Below, in pieces: positions 1 through 64,000 of a stretch of DNA of 64,000 bases. The notes under the pieces were generated by a model. The model was not told the origin of the DNA and searched no databases. It was given only the letters and a program-made list of their open reading frames with translations. The first letter of the stretch is position 1, and each line of letters begins with the position of its first letter. This DNA comes from Chiloscyllium plagiosum (lineage: Eukaryota), in the NCBI RefSeq assembly GCF_004010195.1, contig NC_057719.1, positions 42,431,820-42,495,819 on the forward strand. The letters run 5' to 3'. The translations under genes were made by a program, and so were the position numbers.

Positions 1-22
1 TTGTTAGAAAAGTAATGAGTAC

Positions 23-125
23 CTCGATCAGGTGGAGTGATTGTTATTGTTTGTGCTGTAAATTCTTCATCAAAATATCTTGTGTCCATCTCAGATGTCA
101 CTTGAGGCTTAAATGGTGGAATTAG
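23..125 (-). CDS. AKT1: AKT1-like coding exon 12 ([37 protein letters not shown] tail with turn-motif T450 equivalent)
   Basis: aacag|CTAATT ... GATCGAG|gtactc; 103 bp; the last exon with the hydrophobic motif (S473 equivalent) is beyond position 1. Confidence 0.94.
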
Positions 126-821
126 CTGTTGAATATACAAAATGTTATTATTTCATTGAGCTCACAATAAAAAAAACTCAAATTGAAGATTATACTGGAA
201 TAAAAAGTGATCATTTGTTTGTGCAGCAGTGTCACGGAAACACAAAGTGGGTTTATTAAATACATCATTGACTTCCTGTTTTTTCACATTTACCAATATT
301 AGTGATGCTGGTTTTGGGAAGTGGAATACCTTCATTTTCAAGAAACTATTAGCAACATTCCTTATTCAGGTACAGCACCGCCATATGTAAAGTATCAACA
401 ATATAGCTAAGCCCCACCCTATGAAAAATACCCCTACTGTAACAGGGTGGTTGAGTGGTACTATAGCCAACTTCCCAAATTGGATTTACCGCACATTCTC
501 ACCTTCCAAACTCCTTTCCCCAGAATGCATGAAATGATGGTGCAGTGAGAACAAAGTAGTCAACAATTAGAAGAGGTATAAAGAACGACTGGATAACAGA
601 GAAAAAAAAAGTAGGATTAAACAAAATAGTGCAGTGTGGTCATTGATAGGATGCAGGGTTTACATCTGCAGTTCCTGCGTATTACAATTTTAAATTCAGT
701 GTTGAAAGACTTATTCAGTGCAAGTTAAGCCTCTCCGTAAATGAATACATTCAGACCAATTTTATTCAGTAAGTTCTGCACCTGTAGTACAAACTAGATC
801 AACTTAAATATATTTCATCAC

Positions 822-909
822 CTTTTTCTGATAGACATCTTGCCACTTGATTCCAGCAAAGAATTTGTCTTGCATTACTTCCTTTGCATCATCATAGCCA
901 CCACCCAAC
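822..909 (-). CDS. AKT1: AKT1-like coding exon 11 ([30 protein letters not shown])
   Basis: actag|GTTGGGT ... AAAAAG|gtgatg; 88 bp. Confidence 0.94.
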
Positions 910-2175
910 CTAGTGAGAAATGCAACATCTTGCATTTACATAATGGTCTTAAAACATGTACATTGAGATATTTTTCTATCTCGGATGCAAAAGGAAATAA
1001 AATTGGCCTAAGGCAAATAATATTCAAAAATGCACATACATGAAAGTATTTAGTCTGAAATGAATTTGAGTTATTTTGTTGTAAATTATATCACCATGTT
1101 AAAGTCTCACAGATTCAACAATGCCAATTTCCAACATATTACGAAATCATAATTACATTATACATCTCACATCACTTCATACAATTAATTACGTCAATTG
1201 AAGTTTAATGACTATAAGCAAACATATGAGTATTATCTTGAGATAACAGAGATGAGTGACTGGTTCTTCTGCTTTGTTTTGGATCAATTAACAGGGAAAA
1301 AATAATATCAGCCACAACACTGGGTGCCTTTGCTCGTATTTAAAATCAGTTATTGAAAATCTATATGTTGGACCTTGGTTTAATAACTTGTGTCTCAAGT
1401 GTAGCGTTTCTCAAAGCACAGTAACCTTCTATGCTACATCAGAATCTTAGCTGAAATTGAGTATTCAAATCCTGATGTGCAGCTCAATTTCTCAATAAGT
1501 ACCATAAACCAAGCCAAATGGGCAGAGGCAATGACAAATATTCTGCAGCAATTTCAGTTTATCTCCACAAAAGCAAATACAGCCATTCAATAGTTTACAA
1601 AACTAGTCCCACTCATCATCACTGGGTAAATCACTCCACTGCGCAGAATTATAAGATAACAGTACCAGAGAATATTCAGTAGCAAGATGCTACTGAAGGT
1701 GATTCAAAGTCAGCAGCCTGGTCAGGTAATGGTGTGCACCATGGAAGAACTAAGAACAAAACAAAAACTAAAATAGATGGGTTTTGTAAAAGAAAACGTA
1801 GTAACTTGAAATATTTCTGCCTTATTAATCACTTAATGCGCAAGTACACAAAATATATTTTATTGAAAGTTTTTTTTAAGGCAAGTATAAAAATGAATGG
1901 AATACAGTGAACTGATCAAAACTAGTACACATAATTAGCAACATTTACAGTTATTTAGTATTATATATCTTCATGTTATGCCTGATGTGGAATTCTTTAC
2001 AAAGTAAGTGAATGATAAATAATTTGAAATGTCATAGTTTTACACTCTATCAAATATTTAGCTAAAGTTAATTCATTGCTAAAGACTTTCAAAGCCAAAT
2101 CAAGGAACTGCTTCCAGATCTTAGGTGTGAGTAGAAAAACATTGCAATTTGTTTATAACATGTCTATGATCATGT

Positions 2176-2486
2176 GGGCGGCACGGTGGCACAGTGGTTA
2201 GCACTGCTGCCTCACAGCGCCAGAGACCCGGGTTCAATTCCCGCCTCAGGCGACTGACTGTGTGGAGTTTGCACGTTCTCCCAGTGTCTGCGTGGGTTTC
2301 CTCCGGGTGCTCCGGTTTCCTCCCACAGTCCAAAGATGTGCAGGGTCAGGTGAATTGGCCATACTAAATTGCCCGTAGTGTTAGGTAAGGGGTAAATGTA
2401 GGGGTATGGGTGGGTTTCGCTTCGGCGGGTCCGTGTGGACTTGTTGGGCCGAAGGGCCTGTTTCCACACTGTAATCTAATCTAATC
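2176..2486 (+). mobile_element. tRNA-derived V-SINE (HE1-type), full-length young copy
   Basis: A box TGGCACAGTGG, B box GGTTCAATTCC, V-domain GTGTGGAGTTTGCACGTTCTCCC...CCTCCCACAGTCCAAAGA, CR1-like tail ending (CTAAT)n. Confidence 0.9.
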
Positions 2487-2961
2487 ATTAGGATGCCCAA
2501 AATTCTTCAAAGTGTAGCAACTTGTAAGTTCAATTTGTAGACACCAAACAGCAACAACATAATTGGTCAGATTACCTGTTTCACTAGTAACACCTAAGGA
2601 TAAAATCGTTGCCAGCGGAAATGCTGGCCAGAATTAATACACTTCAAGATATTGCAAATAGAACCATTTACATCCACCTCAGCAGGTAAATGAGACTTTA
2701 ATCCAAATGGCCTTTCTCTCGTCAGTAAAACCTAGTTCTACAGGTAACATACATTAAAATGGCAGAGGATATTCTTATCTGGTAAAGAATATCTGGATAA
2801 GTATAGTGATGAAATTTCAAAAGCATATGCTAAAAACGTACAAATTTCTGAACCAAAATTTAAATTTTGATAGTATCAGCTTGCATCCTCTAACAGTATT
2901 CAAGCACTGCTCAGACTTGCAAACATTGCTGGTGCAATTATTTGTAATTATATCCCTTCTA

Positions 2962-3234
<273 letters not shown>

Positions 3235-4682
3235 TTATAGCAATAAATATGATTAGTTGTAAGATCATTTGAATGATCAAGCACTACTATAAAAGTGTGA
3301 ACAATTCAGATATTATTTTCAGCTTTTATAAGAATTGCTCACTTTGAATCACATCATGGCCAGGAAGGAAGTGCCAACCAATGAACAGTTAGGTACTCCA
3401 TTCGCTACAAGTGCACTTATTTTGGTAACTATATAAACAATCTGCATTCATTGTACAATGACTGGGAAACCTTTGTACCATGGCTTATCAACAAACATTT
3501 CCAAAAACAAAAACTACCTGATAAAAAATTATGAACCTTTTATCATCCCTAAAATAACCTGATTGTTCATTTAATATCCTCATATTTACTTTATACTTCT
3601 ATAGCACCGCTCATATTACAAATCTCTTTGAGTGCTTTATACGCACTAGGTTTGGGAAGAAAATGGAAAGAAAATTATAAGAGATGACCAAGTGTGTGTG
3701 GAGACAACGGTACAATGAAAAGCAATAACATACATGGATGTAGGAACAAACTGAGGGTTGAGACATAATGTCCATTGGATCTGCTGTCTAGTGAGAACAG
3801 ATAACCCAATCAAAGACGCAGACTGTGCATGGGCTGAGAAATAATGCTGGAGAAAACTAAAGGCAGATTATGAAAAACAATTAAAATGTGCAATTTGGAG
3901 TCACTTGCATATTATCATTGGAGAAGGATCCCAATATGAAGAGTGATTTAAGAATTTAGAACTATGTCACCAGACATGAAAAAAACTTTCAGGACTTGAC
4001 AGAGATGCTCAAGATCATGAAGCATCACAGAAAGTCTACAAGTTTATTGGCTGGCATTGGAAAGAAAGGATTGGAAGGTAAGAGGCTCAAACCCAAACAG
4101 AAGATCCAGATCTGACACAGCCAACTACTTAATCGAAATAAGTGTTTGTTTATTGGTTTTAACCATGTTCTATTCTCATGTTTTAATGTAGTATACATAC
4201 TGGTGGTAAAGTTAATAGAATACATAAAACACAACATAAAGTAGTGAATGGTATAAGTATATACGTAATGCAAATTCATTAAGAATAACAGTACAGATAG
4301 GATCTCAAAGCTGCAGTATATGGGACCTCAAGAATACCATTGTGCTCCAAGGTAAACTTTATGTGACAAATGTTTGAAATTTGAGCAGCTTTGCTCAGAG
4401 TACATGAGCTGGAGGTGGAATCACAGACACCGCAAAGCATCAGGGAGAGGGAAAGTTGTATCAGGAGGCAGTTACACTTTTTAGGATAGGGTGTGCTGAT
4501 AACGTCAGTGACCGAGGGAGGAGGAAGTGAGACAGGTCAAGGGACCTAGAAGACAGGAGTATGAGCCTGTGCAAATGTCCAACAGGTTTGGAAGTCTCTC
4601 AGCTTGATTGTATGAGGACAGGGCTATGGGATGGATGCGCTAGATGACCAAGGTACAGGAAGCCATTCAAGTGGGGTTGGGA

Positions 4683-4708
4683 TTAGGGTTAGGGCTAGGG
4701 TTAGGGTT
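4683..4708 (+). repeat. Short interstitial telomeric repeat (TTAGGG)4 with one CTAGGG variant
   Basis: ttagggttagggctagggttagggtt. Confidence 0.8.
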
Positions 4709-4769
4709 CAGGACATGTGCTCTGGGTTACAAAAGTAATAAAGAAAAATAGTTAAGGCACGTAGCATTC

Positions 4770-4986
4770 AAAACCAAGTAAAGGTTAATTTGCCATTGAC
4801 CTAGCAGACCATAGGCTACTGTTTCATTAGAGAGAGATGACTGATAGTGCTTTAACCCAAGTGATACCAAGCCACAGGTAAAAGGTGAGCTTGAGAAGTC
4901 AGGGCCTTCACGCGATCTGCACTCTGAATGGGAATTGAACCCGTGCATCACTCTCCATGCAAACCGGCCTTTCAGTCAACTGAGCT
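4770..4986 (-). mobile_element. Degenerate tRNA-derived SINE of another family (related copy at ~56685-57015, + strand)
   Basis: Minus strand begins AGCTCAGTTG and has B box GGGTTCAATTCCC; body resembles 56870-57015. Confidence 0.6.
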
Positions 4987-5098
4987 GCAAAACAGATGAA
5001 CTCGTAATCCAAACTGAGATAAATATGTACAATCCAGTGGCTATTATGGAGATGTGGCTGAAAGTTGACCTAGTTTGGGACCTAAATATAGGTGGGTA

Positions 5099-5317
5099 CA
5101 GTAAGTTCTTCTAATATGCAGTGGTTGTGATCTTGTGCAACCCCATGTTATAGAAAAGTCACACTTTAGAAACATCGTTTAAAGTATTGGTGATCTAGTC
5201 ACATTATAGCCAACTCACGTTTTAAAAGTTTGTGCTTTAGAAACAGTTTTCCCAATTTGTCAATCCCATTACAGCGAATACACATTAATGAAATGTGCAT
5301 TATAGCAGAATGACCTG
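5099..5317. mobile_element. Tc1/mariner-pogo-type MITE remnant
   Basis: TA|CAG start; imperfect ~21-bp terminal inverted repeats CAGTAAGTTCTTCTAATATGC / GCATTATAGCAGAATGACCTG; interrupts CR1 ORF2. Confidence 0.5.
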
Positions 5318-6278
5318 TGTGTTATATTTAGGAGACACAAGTTAGCTCAAAAAGGTGAAGAAGTGGCTTTGTTAAATAAATGTGACATTAGCTCAATAGA
5401 GAGAGAGATGATGTAAATTTTAGGAAACCAGGATTCAGAAGCTGTCTGAGTAGATGAGGAATAATAAAAGCAAAAGGTCATTTGTGAGAATTGTGTACAG
5501 CTTCCTAACATGGTAGGCCAAGGTATCAAGGAAGAAATAATGGATGCTTCTCAAATGGAAACAGCAATTGTCATGGGAGATTTTAACTGACACACAGACT
5601 AGAAAAATCATATGGGAACAAACAGTTTAGATGAGGAATCCATTGTATGCTTTCAGGACAATTTCTTAGACCAGCACTCAACCAAAGAAGCAGGCTATAG
5701 CAGACCTGGTTTTACCAATGAGATCGGAAAAATTACTGAACTATACTCAATGCAGCAAGCATAATATGATTGAATTTTATATATAGTTTCAGGAAAAGAA
5801 GTGTGAGCCCAAGATTTTGAATTTAAACAAGGGCAATTGAAGGGTATGTGATAGTGTAAACTTCAGAACTTTAATAACTGTTCATAAATTGAAAGAAGCA
5901 CCATTAGCTCTGTCTGGAATAAACTGTTAAGGAAAATGAACATATTCCTACAGAAATTGAAAACAATTAGCCATGTCTGGGAAAAGAGGGAGTCGAAGCT
6001 ACATGGACAAAACTAATTTGAGATCGGCTTGATAACTGGTTTCTTTATTGCCACAAGGACAAATTATTGCCCTGTAGAATAATTTGAGGAGTTAATCACA
6101 GGAAAGCTGCATCTTCAAATAGATAGTCAATGCCAAATGTAACAAGGAACAAGGAAGCTACCTCTAATAAGAAGGCAAGTTGTAGACTTGCAGTATTGCG
6201 GATGAAAGAATCTAAAACATCATCAATAATTTCACACCACAAACTTGAAAGAGAGAAAATTGTGTAAGGATTCAACTG

Positions 6279-7262
6279 GGACACAGAACTGGCTGGGCAA
6301 CAGGAGACAGAGTAGTAGTGGAAGGAAGTTTTGCATATATAAATGACTTGGAGGAAGGTATCAGTTGCCTGATTAGCAAGTTTGCAGATGACACTAAGAT
6401 TGGTGGAGTAGTAGATAGTGAAGGGGACTGTCAGAGAATACAACAGAATATACATAGATTGGAGAGATGTGCAGAGAAATGACAGATGGAGGTCAATCTG
6501 GAAGTTGAATTTAAGAGTGAACTACACCGTAAATGGAAAAGTCCTCAGGAAATTTGACATACAGTGAGATCTGGGTGTTTAGGTCCATCATTCCCTGAAG
6601 GTCGCAACGCAGCTCAGTAAAGTGGTCCAATTCTTTCCTTCATTGGACAGGGTATTGAGTCCAAGAGTTAGCAGGTCATGTTACAGTTGTATAGGACTTT
6701 GGTTCAGCCGCATTTGGAATATTGCGTACATTCCGGCTGCCAAATTACCAAAAGGACATGGATGCTTTGGAGAGGGTGCAGAGGAGGTTCACCAGGACGT
6801 TGCCTGGTATGGAGGGCACTAGCTATGAAGAGAGGCTGAATAGGTTAGGATTATTTTCATTAGAAAGACAGAGGTTGAGGGGGGACCTGATTGAGGTCTA
6901 CAAAATCATAAGAGGTATAAACAGGGTGGACAGCAAGAAGTTTTTTCCCAGCGTGCAGACCAAAATTACTAGGGGTCACGAGTTCAAAGTGAGAGGGGAA
7001 AAGTTTAAGGGAGATACGCGTGGAAAGTTCTTTAAGCAGAAGGTGGTGGGGACCTGGAACACTGCCAACGGAGATGGTTGAGGCGGGAATGATAGCATCA
7101 TTTAAGATGTACCTAGACAGATACATGAATGGGCAGGAAGCAAACGGATACAGATCCTTAGAAAATAGGCGTCAGGTTTAAATATAAGAACCTGGATCAG
7201 CGCAGGCTTGGAGGGCTGAAGGGCCTGTTCCTGTGCTGTAATTTTCTTTGCTCTATGTTCTA
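6279..7262 (+). mobile_element. CR1 LINE 3' fragment
   Basis: KFADDTK motif, ORF 6722-7081 ERVQRRFTR..LRGDLIEVYKI..TRGH, tail TCTATGTTCTAA. Confidence 0.9.
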
Positions 7263-7335
7263 ACACCAGAATTCCTCAGGATCAGAACTTTGAAGCTACC
7301 TTTAATAAGAAGGCAAGTTTTAGACTGCACGTGGT

Positions 7336-7476
7336 GGTTTGCACATGCTCCACATGTCGCTTTAGTTTCCTCCGGGTGCTCTGTTTCCTCCCACAATCGA
7401 AAGATGTGCAGGTTAGGTGAATTGGCCATGCTAAATTGCTCGTAGTATTTAGGGATGTGTTGTTTAGGTGCATTAG
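7336..7476 (+). repeat. 141-bp inverted copy of SINE segment 8487-8627
   Basis: 139/141 identity by eye to the reverse complement; flanked by CTGCACGTGG at 7325-7334 and 7477-7486. Confidence 0.9.
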
Positions 7477-8382
7477 CTGCACGTGGATCAAACCCTGGAC
7501 ATCAGCGACAGAAACTATTATTTGGAGTCGTAGCAAATTTCCAGCATTAATCAGGTCACAGCCAAGTTGAGTTGTAAGGCTTAACGTACTTACTTGAGGG
7601 GTCTTATTTTGGTTGCTACGTGCAATGAAGTTTCAGTTCTTGATTATCCATGAGACATTTTCATAAACAGCCAAATTAAAAGGTAACCAGTGGTGATTTA
7701 CCCAGGCATGAAAACAGAGCTAGAGAAAAGTGAACTGGTGATTTCGGATAAAGGATAGACCAATAGAAGTAGAATGGCAAACATTTAAAGGAACATACCA
7801 GAAAGTGCAGAATAGATACATTCCGACAATAAGAAAAATTAAGGGACGTACCCACCATCCATGGTTAACTAAAAAAATTCAAAGACAACATTAAACAAAA
7901 GATGTATAATTCAGCAAAGACTGGTAGCAGGTCAGAAGACTGGACAGAATATTTTTAAAAACTGCAAATTATTTCTTAAAGATTAATAAAAAGAGGGAGA
8001 AATTTAGCCAAAAATATAAAAACAGCCACAAAAGTTAGCAATGTGATTGGTGATCTGACAGAAAATGAGTCCAGTGAGTTAGCAATGGAGGACAGGGAGA
8101 TGGCAGATGAACTGACAGATATTTTTCTTCAGTCTTCATGAAGGAAGATACAAGTAGCATCCCAGAAATATTTAAATCATGAATAGAAGGTTGAGAGGAA
8201 TTCAAGAAAATTACTATAAATAAGGAAGTAGTATTGAGTAATTTTTAAAAATTGCATGTTGGCAAATTGCTGGGTGGGACTAATGGATTTCACCCTATGG
8301 TCTTAAAAATAGTTAGTGCATTGATTTTAATTTTCAAAAACACATTAGATTCATGAAAGATTCCTCTAGATTAAAAAATGAT

Positions 8383-8714
8383 ATAGAATCCCTACAGTGT
8401 GGAAACAGGCTCTTCAGCACAACAAGTCCACACTGACCCTCTGAACAGTATCCCACCCAGACCCATTCCCCTATATTTACCTCTGACTAATGCACCTAAA
8501 CAACACATCCCTAAATACAACGAGCAATTTAGCATGGCCAATTCACCTAACCTGCACATCTTTCGATTGTGGGAGGAAACAGAGCACCCGGAGGAAACCA
8601 AAGCGACATGTGGAGCATGTGCAAACCCCACACAGACAGTCGCCCGAGGCAGGAATCGAACCCGAGTCCCTGGCACTGTAAGGTAGCTGTGCTAACCACT
8701 GAGCCACCATGCCG
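8383..8714 (-). mobile_element. HE1-type V-SINE
   Basis: Minus-strand tRNA head GGCATGGTGGCTCAGTGG...GGTTCGATTCC, V-domain, tail GGGATTCTA. Confidence 0.9.
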
Positions 8715-8821
8715 TGCAGACAAGACTTATGTCATTCCTTTATTCAAAATGGGAGGGACGCAGAAACCAAGGTCAGTTTTATATTGGTTATAGGGAAATT
8801 GTTAGAAGTTTCTTCCTGACA

Positions 8822-9556
8822 TAAGTGGCTCAGTGGTTAGCGCTGCTGTCTCACAGTGGCAGGGACCTTGGTTCATTTCCAACCTCAGGCAAGTGTCTAC
8901 GTGGAATGTGCACATTCTCCCTATGTCTGCATGGGTTTTCTCCCACAGTCCAAAGATGTGCAGGTTAGGTAGATTTGCCACACTAAACTGCCAATAGTGT
9001 CTCGGAATGTGCAAGCTTGGTGGACTGGTCATGAGAAATACACAGTTTCAGGTATTTGGTGGGTGGGTCAGGGTGGGATGCTCTTCGGAGGGTCAGTGTG
9101 GACTCAATGGCCCGTTTCCACACTTGCCTGGTCTGGAGAAAATGTCTTATGAGGAAAGGCTGAGAGACTTGGCTCTGTTCTCATTGGAGAGAAAAAGGCT
9201 CAGAGGGGATTTAATAGAGACATACAAGATGATCAGAGGATTAGAAAGAGTGGACAGTGAGAGTCCTTTTCCTAGGATGATGACATCAACTTGTATATAA
9301 GGATGTAGCTACAAATTGAGGGGTGATAGGTTTAAGACAAATGTCAGCGGCAAGTTCTTTGCCCTGCCTGATAATGTAGTTAACTCAGCCACATTAGAGG
9401 CTTTTAAACAATCCTTGCTTAAGCGCATGGATGATAATGGAATTGTGTAGGGGGATGGGCTTAGATTAGTTCATAGGTCGGCGCAACATCAAAGGGCCAA
9501 AGGGCTTGTTCTGCGCTGTATTGTTCTATGTTCAATGTTCTATAGGGATTCTATGA
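8822..9556 (+). mobile_element. HE1-type V-SINE with a CR1 3' fragment (~9125-9541) inserted in its tail
   Basis: GTGGCTCAGTGGTTAG head; the SINE tail GTTTCCACAC...TAGGGATTCTATGA is split by a CR1 segment encoding PGLEKMSYEERLRDL..LRGDLIETYK. Confidence 0.85.
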
Positions 9557-12500
9557 TGACATGGTAACAGGGAACTTCAGTAAGTTCAAGGCAATCAGGC
9601 AGATCCAACATGGTTTAGCCAAATGCCAATCATGATTAACTAATTTATTGGAGTTGTTTGAATTTATACTATAGATAAAGGATAACCAATAGATGTATAG
9701 TATTTCAATTTCCAGAAAACATTTGATCAGGTACCACATCAAACGTTACTGTACAAAATAAAAGGTCATGGTGTTGGAGGTAATGTACTGGCATGATTAG
9801 AAGATTGGCTAGTTAACAGGAGTAGGAGTAAATTTGTCTTTTTCAGGCTGGTGTAATGTCACATATGGTGTGCCGTAGGGGTCAGCACTGGACCCTCAAA
9901 TTTTACAATTTATATAAATGATTTAGATGACAAGACCAAAGCTAAATTTGCTGATGACCCAAAGTAGGAAAGTGTGTTGTGAAGAGGACATAAGGAGCTT
10001 ACAAAGGAATATTGAAGGATTAAGTGAGTGAGCAAAGATTTGGCAAATGGAAAGTAATGTAGAAAAGAGTGAAAGCATCCATTTTGACAGAAAGAGTAAG
10101 AAAAAGCATATTATCTAAATTGTGAAAAGTTGGAGAATTCTGAGATGCAGAGAGATCTCGGTGTCCCAGTGCACAAATTCCAGAAGATTAGCATAAAGCA
10201 CAGCAAACAATCAGGAAAGCTAAGAGAATGTTATGTTTTATTGTGAGGTGAATTGAATGCAAGAGTAGGGAGGTTATGCTTCAGTTCTACAGAATATTGG
10301 CAAGATCGCACTGGAGTACTGTGTACTGTACAGGTCACTGCAGTTATGGAAGGATGTTAATGCTTTGAAAGCAGTTCAGAAATAGTTTACTAGACTGATG
10401 CCTGGAATGGGTGGATTGCCTTATGAGGAAAGGCTAGACAGGTAGGCCTGCATCCTCTGGCATTTCAATCTGAGCTTGGCCCTACTGATTTTAATGTCAG
10501 CTCGGCATTCCTGCATGCCCCCAGTAACCTTTCATCTCCTTGGTTAGTAGAATACACTTAACTTTGCCTTAAAAATATTGTAATATTCTGTTTGTATGAT
10601 GTGCATTCATAAATCACATTTTAGTATAGAAAAATGTTATAAGGTTTATCAAAGAGACTTGAAGGAAAGAGACACTGACAAATAAAGGAATAACATGGAT
10701 TACCAAAAGCTTAGCCAAAACATTGTATTTTAAGAAGTCTTAAAAGAGGAAATTTAAGTGGAAAGGTTTAGGGAAGAAGTTCATGTAAGTAGCAATAAAG
10801 CAGCTGAATCCTTTGAAGTCATTGATGAGGTAAAGTGAGGGAGACCATCCTCTTGTCAGAGAAATGGAGTATTTTAAATTCCAGATATGGGAGAACTGGG
10901 AATTAACATAGGTCTGCGCAGAAAGTGATGATATGCAAACAGGCCTTAGTCCAAAACATACAAGTGTACAATTTTTGAAAAGTTGGAATTCATCAAAGGG
11001 TAAGGCTGAAAGATGGGAGTGTTAGAGTCATCTGGTCTGAAGGTGATAAAAGTTATACAAGTAAAGAAAACTGCACTTAGGATTTTGATATAGAAATGAT
11101 CCATTATTTACCTAAAAAGTTGTATACTTAACTGAAAGGTTCTGAAACAATGCAATATAAAGGTTTCACCATAAACATTGATTACAGATACAGTACATTC
11201 TGAGAAACCTTCTATCACAATTAATTTATAAAGGGCTAAACCTATAATGGTCTGGATTCTAGGATAGAAATGATGACCATGCTGTCAGCTTTTGCTGTAA
11301 TTATTCTCTAAAACGGATTGTAACTTCAGAATGAACACACATGCAGTTAAACACATTCAGAAATTTCAGCTAGTGATTCTATACATTTTGATCAGGCAGA
11401 GTGAGAAGTGTTCATTGCCCCTCAGTTTATGACCTATTAGAAAATCAGAAAACTGACAAGAACTTTCCCTTTCACCCAACAATCCCAAAATGTAAGCTCT
11501 TGAAAATTGCACCTTGTCAATTGTTTGTGATTTAGTATTTGTTTATCCGATAGAAGCTGGGTTATTGAATTCATTCAGGCAATTGAACTTTTTTTTTCCT
11601 TATTCTCTCATGGGATTTAAGTGTTGCTGGCTAGGCATTTATTGCCCAGCCTTAATTGCCCTTGAGAAGATGGTGCTGAAATGCCTTTTTGAACCTTTAA
11701 AATCCAAATGATATAGGTACACCTATTGTGCTTCTCGAAAGGATGAGTCCCAGGATTTTGACTCAGCACCAATGAAGGAACTAATAGAGTTCCAAGTCAA
11801 GACAGTGTGAGCCATGGAACAGAAATTGTAAGTGGTAGTAGTGCCGAGTAAATGCTGCTTTAGTTGTTCTAGGTGGTAAGGGTTTGTAAGGGTTTGTAAC
11901 ATTATGTCTAAGCAGCCTTAGGTTGTTTGGAAATTTTATGTTTTTTTTATTAAGTTAACTGTGAATTTAAACTTACATTTCAAGGAAAAAAAACACTTCT
12001 TTTCAGTTCAGAATCAAATGTCTTCTGAAATTACCTCAATACATTCATAGGGTGATTTCATTGACCTCCTTAATAGAATTTTTAGCTGGTATAACTGCTC
12101 ATTTTTAATTCTTAAAAAGGTTTGTAGAGAAATCTAAAACTCATCTGCTGACAGGAATCTGAGCAGGTATTATGTTACTTACACACAGGTCTATTTACAG
12201 CAGCTCCTGCCTGAATGATTCAAACCAAACGACAGCTGGTTGTACAGCTGCCCCATATATGTATAGGAGGAACACAGCTGCTTGCCAGCCAGAATTCCAG
12301 GAGCTACACTCATCAACTCTTTTAAGAGTAATCAGAATCTTTTCTACTGCTTGGAAGGTGTCACTCTGCACCCAATATTCATGATAATCTTATCGACAAA
12401 ACAGAAAATTAAAAAGACGCAACTTTCCAAAAATGTTGTGGTTAATTAAATGCATCTTAATTATGATTAATCTTACCCTCCCCCTCTTCAGGTGCTTGCA

Positions 12501-13489
12501 ATACTGACTTGCAGTGCATTTTATTACAAGTTCCACAGCTGTCACTTCAAATCCCCACACAGAGTTCCTGATCCATTTCATACTAACAACCCTTTACTGG
12601 CAGGAACAGCCATCAAGTTGTGTTGCAGTGGTCCAATGTACAAAAGTATTAGTCAGAGTTAATTCTGCCAACAGCATTGCTTTTCATTGCTCCACTGTAA
12701 AATGAAGGTAGGAGACAAATCTAACAGCATTATCAATGCTCCCTAGATTAAAGCACACAATCCCAAAAACGCTGAAGTAAGGCTTGGAAGAAAGATGTTA
12801 AAATTAGATTCTATGATGATAGTAATCTGTAGAAACTGCCTAAATACAGCAATGGATCTCAAATTCTCATGTTAAAAATAAACAACAGCTTTGTTTTCAA
12901 TTCCTTTCAATTGGCTCCAGAGAGAAAGTCCACTAGTACACCTGAGTCTTTCTAGCTGCAGGGAGTTAACAGACACATGCAATAAAACTAGCACTTAGTT
13001 TCAGAAGCGTACTTTGGTCAAGTTCAAATTGAACTTGATGTTTCAATTCCTTTATTATTTGTGCCTCCTTAAAACAACAGAGCACAGCAAGTTTATTCTG
13101 ATGTAAGGTCACAGATCTGAAATGTTAAGTCTGTCTCAGACAGCATCTGTGGTGGAGAAACAACTGAGTATTTCCAGCATCATTCGCTTTTATTTCTGAC
13201 TTCCAGCATCAGCAGTATTTTGCTTTTGTACGCCAAGTCGCCATTGTTGCTTCTCCATTGACAAACTTAACTTATTTATAACAATCAGTCTACAACATTG
13301 TCAGGATTAATTCAGGAAATATTCAGGCTTTAGCTCTTTACCTGGAGACCTCTTGATTTCAGCTGTGCTGTCAGTAAGGAAACCTCCCAGCCACATTCAG
13401 AGATTACATATAGTGAAAGTGCAAGAGCTCAGCCGGCTGTTCTCGCACACCAACAGCCAGAGTCCTTTCATCCTTCAGGGAATCAGTGT

Positions 13490-14780
13490 GTGGTTGGCAA
13501 GGCCAACGTTTGTTTCTCACCTCTAATTTATTGCCCTTCAGAAGGTGATGGTCAGCTGCTTTCATGAACCAGTGATGTCTGTCTAGTGTGGGTATACCTA
13601 CAATGTTGTTAGGAAGGGAGTTTATAGCCAAAGGATAGCAAAGGAATATAATATTGTTCGAAACCAGAATGATTGGAAGAAAATTTGCTGGCATGGGTGT
13701 TCACATGTATCTACGATCCTTGTGATTAGATTAGATTAGATTCCCGACAGTATGGAAATAGGCCCTTCGGCCCAACAAGTCCACACTGACACTCCGAAAA
13801 GTAACCCCCCTAGACCATTTCCCTATCCTATATTCACCCATGACTAATGCACCTAAGACTATGGGCAATTTAGCAAGGCCAATTCATCTGACCTGCACAT
13901 CTTTGAATTGTGGGAGGAAACCAGAGCACCCAGAGGAAACCCACGCAGACACGGGGAGAATGTGCAAACTCCACACAGACAGTCACCCAAGGCTGGAATC
14001 GAACCTGGGTCCCTGGCACTGTGAGGCAGCTGTGCTAATCAATGAGCCACTGTGCCACCCCATGGAAGTCACATATTTGGAAAGTGCTGTTAAAGTTGTC
14101 TTGGTAAAATACTGCCACGATGTGTCGATAGCGGAGGAAGTGGATACTTGTGGTGGTGAATGGAATGCCAAATAAGCAGGCTCATTGGAATGGTATTGAG
14201 CCTGAGTGGAACCACACGCATCCAGGTAAGTGGAGAGTATCCCATCACACTCCTGACTTTGTATCTTGCAGATAAGAGACAGACTTTGGGAATCAGGAGG
14301 TGAATTAAATCCACAGAAGTTTCTTATAGCCTGTTCTTGTAACCACTATTATTATGGCTGTTCGGTTCTTTTTCTGGTCACCTGCAATTTTCGGAATGTT
14401 ATATTAGGGGATGCAAAGATGATAATGTCATTAGTTATTAAGGGCGATGGTTAGATTCTCTCTTGTTGGAGATGGTCAATGCTTGACAATTGTTACTTGC
14501 CACATCTCAGTCAAAATCTGAACGTTGTCCAAGCCTTGCTGTGCATGGACGTGGACTCCTTCAGTATCTGAGAGCTTACAAATGGCACAGAACATCAAGT
14601 AAATATAAATGAACATCCATTCTGACCTTATGATGGAAAGAAGGCCATTGGTAAAGCAGCTTAAGATAGCTGGGCCTAGGACACTATCCTGAGGAATTCC
14701 AACAACCATGTTCTTGGACCAAAGGGATTGGATACCAAGGATCACAACCAATTTCCTTTGGGTTGGATATGACTGCAACA
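13490..14780 (-). mobile_element. Second LINE family (CR1/L2 group), RT 3' part, with a nested HE1 SINE at ~13726-14061 (minus)
   Basis: GIPQDSVLGPAILSCF motif; 3' end GGCAATAAAT; related pieces at ~11596-11920 and ~35680-35950. Confidence 0.75.
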
Positions 14781-16609
14781 AGTCAAAAATTTTAAAAAGA
14801 AGGTCCAGGAGGAATTCAGCAGATCTGGCAAAATCTGTGAAGAGAGAAACAGAATGAATGTTCCAAGTCCAATAATGATTCTTCAGAATTCAAGTGGAAG
14901 GTTTTCCCTTATTGGAAGTGACTTGAGTTTGACTGGGGCTATTTGATGCCATGTTCAGTGAACTGCATCAGTGAACCTTATATGTCATGAGCAGTTGGTC
15001 CCATCTCACTGTTACATCATCCATTATTATTGCTCCCAACTTATGGAATGGACATTATTAAAAAAAATGTTCTCCCTCTTAACATTACTAATCTAATCTT
15101 AACATTTGAATGAGTTCTACTGCATAAGAAGTCCTAGTTGCTGTTTCTATTCAATTATCCAAGGCAGGTTCATTTAGATTTTTTTTAACCAGTTCCACTA
15201 ATCTAACATCTCATTCATTGCATCGAGAGCTCAAAGGCAGTAATTCACTCATCCCTCAGCCAGAAAATTATGCAAACCAAGAACACTTCAAAGAAATAAG
15301 AGTATAGTCACTCAAACGGTCACAACCAAACTTTGCCCTCTTGCTCTTCACTTTGTTATCTTCTGTATCTCAAAACATCCAGCAGAGCCACCAGCTTAGC
15401 TTTAGGTTGCAAGTCATTCCTTTCTCCATGTTAGTACTTTCTGAAGTCATCAATATTAAAACTCAAAACTCAGACAACTGTCCTCTTTGTTCCCGGCAAC
15501 AAAAAATATTCTATTAATAAATGAAAATACTATGCATGTTGGAAAGTTAAAATAGAAACAAAGTGCTGGAGAATTTCAGCAGATCTGGTGGCATGCGTGT
15601 GGAAAGAAATATTTGACATTTTGAGTTCAATATGATTTTTCTTCAGAACTGCTGTTATTTGACTGAGCAGGGCAATCAGTCCTAATTTGACACAGATGAA
15701 CCTAACTAGGATTGCTGGATAGTGCTCCCCAGTGGCTGTCTCCCTAATAAAAAGCAACTGAGACCAATTGCACCAGCCTTCCACCAGCTGATAAACCTGG
15801 ATCAAACCTAAGACCTGCTACAGGTCTATATATCCTGTTATTCAGTGCAGGGAAGCAACAGATTGGAATAATTGTTTTCAAGTGGAAGGAGCCTCTCAAA
15901 AGATTCCTGATTCATGGAGGTACCATCAATAAAAGTGACTTCAATTAATCACAGGCTGCTGTTAAGTAACTCAGCTGTAAAAATAAAAGGAACTCTGATG
16001 GCATCTGCAGAATGCCCAACCACATCCCCATTTGTGAATATTACGTTGAAACAATGAGAAAAACCAAAGTCTGTTAAAATGGGTAGCACTAGAATATCAC
16101 AAGTACAACGCATGACAGCTGTTTAACACAATTTACAAGAGGAACCAAGGCAGTGATAAACACTGAAGCCTTTGATAACCAGAAGCTCACATTTCCAAGA
16201 TACTCCCATTCCCAGAACCAAATTCCATCATGCAGCTAAAAACAACTATACAACAACTGTGTAAACAGAAGCAACTATTTTGCATTCCATTACCCATGTT
16301 AAAAGATGACATTAAAGCAAAAGAAGCATCCACTTTTTCAACAGAAGTGCATAATTTCAAGGTTAGCAAACAGAAAGTGTGAAGTTTTAAATTTGCACTT
16401 CAGTACAATCATCCAGACCTAACAAATTGCTCTTATTTAAAGTTTCTTAGTTTTCAATATCTCGAGGTCCTTCTTAATGGAATTCTTCTGCCCACCTTCA
16501 GCTTTTATTAATGACAGCATAATTTTCAATAGTACCACTGTTCAATGCAACATGGACTTAGAAAGGAGTTTGCAAGAGTACACTCTTGAATGTTTAGATT
16601 CATTGTTGA

Positions 16610-17940
16610 AACATAGGAACAAGGGGCAGCATCAAGCCATTCTGTATTCTCAAGCTTTCTATCCCAATCGTAATACTGTAGCTGATCTTATTTGTAACCT
16701 TAAACCCATACTCCTGCCTCTCCCTCATAATTTTCCACTCTCTTGCTTAACAAGAATATATCTATCTCTGCCTTGAAGATATCCAAGGGCTTGCTTTCAA
16801 CCATCTTTTCAGAAATAAATAAATGTGACTCCCTGATTTTTAAACAGTGACTCATGGTTCTACATTCTCTCATAAGAGGAAATATTCTCACCACACCTAC
16901 CCTGTTAAGACCCTTCATGATTTTACATATTTCACTTGTGGCATACTTACTTTTCTAAATTCCTCTGGATAGAAGCCTAGCCTGTCTAATCTTTCCTTAT
17001 AAAAACAGCCCAACCTTTCCAGTACAAGACAGGTAAGCCTTCTTTGAACTGCTTCCAATGCATTTATATCCTTGCTTAAATAAGGAGTCCAATACTGTGC
17101 ACAGTACTCCAGATGTGATCTCAATTGTGTTCCATACAAGTGAAGCATAAGCTCCTTACTTCTGTATTCAAATCTATCTGTGATAAATGACCACACCCTG
17201 TGAACTTTAATAATTACTTGCTGTGACTGCAAACTAACCTTTGCTAAATCATGCATAGGGCACCCAAATGCCTCTCCATTGCAGAGCTCTGCAATCTCTC
17301 ACCATTTAGATAATATGCTTCGTTTAAATTCTTCATATACTGGAAAATTTCACATTATATAGTGCCAGATTTTCGTCCACTGACTTAAACTATTTATATC
17401 TTTTTGTAGCCTCTTTATGTACACTTCACTACCTATCTTTGTCATCAGCTGCAGGAGCATGCTGTTCTAAGAAATAATCCTAAAAACATTCTATGAACTG
17501 TTCATCTAGAATACCTTTGTCAGTCAATATGTAGATTAAAATTTCCCATGACTATCACCGTACCTTTCTGATAAGCTCTCATTTCTTCCTTTATGCTTCA
17601 TCTTATCATGTGGTTACTGTTCAGGGCTGAAGCATCACTCCCATAAGTGACTTATTTTCTTTATCATTTTCTATCTCTACCCAAGCTGCTGCTACATCTT
17701 GATTTCCTGAAGTTGGATCGTTTCTCGCTATAGTGCTAATCCAGTATTAACTAACAGAACTACCTTTATACCTTTTCCAAACTTCATGCCTTCCTAAAAA
17801 TTCATGTCCCGGCAATGTCATCCTGCAGCCATTTCTATGTAATGATTGTTTGTATCTATTTATTTTTATTTGTGCTCTGGTCTCAGCTATTCTGATATAA
17901 ATCCTATATGCACTCAGATACAGGGCCCTTAGTTTTATCA
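16610..17940 (-). mobile_element. Degenerate CR1 LINE with internal deletion
   Basis: HLEYCAQYWTPYLSKDINALEAVQRR; N-terminal endonuclease remnant LRALYLSA near 17930. Confidence 0.8.
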
Positions 17941-19905
17941 TTTTATTCTCTTGGTAAATTCAAGGCGTTTTTTTCTCTTTGATTTGTAATTTCATGATTT
18001 ATTTAGAATTTCTCAAATTAATACATTTTCTTTTGGCCTTGATTCTACCCTTTACTTACTGCATGTTCACAAACTTTATCCTTTCCCTGTACTATTTATT
18101 CTTGACTTTATGCTGCTTCCTTAATTTTGCAGTTAGTAAGAACATTGGGGCCATCAGCCTTCATTGAGAGACCGTCCAATCAATGCAGATCCGAGTTTCC
18201 CCAGTAGTGATGTCAATGCCCCACAAACTGATTGATACATTAAGATTTCATAAATTCCTATTATCTATTCTCTGGTCAGAGTCCAAACATGGTTATGAAA
18301 AATAACTAAGCTGTGGTCTTTGAGTCACATTTATAATAATAATATTCAAAACTATAATATCAAGCCTTTCCAAGTGAAATGCCATTCAACTTGATGTTCA
18401 ATACTAGTGTCAATGTTTGACACTAACTTCTTAAACTTTCTTCTGGGAGGAATGTTGCAAAACACTTTTCCTTGATTGAAAATAAACTTTATCAATGACA
18501 CCCTACATTTATTGGTTAAACATTTTTCACTTAATCTGTAAGTGAGGTTTTCCAGCATTATGCACTTAAGTTTGAACTGCAGCTGAAAATGGTATCAATG
18601 AAGTTTATAACCTCACAACACGCCATATGGGTTTACGAAAATTGCCAGATCACATACAAATACACATACAACATGTTTAAAGCTCCTATGATTACTAAAA
18701 CATATTTAAGTAATTTTATTTTACAGAATATTTTGATGTTCTTCCAACAATCCTAATTTTTAAAAGCTACAACAAACCAGCCTTTTTTTTTTCAAAATGC
18801 ACCCAAGCACAGTTCTATAAAACCCTTCGAATTGATTTGTACAAACTATTACTGTGCAGCAGACTTCTCATCAGACCTGTTGTTTGAAACAACTGCTCCA
18901 AACAGTAGAATTTTCAAAACAAACACAGAAACAAATGACAGGAAAGTGATTCAAGTCAAGTAAAATTTTAAAAATTGCATTAAGTTTCCAAAGTTACTGA
19001 AGTGATACTTCAATGCTTGCTTGCATGCAAATAAGAGAAACAAATGTTTCACAGTGTGGTATTTGCAAAGGGAACCAAGTGTCCAGCAACAAAATCTCAT
19101 GGTTAAAAGATGAGGAAGTTTAAAAGATGAGGAAGTGTGTTAAAATTAACAATGTGCCATTCCAAAAACGGTTAATAGACAAATATTGCTATCAAAGTAA
19201 AGTCTGATATTTCTGCTTTGAGGGTTTACTAATTAAACTAGTTTAAATTCGAAAATTTTGAGCAAAGCAAAAATTTCTATCTTAACACCAGTTTCAAATG
19301 GTAAGTTTTGTGCTAACTGGAAGGATATACATTTACAGAAAATCTCTCAGCCAACAGACATCCCTAATACTTTATAGCCAATTAAGTGCTTTTGAAATTT
19401 AGTCACTGTAGGGAAATACTGCATTTAATTTAGCACAACCAGGTCTTACAAACTGCATCAAATACAATACCATCAAGTCCATTTTCTAAAATGCTGGTTA
19501 AGATATAAACATTAGCCAGTGAGAATATTCCACTGCTTTTCTTCAAATAATGTCCACCTAACAGAATGGCTAGAGCCTGATCTAGTTTATCATGAAGGAT
19601 AGCTCTTCTAACAGTGCCATATGGTAATGGAGAATGCTGCAATGAGTCTGAATAAAATTTGTTTCTATTAATTTCAAATCCATAACAAATGGATCAGCCA
19701 GCACTAAATAGTCACACTCACTCACTCAAACACGGAGAGGTTAATTTATTGGAATACTACTAGACTAACTTAAGGTTAGCTGTTGAGAGTCAGCAGTAAA
19801 GTACTTACATTGAACATCAGGTTGAATGGCATTTCATTTGGAAATGTTTGATGTTAACAATAGAAAATAAATGTAGTAAGCATGGTTTGTTCTCTAGCCA
19901 TGTTA

Positions 19906-20097
<192 letters not shown>

Positions 20098-20374
20098 CTA
20101 AATAAAATTAAGCAACAGCAACTGAGCATAAAGTAACTAATTATTATTCAACTTAAACTGTTAAATTAATTTTCACTCTAAATGTGAATGCCCTGATATA
20201 TTCCTAAACCATTTAAAGATATGATTTTTTATTTGAGTGAATCAATATCCCTTTTGGGAAATCTTAATGGTAATTCCACAAAGAGAAATATGCATCACAT
20301 CAGTCAAGCACATTTTCTAACTGACAATTTATGAGAGTCAAAGAATGCAATGCACTACACTATGTCCTTCTTAC

Positions 20375-20500
20375 CTTAAGATCTCTATAGACTACATTTT
20401 TTTCAGAATGGAGATAATCTAAAGCAGAAACAATCTCTGCTCCATAGAAACGGGCACGGTCCTCAGAAAAAACACGTTCTCTTGATAGGTGAAAGAATAA
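20375..20500 (-). CDS. AKT1: AKT1-like coding exon 8 ([42 protein letters not shown])
   Basis: ttcag|TTATTC ... CTTAAG|gtaag; 126 bp; HSEKNVV is the AKT1-type segment (AKT2/AKT3 are one residue shorter here). Confidence 0.96.
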
Positions 20501-21730
20501 CTGAAATAAAAACATGTACTTTATAAATCCGATAGAGAATGTAGTGTCCTACGACCAGTGGGGGTATCTTCCGTCAGTAATATGTATCATTTGTTACATG
20601 ATAAATGTTAAATTTCTAATAAAAATATCTATAAAAAAAAACATGTACAAGGTGTTACAAATAAAAAATCTGACCACAGTCATTCATGTTTCAATTACAA
20701 GTGAATTATTATGTAAATTTGTCCAATAAGCAATCTGAGCCATACAGGGCAAGGGAGTTCAATGGGGTTCGATGCTGAATCATTTCTGCCAAGATAAAGG
20801 GACAGATATTACATCTGATTTCAGACCATTGGATGGAGGAGGAAGGGCAAAATATTATTTAGAACTTTAGTCACTACAAGTAGAAGCATTGCTAAATGAG
20901 AACTCTCATCAGCAATAGCGGTGATTTTCATCATAGAAAAGGTAAAATTGTACCGAGTATTATGACTCCATCTGATGGTAGTACTACAAGTCAGATCCCA
21001 GAGTTAAACCTGGCTTAATAGAATATAAATTTTAGTTTTACAATTTGGTTGCCATGGTGGTCAGTCACTAAATGTATTCACACAAGACTATCAAAATACT
21101 TAGATCAAAAGTACAAAAGTTTATGATACAGAAGGGGAAAAAATTAAGTCATATATAGAAAATTTGAAACGATAAAAAAAATCAAGAAAAAATTGTCCCT
21201 TTTTCATGCCAATGTGTCTTACAGAAACTCAGACACAGTAAAGAATCACTCCTTGGTTATCTTTTTAATTCTGGACAACCTTCGCATATCTTTCCAGCCC
21301 TGAGCCAATTGGAGACTGTAAAAACCTAAATGGCATTCCTGCTAATAGGAATCACTTCTCCTCATACTGAAGTCCAATTATGGCCATTGCCATCTGTTTT
21401 TCAGTAAGTCACAAAATTGAAATAAGATATTAATTTGCCCAATAGCTTACTAGGCATTTCACTGAAGTCCCGTACATTTTTAGAAATGATGAACTTAGTT
21501 CACTGTTAAAAATTGACTTCCTAACTTTTTTAAAAACAACAAACAAGTCACCTACACAGTACTGAAACAAAAACCCAATCATCTCTAGAATCCAAATTCC
21601 CAAATGTTGATACTATGTAATAAACCTTTATTCAATCAGGAATATCCTAAAAACAACAGATAAGGAAATTGAAATTGGAGAAAATCGGACATTTTGGGTG
21701 TCCTTTTCAATTAATAAATGTACTCCATAC

Positions 21731-21799
21731 CTCACCTCCGTTTGCATAATCCATAACAAAACACAAACGATCATTTGTCTGAAAAGAATACTTCAGTGC
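21731..21799 (-). CDS. AKT1: AKT1-like coding exon 7 ([23 protein letters not shown]; hinge)
   Basis: tttcaag|GCACTG ... GGTGAG|gtatgg; 69 bp. Confidence 0.95.
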
Positions 21800-22521
21800 C
21801 TTGAAAATAAAAATACCTTAAATCAGAAACATAATTTAATAGAATTAAATAACTTCTTTTATTTAATCATCATCAGCAATCCTTCTCTGCAATTAAATTT
21901 TAATTCTCATGAAAAGCCACTATCGAATTGAGCCCTTCATCAGTCAGGTATTACTCTGCGATCAGAAGAATATGCGTGACAAGCAATTTTTTTTGTGATT
22001 CTAGTTTTGCTAGAAACAAGGAACTGTCTCATCTCTGCCTTAAGTCTCATTTAAACTCATATGCAGCAAAAAATACTGAGACAAATCAAGATTTTTTTTT
22101 CTTTGATAATGTAATGGATTAAAATTCTATTTGTATATTGATCAGACAGGAAGGAACCTTTAACTTGTGCACTACACAACTTATAAAACACTACACACCT
22201 CAGGAATAAAATATTTGATTATACAAATATTACCTTTGCTAACTCTGTGTCATATACTAGATGTAACTTGTAAGCATTTAAATTATGTGTAATGTTTACA
22301 CGATCAATGATAATAAGGTGAATCGAATTTTGTTACTTGGTCTTTAATTTAATTGAATTAATTGGAAGAATTTATTTTTAAATGTATTCCATTTCATGAA
22401 TACAGCATAGTCCTAAGAGTGATGTATTTTGGCTTTAATAAAGTAATGCTGTGGGGGTAAAACTCAGTACACAAAATAATGTCCAATAATCAATTTAGTC
22501 ATTTCAATGATATTTAAATAC

Positions 22522-24143
22522 TCAACATCTGAGATCCATATTACAGAGGAGGAATTGCTGGATGTCTTGAAACACATAAAAGTGGTTAAATCCCCAGGAC
22601 CTGATCAGGTGTACCCTAGAACTCTGTGGGAAGCTAGGAAAGTGATTGCTGGGCCTCTTGCTGAGATATTTGCATCATCGATAGTCACAGGTGAGGTGCC
22701 GGAAAAATAGAGGTTGACTAATGTGGTGCTACTATTTTGAAGGGTGGTAGGGACAGGCCAGGAAACTATAGACCAGTGAGCTTGATGTCGATGATGGGCA
22801 AGTTGTCGGAGGGAATCCTGAGGGGCAGAATGTACATGTATTTGGAAATGCAAGGACTGATTAGAGATAGTCAACATGGCTTTGTGCATGGGAAATCCTA
22901 TCTCACAAAATTGATTTTTTTGAAGTAACAAAGAGGATTGATGAGGGCAGAATGGTAAATGTGATCTATATGGACTTCAGTAAGGCAGTCGACAAGGTTC
23001 CCCATGGGAGACCGGTTAGCAAGGTTAGATCTCATGGAATACGGGGAGAACTAGCCATTTGGATACAGAACTGGTTCTAAGGTAGAAGACAGAGGATAGT
23101 GGTGGAGGGTTGTTTTTCAGACTGGAGGCCTGTGACCAGTGGAGTGCCACAAGGGTCGGTGCTGGGTCCACTACCTTTCATCATTTATATAAGTGATTTG
23201 GATGTGTGCATAAGAGGTATAGTTAGTAAGTTTGCAGATGACACCAAAATTGGAGGTGTAGTGGACAGCGAAGAAGGTTACCTCAGATTACAACAGGATC
23301 TTGATCAGATGAGCCAATGGGCTGAGGAATGGCAGATGGAGTTTAATTCAGATAAATGTGAGGTGCTGCATTTTGGGAAAGCAAATCTTAGCAGGATTTA
23401 TACATTTAATGGTATGGTCCTAGGGAGTGTTGCTAAACAGGGACCTGAGAGTGCAATTTCATAGCTCCTTGAAAGTGGAGTCGCAGGTAGATAGGATAGT
23501 GAATAAGGCATTTGGTATGCTTTCCTTTATTGGTCAGAGTATTGAGTACAGGAGTCGGGAGGTCATGTTGCGGCTGTACAGGACATTGGTTAGGCCACTG
23601 TTGGAATATTGCGTGCAATTCTGGTCTCCCTCCTATCAGAAGGATGTTGTGAAACTTGAAAAGGTTCAGAAAAGATTTCTGAACCAGGATTGGAGGATTT
23701 GAGCTTTAAGGAGAGGCTGAACAGGCTGGGGCTGTTTTCCCTGGAGCGTCGGAGGCTTAGGAGTGACCTTATCAAGGTTTATAAAATTATGAGGGGCATG
23801 GACAGGATAAATAGACAAAGTCTTTTCCCTGGGGTGGGGGAGTCCAGAACTAGAGGGCATAGGTTTAGGGTGAGAGGGGAAAGGTATAAAAAAGACCTAA
23901 GGGACAACTTTTTCACACAGAGGATGGTGCATATGTGGAATGAGCTGCCAGAGGAAGTGGTGGAGGCTGGTACAATTACAACATTTAAAAAATCATTTGC
24001 ATGGGTATATGAATAGGAAGAGTTTGAAGGGATATGGGCTGGGTGCTGGCAGGTGGGACTAGATTGGGTTGGGATATCTGGTCGGCATGGACAGGTTGGA
24101 CCGAAGGGTCTGGTTCCATGCTGTATATATCTATGACTCTATG
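22522..24143 (+). mobile_element. CR1 LINE, 5'-truncated RT region with stops and frameshifts
   Basis: KSPGPD, GNYRPVSL, SGVPQGSVLGP, KFADDTK, LEYCVQFWSP; tail CTATGACTCTATG. Confidence 0.95.
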
Positions 24144-24630
24144 TGGTCACAATGAGCTCTTGTGGCCAGATCAAAGGGGTTCATTTCTATCTCCTCTTTC
24201 AGGTGAGGTAATAAGACCCTTGAAGTGTTCTACTTCCCATCCAGCTCATAGTTTAGGCCTTTTCTATCTGGTGGAATCAAATTTCTGAAACTCCAAACTT
24301 CTCCCAGAGTAATGTACAACTTGATTATACCGCAATGTAAAGAAAACTGCTTTCACTTTCACCAAATGTTCATGACTGAAAAGATCAAATTGAATTAAAA
24401 ATCATAAAGTGCATTTCAGAAAGCATAATAATTATGTTTTCAAAAACTCATTTGAATAGTTTGCTTTGACTGCTCTTAATATGAGAGAGCTGAAAGAGTG
24501 TGTTCAAATAAAAAAAAATTAAACTGTACAATTTGAAAAGTCAAATTGGATGTATTGTGTGCATGCATTTTGAGATATTGTAACAGAGTAGTTAACTAAC
24601 ATTTCCTGAAGTCGTTGAATAAGTACTTAC

Positions 24631-24696
24631 AGTTAAGAATGGATGCCTAGAATTTTGTAACACTCTGTTTTCTGTCACAGTATGCGCTACTTCATC
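24631..24696 (-). CDS. AKT1: AKT1-like coding exon 6 ([22 protein letters not shown]; alphaC helix)
   Basis: acag|GATGAA ... TTAACT|gtaagt; 66 bp. Confidence 0.95.
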
Positions 24697-24895
24697 CTGT
24701 ATAAAAGATAAAAGAGTTACAGATCAAGAAAAACCAAGGTAGCAATAATACAGCTGCATTTCAATTCAAATAACAGATGGTAAATAAATAGATATTTTTA
24801 GAAGATTTAAGAATTTTGTGAAAAATTGTCAATGAAACTTAATGAATTAAGCTATTCCCCAGCAGTGGTGGCAATGCATGTTTTTTAAGAGTTAC

Positions 24896-25027
24896 CTTTG
24901 CTACAATGACTTCTTTCTTAAGAATCTTCATGGCATAATATTTTCCAGAAGCTTTCTCTTTTACTAGAATTACCTTTCCAAATGTGCCTTTTCCAAGGAG
25001 TTTTAAGTATTCAAAATTATGCATAGT
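24896..25027 (-). CDS. AKT1: AKT1-like coding exon 5 ([45 protein letters not shown]-loop and catalytic Lys)
   Basis: tgcag|ACTATG ... GCAAAG|gtaac; 132 bp. Confidence 0.96.
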
Positions 25028-25681
25028 CTGCAACACAGCAAACAAAAACCAGCAAGTGTCCATCAGAAAACAAACATAGCCCCAATACATTCAAAATTTT
25101 ACAGACAGAATACAATTGCTACAGAAAGATTTATTTTACACAGTATTAATAACTACACAGAAGGCATTACTAGCCTACTTCTCCTCTCAATTTGTAGGTT
25201 TGTATGGGCATTTTAAAAGGCTATGCACCGGAATTTCCAAATCACATTGGACAGTCACTGTATTTAAATTTGTGCCTTGTAAAAAATATCCTGATGATCA
25301 ATGGATAATCTTACACTTACATTAAAATCCATCTGCTAGTCATTCCCATTCACCTAATCTATCAATATCCTGTTATAATTTTATACTGTAGTCAACAGAG
25401 TCTTCAATGCTGCCCAATTTTGTGTCATCGGCAAATTTGGATATTTGGCATTTGATGCCATTATCCAAGTCATAAACAGATATTGTGGATAATTGAGGCT
25501 CCAATACAGATCCCTATAGGGCATTAGTGACACTAGTCACTTGACAGCCACAAGAAGAGGGTGTTGGTTGATTGGTTGGGCCATTATTGGTGATCTGCTG
25601 CAACTCCATGCCACTGATGGCTCAGTCAATCAGCACCCTCTGCTCACACTGCACAAAATGCCAGCCCTTTGTTCAACTAGG

Positions 25682-25820
25682 AGAAAGTGGGATCTGCAGA
25701 TGCTGGAGAGCAGAGTCGAGAGTTTGTTGCTGGAAAAGCACAGCAGGTCAGGCAGCATCCAAGGAGCAGGAGAATCAATGTTTCGGGCCAGCGCCCTTCA
25801 TCAGGCTCTGATGAAGGCCC
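25682..25820 (-). mobile_element. Penelope-like terminal repeat fragment with a decayed hammerhead core
   Basis: Homologous to 32395-32520; minus strand CTGATGAAGGGC..GCCCGAAACATT; followed by a short inverted CTGATGAAGG. Confidence 0.7.
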
Positions 25821-25849
25821 TTTGTTAAAATCTGTTTCTTCCATTATAG

Positions 25850-27550
25850 TTTTGATGACTGAAAGATGACAAGTTTCAAATCTTGTCTACTTTTAGCAAT
25901 GTTTAATCCCTAGAATTGGCAATGATAATGCCACTAAAAGTTGAGGAGCAATGATTAGACTTTCTCTTGCTGGAGATAGTCATTGTCTGGCACTTCTGGA
26001 ACACAAATGTTACTTGCCCCCTGAGAGCCCAAGTATGGATATTGTCCAAGGTTTACAATGTATGAACCTAGATCACTTCAGTATCTGAGGAGTCACAAAT
26101 AATGCTGAACATTGTGCAGGCATCAGTGAACAATTCTGACCTCATGATAGAAGGAAAAATCATTGATGAAGCAGCTGAATACCATTGGGACCAGACACCA
26201 TTCAGAAGAACTCCTCCACAGATAACCTGGAGCTGAGATGACTGACCTTCAACAACCACAACTACCTCCTTATGTGCTAGGCAATGTTCCCTCTAAGCTG
26301 CACTCTGAAGTTCTACACATGCCTTTCGCAGCACTGACTTCCAGTTCTTGAAGATTTTGTAAGTGTTTCCATTAAATAAATGGAGCTCCAGGACAAAAAT
26401 CTCAAAATTCAGTCCAATAATCATGAATAAAATGATGATTTTTTTCTTTTGTTACAAAAAGAACTCAGTGGCCTGAGAAGCTGGAGAGAAAATTAGAGGG
26501 AGCGCTGGTGAGTAGGAATTTCGTCAGCCAGAGAGGGATAACTTGTGGAACTCAAGTCTTTGAATGTACTTGAGAGAAATAGATAGGTTCTTGATTAGCA
26601 AGGAGATCAAGATTACGGGGAGAAGGCAGGGTAATGGGGCTGAGAAACATATCAGCCAGGATCAAATGGCAGAACAGACTCAATGAGCCAAATGGCCTAA
26701 TTTTGCTCCTATATCTTATGCTCTTAGGCTACATATAACCCTAAAGCTACCCCCAGTTCCCACTAGCTCTCATTTTGCGAGGGTTTCTTGATGCCACAAT
26801 GCATCCTTGATGTCAAGGGCTGTCATTCTTACCTCACCTCTAGAATTCAGTTCTCTTGTCCATGTTTGAACCAAAGCTGTAACAAGGTCAGGGGCTGAGT
26901 GAACCTGCTGGAATTCAAACCAAGTGTCCATGAGCAGCTTATTGCTAAGCAGGTGCTGCTCAATAGCACTGCTGAAAACTCCTTCCATCATTTTACTGAT
27001 AAGGAGAAGAATGATGGGGTGGTAATTGGCTGGGTTGGATTTGACCTGCTTTTTCTGTGCAGAATACACCTGAGCAATTTTTCACTTTGCTGGGTAGACG
27101 TTGATGTTGTAGCTGTACTGGGACGGCTTGGTGAAGGATGTGGCAAGTTCCAAAGCAAAGGTCTTCAGTACTGTTGTCGAAATCTTGTTGAATTCCGTAG
27201 ACTATGCAGTATCTAGGCCCTTCAGTCTTTTTTTTGATATCACATGGGATGGACTGAAAAGACTGAAGCCTGGTATCTGATTCTCGAGGCTTTTGTTTGA
27301 AATAGATCATTTACTCAGCTGTTCTGTTTGAATATAGGCTGAAGCATTTGCAACCGTCTTTTGCACTGATGTGCTGGACTCCCCCATCACGGAGAATAAC
27401 GATAAATGTTGCACCTCCTCCTCCAGTTAGTTACTTAATTGTACATCACCTTTACAACTGGATGTGGCAGATTGCAGAGTTTTGAGCATATCCATTGGTT
27501 GATGGAATTATTCAGCTCTGTCTGTAACATATTGTTTTTACTATTTAGTT
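25850..27550 (-). mobile_element. Second LINE family (CR1/L2 group) RT fragments, interrupted by a + strand CR1 3' end (~26520-26725)
   Basis: SNPANYHPI..SKMMEG, SAPDLVTALVQTW..ALDIK. Confidence 0.75.
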
Positions 27551-28025
27551 TGCAAGTATTAGAGGTGTAAATGCATTCAAGAAGGTACAAGAAAGATTCA
27601 GGCAATGGGTTGGAGAGTTGAGGAACTTCAGTTAAGTGGATAGATTAGAGTCACTGGAGTTATTCTCCTTTGCAAGAGGAAGTGTATTAGAGGTGTTCAA
27701 AATTATAGGAGTGGGGAGGTCAGACAATCAGAAAAAATATAAATGAATTTGTTTTAGTTAGTGACCAGATGAAGGAGCAGATTTCATCAAATTATGGTGG
27801 TTGCCAATTGTGAAAAGAAGCAATTATGACATAAAAAAAAAGCTGTTTTATGTGAAATGCATTGCCCAATGAGAATGTGGTTCAGGCAAATTTAATGCAG
27901 ACTTTCAGAATGGAATTGTGTACGTTTTGTCAGACTGCATAGAAAAGGCAGGTGAGAGAGGGAGTGAGTGAGTTGTTAATGCAGATAACCAGCATGGACA
28001 TTATAGAATGGTTGCAGTGCATTTG

Positions 28026-31000
28026 GAACACAGAACAACACAGAGCAGAACAGGCCCTTCGGCCCTCGATGTTGCGCCGACCTGTGAACTATTCTCAGCT
28101 TGTTCCCCCTACACTATCCCATCATCATCCATGTGCTTATGTAAGGATTGTTTAAATCTCCCTAATGTGGCTGAGTTGACTACATTAGCAGGTATTGCAT
28201 TCCACACCCTTACCACTCTCTGCATAATGAACCTGCCCCTGACATCTGTCTTAAATATATCACTCCTCAATTTGTAGTTATGCCCCCTCGTACAAGCTGA
28301 AGTAATCATCCTAGGAAAAAGACTTTCACTGTCTACCCTATCTAATCCTCTGATCATCTTATGTGTCTCTATCAAATCCCCTCTTAGCCTTCTTCTTGCC
28401 AATGAGGACAGGTTCAAGTCATAGAATCATAGAGATGTACAGCATGGAAATAGACCCTTCAGTCCAACCTGTCCATGCCGATCAGATATCCCAACCCAAT
28501 CTAGTACCACCTGCCAGCACACAGCCCACAACCTTCCAAACCCTTCCTATTCATACACCCATCCAAATGCCTCTTAAATGTTGTAATTGTACCAGCCTCC
28601 ACTACTTCCTCCAGCAGCTCGTACCACCCTCTGTGTGAAAGAGTTGCCCCTTAGGTCTCTTTTATATCTTTCCCCTCTCACCCTAAACCTATGCCCTCTA
28701 GTTCTGGACTCCCCCGCCCCATGGAAAAGACTTTGCCTATTTACCTTATCCATGCCCCTCAATTTTGTAAACCTCTAGAAGGTCATCCCTCAGCCTCCGA
28801 CACTCCAGGGAAAACAGCCCCAGCCTGTTCAGCCTCTCCATCTAGCTCAATTCCTCCAACCGTGGCAACATCCTTGTAAATCTTTTCGGAACCCTTTCAA
28901 CTTTCACATCTTTCCGATAGGAAGGAGACCAGAATTGCACACAATATTCCAACAGTGGCCTAACCAGTATCCTGTACAGCCGCAACATGACATCCCAAGA
29001 GCCTTTCCTCATAAGACCTTCCCTCCAGACCAGGCAACATCCTGGTAAATCTCCTCTGCACCTTTTCCAATGCGTCCACATCCTTCTCGAAATATGGGGA
29101 CCAGAACTGTACGCAATATTCTAAGTGTGGCCACACTAGCGTTTTGTATAGTTGCAGCATGATATTGCAGCTCCGAAACTCAATCCCTCTACGAATGAAA
29201 CCTAACACACCGTATGCCTTCTTAACAGCACTGTCAACCTGGGTGGCAACTTTTAGGGATCTATGTACATGGACTCCAAGATCCTTCTGCACATTCACAT
29301 GACCAAGAATCTTTCCATTGACCCAGTACTCTGCCTTCCTGTTATTCTTCCCAAAGTACATCACCTCACATTTAACTGCATTGAACTCCATTTGCCACCT
29401 CACAGCCCAATTCTGCAGTTTATCCAAGTCCCCCTGCAACCTGTAACATTCTTCCAAACTGTCCACTACTCCACCGACTTTAGTGTCGTCTGCAAATTTA
29501 CTAATCCATCCACCTATGCCTGCGTCTAAGTCAGTTATAAAAATGACAAACAGCACTGGTCCCAAAACAGGTCCTTGTGGCATACCACTAGTAACCGGAC
29601 TCCAGACTGAATATTTTCCATCAACCACCACTCGCTGCCTTCTTTCAGAAAGCCAGTTTCTAATCGAAACTGCTAAATCACCCACAATTCCATGCCCCTG
29701 CATTTTCTCCATCAGCCTATCATGTGGAACCTTCTCAAAGGCTTTACTGAAGTCCATGTATACCANNNNNNNNNNNNNNNNNNNNNNNNNNNNNNNNNNN
29801 NNNNNNNNNNNNNNNNNNNNNNNNNNNNNNNNNNNNNNNNNNNNNNNNNTCAAAAAACTCAATGAGGTTTGTGAGACATGACCTGCCCTTGACGAAACCA
29901 TGTTGACGATCTGCAATCAATTTGTTGTTTACTAGATGATTATAAACCTTATCTCGTATAATCCTTTCCAAAACTTTTTCTACAAAAGAAGTAAGGCTCA
30001 CTGGGTCATTTCTACTGCCTTCTTGAACAAGGGCACAACATTTGCAATCCTCCAGTCCTCTGGTACCAAACCTGTAGACAATGATGACTCAAATATCAAA
30101 GCCAAAGGGTCTGCTGTCTCTTCCCTAGCTTCCCAGAGAATCTTTGGATAAATCCCATCTGGCCCAGGGGACTTATCTACTTTCACTCCTTCTAGAATTG
30201 ATAACACCTGTTTGTAACTAACCTCGATCCTTTCTCGTACCTCATTCTTCTTCTCTACAATATTCTCCTTCTCCTGAGTGAAAACCAATGAAAAATGTTC
30301 GTTTAGCACCTCTCCGATCTCCACAGGGTCCACATTCAACTTCCCACTTCTGTCTTTGATTGGCCCTATTCCTATCCTAATCATCCTTTTATTCCTCACA
30401 TACCTATAGAAAGCTTTAGAGTTCTCCTTTATTCTATTTGCTAAAGACTGCTTGTGTCCTCTCTTTGCTCTTCTTAACTGTCTCTTTAACTCTCCTTCCT
30501 GGCTGATCTGTAACTCTCCATCGCCTCATCTGAACCATCTTGCCTCATCAACACATAAGCCTCCTTCTTCTTCATAACAAGAGATGCAAATTCTGTAGTA
30601 AACCATGGTTCCCTTACCTTATCACTTCGTCCCTGCCTGACAGGGACATACCTATCAAGGACACGCAATATCTGTTCCTTAAACCAGCTCCACATTTCCA
30701 TTGTCTGCATCCCCTGCATTTTGCTGCCCCATTCTATGCCTAATTCTTGCCTAATCGCATTATAATTGCCCTTGCCCCATCGATAACCCATGACCTGTGG
30801 CATGTACCTATCCCTTTCCATTGCTAAACTAAACGTAATTGAATTATGGTCACTCTTTCCAAAGTGCTCACCTACAACTAAATCAAACACCTGGCCTGGT
30901 ACATTACCAAGCACAGATCCAGTGTGGCCTCCCCTCTTGACCGCCCTTCGACATACTGTGTTAGGAAACCCTCCTGTACACATTGGACAAAAACTGATCC

Positions 31001-32130
31001 ATCCGACGTACTAGAGTTAGAGCATTTACAATCAATGTTGGGGAAGTTAAAGTCCCCCATAATGACTATTCTGTTCCTTTCACTCCTACCCAAAATAATT
31101 TTGCTAATTCTCTCTTCCACCTCCCTGGAACTCTGCAGAGGCCTATAAAAAACTGCAAGCAGTGTGACCTCTCCTCTTTTGTTTCTAACCTCAGCCCACA
31201 CTACCTCAGTAGACGAGTCCTCATCTAAAGTTCTCTCAGCCACACCTCCTCCTCTTTTACCGCCTTGTCTGTTCTTAATGAAAGATCTAAACCCTGGAAC
31301 CTGAAACATCCATTCCTCACCCTGCTCTATCCATGTCTCCGAAATGGCCACAACATCGAAGTCCCAGGTACCTATCCAAACTGCAAGCTCACCTACCTTA
31401 TTTCAGATACTTCTGGCATTGAAGTAGACACACTTCAAACCAGTTTGCTGTCTGCCAGCATGTACCTGTGACCCTGAAATCCTGTCCCTGTCCTTCCTAC
31501 TCTCATTCTCCTGTGCACTGCAACAATACCTCAGATTCCCACCCCCCTGCTGAGCTAGTTTAAACCCACCTGAATTGCACCAGCAAATTTCCCACCCAGG
31601 ATATTAGTATCCCTCCGGTTCAAGTGAAGACCATCCTGTTTGTACAGGTCCCACCTTCCCCAGAATGAGCCCCAATTATCCAAGAACCTGAAACCCTCCC
31701 TCCTGCACCATCCTTGCAGCCATGTGTTCAGCTGATATCTCTCCCTATTCCTTGCCTCGCTATCACATGACACAGGCAACAAACCAGATATAACAACTCT
31801 GTTTGTTCTAGCTCTCAGCTTCCACTCTAGCTCCCTACAATCCTGCCTTACATCCCTATCCATCTTTCTACCTATGTCGTTGGTACCTACATGGACAACG
31901 ACTTGAGGCTGGTCACCCTCTCCCTTCACGACCCCAAAGATACGATTAGAGACATCACCGACCCTGGCACCTGGGAGGCAACATATCAACCGTGAGTCTC
32001 GTTCGTTCCCTACAAATCTTCTATCTGAACCTTTAACTATTGAGTCCCCAATGACTAACACTCTCCTCCTTTCCCTCCTTCCCTTCTGTGCAACAGGGAC
32101 GAGCTCTGTGCCAGAGACCTGGGCCCCACT
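28026..32130 (-). mobile_element. Near full-length CR1 LINE: ORF1 SGNH-esterase domain (31555-32061) plus ORF2 APE-RT; another CR1 3' end nested at ~28415-28998
   Basis: ORF1 VIGDSIV..PGARV..VHVGTND..DGLHLN; ORF2 AISETW, MGDFNFP, SDHN, KSPGPDG, PQGPVLGP, KFADDTK; frameshifted. Confidence 0.95.
29766..29849. other. Assembly gap (84 N)
   Basis: Run of n. Confidence 1.
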
Positions 32131-32394
32131 GCATATTTGTCCTATGATTTGAATCCTGTGTTGTACCTTGACTAGATTATCACCTCACTTTTAGGTATAT
32201 TTTATGCAGCTCCTTGCATGTTCTTTTGCACTTCCCATTGGACCAAGGTTGATCCTCTGCTTTGATAATAACGTAGATTGAGAGATATATCAGGCCATGA
32301 AATTACAGCTTGAGTAAATATAATTTTACTCTTGCTCATGGCCCATAGCCCCTCAGTGATGCCCAGTTGTGATGCTTGTATTAAATCCATACGA

Positions 32395-32621
32395 GAGAAA
32401 GTGAGGGCTGCAGATGCTGGAGATCAGAGCTGAAAATGTGTTGCTGGAAAAGCGCAGCAGGTCAGGCAGCATCCAAGGAACAGAAGAATCGACGTTTCGG
32501 GCATAAGCCCTTCTTCAGGAAGAAGGGCTTATTCCTGAAGGGCTTATGCCCGAAACGTTGATTCTCCTGTTCCTTGGATGCTGCCTGACCTGCTGCGCTT
32601 TTCCAGCAACACATTTTCAGC
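32395..32621. mobile_element. Palindromic Penelope-like terminal insertion with 14-bp TSD
   Basis: TTAAATCCATACGA at 32381-32394 and 32622-32635; inverted arms 32428-32513 and 32537-32622. Confidence 0.85.
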
Positions 32622-33625
32622 TTAAATCCATACGAATTTTGTACAGTGGCAGTGCCACACAACATGGAGCGTGCAGAAAGGATCCCATCCCCAAAAGGAC
32701 TTTTCAATCGTCATTTCTATCAATAATGTCATCAACAAATGCATCTGCAACAGATGAATTTGGTGAAAAAAAAAAGTTGAATGCAAGTAGGTTTATTCAC
32801 CCACCTGCCACAGACCTAGTCAGATAAACACATCCACGAGGACTCAGCCAGCTCTGCCAGTGCTGGTGATACTGAAACTCACTCAGTGGATGGATGTTAA
32901 GTTGTGTTAGTGAGAAATGAGAAGAATGGTTTTGGAGGAAAGTATACAATCAGTTACAGAAGTTTTAGTGATTCTGCCTGTCAAGCATCAAAGAGATTGA
33001 AGAAAATCAATAAAAGAAGTTGCGCAATGGTGATGCAAGTGTGAAACCTGAGATTTAAAGCCTTAGCGCATCTACCCCACTGGTATTTTGAAGAAAAGGA
33101 AGGGAACACTCTTCCCATTATGGTAACTAACACTTCCCAAGGTCATCATTCCATCTGATATTGCTGCACGTGGGGCCTTGCTGCATGCAAATTGGCAACA
33201 ACAGGAAGTGCACTTCCAAAATGTACACTGATCAGCTCTATTGCATACTGAAGCAGTCTAAGGGCGTGAAAGGTGCTGTATAAATCCAAAGCTATCTTAA
33301 AGTTACAAAATCTCAAACAAAATATTAACCTTTATTCCTCTCACCTCACACATTCACAAAAGAAGCAGAAGCTTACAAATTAACTCGTGAGAAACTAGAT
33401 GGGTGTTTAATTTATTTAAGTGTATTTCTTGGTCTATTTTAATTCACTTGTTACAATTATGGTATTATATCTTAGTAATGCTTTCAGTAATTATCAGCAG
33501 TTAGCAACAACAGTAATTTCTAATCTATGGGGTACTATTCCGATATAATCAAAAATGTCATTCCGCTAAATAATGAAAGTTATAATATATTTGGTGTTTG
33601 CGTATATGCAATTAAGACATCCTAC

Positions 33626-33770
33626 CACTTTGTCTTTTGGTCTAGTGCGAGAAATTTCTATGGCATCAGTCCATGAGTGATCAGTAGGGGACTGTAGGTG
33701 GTAGTCCATGATGTCATCCTCTTGCTTCAGACTATCTGCTACTGTTTGGATGGCTTTTGTCCATTCTTCC
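33626..33770 (-). CDS. AKT1: AKT1-like coding exon 4 (PH C-helix and linker: REEWTKAIQTVADSLKQEDDIMDYHLQSPTDHSWTDAIEISRTRPKDKV)
   Basis: ttacag|GGAAGAATGG ... AAAGTG|gtagga; 145 bp, phases compatible with both neighbours; no stop codon. Confidence 0.92.
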
Positions 33771-34026
33771 CTGTAAGAATATAACTAAAAACAATTAATC
33801 GATCATTCTAAATCTCACCTTGCATACCAGATAAATTACTTTTGAAACATTCCAAAACTAATGTTTCTGCAATACATTTAATAATTTTTTTGTAAAACAT
33901 ATTTTTAGAGATTTTTTATTAAACTGTTCAAAGCTTCATCTTATAATTACAGATAAAATGATCAGCAGATAAACAATGCAATTTTATCAGTCACTTGATT
34001 TTCCCCCAATTGCAACAGGTTTTCAA

Positions 34027-35510
34027 ATTGAATTGAATTGAATTTATTGTCATGTGTACTGAGGCACCATGAAAAGCTTTGTCTTGTGAGCAATACAGGC
34101 AGATCACATAGTTTAGTAGTATAGTTGGTAAATAATAGGTAAACAGCGGCACAAACAAAACACAAGTACAGGCGAATGTTAAGAGTTTGAGAGTCCATTC
34201 AGTATTCTAACACCAGTAGGGTACAAACTGTTGCGAAACCAGCTGGTGCATCTATTCAGGCTTCTGTACCTTCTCCCCGATGGTAGAGGTTGTAGAAAAA
34301 CATTGCCAGGGTGGGATGGATCTTTCAGAATGCTGGCCTCTCTTCGACAGTGGGCCTGGTAGATGGAATCTATAGATGGGAGGTTGGTCTTTGTGATTGT
34401 CCAGGTTGAGTTCACCACTCTCTGTAACCGTCTCCAATCTTGAATGGTACAGTTGCCATATCAGGTGGTCATACATCCAGACAGAATGCTCTCAATGGAG
34501 CACCTATAAAAGTTGGCTAGGGTATTCGTCGTCCTGCCAATTTTTCTCAGCTGCCTGAGGAAAAAAAAGAGATATTGTTGGGCCTTTGTAACCAGTGAAT
34601 CCATAAGAAGAGAGCTTGCTGCGGATGACGACTCCCAGGAGCTTGACACTCTCCACTCGTTCCACCTCTGTGCTGTTAATGTGTGGGGAGGGGGGGCATG
34701 AGTAACATCCCGCCAAAAGTCAATAACGAGTTCCTTCGTTCTGCTGGCATAGGCTAGGTTGTTCTGAGTGCACCATTTTTCCAGGTCTTCCACCTCCCGT
34801 CTGTAGTCTGTTTTGTCGCCATCTGAGATTCGACCGACTATGGTGGTGTCATCAGTGAACTTGTAAATGGCATTAGTCTGGTATTTGGTGATGCAGTCAT
34901 GGGTATACAGTGAGTACAATAGGGGAGCTGAGTATGCACCCCTGGGGGCTCCAGTGTTGAGTGTTAGTGAGGATGAAATATCGTTCCCCATCTTCACTGA
35001 TTGTGGCCTGTCGGTCAGGATGCTGTGGATCCAGTTGTAGAGAGTGGGGCTTAGTACGAGATCACTAAGTCCAGTAATCAGTCTTGAGGGGATAATAAAG
35101 TTGAAGGCTGAACTGTAGTCAATGAGTAGGATTCTTACATAGCTGTTCTTGGTGTCAAGATGTTCTAGGGAGTGAAGGGCAAGTGAAATGGCATCTGATG
35201 TGGATCTGTTGGTCTGATAGGCAAATTGGAGTGAATCAAGAGTAGTGGGGAGGCTGGAGTTGATTCATGCCATGACCAGCCTTTCAAAGCAGCAACGTTA
35301 GGACCACTGGGCAGTAGTCATTGAGACATGCTGCATGAGCCTTCTTAGGCACAGAGATGACGTTGATCCTCTTGAAACAGGCAGGGACAGTGACCTGCTG
35401 CAGGGAGAGGTTGAAGATGTCCGAGAAGACCTCTGTCAGTTGATCTGCGCATGCTCTGAGTGCACGGCCTAGTACTCCGTCTGATCCCATCACTTTCCTT
35501 GGATTCACAA
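34027..35510 (-). mobile_element. Rex1/Babar-type LINE, 5'-truncated
   Basis: [53 protein letters not shown]; tail ACAATAAA(TTCAA)n. Confidence 0.85.
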
Positions 35511-36059
35511 GAAGGAAAACTGATCTGGCCTCTGAAATGTGAAGTTACTTTGTATTGTTTTCAATTCACAAGTTATCTTAGTATTCCACAACCAGTTACT
35601 AATGGGTGGCAGGTAAAACTGCTTAAAAAACATGGATCCCTACTTTACCACGCCATTGACGATAGGTACTTTTTCTAAAAATTCACTCATGGATGTGTGC
35701 TGAGCTAGCATTTATTGCTTAATCTTAGGTGCTTCTTGAATCGCTGCAGTCCATTTGGTGAAAGTTGACGAATAATGCTTTTTGGAAGCAAGTTCAAGGA
35801 TTATGACCCAGCGACAGTGAAGGAACAGCAATATATTTCCATGTCAGGATGGTGAGTGGCTTGGAGAGGAACTTGCAGGTGGCAAGGTTCGCATGTATCT
35901 GCTACCCTTATGTTTCTGGAAAGCGGTGATCACAGCTTTGGAAGGTCTTGGTTAATAGTTTATTCAACATAGTCATCAATGTGAGCTTGGATTTATAGAT
36001 TTAACTGACTGCGGATGCTACGTATCCACTTCCTGTACTTCAGCACAAAACAAAAATAT

Positions 36060-36545
36060 AGACTGACACTCCAGCAGAATGCCGAGAGAGCACTGGACTA
36101 TCAGGGGTGCCAGAATTTGGATGAGACGTTCAACTGAGATGCTGTTTATCTACTGGGGTAGACATAAAAGATCCCATGGATTATGCTGAAGTAAAGCTGA
36201 CAAGTTAACCAGAGTCCAGACCTTCATTAATCTCTGAATTAGAGACAGAGTCATACTGCATGGAAACAGACTTTTCAGTTCAACTCAACCATGCCAACCA
36301 GATATCCTAAATTAACCTAATCACATTTGCCAGCATTTGGCCTATATCTCTCTAAACCCTTCCTAATCATATACCCATCCAGACACCTTTTAAAAGTTGC
36401 AATTATACCCATCTCCACCATTTCCTCTGGCAGCTCATTCTATACATAGATGATCCACTGCATGAAACAGCTAACATCACAAAACAAATAACTTGGTTAT
36501 TGTCATACTACTGCCTATGCAAGTTTGCTGCATGCAAAACTGTCT
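36060..36545 (+). mobile_element. Deu-domain SINE remnant (SacSINE1/AmnSINE1-like) split by a minus-strand CR1 3' end (~36241-36470)
   Basis: GGATGAGACGTTCAACTGAG...TAAAAGATCCCATGG resembles the Deu domain as recalled; other remnants at ~1250-1500, ~2530-2720, ~19400-19650. Confidence 0.55.
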
Positions 36546-36616
36546 TAAATCCAAAGAGAAACAAAACAGCAATCCCCTGATCGACTCTGGCAAGAAAATG
36601 AACATGTTTCTTATTT

Positions 36617-37340
36617 TTAAAGACAACTAATGCTGGAGATCAATTGGGTCAGACAGTATCCACGGGGAGAGAACAAGCTAACATTGAGTCTAGATGACAC
36701 TTCACCAGAACTGACATAAAGTGTGGAGGGGACAGCATTCATGCTATGATTTGGAGAGTGGGGGTTGTGTTGAAGGGTGTTGACACTGGGTGCACAGATG
36801 CCAGTGAAGAAAAGATGTTGACAGTTCAGCTTAAGTGAATCACAGTTCTTGTGAATCACAGCGCAAACTGGAGGAACAGCATCTCATTTTCAGACTAGGC
36901 ACTTTGCAACCTTCTGCACTTAATATTCTGTTCAACACCTTCAAACTGGGAACATTTCCTCCCTTTCTTTTAGCTTGTTATCATGTCCTCCCCTCCCCGC
37001 ATCCCACTTACTATCCTTTCAAGTCTGGCAGGAGATACGCTATTGTTCTGCCATTCTCACAGGCTTGAGCTGAAATATCAATATATTTTCATCACCAGCA
37101 CCCTACACCCACTGTCCCCAGTACCATCCCAAACCAGATTATAGCATAAATACTGTCCCCTCCACACTTCAACTCTGATGAAGAGTCATCTAAACTCGAA
37201 ACTTTAGTTTGCTCTCTTTAGAGTTTTAGATCTAAGGAAAATGCACCTGCATTTGGTCTTCAGTCACGCTATAATGAGAAGCTATCTGACTTGCTGTGAT
37301 CTCCAGCATTTGTTGCCTTCAGTACAGATTCCAGCATCTG
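36617..37340 (+). mobile_element. Penelope-like element 3' fragment (GIY-YIG C-terminus and terminal repeat) with an inverted 5' copy of the terminus
   Basis: RKLEEQHLIFRLGTLQP at 36862-36912; CTGATGA-A-GAGT..ACTC-GAAAC at 37175-37202; 36617-36750 is an inverted copy of the 37130-37340 region. Confidence 0.75.
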
Positions 37341-37362
37341 CAGTGATTTGTTACTATATTTA

Positions 37363-38751
37363 CAGACCGATTAGCCTATCCTTGGTCGTGGGCAAGATCC
37401 TGGAGTCCATTGTGAAGGATGAGATTTCTGAATACTTGGAAGTGTACGGTAAAATAGGGCAAAGAAAGTATGGTTTCATCAAGGGGAGGTCATGCCTGAC
37501 AAGTCTGCTAGAATTCTTTGAGGAAGTAACAAGCATGTTAGACCAAGGAGAGCCAATGGATGTTTTCTACCTGGACTTCAAGAAGGCCTTTGACAAGGTG
37601 TAGCACAGGAGGCTCTTAAGCAAGATAAGGGCCCGTGGTGTTAGAGGCAAGGTGCTAGCATGGATAGAAGCTTGGCCAACTGGCAGAAAACAGAGAGTGG
37701 GGATAAAAGGGTCCTTCTCAGGATGGCAGCCAGTGACAAGTGGTGTTCTGCAAGGTTCCGTGTTGGGATCACAACTTTTCATTTTATAACAAAAATGATC
37801 TAGATGAAGGAACGGAGGGCATTCTGGCTACGTTTGCAGATGATACAAAGATAGGTAGAGGGACAGGTAGCATTGAGGAGGCGGGGAGGCTGCAGAAAGA
37901 TTTGGACAGGTTAGGAGAGTGGGCAAAGAAGTGGCAGATGGAGCACAACGTGGGAAAGTGTGAGGCCATGCACTTTGGTGGGAAGAATAAAGGCATGGAC
38001 TATTTTCTAAATGAGAAGAAAATTCAGAAGTCTGACGTGCAAAGAGACTTGGGAGTTATAGCTTTAAAGGATTGTCTCAAAGTAAACTTGCAGGCTAAGT
38101 TAGTAGTTAGGAAGGCAAATGCAATGATGGCATTTATTTTGAGATAACTTGAATATAAAAGCAGGGATGTACTTCTGAGGCTCTATAAGGTCAGACCACA
38201 TTCAGAGTATTGTGTGCAGTTTTGGGCCCCATATCTCAGGAAGGATGTACTGGCCCTTGAGCGGGTTCAGAGAAGGTTCACCAGAATGGTCCCAGGAATG
38301 AAAAGCTTAACATATGAGGAACGTTGGAGGACTCTGGGTCGATACTCGATGGAGTTTCGAAGGATGAGGGGGGAATCTAATTGAAACATATAGAATACTG
38401 AATGGTCTGGACAGAGTAGATGTTGGGAAGATGTTTCCATTAGTAGGAGAGACTAGGACCCAAGGGCACAGCCTTTAGAGTAAAGGGAAGACCTTTTATA
38501 AGGGAGATAAGGAAAAACCTCTTCAGCCGGAGAGTGGTGAATCTGCGGAATTCATTGCCACAGAAAGCAGTGGAGGTCAGGTTATTGAGTATATTTAAGA
38601 CGGAGATAGATGGGTTCTTGAGTATCAAGGGAATCAAGGGTTACGTGGAGAAAGTGGGAGAATGGAGTTGTAAAATTTATCAGCCATGATTGAATGGTGG
38701 AGTAGACTTGATGAACTGAATGGCCTAATTTCTGCTCCTATGTCTTATGGT
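37363..38751 (+). mobile_element. CR1 LINE RT 3' part
   Basis: YRPISL..GRSCLT..DFKKAFDKV, FADDTK, tail CTGCTCCTATGTCTTATGG. Confidence 0.92.
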
Positions 38752-39855
38752 GTTACTTTTCGTATTTTCCTTATTTTCCTCACTTTTCCCTTACTTGTAC
38801 TTCAGTTCACTTTATCTTTGTCAGTTGCCACTATTCTCCTTTATTATCCTTTCTTTTGTTCCTCAAATTTTATCATTTCTAAAACAATAACAATGTATTG
38901 CTTTTCTTGCTTTTCCAAAATACTCTCATTTTCAATGTGAAATATTTTCCAAATGGGGTAAAATGGCTAAGCAAGATCAGGGAAGGCACCCAGTATTCTT
39001 TCCTGTGATAGAAACTATTACAGTGAATGCTGGGCTCAGCTACTCTCCCTTTATCTAACTTTGTGGCTGACTGCCCGTATTTCAAAGAGTTCTCCCTGTA
39101 GGGGATCTCGCTACAAATGTCACTAACAGCAACAGTTACTGGGGGAACAAACAAAAACACAATCACCCGCTTGCAACACATAAAGGATTAAAATATCAGT
39201 CTTTAGAATCACATTGTATGTCGCTTGATTTTTCACTTTTCCTCTTTTTAAGTGCCTACATCACATTGTTAACAGAACATAGAGCATATAACTCAAGAAC
39301 TGTAACTGATCATTTCAACAGTACAGCAGAGGACAAATGCATAAAGTTAAATGGTAGAAGTCAATGGTTAGAAAATTTGAATAGGCATTGAGTCATGAAA
39401 ATTATAACACAAATGTCCATTTAGCCCATCATACTCATTCAAGTACTGGCATTTCAAGTGAAATTTCTTGCTCTTTTCCATATTCTTTTATATATTATTT
39501 TTACCATAAACCTGGTTAATTAGTCTTATCCAAGTTAGACTCTACCTTAATAAACAAATAGCAACATATTCCACTTTTCTAATAAATTTGTGAAAAATAT
39601 TCTTGAAACTGTCCTATTTATTTCCCTGGTAATAGTTTTCACATTACAAATTTTTGGTTTGTCATTTCAAAAACTTAGAACATGACTGCTAAATCTCCTC
39701 AAGCCTTTTTGGTCTGGTTTAATATTTCAAATCCTTCTTTATAATCTCATCGTTATGTAAATGAAGACTAAATGCATGTTCCTTAGATATAAAACCCTCA
39801 TCAAGAAAGAAAAGGCACCAAAAATTAAACAAGATGGAATTCTCCCATTATCAAC

Positions 39856-40465
39856 AGCGACAATACTATAGCTTTAAAGGATGTATTTTGTCCTTTTTTT
39901 TGAAAATGAAAAGACATTGAGACAGAAGCACCGAACAGTCAAATCCAAGCAAATAAGGTAAATAGCTTATAAGGCCTTTGATCATTTTTTTTAAAAGGTG
40001 AAACATAAGAAGCAGCATGAATGGGTGGAGTCAGGTTCCCACAGAACCAGGGTTTTAGTTTAGCTTTCAGCAGTTGTTGGGGTTTTGAAGTTGGCTATGG
40101 AAGCTGCCTCTCTCTCTCCCTCTCCCTCTCTCTCTGTTACAGCTAAAAGTTTGGGTTTTTTCTGATGTCAGATCACATGTGAGACAATCTACTTTACCGA
40201 GTTTGCCTTTACCAAGGGTGTGTTTATGGGATGTTACTATATTGGAATAATTGCTGTTTAGCAGTTAGATAACATATTATTCTGTTAAGATTTCCAATGG
40301 AGTTAAGATATTTCAATTCTTCTTTCTTCTGTTGTATTCTTATCCTACAGTTAAAATAAAATGTGTTTTGCTTAAAGCCGAGTAGCATAACCAATTGAAT
40401 TAAAAGTTAAGGTATAGGCTATCTACTTGATATATTTAAAAGGAGGTTTGGTCTGGTCCACAACA
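39856..40465 (+). mobile_element. Solo LTR (Gypsy-like); homologous copy at ~51842-52460
   Basis: Colinear similarity between the two loci (ATGGGTGG.GTCA..CCCACAGAACCAGG, TTTGCCTTT.CCAAGGG.TGTGTTTATG, AATAAA.TGTG); ends ...AACA; possible CAAC TSD. Confidence 0.65.
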
Positions 40466-40599
40466 CAACCAAACCATTTAGCAAGTGAGATTCATGTAGT
40501 CCGGATTGCGATGGCTGACAATGACATTTTTCACCCAATCTTCAGTTTTTCACATTATTAATTATGGATTTGGATCGTATGCATCTTTCTAATGGAATC

Positions 40600-41260
40600 A
40601 CATGACTGGAGAGATAGAAATACTGGTCACTGCTGGGGCCTCCCAGTGTTAATGTTACTGTCACCCCCAACTGTACACCACCTAAGATGCTGTAAGCAAG
40701 GAACTGCACTTCAGACTATGATGCTTGAATGTCTACATTCAGGACACGGCCCAGAGAGGTAAGATCCTCAGCACATTGACTGGGACCTTGGTGGTAATTG
40801 ACAGAGAGGAGGGCAGTGCTGCATCATGCTAATTTGCAAAAGGAGGCCATGACACCAGAAACACAGTCAGCCTGGACTGAGACAGCAATCCATGTTAACA
40901 CAGTGGCCCAACCAAAATACAACACACAGCCGTGCAGCAAGAAGGCTAATGATCTTTTAATCTCCACAAGAGTAAATGCCACCAATTTCTCCTTGCTACC
41001 TTACACTCACTTTAATTCTGTCATTACACACCCATTTTCCCAAGGCTTGTGAACTATACATCTATTAAGTGCAGTGTGTCCATTCAAAGGCGCTCATCCA
41101 TCCAAGCTATTAATTCTTCTTGCTGTCTGCAATTCCCAATCACTCTCAATCAAAGCTGAGAGCCACAAGATGTTTCCTGTGAAGGTGCACAGGTATGCTT
41201 GTTCTTGCATGCTACACAACCTGGGAAAAGAATGCAAGTCATTGGCATCCCTGACCTCCA
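40600..41260 (+). mobile_element. Possible highly decayed PIF/Harbinger transposase remnant
   Basis: Translation PVKV...CSCMLHNL matches the C-terminal CxxLHN motif of Harbinger/HARBI1-type transposases; the rest is barely recognisable. Confidence 0.35.
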
Positions 41261-41974
41261 ATATAAAATCCTGAGATTGAGGTAATATGAGAGTTGGATG
41301 GAGATCAGACCTGATGACATGGCAAGAGTGATGGTGTGCCAATGCTAGTTTGTGTGGGTGAAGGTTGGAGAAGGTCCATAGAGTATGCAGAGACATAGAG
41401 AAGAAGATAGAGTTAGATGAGATCCAGGGAAGTAAGCGATGAGTGGATGCCACCAAGTAACTGTTCTTTCATGTTGGGATTTTGCACCATCTAGTTCCTC
41501 AGGGAAGGAGAATTGGAAGTAGAATATAAATGAGGAGAGTTGAGCTAATAAGGAGATGCAAATACTTTGTAATAAAAGTAGTCGCCACTTAATAGTGAGA
41601 TTCTGATCTTGCCAAATGAACCTTATAGGGAAAATAGGGACACTTCTTCTTCAAGTCAAGATTCCATGTTTTCCATTCTTGCTGCATTTTCCCCAACTTT
41701 CTTGCCATTGCCCACATCAATCAAGGGCATGGAAAATTGGATTCATGTTCTTGAAAGGCACCGATAATACACTAAGTCTACAACAGACTTTTGTCTTCTT
41801 TAAAAAATTCTTGAAAATTATTTGACTACTGAAATAAGTAAGGAATATTTTAGACATGTATTACGAATGAATTTGCTGGTGATTAAAATTCTGTGCTGTA
41901 AAGAAACAATGTGCAGTTTTAACTGAGCTGATCAGCATTGTTACTGATAAACACACATCCTTTATAAAACATAC

Positions 41975-42086
41975 CGTTCCTCTGGGCTATCAACATGAAA
42001 TGTTCTTTCTATTACTGCAGTCCACTGGAGACACCGGATGATAAATGTGTTTGATTTTGGTCGCTCTGTCTTCATCAGTTGACATT
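41975..42086 (-). CDS. AKT1: AKT1-like coding exon 3 ([38 protein letters not shown])
   Basis: ttag|AATGTCAA ... GAACG|gtatgt; 112 bp; translated by hand, not in the ORF track. Confidence 0.95.
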
Positions 42087-42294
42087 CTAACGGAAAGATA
42101 AAATTAGCTTACACTTCCAAATATCAGACTTTCACTTGATCTCTACTTCCAGGCATAATTATAAATACAACTCTGATAACACAACACTCACTTCCCATCT
42201 CCAACTTCATATTTCATCTTTTGGAAAGGCAGGATGTTCAATGAAAAAGCCCACTTAGCTAAGGGATTTGTGGGGTAGGCAAAATGGAGAAATA

Positions 42295-42388
42295 GGCCTG
42301 AAGAAGGGCTTATGCCCGAAACGTCGATTCTCCTGTTCCCTGGATGGTGCCTGACCTGCTGCGCTTTTCCAGCAACACATTTTCAGCC
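42295..42388 (+). mobile_element. 94-bp Penelope-derived mini-insertion with intact minimal hammerhead core, 15-bp TSD
   Basis: CAAAATGGAGAAATA at 42280-42294 and 42389-42403; CTGAAGA-A-GGGC TTAT GCCC-GAAAC-GTC at 42298-42325. Confidence 0.85.
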
Positions 42389-42677
42389 CAAAATGGAGAA
42401 ATATAACATTGATCACTGGGTGAGTCAATCAAAGATGGTGCACCTTTCACCAATCAACTTAACAGAAGTATTGGTTGACACAGCAGTTATGGCATGTGGA
42501 ACACAAAGTAGTCTTTGACATGGAAGGGAATGTAAAAATGAAAAAAAGAGTTTAAGAATAGGCGTCTAATAATCTGACAGTAGAACATATTTTCAGTTCC
42601 AGTAATCTTACTAGATTTACAATTTTAATACAGACATAAAATACACGGAGATGATATGGGATGAAAAATAACAGTGT

Positions 42678-42997
42678 GGGCGGCATGGTGGCACAGTGTT
42701 TAGCACTGCTGCCTCACAGCGCCAGAGACCTGGGTTTAATTCCCACCTCAAGCGACTGACTGTGTGGAGTTTTCACATTCTCCCCGTGTCTGCGTGGGTT
42801 TCCTCTGGGTCCTCTGGTTTCCTCCCACAGTCCAAAAATGTGCAGGTTAGGTGAATTGGCCATGCTAAATTGCCAGTAGTGTTAGGTGCAGGGGAAAATG
42901 TAGGGGAATGGGTCTGAGTGGTGCTCTTCAGCGGGTCGGTGTGGACTTGTTGGGCCGAAGGGCCTGTTTCCACACTAAGTAATCTAAGTAATCTAAT
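42678..42997 (+). mobile_element. HE1-type V-SINE, full length
   Basis: GGGCGGCATGGTGGCACAGTG head, V-domain, AGTAATCTA tail. Confidence 0.9.
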
Positions 42998-43889
42998 AAC
43001 TGGAATAGACGTTGGAGGTAATACAAAATATCAGAATGGGAGGCATTTAACTATGTGATGGATAGGGCTCAGCCTAAAACTCTAACTAAGAGCAAAGGAC
43101 TTCCAAAAGCTCAAACCAAAACCTAAAAGTTAAAGAGTGCAATACAATTTATTTGGGTGGTATAACAGAAGGAAAGCAGAAGTGGAAAAGCACAAATATA
43201 GAATAGAAACATAAATAGAGAAAATAGGCTATTCATCCCATCCAGCCCACTTTTTCATTCAACAGGATTATGGCTGATCTCTTGCTTCAATGTCACATTC
43301 TCATTCTCTTCCCATATACCTTGACATCTTTGGTCTCGAGAAACCTTTTTTGTCTTGAACATATTCAGTGATTTGGCCTTCACATCCTTCTCTGCTAGAG
43401 AATTCTACAGGTGCACCGCCCTCTCACAATTAAGAAATTTGAATCCTAAATGGCATACCATACATCTTAAGACCATGATCTCTAGTTCTGAACTACCCTG
43501 CTAGAGGAAGTTTCATCTCTGCATCCAGTACATCCAGCTTTGTCAGAATTTTCCACACTTTAATGAGATTGCCTCTCATTCTTATAAAGTTCAGTGAATA
43601 CACATCTTGTCGACCCAGTCTCTCTTCATGACAAATCTGCCATTCCCTATCACAGTATGGTGAAACTATACTGCGGTCCTTCTATGACTTTCTTTGGTAG
43701 GAGAACAAACTGCACAGCCTGCTAGAAGGTCCCTTTGGACTTTAACATTTCCCAAAACTATTACCATTTATTTATAAACAAAAACAGAAATTGCTAGAAA
43801 AACTCAGTAGGTCTGGTGCATCTGTGGAGAGAAATCAGAGTTGATGTTTCAGGCCCAGTGACCCTTCTTCAGAATTTCAGTTCTGAAAG

Positions 43890-45390
43890 CAAGGATAGCA
43901 GCAGGTACTGGAGCACAACTCTTCAGTACTATTGCTGGAATGTTGTCAGGGCCCATAGCCTTTACAGTATCCAGTGCCTCCATCCATTTCTAGAATGAAT
44001 CAAGTTGGCTGAAGACTGTCATCTGTGATCCTGCTCACCACTGAAGGCGGCCAAGATGCATCATCTACAGTACTTGGCATTTCAGGCTAAAGATTGCTGT
44101 GAATGCTTTTGCCCTGATGATTTGGATTCTTCCATCATAAATGATGGGGATATTTCTGGAGCCTCCTCCTCCAGTGAGTTGTTTAACTGTCCACCACCAT
44201 TCACAACTGGTTGTAGGGAGGTGATGGCCTCGTCGTGTTATTGTTGGACTGTTAACCCGGGCAATGCTCTGGGGACCTGGATTCGAATCCCAACATAGCA
44301 GATGGTAGAATCTGAATTCGATAAAAGAAAATCTGGAACTAAAGTCTAATGATGACCAGGAATCCATTGTTAATTGTTGGAGAAACACATCTGGCTCACT
44401 AATGTTCTTTCGGGAAGGAAGCTGCCATCCTGTCCTACATTTGACTCCAGACCCACAGAAATGTGATTGACTCTTAACTGCTCTCTGGGAAATTAGAGAT
44501 GGGCAATAAATGCTGGCCTAGCCAGCAGCGCCCTCATCCCATCAGCAAATGTTTTAAAAATGCGGCAGGACTGCAGGGCTTAGATCTGATTCATTGATTG
44601 TGGGTGGCTCTGCCTATCACTTGTCACCCATGCTGCTTGGCATGCAAGTAGTCCTGTTTGGTAATTTCACCAGGTTGGCACCTCATCTTTATCCATGTCT
44701 GGTGTAGGTCCTGGCATGCCCTGCTGCACTCTCCATTGAACCATGTTTGATCCCCTGGCTTGATGGTAATGGTTAAGTGGGGAATATGCCAAGCCATAAG
44801 GTTGCAGATTGTGTTGGAGTACAGTCCTGCTGCTGTTGATGGCCCACAGGGCCTCATGGTTGCCCAGTCTTGAATTACTAGATCTGTTCAAAGTCTGTCC
44901 CATTTAGCACAGTGATAGTGCCAGACAACACGATGGAGATAGTTCTCAACATGAAGGCAGGACTTTGTCTCCACAAGTTTTATACGGTGGTCCTTCTTCT
45001 CAATACTGTCATGGACTGATGCATCTGCAGCCGGTAAAGTGGGTACAATGAGGTCAAGTATGTTTTTTCCCTCTTGTTGGTTCCCTCATGACCTTCCACA
45101 GACCCAAACAAGCAGATATGTTCTTTAGGACCCACCAGCAGTAGTACTGCCACTCTTGGTGGTGGACATTGAAATCCCCCACCCAGAAGGCATTTCGCCC
45201 TCTTGCCATCTTGAGTGCTTCTTCAAAGTGTTGTTCAACATGGAGGAACACTGATTCACCTGCCAATGAAGGATTGTATGTCATAATCAGCAACATTAGC
45301 CTGAAGCCATGAGACTTCATGGGGTCTGGAGTCAAGGTTGGGGCAAATCCTTTCCGACAGTGTGTCACTGCACCACCACCACCTCTGCTG
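43890..45390 (-). mobile_element. Second LINE family, endonuclease region, with a nested + strand tRNA-derived SINE (~44215-44545) sharing the GGGCAATAAATGCTGGCC tail
   Basis: WVGDFNVHHQEW, REPTRGK, KPGDQTWFN; SINE B box GATTCGAATCC. Confidence 0.7.
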
Positions 45391-46605
45391 ACTTTGTTCA
45401 GACACCAGTTTTGTTTCTTAAATTAAAACAAAACTTAACAATTTGGTAAATACAATAACTTTAGCAGAGAAAAAAACAAACAAGTAATTAATTTCAATGT
45501 TTTAAACCCAAAACATTTGTTCTCAGCCCCCATTCATACAAAAAATGGAAAAACAAACAAATAGTTATGGGATAAGTAAAACAAAACTGGCCAGATTATT
45601 TAAATGCTTTTCATGATGCATTGTTTCATAGGCACAAATATGAACTCCTTGGTTGCTCTTCTGGAGATGTTGATCAGCATCACTTTTTCAGTTCAGTCAG
45701 ATACATATAGTAATACCTCTAACTTAGCTTTCTACTCTCCTGACCTCCAAAAGCTGGTAAGAAAGTTAGGTAAGCATGTTTTAAAATCTTCAGGCTGTGT
45801 CACCATCACCAGAACACTTCTCCACAGAATACATAGTCCCAAAAAAAAAATCCACTCTGGTACTGCCCTGATAAACTGACTGCCTTTTCCTCGGGCCTCA
45901 ATTACCATTGCCATCTGCTTGAATATATGATCAATTCCCAGGTACTGACCTTGTTAATAGCCAACTTCTGCTGTCTGTTTAAATACAGTGCTCTTCCGGA
46001 TGTCCCTGTGTCTGTATGAACTCTTTTAATCAAGAAACAGTCTGCAGTTAAATTCTAGGCCTGGCCCCATAAACAAAAGCTTAGTTGGTTTGTTCTTTTC
46101 CTTTTACCACAAGCTGTTTTCTCAAAGTCCAAAGACCATCTTCAGCTCATAATTCCCAATTCATAGCTCCAAACTAAAAATTGATGGAAGAATAAAAGTA
46201 ATGAAAAGTCAGTGAGGATTCTCACATCAGTTTTCAGTCTCACTAACCTCTCCTGTATTATCTTTTTATGACGAAATCAGATTTCTTTCAATTGCCCCTT
46301 CCAAACAGACCTTTGCTTTTCTAGCTTTCCACGGAAGATATTTGTGTCTCCTTCTGTACAGAACTAAAGTTGTTCATTGATTGTTCTCTAATTTCCATTT
46401 TCTCCAGTCAGACAGTAAGCAGCTGACATTGATTTCCCTAACCTTTTCCTTTTTATATACTCATAGAAGATCTTGCTGTCTACTTTATGTTCCTTGCAAA
46501 TTCACACTCATGCTCTATTTTGTCCACTCATAATCAACCAAATCTCTTAGTCATCATTTACTGAAGTCTTAACTGTTTTCAATCCTCAAGTTTGCTATTT
46601 TGTAG

Positions 46606-47197
46606 AATAGAATTTTTAATAGAGTCCCAACAGAGTGGAAACAGGCCCTTTGGCCCAACAAGTCCACACCGACCCTCCGAAGAGTAACCCACCCAAACCC
46701 ATTCCGCTACCCTATTACTCTACATTTACTCCTGACTAATACACCTAACCCAAGTTAAAAATCACACAACAGCAGGTTATAGTCCAACAGGTTTAATTGG
46801 AAGCACACTAGCTTTCGGAGCGCCGCTCCTTCATGCCTGATGAACAACCACCTGATGAAGGAGCGTCGCTCCGAAAGCTAGTGTGCTTCCAATTAAACCT
46901 GTTGGACTATAACCTGCTGTTGTGTGATTTTTAACTTTGTACACCCCAGTCCAACACCGGCATCTCCGAATCATGACACCTAACCTACACATTCCCGGGC
47001 AATTTAGCATGGGCAATTCACCTAACCTGCACATCTTTGGATTGTGGGAGGAAACTGGAGCACCCAGAGGAAACTTACACAGACACAGGGAGAATGTGCA
47101 AATTCCACACAGACAGTTGCCAGAGGCTGGAATCAAACCCAGGTCCCTGGTACTGTGAGGCATCTGTGCTAACCACTGAGTCACTGTGCTGCCCCAC
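46606..47197 (-). mobile_element. HE1-type V-SINE interrupted by a palindromic PLE insertion
   Basis: SINE sequence resumes exactly after the ACACCTAACC duplication. Confidence 0.88.
46751..46975 (+). mobile_element. Palindromic Penelope-like insertion (second family) with minimal hammerhead core, 10-bp TSD
   Basis: ACACCTAACC at 46741-46750 and 46976-46985; 83-bp arms 46752-46834 and 46855-46937 with 1 mismatch; CAC-CTGATGA-A-GGAGC GTC GCTCC-GAAAG-CTA-GTG at 46849-46883. Confidence 0.85.
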
Positions 47198-49147
47198 ACA
47201 GTGTCTAGCAACTTCATAGACTCTTCGCTGGATCTAATACTATTTTGTTAGCCACAACTGTGTTACTTTCCCTGTTGTAATGCATGCATCCGTTCCTTAA
47301 ACATTTTTCATTGCTATCACCCATTATGCATTTTAGTAAACAGGAGTTTAGAGTGTCTCGAAGACATTGGCAAATTTATTGCTGAGATTAAAGAATACAC
47401 GCAAGTGATAATTAAAGAAAAGGTGAAGCTATTGAAGGATGTCAGCAGCAATCTTCAATGGAATTGAGATTCTCAATCATTTTGCTTTTATATTTAAAAG
47501 TCGAAGATGAAAGGAGGGGTCCTTGAAAGGAATGAGGAATAACTGACACACTTATTTCAAAACATTATGGCAAATGATAAATAGACAGCAAACCCAGATA
47601 GTCCAAGCTCCATGCAGCATATTAGCAATTAAAATCAGACATTCTAATCATATTTTTCATTTATTTTTATGTAGGAAAATATACATACTAAAGCACGAGA
47701 AGGTGACAAAGGTTACTTGACAAAGTTTAAATAAGAAAACCATCTGTCCTAACTACAAACTGTTAATTGCACATCAGAGGAAGAAAACTAGCGGAAACCA
47801 TTAGGGCTAACATTACTATACATTTGAAAAAGTATTATCTAATCAAGGACAGTCAACACAGATTTGTAAATGGTATGTCATGCTTGATTATTTCCATTGA
47901 ATTCTTTGAAAAATGAGAGCAAAAAACAAAGAATGCACTGAATTTGAATTTTCAAAAACTGTTTGATAAAGTGCCACATATGGGACACGATGCATAAATT
48001 AAAGTTAATGATATTCAAGGATAAAGGGATGGCTGAAGGATAAAACAACTAAACAATGACTAAATTAATGCTCTCAGACTGCCAAAATGTGCTAGAGGCG
48101 TGCCTCACGGATGTGTTGGAACCTTTCTCGTTCTCTAGATACGCAAATGACTTGCACAACAGCACAAATGATGTCAAATTTTGCTGATCTTAAAATTCGG
48201 GGAGACTGCAAGAGGATTTCGGCAGAATAGATAAATAGACAGATGTACGCTTGTCACAACTCAATATACATAGGCAGAAGCAATACATTTGCAGGGGTGA
48301 GGTAGGTGTGAGAGGCAGAATGTGAGTCTGTTTAAAATCATAAAAGTCACCAAACGGGGCAATCAGGGGTACAACCTTATTTTAATTAGGCAAAAAAATC
48401 GACACAAAGGGTAATTAAAGACACAACATTGGGGCTTGCAATGTAAAACAAGAGGCAGTATAAACTTTCAGAAATATTTCTTGGGTGTTTCTCATGGATT
48501 ATTAAGGACTCAGGGCAGGTTCTTTAAGTCCTTAAATCCATACAACACAGAAAGCGATGATTCAGTCCCTCATACATGCCAGCTCTCTGCATCTGCAAAT
48601 CACTTAGTTCCACAGGAAACCTGCCTTTCCTCCATAAACCTAAAAATCTCTTCAGACAATGTCCAATTCCTTTTTGAAAGCTTTAATTGACTCTGCTTCT
48701 ATTCAACTCTCAAGCAGTGCAATCAAGATTCTTAAACCTCAAGGCATAAAAAAGATTTCCTCACGTTACTTTAAACTTGTCTCTTCTGGTACTCAATCCT
48801 TCCACCAAAGGCAACATTCTTTTACTCCAACCTACTCTGTCTAGATGGTTCATGATTTTGAGTACCTCTACCAAATCTCCTCTCAACATTTCTCCAAAAA
48901 GAGAACTGATCTATTTAACCGAAGTTCACTATCACCTAGACCATTCTCTTGAATTCTAATCAGAATATAATGTGCCATTCTTGATGTGAAGGCATTAGAG
49001 AGGCTGCAGGTGAAGCCAAACTAATACTTACACAGATTTTACACTTTTGCACTCTATGCAACTATATATAAATCCTAGGATCCCTAAAGCTTTATTAGCT
49101 GCTTTCTCAACTTGGCTTGTCATCCTCAATGACTTGCACACAAATCC

Positions 49148-49269
49148 CACCCTCCTTCCCTCCAACCCCAACACCTCCCCCACCATCACCGACCTCCCCC
49201 TCCACCCCCCCAACTGCCCCACACACACACACACACAGAAACACACACACACACGCGCGCGCGCACACA
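49148..49269. repeat. C-rich tract followed by a (CA)n/(CG)n microsatellite inside a decayed minus-strand CR1 (~48420-49430)
   Basis: Multiple CCC-CCCCCC runs, then acacac...acacgcgcgcgcgcacaca. Confidence 0.85.
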
Positions 49270-51841
49270 TTCTTTCGACCAAAATGAATGATTTCACTCA
49301 CCTTTGCACTAAGTTTCATCTGCCACCTGCACACTTATTCCACTAGCCTGTCCATATCCAGTTGAAGGTTATCACAATCCTCCCTTAGTAATACTTGCAA
49401 GTGTTGTGTCATCTGCAAAGTCTCAGATTTCTGAATCCCTGGTGCATTCACTCTTTCAGTCAAATGGCAGCCACATTAATGGCTGCTGTGATATTTTTGA
49501 TGGACAAACACCTCGCAATGTCCATCTCCATTCTCCACTCACAAATTAGCTGCTCAATCTGCCCTTTAGCCAATTAGCAGTCTGCACCTGCAAACATCAT
49601 AGTTGCAACCTATCTCTCCCTCCTCCAATATTTGTTTCCCAATCTGAACAGGGAAAATTTTGACCTTCAAATGGGGTTTCTGAAATTTAGCAGTATTGCT
49701 ATAGCCAATGCATAAAAACTTTTTGCTAACATTTCAAATATTTTTAAAAAGTTATTTTCAAGAGCCTGACTGAAAAAGCGGTTGAGAATACAGTGAAAAA
49801 AATACTTTGAATAACATGTCTCTTATTTATCAGTAAATAGGTACTTAGAAGAAAACTTGAATATTTAGGTTGTTCTTTTTTGAGCAGAGGATTATCAAAA
49901 TAGAAAATGCTTTTCCGTAAATGGCTATTTCAGACAACCCAATTATAGCATTTAACAGTGAATCAAATTAACATGAAAAATAAACTGAATAAATATGGAG
50001 AAAGAGTGTAATATGAATGGAAATTGGCACTGGTATGGAACTGAACCCAAATTACAAAGGCAATATTGGTCCTCATCAATGTTAACATTATTACCCCCAG
50101 AGGTCAACAATTGCTTAAAAATACTAATACACAACACTGACAAAATTATCTACAGAATAGCTATTCAATAATTCCGAGGACAGAATCAGTGGCAAGAAAG
50201 CCACATTCATGTAGATTACCAAGTTGCTTGTGTCATTGATCTCTGATCACAGGATGAATTCTTGCCTATACAACATGTACAGTTATCCAACATATTGGAA
50301 TAACTTCAGCTCTAATGTGACCAATGGTAATTTTAACATGTGTTGGTCAGAATAGATAAAACAATGACAATAAATGCTTGGCCATGACAAATAATGGAGA
50401 ATGGCAATAAGAACAGTTAACATGCATTTATATAGCACCTATAATAATTTAAAACATCTTAAAGAGTCACAAAGGAATAAACTCTGACAGTAATCAACAA
50501 TCAAGTACAAGAGAAACCTCTCAATGGGAATGGGTTTCTTCAGCACTGGTTTATCACCCCAAATGACTGCTAATTCATGACAGAGTTCACCATCATATCT
50601 GTTACTTAAATCATCTTCATTATTCCACACAGCCAACAGGTTTTTACAGCTTATTTTACCATAAAAAAGGTTCATACAATAAGTTACACTTGCCAATTTA
50701 AAAAAAAATTCTACCACAAACAGGAAATGTTCTGGATGTGAAGAAAAGCTCCAGGGACCAGGCCACATAAATTTAATCAGTGACATGATGTTAATATTCT
50801 GCACTCAAAATTACGTGAAGCATTAACATGGAATATGAAAAAATATCGTCAAAAATTCTTAAGTGTGACAAAACCTAAAACTATGTTCTAATGAACAGAA
50901 TAAATACTCTTAATTTGATTGTTCACAACTAAAGATCATCACAGAAGGCAAAGGTTCCATGCAACTTCTCATCACCACTAACCATCATTTCAGGTGTGCT
51001 CATCACTGCCTCTTCCACTCTCATGTCTAACAATAAGTACCATGAGCTCAAGGGCATTTTCTGCATGAAGATTGATTCTGCAAATCAGATGGCTCTTATT
51101 CCTCCTTCCATTTCCTTAGCTCTTTAAGCATAACTTCTTCTAAGTTTCCCCCTTGTACTTACCCTGAATATTTCAGCCCATATCTTTCTCTACTTTCTCT
51201 ATTTTCTCTCTTCAGGCCCTATTTGACTTCACCTTATCTGATCATAACACAATTTAGGTGTATGGGCCATGCTAAATTGCTCAGTGTCCAGGGATGTGCA
51301 GGCTAGGTGGATTAGCCATGGGAAATGCAGGGTTACAGAGATAGGGTAGCAGTGTGGATCTGGTCAATGTGAGGTTGATGGGCTGAATGGCCTGCTTCCA
51401 CACAGTCGGGATTCTATGATTTCCCTTTCTCAATTGCCATTATTGGCTATTCTCTCCTTTTGTCTAAAAATCTGCCATTACCCCTTCTACTCAAAATGCC
51501 TTTCTGGACTGTTGAGAGTGTCTCATCCATCACAAACTGGATACCATTGTAAATTCTACTGCAAAGGTCACATCAATTCCAAATAACCCATCTAAAAAAG
51601 TCAAATAGGAGTTCAGAATATAGTGAAAGCTGTGCTATTTGAATGACTGTACATTAGATCTGAATCAAGCTCTTTAATGTACTTCAGCCATACAGACCTC
51701 CTTATGTCCTATCCCTCTACAAATTATGATCTATTGAGTAATCCAATTTTAATCACTTCACCATTGTCAACCTTGCCATCAGATGCTTAGGTCCTAATTT
51801 CTAAACAATAAACTTTTATTCACTTGTAGGACATGGGCATT

Positions 51842-52460
51842 TGATGATCTGTAGCTTTAAGTGGTTATTTTGACCTGTTTTTAAATTTAAGAGGTTTTAA
51901 GGCAGAAATGACATGCACTAGAGTAAACAGTTTGTGAGGCCTTGGTTTTTTTTTAAAGTTGGAACAATAGAAGCAGCCTGAATGGGTGGGGTCAAACTCC
52001 CACAGAACCAGGATCTTTAGCTTATCTTCCAGCAGTTGCTGTTGGGGCCTTGAAGAAATGAAAGCTATTTCATCCCCTCTCCTGGGTTCAGCCAAAAGCT
52101 GGGGTTCTCTGCCTACTTCGGGAGTTGCCTGTGAGGCAATCTGTGTTCTGAATTTGCCTTTTGCCAAGGGGTGTGTTTATGAGATTTTACTATATTGAAA
52201 CAGTTAATTAGTAATAGTTACCATATCTATTATTCTGCCAACTTTTTCAGTTGAGTTAAGTTATTCCAATTCCTTCTTTCTTTTGTTGTATTTTATCTAT
52301 AGGGGATGAATAAAGTGTGCTTTGCATTAAATCTGGTAGTTTTACCAATCGAATTGCATCTGGAATGGAACACCTTACATTAACCTCAAAAATAAGAAAA
52401 ATAGTTATGGTCTAGACTATCTTCTGAATATTTTGAGACAGTTTGGCCTGGTTCAAAATA
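51842..52460 (+). mobile_element. Solo LTR (same family as 39856-40465)
   Basis: TG start; interrupts the 3' tail of the second LINE family (GGACATGGGCAT|...|CACTGGCTAGGCCAGCATTTATTGCCC). Confidence 0.65.
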
Positions 52461-52464
52461 TGTG

Positions 52465-54905
52465 TCACTGGCTAGGCCAGCATTTATTGCCCATTCCTAG
52501 TTGCCTTTGAGAAGTAGTGGTGAACTGCTTTCTTGAACCACAGCAGACAACATGCTATAGGTGGAGGAACACTGCACTTGGAAGAGGGAATTCCAGGATT
52601 TTAACCCAGCAACAAAGAAAGAACAATGATATATTTCCAAGTCAGGATGGTGAATGGCTTGGAGGGGAACTAAAAGGTGGTGGTGCTCCAATCTATCTGC
52701 TGCCCTTGACCTTCTAGATGGAAGTGGTCATGGGGTTGGAAGCTGCTGTCTAAGGATTTTGGCAAATGTTTGCATTATATCTTGTAGCCAGTACACACTG
52801 CTGCTAATGAGCATCGATGGTGGAGGAAGTGGATGTTTGTGGATGTGGTGCCTATCAAGCAGGCTGCTTGGTCCCTGATGATATATGTTCCTGGAGTGTT
52901 GTTGGAGCTGTACCCATCAGGACAAATGGGGAGTATTCCAACAGACTTTTAGAGTCATTGAGTCATAGAGATGTACAGCGTGGAAACAGATCCTTCGGTC
53001 CAACTTGTCCATGCCGACCAGATATCCCAACCTAATCTAGTCCCATTTGCCAGCAGTTGGCCCATATTCCCCTAAACCCTTTCTGTTCATATCCAGATGC
53101 CTTTTAAATGTTGCAATTGTACCAGCCTCCACCACTTCCTCTGGCAGATCATTCCATGCACGCACCACCCTTTGTGTGAAAAAGTTGCCCCTTAGATCCC
53201 CTCCCACCCTAAACCTATTCCGTCTAGTTCTGGACTCCCCCACCCCCAGGAAAACACTTTGTCTATTTATCCTATCAATGCCCCTCATAACTTTATAAAC
53301 CTCTATGGAGGTCACCCCTCAGCCTTTGATGCTCCAGGGAAAACAGCCCCAGCCTATTCAGCCACTCCCTACAGCTCAAATCCTCCAACCCTGGAAAATC
53401 TTTTCTGAACCTTTTCAAGTTTCTGTGCCTTGCAGTGGGTGGACAGGCTTTTGGGAGGCAGGAGGAGAATTACTCACTGTAGTATTCTTAGCCTCTCATC
53501 TACTCTTAGAGCAAGAACAAAGAACAATACAGCACAGGAACAAGCCCTTTGGCCCTCCAACCTGAGCCAATACAGTTTGCCCTTCCATACTAAAACTGTC
53601 ATGATTTACAGGATCCATATCCCTCTATTCCTTTCCTATTCATGTATTCGTCCAGGTGGTTCTTTAATGCAGAGGCTGGAATCGCACCAGGGTCCCTGGC
53701 GCTGTGAGGCAGCAGTGCTAATCACTGAACCACCACGCAGCCTCTTCCTTCATAACTATAAAATGCCATACCAGGCGACATTCAGGTAAACCTTTTCCAT
53801 ACCCTCTCCAAAGCATCCACATCCTCCTGGTAGTGTGGTGATCAGAACGATATATTATATTCCAAGTGTGGCCCAACTAAATTCTATAAAGTTGCAGCAT
53901 AATTTGTCTATCCTTATACTCAATGCCCTTTCCAATGAAGGCAAGTATGCCATAAGACTTTTTTACAACTTTATTAACTTGCACTACCCCATCTTCGTAC
54001 CTGCACACCCAGATCCCTCTACGTATCAATGCTCCTAATGGTTCTGCCAATCACTGTATAATTTCCACCGCACTTGACCGTCAAAAATGCATCACCTCAC
54101 ATTTATCTGGATTAAACTCAATCTGCCATTTTTCTGCCCATGCCTTCAACCTATCTATATCCTGCTATATCCTCTGACAATCCTCCTCAATATTCACAAC
54201 TCCACCATTCTTTGTATCACTCATGCTCTTGTAGCCATTGTGTTTATATGGCAAATTCACTTGAGTTTCTGAAGAATGGTTGCCCCCCCTCCCCCCAAGA
54301 TATTGATAGTGGGGGATTCAATTATGTTAACACCCTTTAATGTCAAGGGGCAGTTGTTAGATTTATCTCTGAATTGAGATGGTCACTGCCTGGCATTTGT
54401 ATGACACAAATACTATTTATCACTTTCAGCTCAAGCTTGAATATTGTCTAGGTCTTATTGCATCTGATCATGGACTGTTTGAGAGTCACAAATGGTGCTA
54501 AACATTGGGCAAATATACCTAATTCAGATATTTCGATGAAGGGAATCCCATCATACATCTTGTCACGTTTTCTTAAGATGTTTGAGGAGTACCGATAAGC
54601 TGAATGGCAGGTGTCTTTTCTCTAGCGTGGGGGATTTAAAGACGAGGGGCTGTACATTTAAGGTGAGAGGAGAAAGACTTAACAAAGACACGAGGGGCAA
54701 CTTTTTCACAGAATGGTTCATGTGTAGAATTAACTTCCACAGAAGGTGGTGGATGCGGTTACAACATTTAAAAGACATTTGGATCAGGACACGAATAAGA
54801 AATGTTTGAAGTGATATGGGTCAACACAGGCAGGTGGGACTAGTTTAGTTTGGGATTATGGTTAACGCGAAGGTTCTGTTTCCATGCTATATGACTCCAT
54901 GACAC
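52465..54905. mobile_element. Nest of LINE fragments: second-family LINE (-) with CR1 3' ends at ~52952-53422 (-), ~53512-54215 (-) and ~54560-54900 (+)
   Basis: IEVYKVMRGIDRINRQS..FFTQRVVRAWN; characteristic CR1 tails. Confidence 0.75.
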
Positions 54906-56702
54906 TATATCCTACCACTATGATCGAGTGTTTGGTCATCTCACCTAATATAACAACTTACTTTACTTGATGACTATTACTATTCCATAATACTCTTATA
55001 AGGCTCTTTGGGAAAGTGAGAGTGTGGGGAAGTAGCACCACATGCTTTTACATTCCAATATTTATGACACCCTGAACACATCATAGTGCACAGTGATCTT
55101 GACCACACTGTGAAGTCCATTTAAGGCAATGATTTCCAAAACTTTCATGAAGAATCCCACATAAATACAAACACACTTCCAGGTACCTGTTCCTGGGAAT
55201 CTCACACTCTTCCTAAAGGCACAAACAACTAACTACAGGAACAGAACAGTCCAATTGCAGAGTTTTCTTAAAAAAAAAATTGGTTCACCCCCAAAACTGA
55301 GATGTCCACAGCACTCTGGCTGACCTACCTGTAATCCTTGGACAGCCTGCCCTTGACCTTCAGGACTAACTGATCTAATCCCCAGACTAAGAAAATGGAT
55401 CTCCAGTCTCTAGTAGGATCAAATGCCTGGTGACTGTGCCAGCCTCCTGATTGACTGTGGCATTATTCTGACTATGCACCACACTGGATTGCTGCCTTTG
55501 ACTTGCAGACATTGTCATTTGTATGAAGCACATGCAGTGTGTTTGCTGACCATACTGCTGGCACATGCTGCAGGTGTGACACTGATATAGTACTGTGTCA
55601 CTCAATCACTTGTCACTCCCTTGATTGTCCAATGCAGCCTCATGTCACAATCTGCCCACTTTTCCTATGCACCAAGAAGAGGCTGGAAATTAAAGGCTCT
55701 GTATACTAAGGAAGTAATCTGAATCACGGAGAGGCTAGCAGCCTGCAAGTCACTGCTGAAGTCAGTGAGTATGCACGAAGAATGCAGTGTGAAGTAAACA
55801 CAAACTAAGAGTAGCAAGATGTATCCTGCGCAGATGCATGAGATGCCTGTGTGTTCTGCATGCAATATAACCTGGAAGAAGCAGGCGCAGTGAAATGATG
55901 AGGCTGGTGGTTTGTAATGCCAACTTGTATAGATAAAAGATTGAGACGGATTGCAGCCATGGAGCATGCAGGGACACTGTTATAATGAAGCATTTGCATG
56001 ATGGCATCAGATACCTGTTTGCATGTCGGGAACTTGCGCTATCAAGTTTCACAGGGAAGAGGAGGAAAATTGGAAGTAGCATGCAATAATGCGAGATGGG
56101 TCTTTAATGAGGTGCAAGTAAATGGAAGTAAGGTTGCTCAATGATGAGATTCTGAAGTCTCTACTTAAGGTTTGAGGGGAGAATCACCAAGAACGATTTT
56201 TCTCGGATGTCGAGGTTCTGATTGTTTTTATTCATTCCACATATCCCACCTTTGTTACTCACAACACCCCAAGGAAAACAAATCACCCATAATACTTATT
56301 GGCCAATGTGAGCTTTCCTCAAAAACCATCTCTGAAAATATTATACCTTTGTCACATGTATTGATATATTTAGAGGGGTAACTGCTTGTACATTCAAATT
56401 GCAAGTTACATTATTAACTAATTTTGCATCATCCTTAAGTTTTGTTTCACACCAGATTAGTAATTTAATGCTTATTGAAGGAACCCGATTGATAGACCTT
56501 TTTGTAATGGCTCTAATATAGTTAAAGCACATAATTGGCCATATCAAGAACCAGGTGAAACAATTACATTCATGTTGAAAAAGCAAAATACTACGGATGC
56601 TAAATATTGGAAATAAAAAAAAACAGAAAATCCCGATGAAAGACAGGACTGGCAGCATCTGTCGAGAGTGAAATAGAGTGGCAAAGTGATGCTAACAGTA
56701 TA

Positions 56703-56861
56703 CAGAACAACCTTGATTATCCGAATTTCAGATTATTCGAAGAAGATCTTAAGGTCCCGTAAAAATGCTATCCATTATCTGAACAATCCATTATCTGAAC
56801 TCTCCGTTATCCAAACAAAATACTCCCTGCCTGTCTTGTTCAGATAATTGAGATTGTTCTG
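56703..56861. mobile_element. Tc1/mariner-pogo-type MITE inserted in a tRNA-derived SINE
   Basis: TA|CAGAACAACCTTGATTATCCGAA ... TTCAGATAATTGAGATTGTTCTG; internal ATTATCTGAAC repeats. Confidence 0.7.
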
Positions 56862-58407
56862 CATATTCAATTCTCACAGCAGCTTAGGTCACCACGAAGA
56901 ACTCTCCTTCTCAACCTCTCCTGTCACATGAAACATGGTGGCCCTTGGGTTAAACCACCACCAGTCGTGACAGAGCAGCCCTATGGTTCAGCAGGACTAT
57001 TGCAACTTTACCTTTATTACATGCTGTTGATTATATTAATACCGTCAACAGAACCTTGTGATTCCACAAGATAAAAAAAATTGAAATATACATTTGGTCT
57101 TAATTTACAAACTCCATTAAGGTCAAGTCAAAAAAGGCTCATTCAAACATCATACAAATATATCTCTAATTTTAACAGAATGCTTACATGAATCTTATAA
57201 TTCATCCATAACATTTGCACTTACTAAAGTTCAACACTGGTGCATGTTTTAAAGATCTTTACTGTAACAAATGGATTAAAACAATATAAGCAAAGCACTG
57301 TTGTTGTTAGTTTCAGAACTACAGAAAAAAAAATCCTCTTCAATTTTTAACACGAAAAACTTTGAACTGCAAATAAGTAGTCATTCATTTTTTTCCAGAC
57401 TCAGTTCCCACCAACTCTTGACCCTGAAGATTTACTAAAATTCCTTTAATTCCCAGCCATTTAACATTTAACTTTATAATAGTCTTTCACTGTGAAAGGT
57501 ACTACTGGTCATATTCCCTTGAACACAGGCTAAGCAAACCTTCCAGTGTCATTTTAATCCTTTAATCAGAGTGTAAGCTCCAACATGCACTCCTACAGTA
57601 TATCTTAGAGACTTCCATAAGAATTAATGAACTAGGAACAGGATAGGTTATTCAGTCCCTCTCACATGATCACCTATTTAATAAGAGTACAATTGATCTG
57701 ATGTGGCCTCATTTCCACATTCCCATCTACCCTGAACTTGCTGGTTTATCAAGAATGTATCTGTCCTTGCTTTAAAAGCATTTAATGACTTCTATCTCCA
57801 ATCCTCTTTGCCAGAAAAAGTTCCATCGACTTTACCTCTAAAAGAAGAATTCTTTGCCATCCACATCTTACTTTTAAACTGTGCCCCCTGGACTCTCCCA
57901 CAAGGGAAACATTCTCTTAGAAACCCTTGCCCTCTCAAAGCATATTTCCTCGACACATAAATCGCATGGGTTTTGTATCCAGGTAGAAATGCCAATCAGC
58001 TACCTTGAGATCCCAACTCTCTTACATTTTGGAAATCAATGTTTAGATTAAAGCATAACAGTTTACAACATGATATTCTTAACATCATTCTGGCATGTCA
58101 AAGCAATCTGTAAACACAAAAGCAGCTGCTTTCTCTCAAAATGGGAACGTCTTACACCATCTTTCCAGCAACATAATTTGTTTTGTCTTTAATGTTTGAT
58201 AGCGAAATCGTCTGCGCCTGCTTTTAAGATGAATTTAAAACAGATCACAGGACTCCCGACATTTGTCTCTAAATTAAACAGATAGTCCCTAAACATAAAG
58301 AAATTTTGTAATCCTTAGAATTGTAATGTAAGGCACTAAAAATACCTTCACATCTCTACCATGTAAGATCAAACCCTGCGCCTGCTGCATCTCTCGTTGA
58401 TAATTAT

Positions 58408-58727
58408 AGAATCACAGAATCCCAGAATCCCTACAACGTGGAAGCAGGCCAGTCAGCCCATCGATTCCACATTGACCCTGTGATGAGTGTCACATCCAGA
58501 CCATCCACCCCTACCCTCACCTGTAACCCTACATTTCCCATGGCCAATTCACCTAACCTGCACATTGTTGGACTGCAAGAGGAAACCAGAGCACCCAGAA
58601 GAAACCCACTCAGACATGGGGAGAATGCAAAATCTCCACACAGACTGACTGTTGTCTGAGGCTGGAATCGAACCCAGGCCTCTGACACTACAAGGCAGTG
58701 GTGCTACTGTGCCACCAGGCCACCCCA
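58408..58727 (-). mobile_element. HE1-type V-SINE
   Basis: tRNA head on minus strand (B box GGTTCGATTCC), V-domain, GGGATTCT tail. Confidence 0.85.
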
Positions 58728-58995
58728 GTTATTTACTTTCAGAATACTGTAATTGCTAAACGTGGAACCGGTTTTTAACAGAGTTGAGCTCATAGTTTAA
58801 AACTTACCTATCAATGTTACAAACTGTAATTAGTTCAAACCAATTCAACAGTAAATGGTTTCATTCAGTGATCTGTTACTGTACTACTAATATAACAATT
58901 ATCTTTTTATTTTATACACTGTTTTCAAATTTGAGCAGAACTGTGTGCTCGAACAGCAAGGAAAATTCCATAATGAAATTGTAAGTCTTTCTTAC

Positions 58996-59124
58996 GTGCT
59001 ACAGAGAAGTTATTCAAAGGTGTTTCTAGTTGCTCTGCATCTTGTGGCCGCTCTTTATAGCCAATAAATGTACCATCAGTCTTCAACAAAAAATAGCGGG
59101 GCCTCCACGTTTTTATGTATTCTC
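58996..59124 (-). CDS. AKT1: AKT1-like kinase, coding exon 2 (PH domain N-half: [43 protein letters not shown])
   Basis: ttccag|GAGAATAC ... GCAC|gtaag; 129 bp, same size and phase as the human AKT1 exon; E17/R23/R25-equivalent lipid-binding residues present. Confidence 0.95.
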
Positions 59125-59473
59125 CTGGAAATACAGGCAAGTAGAAAATATAACATCCCAATGTATTGTAAGTAGACATTAACAAAACAAGTTCAAATTA
59201 TGCATTCCTTTAGTCCTGTCCTTTGACCAAAGGGTTGTATAGAACTAGAAGACATATTTAAACTTCCCTATACTGTAATCTCAAATCCAGGGGGAAAAAA
59301 AGAGGAACTCGGGGGATGAGAAAAAAGTTTTACAGTATAAGTACCTTTGTTATGCTGGGTCATAGACAGGCAACTTGGCAAGGCATCTGGAAATTCTTGC
59401 CAAAAAGTCGAGGATGGTCATAACTATTTAATTTACACGTTACTCTTTGAAGGGCCAGGCTGAAGTAATGATG

Positions 59474-60065
59474 AGGAGAAAAAGTGAGGAATGCAGAGGC
59501 TGGAGAGTCAAAGTCGAAAACTGTGGTACTGAAAAAGCACAGCAGATCAGGCAGCTTCCAAGGAGCAGGAGAGTCGACGTTTTGGGCTTAAGCCCTTTAT
59601 CAGGAATATTGGTAATGTGTTGGGGGTGGGGTACTGAGAGATAAATAGGGAAGTGGGGCTGGAGCTGGGGTGGGGGAGGTACTGGGAAGGCAATAGGTGG
59701 ATGCAAATGGAGGGTATTTGTGATAGATCAGTGGGGAGGGTGCAGCGGAGAGGTGAGAAGGAAGATGGACAGGTGGGACAAGTCAAAAGGGCGGTGTGAG
59801 GTCGGATCTGTGATGAAGTGGGGGGAGGGGAGATTTGGAAACTAGTGAAGTTGATGTTGATGCTGTGTGGTTGAACAGTCCCAAGGCAGATGAAGCGTTC
59901 TTCCTCCAGTGTTGGGTGGCTTGGATTTGGTGGTGGAGGAGGCCCAGAACTTGCATGTCCTTGGTGGAGCGGGAGGGGGAGTTGGAGTTGAAGCAGTTGG
60001 CCACAGGGTAGTGGGGTTGTTTGGTGCGTGTGACCAAGAGATGTTCCCTGAAACACTCTGCAGGT
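59474..60065 (-). mobile_element. Penelope-like element 3' fragment (GIY-YIG C-terminus and terminal repeat of the 42295/62610 family)
   Basis: PVANCFNS..MQVLGL, LEEERFICLGTVQPHSININFTSF; decayed core CTGATAAAGGGCTTAAGCCCAAAACGTC. Confidence 0.8.
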
Positions 60066-60204
60066 TGACCAGTGCAATAATCCTACCCTCAATCATGTAC
60101 AACTAAAGTGTCTAGTTTGTGTGCAGTTAATTTATAATGATTTTTAGAATTGTATTTTATAATTCAGTAAAGTTCTGAAAATAAAATTACAAAATCATAA
60201 TGAA

Positions 60205-60508
60205 TGGGTGGCACGGTGGCTCAGTGGTTAGCACTGTTGCCTCACAGCACCAGGGACCTGAGTTCGATTCCCACCACAGGTGACTGTGCGGAGTTTGCAC
60301 ATTCTCCCAGTGTCTGCATGAGTTTCCTCCCACAATCCAAAGATATGCAGGTCAGGTGAATTGGCCATGCTAAATTGCCCATGCTAAATTGCCCATAGTA
60401 TTTGGTGTATTAAGTCAGGGGGTAAATATAGGGTAGGAGACTGAGTTTGGTGGATTTGTTGGACCAAAGGGCCTCTTTCCATATTATAGGATTCTAATTT
60501 AATCTAAT
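60205..60508 (+). mobile_element. HE1-type V-SINE with an internal 14-bp tandem duplication
   Basis: GGGTGGCACGGTGGCTCAGTGG head, GAGTTCGATTCC B box; CCATGCTAAATTGC x2. Confidence 0.88.
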
Positions 60509-62177
60509 ACTATAAACGTCATGGGACACTGCAAAAAAGTAGTCAGCTTTATTTTAAATGATGAACAAAGTGTGTGTGTAATTTTTCATTTCTGATTGAC
60601 GGAAGCCATTGTAAAATTTGTACTCTGCTAGCTAAAAATGGCAAAAGATATTTCACCACTATCTAATATCACCATATAAAATGGTCAAAGTAAACCTAAG
60701 CTAAAACCACAAGCTAACATAATATTAGCAACACCCCACACATAAGACATACAAGCAGTAACAAGCCATTCAGCCCATTGGCTTTACTTCCCCATTCAAT
60801 GAGATCACGGCTGATATGATAATTCTCAATTCCATTTTTCTGCCTTTTCTCCAAAACACTTGATTTCTTTATTGATTAAACATGTCTCTCTCACTTAATG
60901 AAACAGTCTCTATAGCCCTCGGTGGTAAGTATATTTGACAAGTTCACCACCTTCAAAGAAGAAATTCTTCCTAATCTCTAAAATGTTTGAGCCGTTATTC
61001 TTAGATTATGGCTTTTTGACCTGGATTCTTCCACAAGGGAACATCTAACCTGTCAAGTCCCCCTAAGGATCTCGCATGTTTACAGCTATATAACCTCCAG
61101 CTATGTGCCTCCATATTTTAAAGAGAAATATCCCCCATCACTTAAATCATAATGAGAAGCAAGTAGCTTCCAAGTCTGTGTCAATATTGCACACAGATTG
61201 GGCATTATAGGCCGGTGGTGATTCACCTTCAGTTTCCTCCCTTTTCAGGAAGTGATTGGCTGCAGATGATGCTCTCTCATGTGAGAACTCATGGGTGCAA
61301 TATCACATTCTATCCACTCTGTGGCACAGCATGTTAGAACATCAATGCACTCCACTTCAATACATCTCACAATTATTGAATATTGCACTTATTTTAAACA
61401 ATCAGGTTAGCAGGCAGTGAGTTTATTTAGTCTCAAATCATCTCTCTAGAAGCTTCAATTCCACAATAGAACAATGGATTGTTTGTTGCACATTTCTCAA
61501 TCTTCAAAATTAGGTATGAATGCATATTGTTAGGACAGGACAGAAAAAGCTCTTATGTGCACTTCAGCAGCTGCTTACAGCTGACAAACGGGAAAGTATT
61601 GAGGGCTGAGGACAAAACGTAGTCTCTTCCTTTTTAAAATATTGCTGTTAGATGTTCTACCTTATGTATAGCGTAATATTATGGTTACAGAGTAATTAAA
61701 AAGATTTATCATTGTTGAAGGCAGACAGCAGATTTATAAACAGCACAGAAACATTGTCAATATAGTTTTCCTTCAATCACAACCAGATATTAGACACATC
61801 AAACTGATGCTCACCTTCATAATCTGGAAATTGTAAAAATAAATAAATAATGTGCATCAGAATAGATGCTGCTTGAAAGCTAATTTCTCTATCAACCCTA
61901 CTACAACAAGAAGCCTTGTGGTTTTATGTTCCTTCAGTAATATACTAAGGCATGAAGTAATAACTTTTTGTTAACTCATATTTTATGCCCCAAACCCCAT
62001 CCCCCAAGTACAAGGCGAAAGTCAGGAGTGTACGGAACATTCCCCACTTGCCTGGATGGGTGTGTGTCTCCAACAACACTCAAGCAGCTTGACACCATCC
62101 AGGGCAAAGCACTGTGCTCATTTGGCACCACATCTACAAACATTTGTTGGCTCCACTATCAATGCTCAGTAGCAACT

Positions 62178-62515
62178 AGATTAGATTATATTAGATTACT
62201 TAGATTAGATTAGATTACTTACAGTGTGGAAACAGGCCCTTCGGCCCAACAAGTCCACACCGACCCGCCGAAGCGCACCCACCCAGACCCATTTCCCTAC
62301 ATTTACCCCTGCACCTAACACTACGGGCAATTTAGCATGGCCAATTCACCTAACCTGCACATTTTTGGACTGTGGGAGGAAACCGGAGCACCCGGAAAAA
62401 ACCCGGGTGGAAACCCACGCAGACACGGGGAGAATGTGCAAACTCCACACAGTCAGTCGCCTGAGGTGGGAATTGAACCCTGGTCTCTGGCGCTGTGAGG
62501 CAGCAATGCTGCCCA
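62178..62515 (-). mobile_element. HE1-type V-SINE, young, slightly 5'-truncated, long (CTAAT)n tail; nested in a + strand second-family LINE (~62010-63060)
   Basis: Close similarity to 2176-2486; possible CAACTA TSD. Confidence 0.88.
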
Positions 62516-62609
62516 CAACTACATGTACCATCTGTGAGATGCACAGCAGAAATTCACCAAGGCTCCACCGATGTATTTTCAAAAGCCATGGCCTGTACTG
62601 TTGCAAAGG

Positions 62610-62700
62610 TCTGAAGAAGGGCTCATGCCCGAAACGTCGATTCTCCTACTCCTTGGATGCTGCCTGACCTGCTGCGCTTTTCCAGCAACACATTTTCAGC
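62610..62700 (+). mobile_element. 91-bp Penelope-derived mini-insertion with intact minimal hammerhead core, 13-bp TSD
   Basis: ACTGTTGCAAAGG at 62597-62609 and 62701-62713; CTGAAGA-A-GGGC TCAT GCCC-GAAAC-GTC at 62611-62638. Confidence 0.85.
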
Positions 62701-63189
62701 ACTGTTGCAAAGGATCAGGATAGCAGATACATGGGAACACCACCACTTGCAAGTTCCTTTTCAAGCCATACAGTACCTTGACTTGGAAATGTATCCTATT
62801 ACTGCACTGACTGGGTGAATGGCTTCCACCCATTCCTAAATTTTCCACATGCCTGGTTAAGTACATTCCACAACACACAAGATACAAGGTACCTGACACC
62901 ATCCAAGACAAAGCAGCCTGGTTGACTGACAGCCAATCCATTACCATAAGTATTCATTCCCTTTATGACTTCTACAGGAGCAGCAATTATTACAATCTAC
63001 AAAATTCACTGACAGCAACACACCAAGTCATCTTCAATAGCACTTTCGAAATCTGTGATCCAATTAGAGCGACCTACACCAGGGATTACAGCAAGTCAAG
63101 AGGGGTCTCCCCACAACCTGCTCAGGACAGCCATATTGATAACGATATCCAGAGTAGGACAGAAAGGAATAGTGTACAAACATAGAAAA

Positions 63190-64000
63190 CAGGAGTAAAT
63201 AGGACCAAACTGTGGGGATGAATGGTAAAAATGTAATTAATGGCATTTTACTTGAATGCTCATCATATTCAGAACAAGTTAACGGCATCAGTACAGGTTA
63301 ACTGGTATGATCTTATTGGCAGCACTGTCAGTATAGGATGGAAGATGCTAATGGTAGGAGGAGTCTCTCTGCCCCTAAAAGCAGTTGTATGGTAAGCCAG
63401 AAAATACAACAGGTGATAATGAGCATACGTAATAATGGCAGTACATTAATCATGAGGACTTGAATCTTCACATAGATTAGGAAAATCAAATTGTTAGAGA
63501 TAGCCATGAGGAGGAATTCAAAAAGTGTGATTTTCGGATAGTTTTCTAGAACAATATGTTGTGGATTCAACCAGAGATCAGGCTATTTTGGATCTGGTGA
63601 TGTATAATGAACCAAGTTTAATAAACAATGTCAGAGTCAAAGATCCCCTAGGAAACTGCGACCATATGGTGTAGAATTTAGCATTCAGTTTGAGGGGAGG
63701 AATCTTTGTTTGGAAACAACCATACTAAAAACTTCAATAAAATGTAATTACAAAGGAATCAGATGTTTAAGAAAAATAGTTGATAATTCACAACAAAGAC
63801 ATAGTCTGATAAGGAGGAATGATTCCAGGAAGGGGATAAACCCCTTAGGGACCAGGCTAGGGAAATGATAATGGGAACCAGGAAATGGCAGGAGTTGAAT
63901 AATTTGTATCAGTCTTTACAGTGAAAGAAACTAATACCACTCCAAAAATACAAAAAGAAAATCAAGAGTTGGGATATCTGGTGGGCATAGACAAGCTGGA
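63190..64000 (+). mobile_element. Degenerate CR1 ORF2 endonuclease region
   Basis: FYLNA, YDLIG, FLEQYV..PTRDQAILDLV, DH motifs with frameshifts. Confidence 0.7.

What the first reader, a model, noticed from the sequence alone, without database searches (positions are those of the whole stretch)
42280..42403. ~90-bp hammerhead-only mini-retroelements with long TSDs and a shared end point
Seen: 42295-42388 and 62610-62700 are near-identical 91-94 bp inserts, each flanked by a perfect 13-15 bp TSD. Each starts 1-3 nt before CTGAAGA and ends at or within 1 nt of ...ACATTTTCAGC. The palindromic insert at 32395-32621 ends at the same nucleotide, although the parental terminal repeat continues further (32395-32427). 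The insert is essentially CUGANGA-A-stemII(GGGC/GCCC)-GAAAC-GUC plus ~60 nt. Established: Penelope-like elements carry minimal hammerhead ribozymes in their terminal repeats, and an extra A after A9 is tolerated (as in the CChMVd plus-strand hammerhead). Inference: this is a young, non-autonomous, ribozyme-bearing mobile unit (retrozyme-like) mobilised by a Penelope RT/GIY-YIG with a fixed priming site. Minimal hammerheads in PLEs are known in general; I cannot tell whether this mini-element class has been described in sharks.
Basis: partly seen in the sequence, partly recalled or inferred. Interest (0 to 1): 0.75.

Follow-up and report, generated by a model that had tools for sequence, protein, structure and literature searches.

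The report
Run-off stubs of a Penelope retroelement
The two 91-94-base inserts are real jumping-gene insertions, but they are stubs of an abundant full-size Penelope-like retrotransposon rather than a separate ribozyme element, likely made when its copying enzyme starts about 90-125 bases inside the RNA and runs off the RNA's front end.

Summary
Observation confirmed: the TSDs are exact (15, 13, 14 bp), and a related organism has the empty site. The inserts match the hammerhead-bearing terminal repeat of an autonomous Neptune-type Penelope-like element (RT + GIY-YIG). Numbering from the first C of CUGAAGA as +1, there are two 3' ends, +90 and +124: the known 34-nt PLE tail. Of 43 head-to-head inserts, 39 carry one of each end. 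Stubs form no lineage apart from long copies. The two window copies lack the 5' strand of helix I and span the cut site, so they are not retrozyme monomers. Shown here: stubs and ORF-bearing copies start in the same zone, peaking at -4. In 15 of 30 ORF-start loci an ORF piece joins a terminal stub directly, 8 inside one TSD. Likely mechanism: internal priming near the RNA's 5' end, run-off, then integration or a template jump. The RNA start itself is not shown (inconclusive). The scan noted such stubs, and the 5' clustering, before on other pieces of this genome.

The parts
42280..42294 (+). left TSD (15 bp)
   Evidence: exact repeat; single copy at the empty site in organism D
42295..42388 (+). 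solo stub: element positions -1..+90 plus 2 untemplated 5' bases and 1 extra 3' base
   Evidence: identical over 86 nt to the end of long copy L004
42298..42325 (+). minimal type I hammerhead core (CUGANGA, extra A, 4-bp helix II, GAAAC-GUC); predicted cut after 42325; 5' strand of helix I absent in this copy
   Evidence: sequence; helix I check; no Rfam hit
42389..42403 (+). right TSD (15 bp)
62597..62609 (+). left TSD (13 bp), inside an old interspersed repeat
62610..62700 (+). solo stub +1..+90 with one untemplated 5' base; 5' strand of helix I absent
62701..62713 (+). right TSD (13 bp)
32381..32394 (+). left TSD (14 bp) of the head-to-head insert
32395..32521 (-). tailed arm (-3..+124); the 34-nt tail is 32395-32428
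32522..32621 (+). junction (about 32522-32536) and short arm (+6..+90)
32622..32635 (+). right TSD (14 bp)
25681..25805 (-). older (85%) tailed stub of a related subfamily
59476..60065 (-). older (83%) 5'-truncated long copy, about 460 nt of upstream element sequence plus tail

Best explanation
The inserts are short copies of the hammerhead-bearing end of an autonomous Neptune-type Penelope-like retrotransposon, likely made when its reverse transcriptase primes at one of two internal sites (+90 or +124) near the front of the element's RNA and runs off the RNA's 5' end, which is inferred to lie at about -4. Shown: element anatomy (hammerhead, two end points, ATG at about +162, then RT and GIY-YIG), the two 3' ends, TSDs, the empty site, a 5' zone shared by stubs and ORF-bearing copies, stub-to-ORF joints inside one TSD, and one tail per inverted pair. 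Taken from Frangieh 2024 (a Poseidon element in vitro): nicking and extension of both strands, internal priming at two sites, uncleaved RNA as template, a predicted dimer. Inferred: the -4 zone is a transcription start. The run-off cDNA has three fates. It is joined to the target by microhomology (solo stub), it meets the cDNA primed from the opposite nick (head-to-head palindrome, one arm tailed), or it jumps to another place on element RNA (partial tandem). The two window stubs are predicted to be dead ends and not to self-cleave, because they lack helix I.
For: Long copies with RT end in the same sequence (L006, L018). L097 has a 749-aa open frame with RVT_1 (E 1.2e-8) and GIY-YIG (E 2.9e-4, just under the curated cut-off) and a C-x4-C-x2-C linker. 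3' ends of 29 solo stubs: 18 at +86..+92, 11 at +121..+130. Inverted pairs: 39 of 43 short+tail, 4 short/short, 0 tail/tail; TSD mode 14-16 bp, none found in 10 of 43. 5' ends: of 76 arms not selected on upstream sequence (37 from 0.95 Mb of random stretches plus the window, 39 from loci that needed an exact +1..+21), 47 start within -6..+6 and 12 extend far upstream; the mode is -4 (28 of 180 arms). Genome-wide exact counts: core 45,401; still matching at -5 19,738; at -12 8,355. Of 30 ORF-start loci, 10 begin at -4..+18, 4 have upstream pLTR, and 15 join an ORF piece (exit about +335..+620) straight to a second terminal stub; 14 of those start at -12..+6, and 8 lie inside one 9-17-bp TSD. 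The base before A(-4) is G in 64 of 100 listed non-C junctions, against 26% expected (counted by eye; test); 4,426 genome-wide. The sequence there fits an initiator, TCA+1TTCC (consensus recalled). D. virilis Penelope starts in the upstream pLTR from an internal promoter (PMC2377424, passages). Stubs are not a clade.
Against: No RNA start was observed: one search lists no pile-up of molecule starts, reads lie on both strands, and 93% run on into unlike sequence. The 5' ends spread over about 20 nt (-12..+10) and are not sharp; part of the loss between -5 and -12 may be subfamily variation. The G excess is not specific to -4: junctions at -1 are also about 63% G by eye. Most of those are explained by the inverted partner, but roughly half of about 30 non-element junctions are still G. 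In several solo stubs the G lies inside the TSD. 17 of 76 arms had no TSD or partner that my script found. The ORF-joined loci came from an ORF-start query, so their share is inflated; only 1 of 76 unbiased arms was jump-joined, and that one to a short element piece. The tree has 86 columns, 3 starred branches and an unsettled bootstrap. The in vitro data are from another PLE clade.
Confidence: 0.68

Rival explanations
1. Ordinary 5' truncation with a hot spot: the RT primes in the downstream pLTR of a long transcript and stalls at the hammerhead, or at protein bound there, so the stubs are just the shortest truncated copies.
For: PLE copies are known to be heavily 5'-truncated (PMC8557442, passages), and solo minimal hammerheads were already ascribed to truncated PLEs (PMC4209133, sections read). 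12 of 76 arms run on colinearly upstream. The 5' ends are spread, and the G signal is not specific to -4.
Against: The peak is at the 5' edge of helix I, after every helix of the motif has been copied; a structural stall would be expected at the 3' edge (inference). ORF-bearing copies begin in the same zone (10 of 30). Loss levels off beyond -12: 18% at -12 by count against 16% long arms.
Confidence: 0.19
2. One reading: a non-autonomous, ribozyme-bearing mini-element that is transcribed and mobilised in its own right, retrozyme-like or SINE-like. If the promoter is internal, a tailed stub that starts at -4 could give daughters that look like run-off products.
For: Thousands of solo stubs are likely (2 in 0.95 Mb of random sequence; 3 of 39 arms). 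An internal promoter is reported for D. virilis Penelope. Non-autonomous PLE derivatives and retrozyme monomers are known. Short tandem arrays of the core exist.
Against: No clustering of stubs and no private allele at the 14 variable columns; stubs occur in both subfamilies beside long copies. 5' ends are heterogeneous. Window copies lack helix I and span the cut site, and they are not tandem. The Anolis enzyme needs RNA beyond the priming sites (first 172 nt of the ORF; PMC11167929), which stubs would lack (by analogy).
Confidence: 0.1
3. [quoted passage not shown]
For: The boundary lies at the ribozyme. In D. virilis an intron ends at the 5' edge of helix I (PMC4209133).
Against: Cleavage would give starts at +29: 2 of 180. 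There is no AG before -4 and no shared upstream exon; upstream flanks are heterogeneous.
Confidence: 0.03

Closest known systems
Endonuclease-positive Penelope-like elements, Neptune type: pLTR, 30-40-bp tail, inverted 5'-truncated copy (Craig 2021 PMC8557442; Arkhipova 2013 PMC3846280; Schostak 2008 PMC2377424; passages seen)
   Same: RT plus C-terminal GIY-YIG with a CX2-5CxxC linker; hammerhead in the pLTR; a 34-nt tail on one end only; head-to-head inversions; TSDs; partial tandems.
   Different: Most copies here are only the first 90-130 nt of the RNA, with 5' ends clustered at the front of the hammerhead. TSDs are longer (mode 14-16 bp against 8-10 bp in the rotifer paper). I found no description of run-off plus jump in my searches.
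Poseidon of Anolis carolinensis, PAc (Frangieh 2024, PMC11167929; parts 1-3 of 4 read; a word search of its supplements gave no hits)
   Same: Two internal RT start sites bracketing the tail, about 110-150 nt past the hammerhead; both strands extended; uncleaved RNA used.
   Different: Different clade. In PAc the ATG lies at helix II, so the priming sites are inside the ORF; here the ATG is at about +162, downstream of both sites. That paper does not map the 5' ends of insertions in the text I read.
Minimal hammerheads (min-HHR) of metazoan PLEs (Cervera and de la Pena 2014, PMC4209133; parts 1-2 of 4 read)
   Same: No loop 3, palindromic 15.2-16.2, extra base between 9 and 10.1, mostly solo copies ascribed to truncated PLEs.
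   Different: Helix II is 4 bp here; about 45,000 exact copies of one 21-mer against thousands in the genomes surveyed; the window copies lack half of helix I.
Non-LTR retrozymes of animals (PMC7229834, passages; bioRxiv 10.64898/2026.07.22.740005, part 1 and passages)
   Same: Type I hammerhead, PLE origin, no coding capacity, long TSDs.
   Different: Retrozymes are tandem repeats with complete hammerheads that yield monomeric and circular RNA. These stubs are solo or inverted, incomplete in the window, and not a lineage of their own.

Membership tests
EN+ Penelope-like element (parent) | PLE-type RT with C-terminal GIY-YIG in one frame | tested here: met
   L097, 749 aa: RVT_1 above cut-off, GIY-YIG 21.5 bits against a 22.6 cut-off; L097 belongs to a sister subfamily; the window's subfamily is tied to the RT by L006, L018 and L095
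EN+ Penelope-like element (parent) | pLTR / partial tandem with hammerhead | tested here: met
   L205, L211, L212, L225
EN+ Penelope-like element (parent) | 30-40-bp tail at one end; inverted 5' copy | tested here: met
   ends +90/+124; 39 of 43 inverted pairs mixed
Neptune clade | CX2-5CxxC linker before the endonuclease (shared with Nematis) | tested here: met
   C-x4-C-x2-C in P0001; definition from PMC8557442
Neptune clade | RT phylogeny placing it in Neptune rather than Nematis | not tested
   no reference RT tree built; 'Neptune in vertebrates' is from PMC4209133 and recall
Non-LTR retrozyme | tandem units each with a complete type I hammerhead | tested here: not met
   window copies are solo or inverted and lack the helix I 5' strand; only 134 short core tandems genome-wide with one pattern
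Non-LTR retrozyme | own lineage, distinct from autonomous copies | tested here: not met
   19 changes against 17.9 shuffled; permutation p 0.115; weak power (86 columns)
Non-LTR retrozyme | self-cleavage and circular RNA | not testable with these tools
   needs in vitro cleavage and RNase R / divergent RT-PCR
min-HHR | core CUGANGA / GAAA / UH, extra base after A9, palindromic helix III | tested here: met
   sequence; definition
min-HHR | helix I of 4-5 bp | tested here: not met
   absent in both window stubs; present in copies reaching -4 (4 bp in the L097 subfamily, 3 bp plus a U-U mismatch in the window's subfamily)
Run-off (strong-stop-like) product | capped RNA start at the 5' boundary | tested here: inconclusive
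   G excess at -4 but also at -1; no start pile-up in RNA reads

The most novel reading that the evidence does not exclude
Penelope-like elements replicate through a strong-stop-like intermediate. The enzyme primes at the copy of the start site near the RNA's 5' end, runs off the cap, and reaches the rest of the element by a template jump, so pseudo-LTRs, partial tandems, head-to-head palindromes and 90-bp stubs are all outcomes of one step. In the boldest form, hammerhead cleavage in the downstream repeat leaves a 32-nt overlap that accepts the jump, as the R region does in retroviruses. This would answer how pseudo-LTRs are regenerated and what the ribozyme is for.
Probability: 0.22. Interest if true: 0.78.

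Novelty: new member of a known kind. Interest (0 to 1): 0.38.

Why it matters
As a repeat class this is ordinary: ends of a Penelope-like element. Its value is as a natural record of mechanism. Tens of thousands of young junctions in one genome mark both RT start sites and, probably, the RNA's 5' end. They extend the in vitro result for Anolis Poseidon to a Neptune-type element in vivo, and they show that the two arms of a palindrome use different start sites. Schostak 2008 wrote that no obvious mechanism regenerates pseudo-LTRs other than tandem formation; the stub-to-ORF joints inside single TSDs give a directly testable candidate. It also cautions that solo minimal hammerheads in vertebrate genomes should not be counted as retrozymes or as active ribozymes.

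Tried and rejected
Rfam scan of the window: 0 hits. RNA evidence: no listed holder is on record as RNA. Raw single-cell poly(A) run X21 (organism C, about 2% of the run read) gave 2,103 reads on both strands, mostly embedded copies, with loose ends at -4 and +124..+127 and no start pile-up; X22 gave no reads; X1 and X3 are contigs and cannot show starts. So the RNA start could not be tested. Idea that jumps land on the ribozyme cut site: 134 short tandems genome-wide; in the 100 listed, the upstream copy ends from about +19 to +49 with a modest mode near +31 (lengths tallied by eye; a few rows are units of one array), and a 5-nt repeat at +29..+33 confounds the test: inconclusive. Cap-G control at -1 did not show specificity. 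No shared sequence after the tail among 114 tailed hits in the first 170 loci, apart from one locus held twice; the continuation was found only by walking upstream from the RT. MFE folding does not give the hammerhead fold, as expected for a min-HHR. L095's 836-aa frame is an internal tandem repeat, not an intact ORF. Literature searches for PLE + shark + Neptune and PLE + strong-stop + pLTR gave 0 papers; searches listed none on this. Luense et al. 2017 on dimeric PLE hammerheads (recalled) was not in the listing and was not read. Supplements of the 2026 bioRxiv preprint were not seen and may list shark families.

Full report
Coordinates. +1 is the first C of CUGAAGA (window 42298); there is no zero.

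1. Observation. All three inserts and their TSDs are as described: 94 bp in a 15-bp TSD, 91 bp in a 13-bp TSD, and a 227-bp palindrome in a 14-bp TSD. The two stubs are 94.4% alike. Contigs of organism D (X15, X17; one study) lack the 42280 insert with exactly one TSD copy left, and organism C carries it. The 62610 insert interrupts an old repeat; 14 of 14 paralogues examined lack it. The hammerhead core with its extra A is there; Rfam does not score it. The extra base between 9 and 10.1 is a published feature of PLE minimal hammerheads (PMC4209133).

2. Parent element. A search of the own genome with the 90-mer scored 40 of 1,043 candidates. Some hits continue upstream into RT sequence (L006, L018). 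That RT is abundant (150 scored of 27,999 candidates). L097 holds a 749-aa frame with RT, a C-x4-C-x2-C linker and GIY-YIG, which fits Neptune or Nematis by the definition in PMC8557442. Walking upstream gave the front of the element: hammerhead, +90, +124, then an ATG at about +162 that opens the ORF. The same block recurs about 190 nt after the stop, forming the pLTR. The 21-mer +1..+21 occurs 45,401 times exactly. Arms at least 90% alike occur 49 times in 0.95 Mb of sampled sequence, about 180,000 genome-wide by extrapolation.

3. 3' ends. There are two. Among 29 solo stubs with a TSD (all loci held), 18 end at +86..+92 and 11 at +121..+130. Among 43 head-to-head pairs, 39 have one short and one tailed arm, 4 are short/short and none is tail/tail. 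This is the PLE 'tail' (PMC8557442, PMC3846280, PMC2377424; passages). Frangieh 2024 showed in vitro that it lies between two internal RT start sites, with both DNA strands extended and uncleaved RNA as template (PMC11167929).

4. 5' ends. Of 76 arms not chosen on upstream sequence (edge and N-flanked arms dropped), 47 start within -6..+6, 12 run far upstream, 39 have an inverted partner, 7 are solo stubs with a TSD, 1 is jump-joined and 17 are unresolved. The mode is -4 (28 of 180), and only 2 of 180 start at the cut site (+29). Genome-wide, 19,738 core copies still match at -5 and 8,355 at -12. Copies that continue into the ORF begin in the same zone (10 of 30 loci at -4..+18; 4 of 30 have upstream pLTR; the rest are cut further in or hidden by N). 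Position -4 is the A of an initiator-like TCATTCC (consensus recalled) and the first base of helix I. The base before it is G in 64 of 100 listed non-C junctions, against 26% expected, although the element has C there. An untemplated G marks capped ends in 5'-end sequencing (PMC6280765, passages) and was read so for a LINE (PMC3510499, passage). Against this: junctions at -1 are also G-rich, the G often lies within the TSD, and RNA reads showed no start pile-up. The RNA start is thus likely, not shown.

5. Jumps. In 15 of 30 ORF-start loci the ORF breaks off at a variable point (about +335 to +620) and is joined directly to a terminal stub; 14 of these stubs start at -12..+6, and 8 composites sit in one TSD of 9-17 bp. 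A further 134 shorter tandems of this kind were counted with one pattern. Since cDNA grows from +90/+124 towards -4, these read as a cDNA that reached the 5' boundary and then went on at another place of element RNA. The loci were found by an ORF-start query, so their frequency is not general.

6. A family of its own? No sign. For 23 stubs and 48 long or ORF-bearing copies over 86 nt, the label changes 19 times on the tree (shuffled mean 17.9; 411 of 500 shuffles as low). Within-stub identity exceeds stub-to-long identity by 0.007 (p 0.115). All 14 variable columns show the same alleles in both classes, and a starred subfamily clade holds 7 long copies and 2 stubs. The 42295 stub is identical to the end of long copy L004. 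The power is limited. Both window stubs lack the helix I 5' strand, so they are predicted to be inactive. They are not tandem and their ends are not at the cut site, so they fail the retrozyme definition (PMC7229834; 2026 preprint).

7. Mechanism. Most likely (0.68): the element's protein nicks both strands about 14-16 bp apart and primes at +90 or +124 near the RNA's front. The cDNA runs off at about -4 and is then joined to the target (solo stub), to the opposite cDNA (palindrome) or to another RNA position (partial tandem). Rivals: a stall at the hammerhead in the downstream pLTR (0.19); stubs re-mobilised from an internal promoter (0.10); an end set by cleavage or splicing (0.03). Arkhipova 2013 proposed self-priming on an antisense template for head-to-head junctions; the one-tail-per-pair rule fits twin priming at two sites more simply (inference).

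8. Novelty. The object is a new member of a known kind. My searches found no paper on sharks or on a run-off-and-jump route, but the library lacks most subscription papers and Repbase reports. The scan's own notes, read after my analysis, report such stubs and the 5' clustering on other pieces of this genome; they are not independent support. What this follow-up contributes beyond the short note texts I could see is the element's front end with the ORF start, the stub-to-ORF joints in single TSDs, the tail asymmetry count, the junction-G test with its failed control, and the empty orthologous site. Interest 0.38; the bold reading (probability 0.22) would merit 0.78.

Noticed in passing
G000:C7:77281155-77281364 (also C17:24349671, C18:66447530, C11:43302515): Head-to-tail arrays of 33-44-nt units made of the hammerhead core alone (at least five 40-nt units on C7, with a changed GAAA box); possible seeds of retrozyme-like satellites.
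   Followed up: no
L095:2664-5171 (-): An RT segment of about 43 codons repeated in frame many times inside one copy, giving an 836-aa open frame; repeated template slippage or an assembly artefact.
   Followed up: no
L003:1360-1625: A tailed stub lies, in the same orientation and with no TSD seen, inside the GIY-YIG region of what looks like a different Penelope family; nested insertion or a jump between families.
   Followed up: no
L211, L188, L047 (ORF 5' part): The ORF has a conserved N-terminal block followed by a variable Ala/Thr/Pro-rich repeat linker before the RT.
   Followed up: partly
L216, L228, L230: Three independent loci leave the ORF at about +335, where the element holds a short match to the G-plus-start junction; a microhomology-guided jump hot spot.
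   Followed up: partly
window 2173-2344, 13848-14062, 42675-42976, 46997-47196 and others: Many copies of a repeat with a tRNA-like head (families D1, D5, D9); resembles shark SINEs by recall only.
   Followed up: no

Follow-up and report, generated by a model that had tools for sequence, protein, structure and literature searches.

Kinase and PH-domain exons were found on the minus strand of the 64,000-nucleotide window (the whole stretch of DNA analysed here) at about 3.0-3.2 kb and 58.9-59.2 kb, the PH match lying under the Pfam cut-off. Judged from sequence, the insert described below appears to sit between exons of an AKT-like gene transcribed from the minus strand; the name AKT is one that we presume from the translations. 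The insert interrupts a tRNA-headed SINE (46620..47200), a multi-copy repeat with its tRNA-like head on the minus strand, which we take to be the SINE named HE1. When the insert was deleted in silico, the flanks aligned as a continuous SINE to all four sibling copies tested (254-278 identities and 36-47 mismatches). Removal of the insert thus restores a SINE that is alignable across the site, and the insertion into a SINE proposed by the sequence-only reading was borne out. Elsewhere in the window, an inverted SINE pair at 8384-9124 gives a long imperfect hairpin. A broken LINE-type retroelement lies on the minus strand at 28960-32184, with an esterase-like ORF1, endonuclease and RT pieces, and N gaps in the assembly; its family labels are presumptive and were recognised from the translations.

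The insert occupies 46751-46975 (225 bp) between two 10-bp TSD copies, ACACCTAACC, at 46741..46750 and 46976..46985. This sequence occurs just twice in the window, both strands counted, and is single at the place in sibling SINEs that matches the left copy; coordinates and TSD uniqueness agree with the 225-bp insert and 10-bp TSD claimed earlier. Sequence comparison showed an inverted, 5'-truncated copy of an element end (83 bp) on the minus strand at 46752..46834, which has neither the tail nor the first three bases of the core and whose hammerhead is therefore incomplete. A junction filler on the plus strand (46835..46843), private to the locus, consists of one base and a re-copy of the core stretch 46851-46858. 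It is followed by a direct copy of the pseudo-LTR end of a Penelope-like element (PLE) at 46844..46937 (plus strand), which begins 8 nt 5' of the hammerhead core, and by a 38-nt PLE "tail" at 46938..46975 (plus strand), present on one arm only and with no left-side partner. The 20-nt spacer is accordingly made up of one extra base, the core re-copy (46836-46844) and, from 46844 on, the genuine beginning of the direct copy.

Each arm is 83 bp long (46752-46834 and 46855-46937), and the only mismatch, 46823 C vs. 46866 T, falls on the central base of loop II. The near-perfect 83-bp hairpin with one stem II loop difference was therefore read correctly from the letters, whereas the 38-nt tail and the short core duplicate in the spacer were missing from that reading. 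It had also described the core of the minus arm as broken; the core is indeed incomplete, but by no point mutation, since the arm stops inside the core at the inversion junction. A rare allele is common to the two arms (C at 46917 and, as its mirror, G at 46772), the other base making up 91-96% of the family depth, and the arms therefore derive from one source.

The plus strand carries a minimal type I hammerhead at 46849..46883 with a predicted cut after A46880. It is composed of CAC (46849-51), CUGAUGA (46852-58), an extra A (46859), GAAA (46873-76), GC (46877-78), U (46879), A17 (46880) and GUG (46881-83), with a 3-bp stem I (CAC/GUG) and a 5-bp stem II (46860-64/46868-72). The core CUGANGA and GAAA boxes are present together with U16.1 and H17 (46852-58, 46873-76, 46879-80), the extra base A46859 falls between positions 9 and 10.1, and G46860-C46872 forms the G10.1-C11.1 pair. 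Stem III is loopless, with the palindrome AGCU at 46876-46879. With all core bases in place, the proposal of an intact loopless-stem-III hammerhead with AGCU and a CUA triplet on this strand stands, and so does that of a second family near 42295 with ACGU at stem III, which reads ACGU-C in the family at 42298. A strict motif scan of the window gave 7 matches, whereas 300 dinucleotide shuffles yielded 0.063 on average. An Rfam search (E up to 1) returned no hammerhead family among its 3 matches. A MIR845_1 microRNA precursor match (44.3 bits vs. a gathering score of 81) was driven by the long hairpin and was rejected, as were mir-680 and mir-3158 matches, which were under their cut-offs and reflect long hairpins.

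To survey the family, public contigs were placed on 46700-47030 at 85% likeness, with 4 runs used of the 24 listed. SINE-flank matches included, 61,152 contigs were placed from X1, 72,708 from X9 and 10,017 from X15; 0 reads of a raw single-cell RNA run (X22) were placed on 46700-47030, and no listed contig of X1, X9 or X15 spans the whole stretch. Substitution and loose-end figures given here are the best-supported ones, with 43 substitution rows and 1029 loose ends beyond these. Loose 5' ends pile up at 46844 (313 contigs in X1, 331 in X9 and 69 in X15). Loose 3' ends pile up at the arm end, 46938 (473 in X1 and 484 in X9), and at the tail end, 46974 (740, 772 and 91 in X1, X9 and X15, respectively), with more at 46967 and 46973. 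At 46834-46843 the depth collapses to 340-1000 in X1 vs. 539,343 at 46848, a drop of about 500- to 1600-fold, and the centre of the insert is therefore private to the locus. The upstream loose ends comprise 30 letters only, at 39-49% agreement, and the parent ORF of the window's own AGCU family was not found in the window or by loose-end extension. A 2-nt length variant of the family lies just 3' of the cut site, at 46881-46882; the deletion accounts for 6.4% of X1 depth, in addition to 238 loose ends at 46883, and stem I stays 3 bp in both forms.

A metagenome motif search with positions 15.2, 16.2 and 17 and loop II left free gave two contigs, L001 and L002, which are 99.6% identical over 677 bp and therefore represent one element; the motif pattern had 0 matches in a genome-contig collection and 0 in a viral-contig collection. 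Both contigs read G, C and A at the free core positions (AGCU-A) and match the window hammerhead in 33 of 35 bases, with a stem I of 5 bp vs. 3 bp in the window. The L002 motif is located 753 bp 3' of a 177-codon ORF that has no Pfam match of its own. Among its close relatives (20 scanned of 150 listed), GIY-YIG matches with E up to 0.05 were detected in 10, of which 5 reached or exceeded the Pfam cut-off, and RVT_1 matches in 4. In an alignment with 20 relatives, Cys, His, Arg, Glu and Asn positions are conserved, and L002 and most of the aligned proteins have a CxxxxCxxC linker; a CX2-5CxxC linker before the endonuclease is tied to Neptune PLEs in the relevant section of Craig et al. (2021; PMC8557442). 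An RT fragment in inverted orientation on L001 is 63% identical to the 881-aa relative P0007 and matches RVT_1 with E 1.5e-5, short of the cut-off; an LT-IIB Pfam match of P0007 (E 0.046, below the cut-off) was taken as chance. No names came out of a cluster look-up for 10 homologous proteins, and when L002 1310-1400 was folded, stem II was the only signal (z 0.19).

Each of the two marine metagenome contigs (L001 1-1050 and L002 1-1470) has its own head-to-head inverted junction, a layout that this Neptune-like PLE has in common with the window. tblastn of L001 and L002 pieces against the window gave no match. Beyond the hammerhead, the local alignment score of the window with L002 was reached by 89 of 2000 shuffles and the anchored score by 100 of 2000 (borderline, ~5%). 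With the downstream similarity borderline, it is the 35-nt motif that carries the Neptune assignment. The likeness of the window hammerhead to L001/L002 fits either long conservation or horizontal movement. No downstream similarity was seen between the AGCU and ACGU families (score reached by 1226 of 2000 shuffles).

In our interpretation, which we hold with a probability of about 0.9, an endonuclease-bearing PLE, probably of the Neptune type, left the insert as a retrotransposed end that was dead on arrival. PLE insertions are described in part of Craig et al. (2021) as an inverted 5'-truncated copy beside a direct pseudo-LTR with a 30-40 bp tail at one end, and TSDs of 8-10 bp are given for PLEs by Arkhipova et al. 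(2013; PMC3846280). The locus shares with endonuclease-positive PLEs the head-to-head inverted truncated copy, the one-sided tail of this length (38 nt here), a TSD of ~10 bp and two alternative 3' ends. Unlike full PLE insertions, it holds only the last 130 bp of the element, without an ORF, and its centre has a short direct re-copy of the core in place of a plain palindrome.

Long near-perfect inverted arms plus a TSD would also be left by a palindromic MITE or fold-back DNA transposon carrying a chance look-alike of a hammerhead. Here, however, the element extends 38 nt past the right arm, so that its limits are not set by the inverted arms; the centre of the insert is private to the locus and not a fixed internal sequence, and the motif is found in the window at ~100 times the chance level and turns up again next to RT/GIY-YIG sequence. 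Such an origin is hardly credible. With the MITE layout failing and L001/L002 providing the link, the association of the motif with RT/GIY-YIG elements and not with DNA transposons, which had been put forward earlier, is upheld.

A less remote, though still unlikely, source is a small non-autonomous retrozyme- or SINE-like element that has a short RNA of its own and uses PLE proteins. The 5' ends of the family pile at a single place, 8 nt 5' of the core, and ACGU-family stubs likewise begin at the core; portions of a preprint (bioRxiv 10.64898/2026.07.22.740005) make the case that animal retrozymes originate from PLE ends and record them in one chondrichthyan. Like the locus, these non-LTR retrozymes are non-coding, of type I hammerhead and PLE-derived. 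As defined in those portions, however, they have same-strand tandem repeats with at least two complete hammerheads, whereas the locus has an inverted pair with one complete hammerhead and no same-strand tandem repeat. Tandem retrozyme units were not present in the window, where two stretches of the family only were found, inverted and one of them incomplete. In addition, the 5' edge precedes the core and does not fall at the cut site, part of the contigs run on into common upstream sequence, so that longer forms exist, and the pile at 46844 also gathers copies that simply continue upstream.

Under the preferred reading as a PLE insertion, the GIY-YIG nuclease of the element would have made a 10-nt staggered cut, and each 3' end of the target would have primed cDNA on the same source RNA. 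The cDNA start points would be two internal RT start sites, i.e., the arm end and the tail end; both cDNAs would run to the front edge of the hammerhead and then be joined with a short templated re-copy of the core. In the sections of Frangieh et al. (2024; PMC11167929) concerned with a lizard PLE, the tail spans the interval from one internal RT start site to the other, the PLE protein cuts and extends both target strands in vitro, and in vitro insertion proceeds without a need for hammerhead cleavage; the RNA-seq data in these sections have no ends at the cut site. Naiad PLEs spread without hammerheads, as stated in part of Craig et al. (2021). A fold-back copy of one cDNA would be expected to produce the same layout as twin priming, and self-priming is preferred for inverted junctions in the corresponding passage of Arkhipova et al. 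(2013). The rare allele shared by the arms is compatible with twin priming and self-priming alike. Taken as a PLE insertion, the locus is a clean teaching example, with one source, two arms and ends at known RT start points. On the published model, tandem same-strand hammerheads in the active parent would pair AGCU with AGCU to give a 4-bp shared stem III; the parent dimer would be cut after CUA, and the palindrome would be selected there.

A study by Lunse, Weinberg and Breaker (RNA Biol) reportedly deals with the minimal hammerheads in metazoan PLE pseudo-LTRs. The motif was defined by Cervera and de la Pena (2014; PMC4209133), who reasoned that it acts as a dimer; the cleavage results in the relevant part of that paper are low for dimers and trimers, with none for monomers, and the same part notes opposite-strand motif pairs and gives palindromic 15.2-16.2 positions as a feature. 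Passages of a review (PMC6765202) restate the dimer result and cite Lunse et al., who are likewise cited on minimal hammerheads in a passage of PMC6466107. A hand count of Fig. S3 of PMC4209133 gave 56 entries, of which 15 with a stem III loop were set aside; 40 of the 41 loopless entries in that figure are palindromic (ACGU 29, AGCU 5, AUAU 5 and AAUU 1).

The locus has in common with PLE minimal hammerheads the core boxes, the extra base before stem II, the G10.1-C11.1 pair, a short stem I, a loopless stem III and the palindromic 15.1-16.1 positions; solo copies and opposite-strand pairs from truncated elements also occur in the class, as they do in the window. The differences from the published set, in host and at position 17, are small: the 56 entries of that figure include no cartilaginous fish, whereas the window family comes from one, and its 5 loopless AGCU entries have C, U, C, G and U at position 17, as compared with A in the window family. 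Literature searches returned no paper on shark PLE hammerheads in particular, and the supplements of the retrozyme preprint may include the family. What is new here is a cartilaginous-fish family with the AGCU-A motif added to a published class, which matters little as it stands.

The sequence-only reading had taken the covariation of AGCU and ACGU as a sign of selection for dimer cleavage. The palindromic covariation is real, the 15.1-16.1 palindrome is compatible with the double-hammerhead model, and at the level of the class the reasoning is sound. It has been in print since 2014, however, and the genomic copies are without sign of selection; two families are also weak evidence for it, because the computed chance of a palindromic middle pair is ~0.2 for each. 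Of the 7 strict sites in the window, 4 are palindromic and the other 3 deviate from ACGU through a change of the CpG guanine. Within the C11.1-G12 CpG, mutated bases make up 11.8% of X1 depth at C11.1 and 10.8% at G12. These CpG changes in genomic copies are neutral decay of dead copies. Among the rows listed, no substitution row was seen at 46877-46879 or their mirrors across the family contigs, which is to be expected because of recent common descent and because AGCU contains no CpG. We infer that palindrome selection belongs to the active parent lineage and not to the genomic copies.

Folding of the insert plus-strand RNA gave a minimum free energy of -155.5 kcal/mol for the hairpin vs. -114.6 kcal/mol with the hammerhead forced, i.e., a cost of ~41 kcal/mol to open the hairpin, and a stem II pairing probability of ~1e-14. 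The hammerhead at the locus is predicted by this model to be a passenger, with the 83-bp hairpin of the plus RNA hiding the motif. The locus cannot form a dimer in cis, because the two copies there have opposite orientations and anneal into a hairpin. The minus strand, from which AKT and the SINE are read, has only the truncated core in sense, and the host-sense copy is incomplete because its core is cut at the inversion junction. For two isolated copies, nearest-neighbour energies in a model without tertiary contacts and Mg2+ were -18.3 for the double hammerhead, -21.2 for two monomers and -33.3 for the best alternative dimer. The unfavourable dimer energy from this model would agree with the reported low activity and with the dependence of the lizard PLE on its protein.

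If the palindrome were under selection in the genomic copies themselves, these would act by double-hammerhead cutting of host transcripts in cis or in trans. The intact plus copy, which keeps every core base and a valid triplet, is what such a role would call for, the AGCU family is represented in the probable RNA run and is very abundant (61,152 and 72,708 contigs in two runs, with SINE-flank matches counted), and the listed rows hold no substitutions at 46877-46879 or the mirrors. The last point, however, is expected from recent common descent, C11.1/G12 undergoes CpG decay, and the palindrome is lost in 3 of the 7 strict window sites. At the locus the two copies are on opposite strands and locked as a hairpin, the host gene and SINE transcribe the strand with the cut core, and in the model the double hammerhead of isolated copies is less stable than monomers or the alternative dimer. 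We consider this role very improbable.

In a depth-weighted comparison that used contigs only, from different individuals and with the run type guessed, element-sense A>G in X15 (probable RNA) was much above that in X1 (a DNA run with the same species label) and X9 at 6 of the 7 A>G sites listed. The levels in X15 vs. X1 and X9 were 6.4% vs. 0.01 and 0.03 at 46875, 9.0 vs. 0.13 and 0.13 at 46876, 7.8 vs. 1.6 and 1.0 at 46880, 4.7 vs. 1.4 and 1.4 at 46892, 8.3 vs. 0.6 and 0.5 at 46895, and 9.8 vs. 2.1 and 1.9 at 46912; no A>G excess was found in X15 at 46909. The edited-looking core sites 46875, 46876 and 46880 correspond to A14, A15.1 and A17, where substitutions would be expected to disable a hammerhead. 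ADAR editing of PLE hairpins is a fairly likely cause of the A>G excess. Heavy editing of elephant shark repeats and of lizard Penelope is reported in part of PMC5625713.

It is doubtful that editing regulates a working ribozyme. A wider scheme, in which intronic stubs would cut pre-mRNAs in trans as double hammerheads, AGCU and ACGU would serve as family codes that do not cross-pair, and ADAR, recruited by hairpin and inverted copies, would edit the three core adenosines and so switch the ribozyme off, seems quite improbable. Our literature search returned no paper joining ADAR, a hammerhead ribozyme and Penelope. If editing of core adenosines did control the cleavage of host transcripts, ADAR would be linked to ribozyme silencing, and the abundant AGCU family offers a test bed for the in vivo role of PLE hammerheads.

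The ACGU family has 6 similar stretches in the window, the copy at 42298 included; this comparison stub (42298..42387, plus strand) is flanked by a 14-bp TSD and carries an ACGU-C hammerhead. At 32394..32622, a hairpin copy of the ACGU family has 86-nt arms, a one-arm tail of ~34 nt and a TSD of ~14 bp, a layout like that of the AGCU insert, with the core re-copied at the centre. Two ACGU-family stubs of ~90 bp (42285-42402 and 62597-62713) have TSDs of 13-14 bp and start one or a few bases 5' of the core, so that most of the 5' strand of stem I is absent. On the minus strand at 25681-25818, an ACGU-family stub with a tail has a palindrome decayed to ACAU and a 10-bp inverted core copy at its 5' end. 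A third, older hammerhead family forms an inverted pair (36620-36754 and 37134-37319) ~400 bp apart, with the palindrome decayed in both members. A fourth, decayed family is found on the minus strand at 43770-43885 and 14794-14895, with ACAU at stem III.
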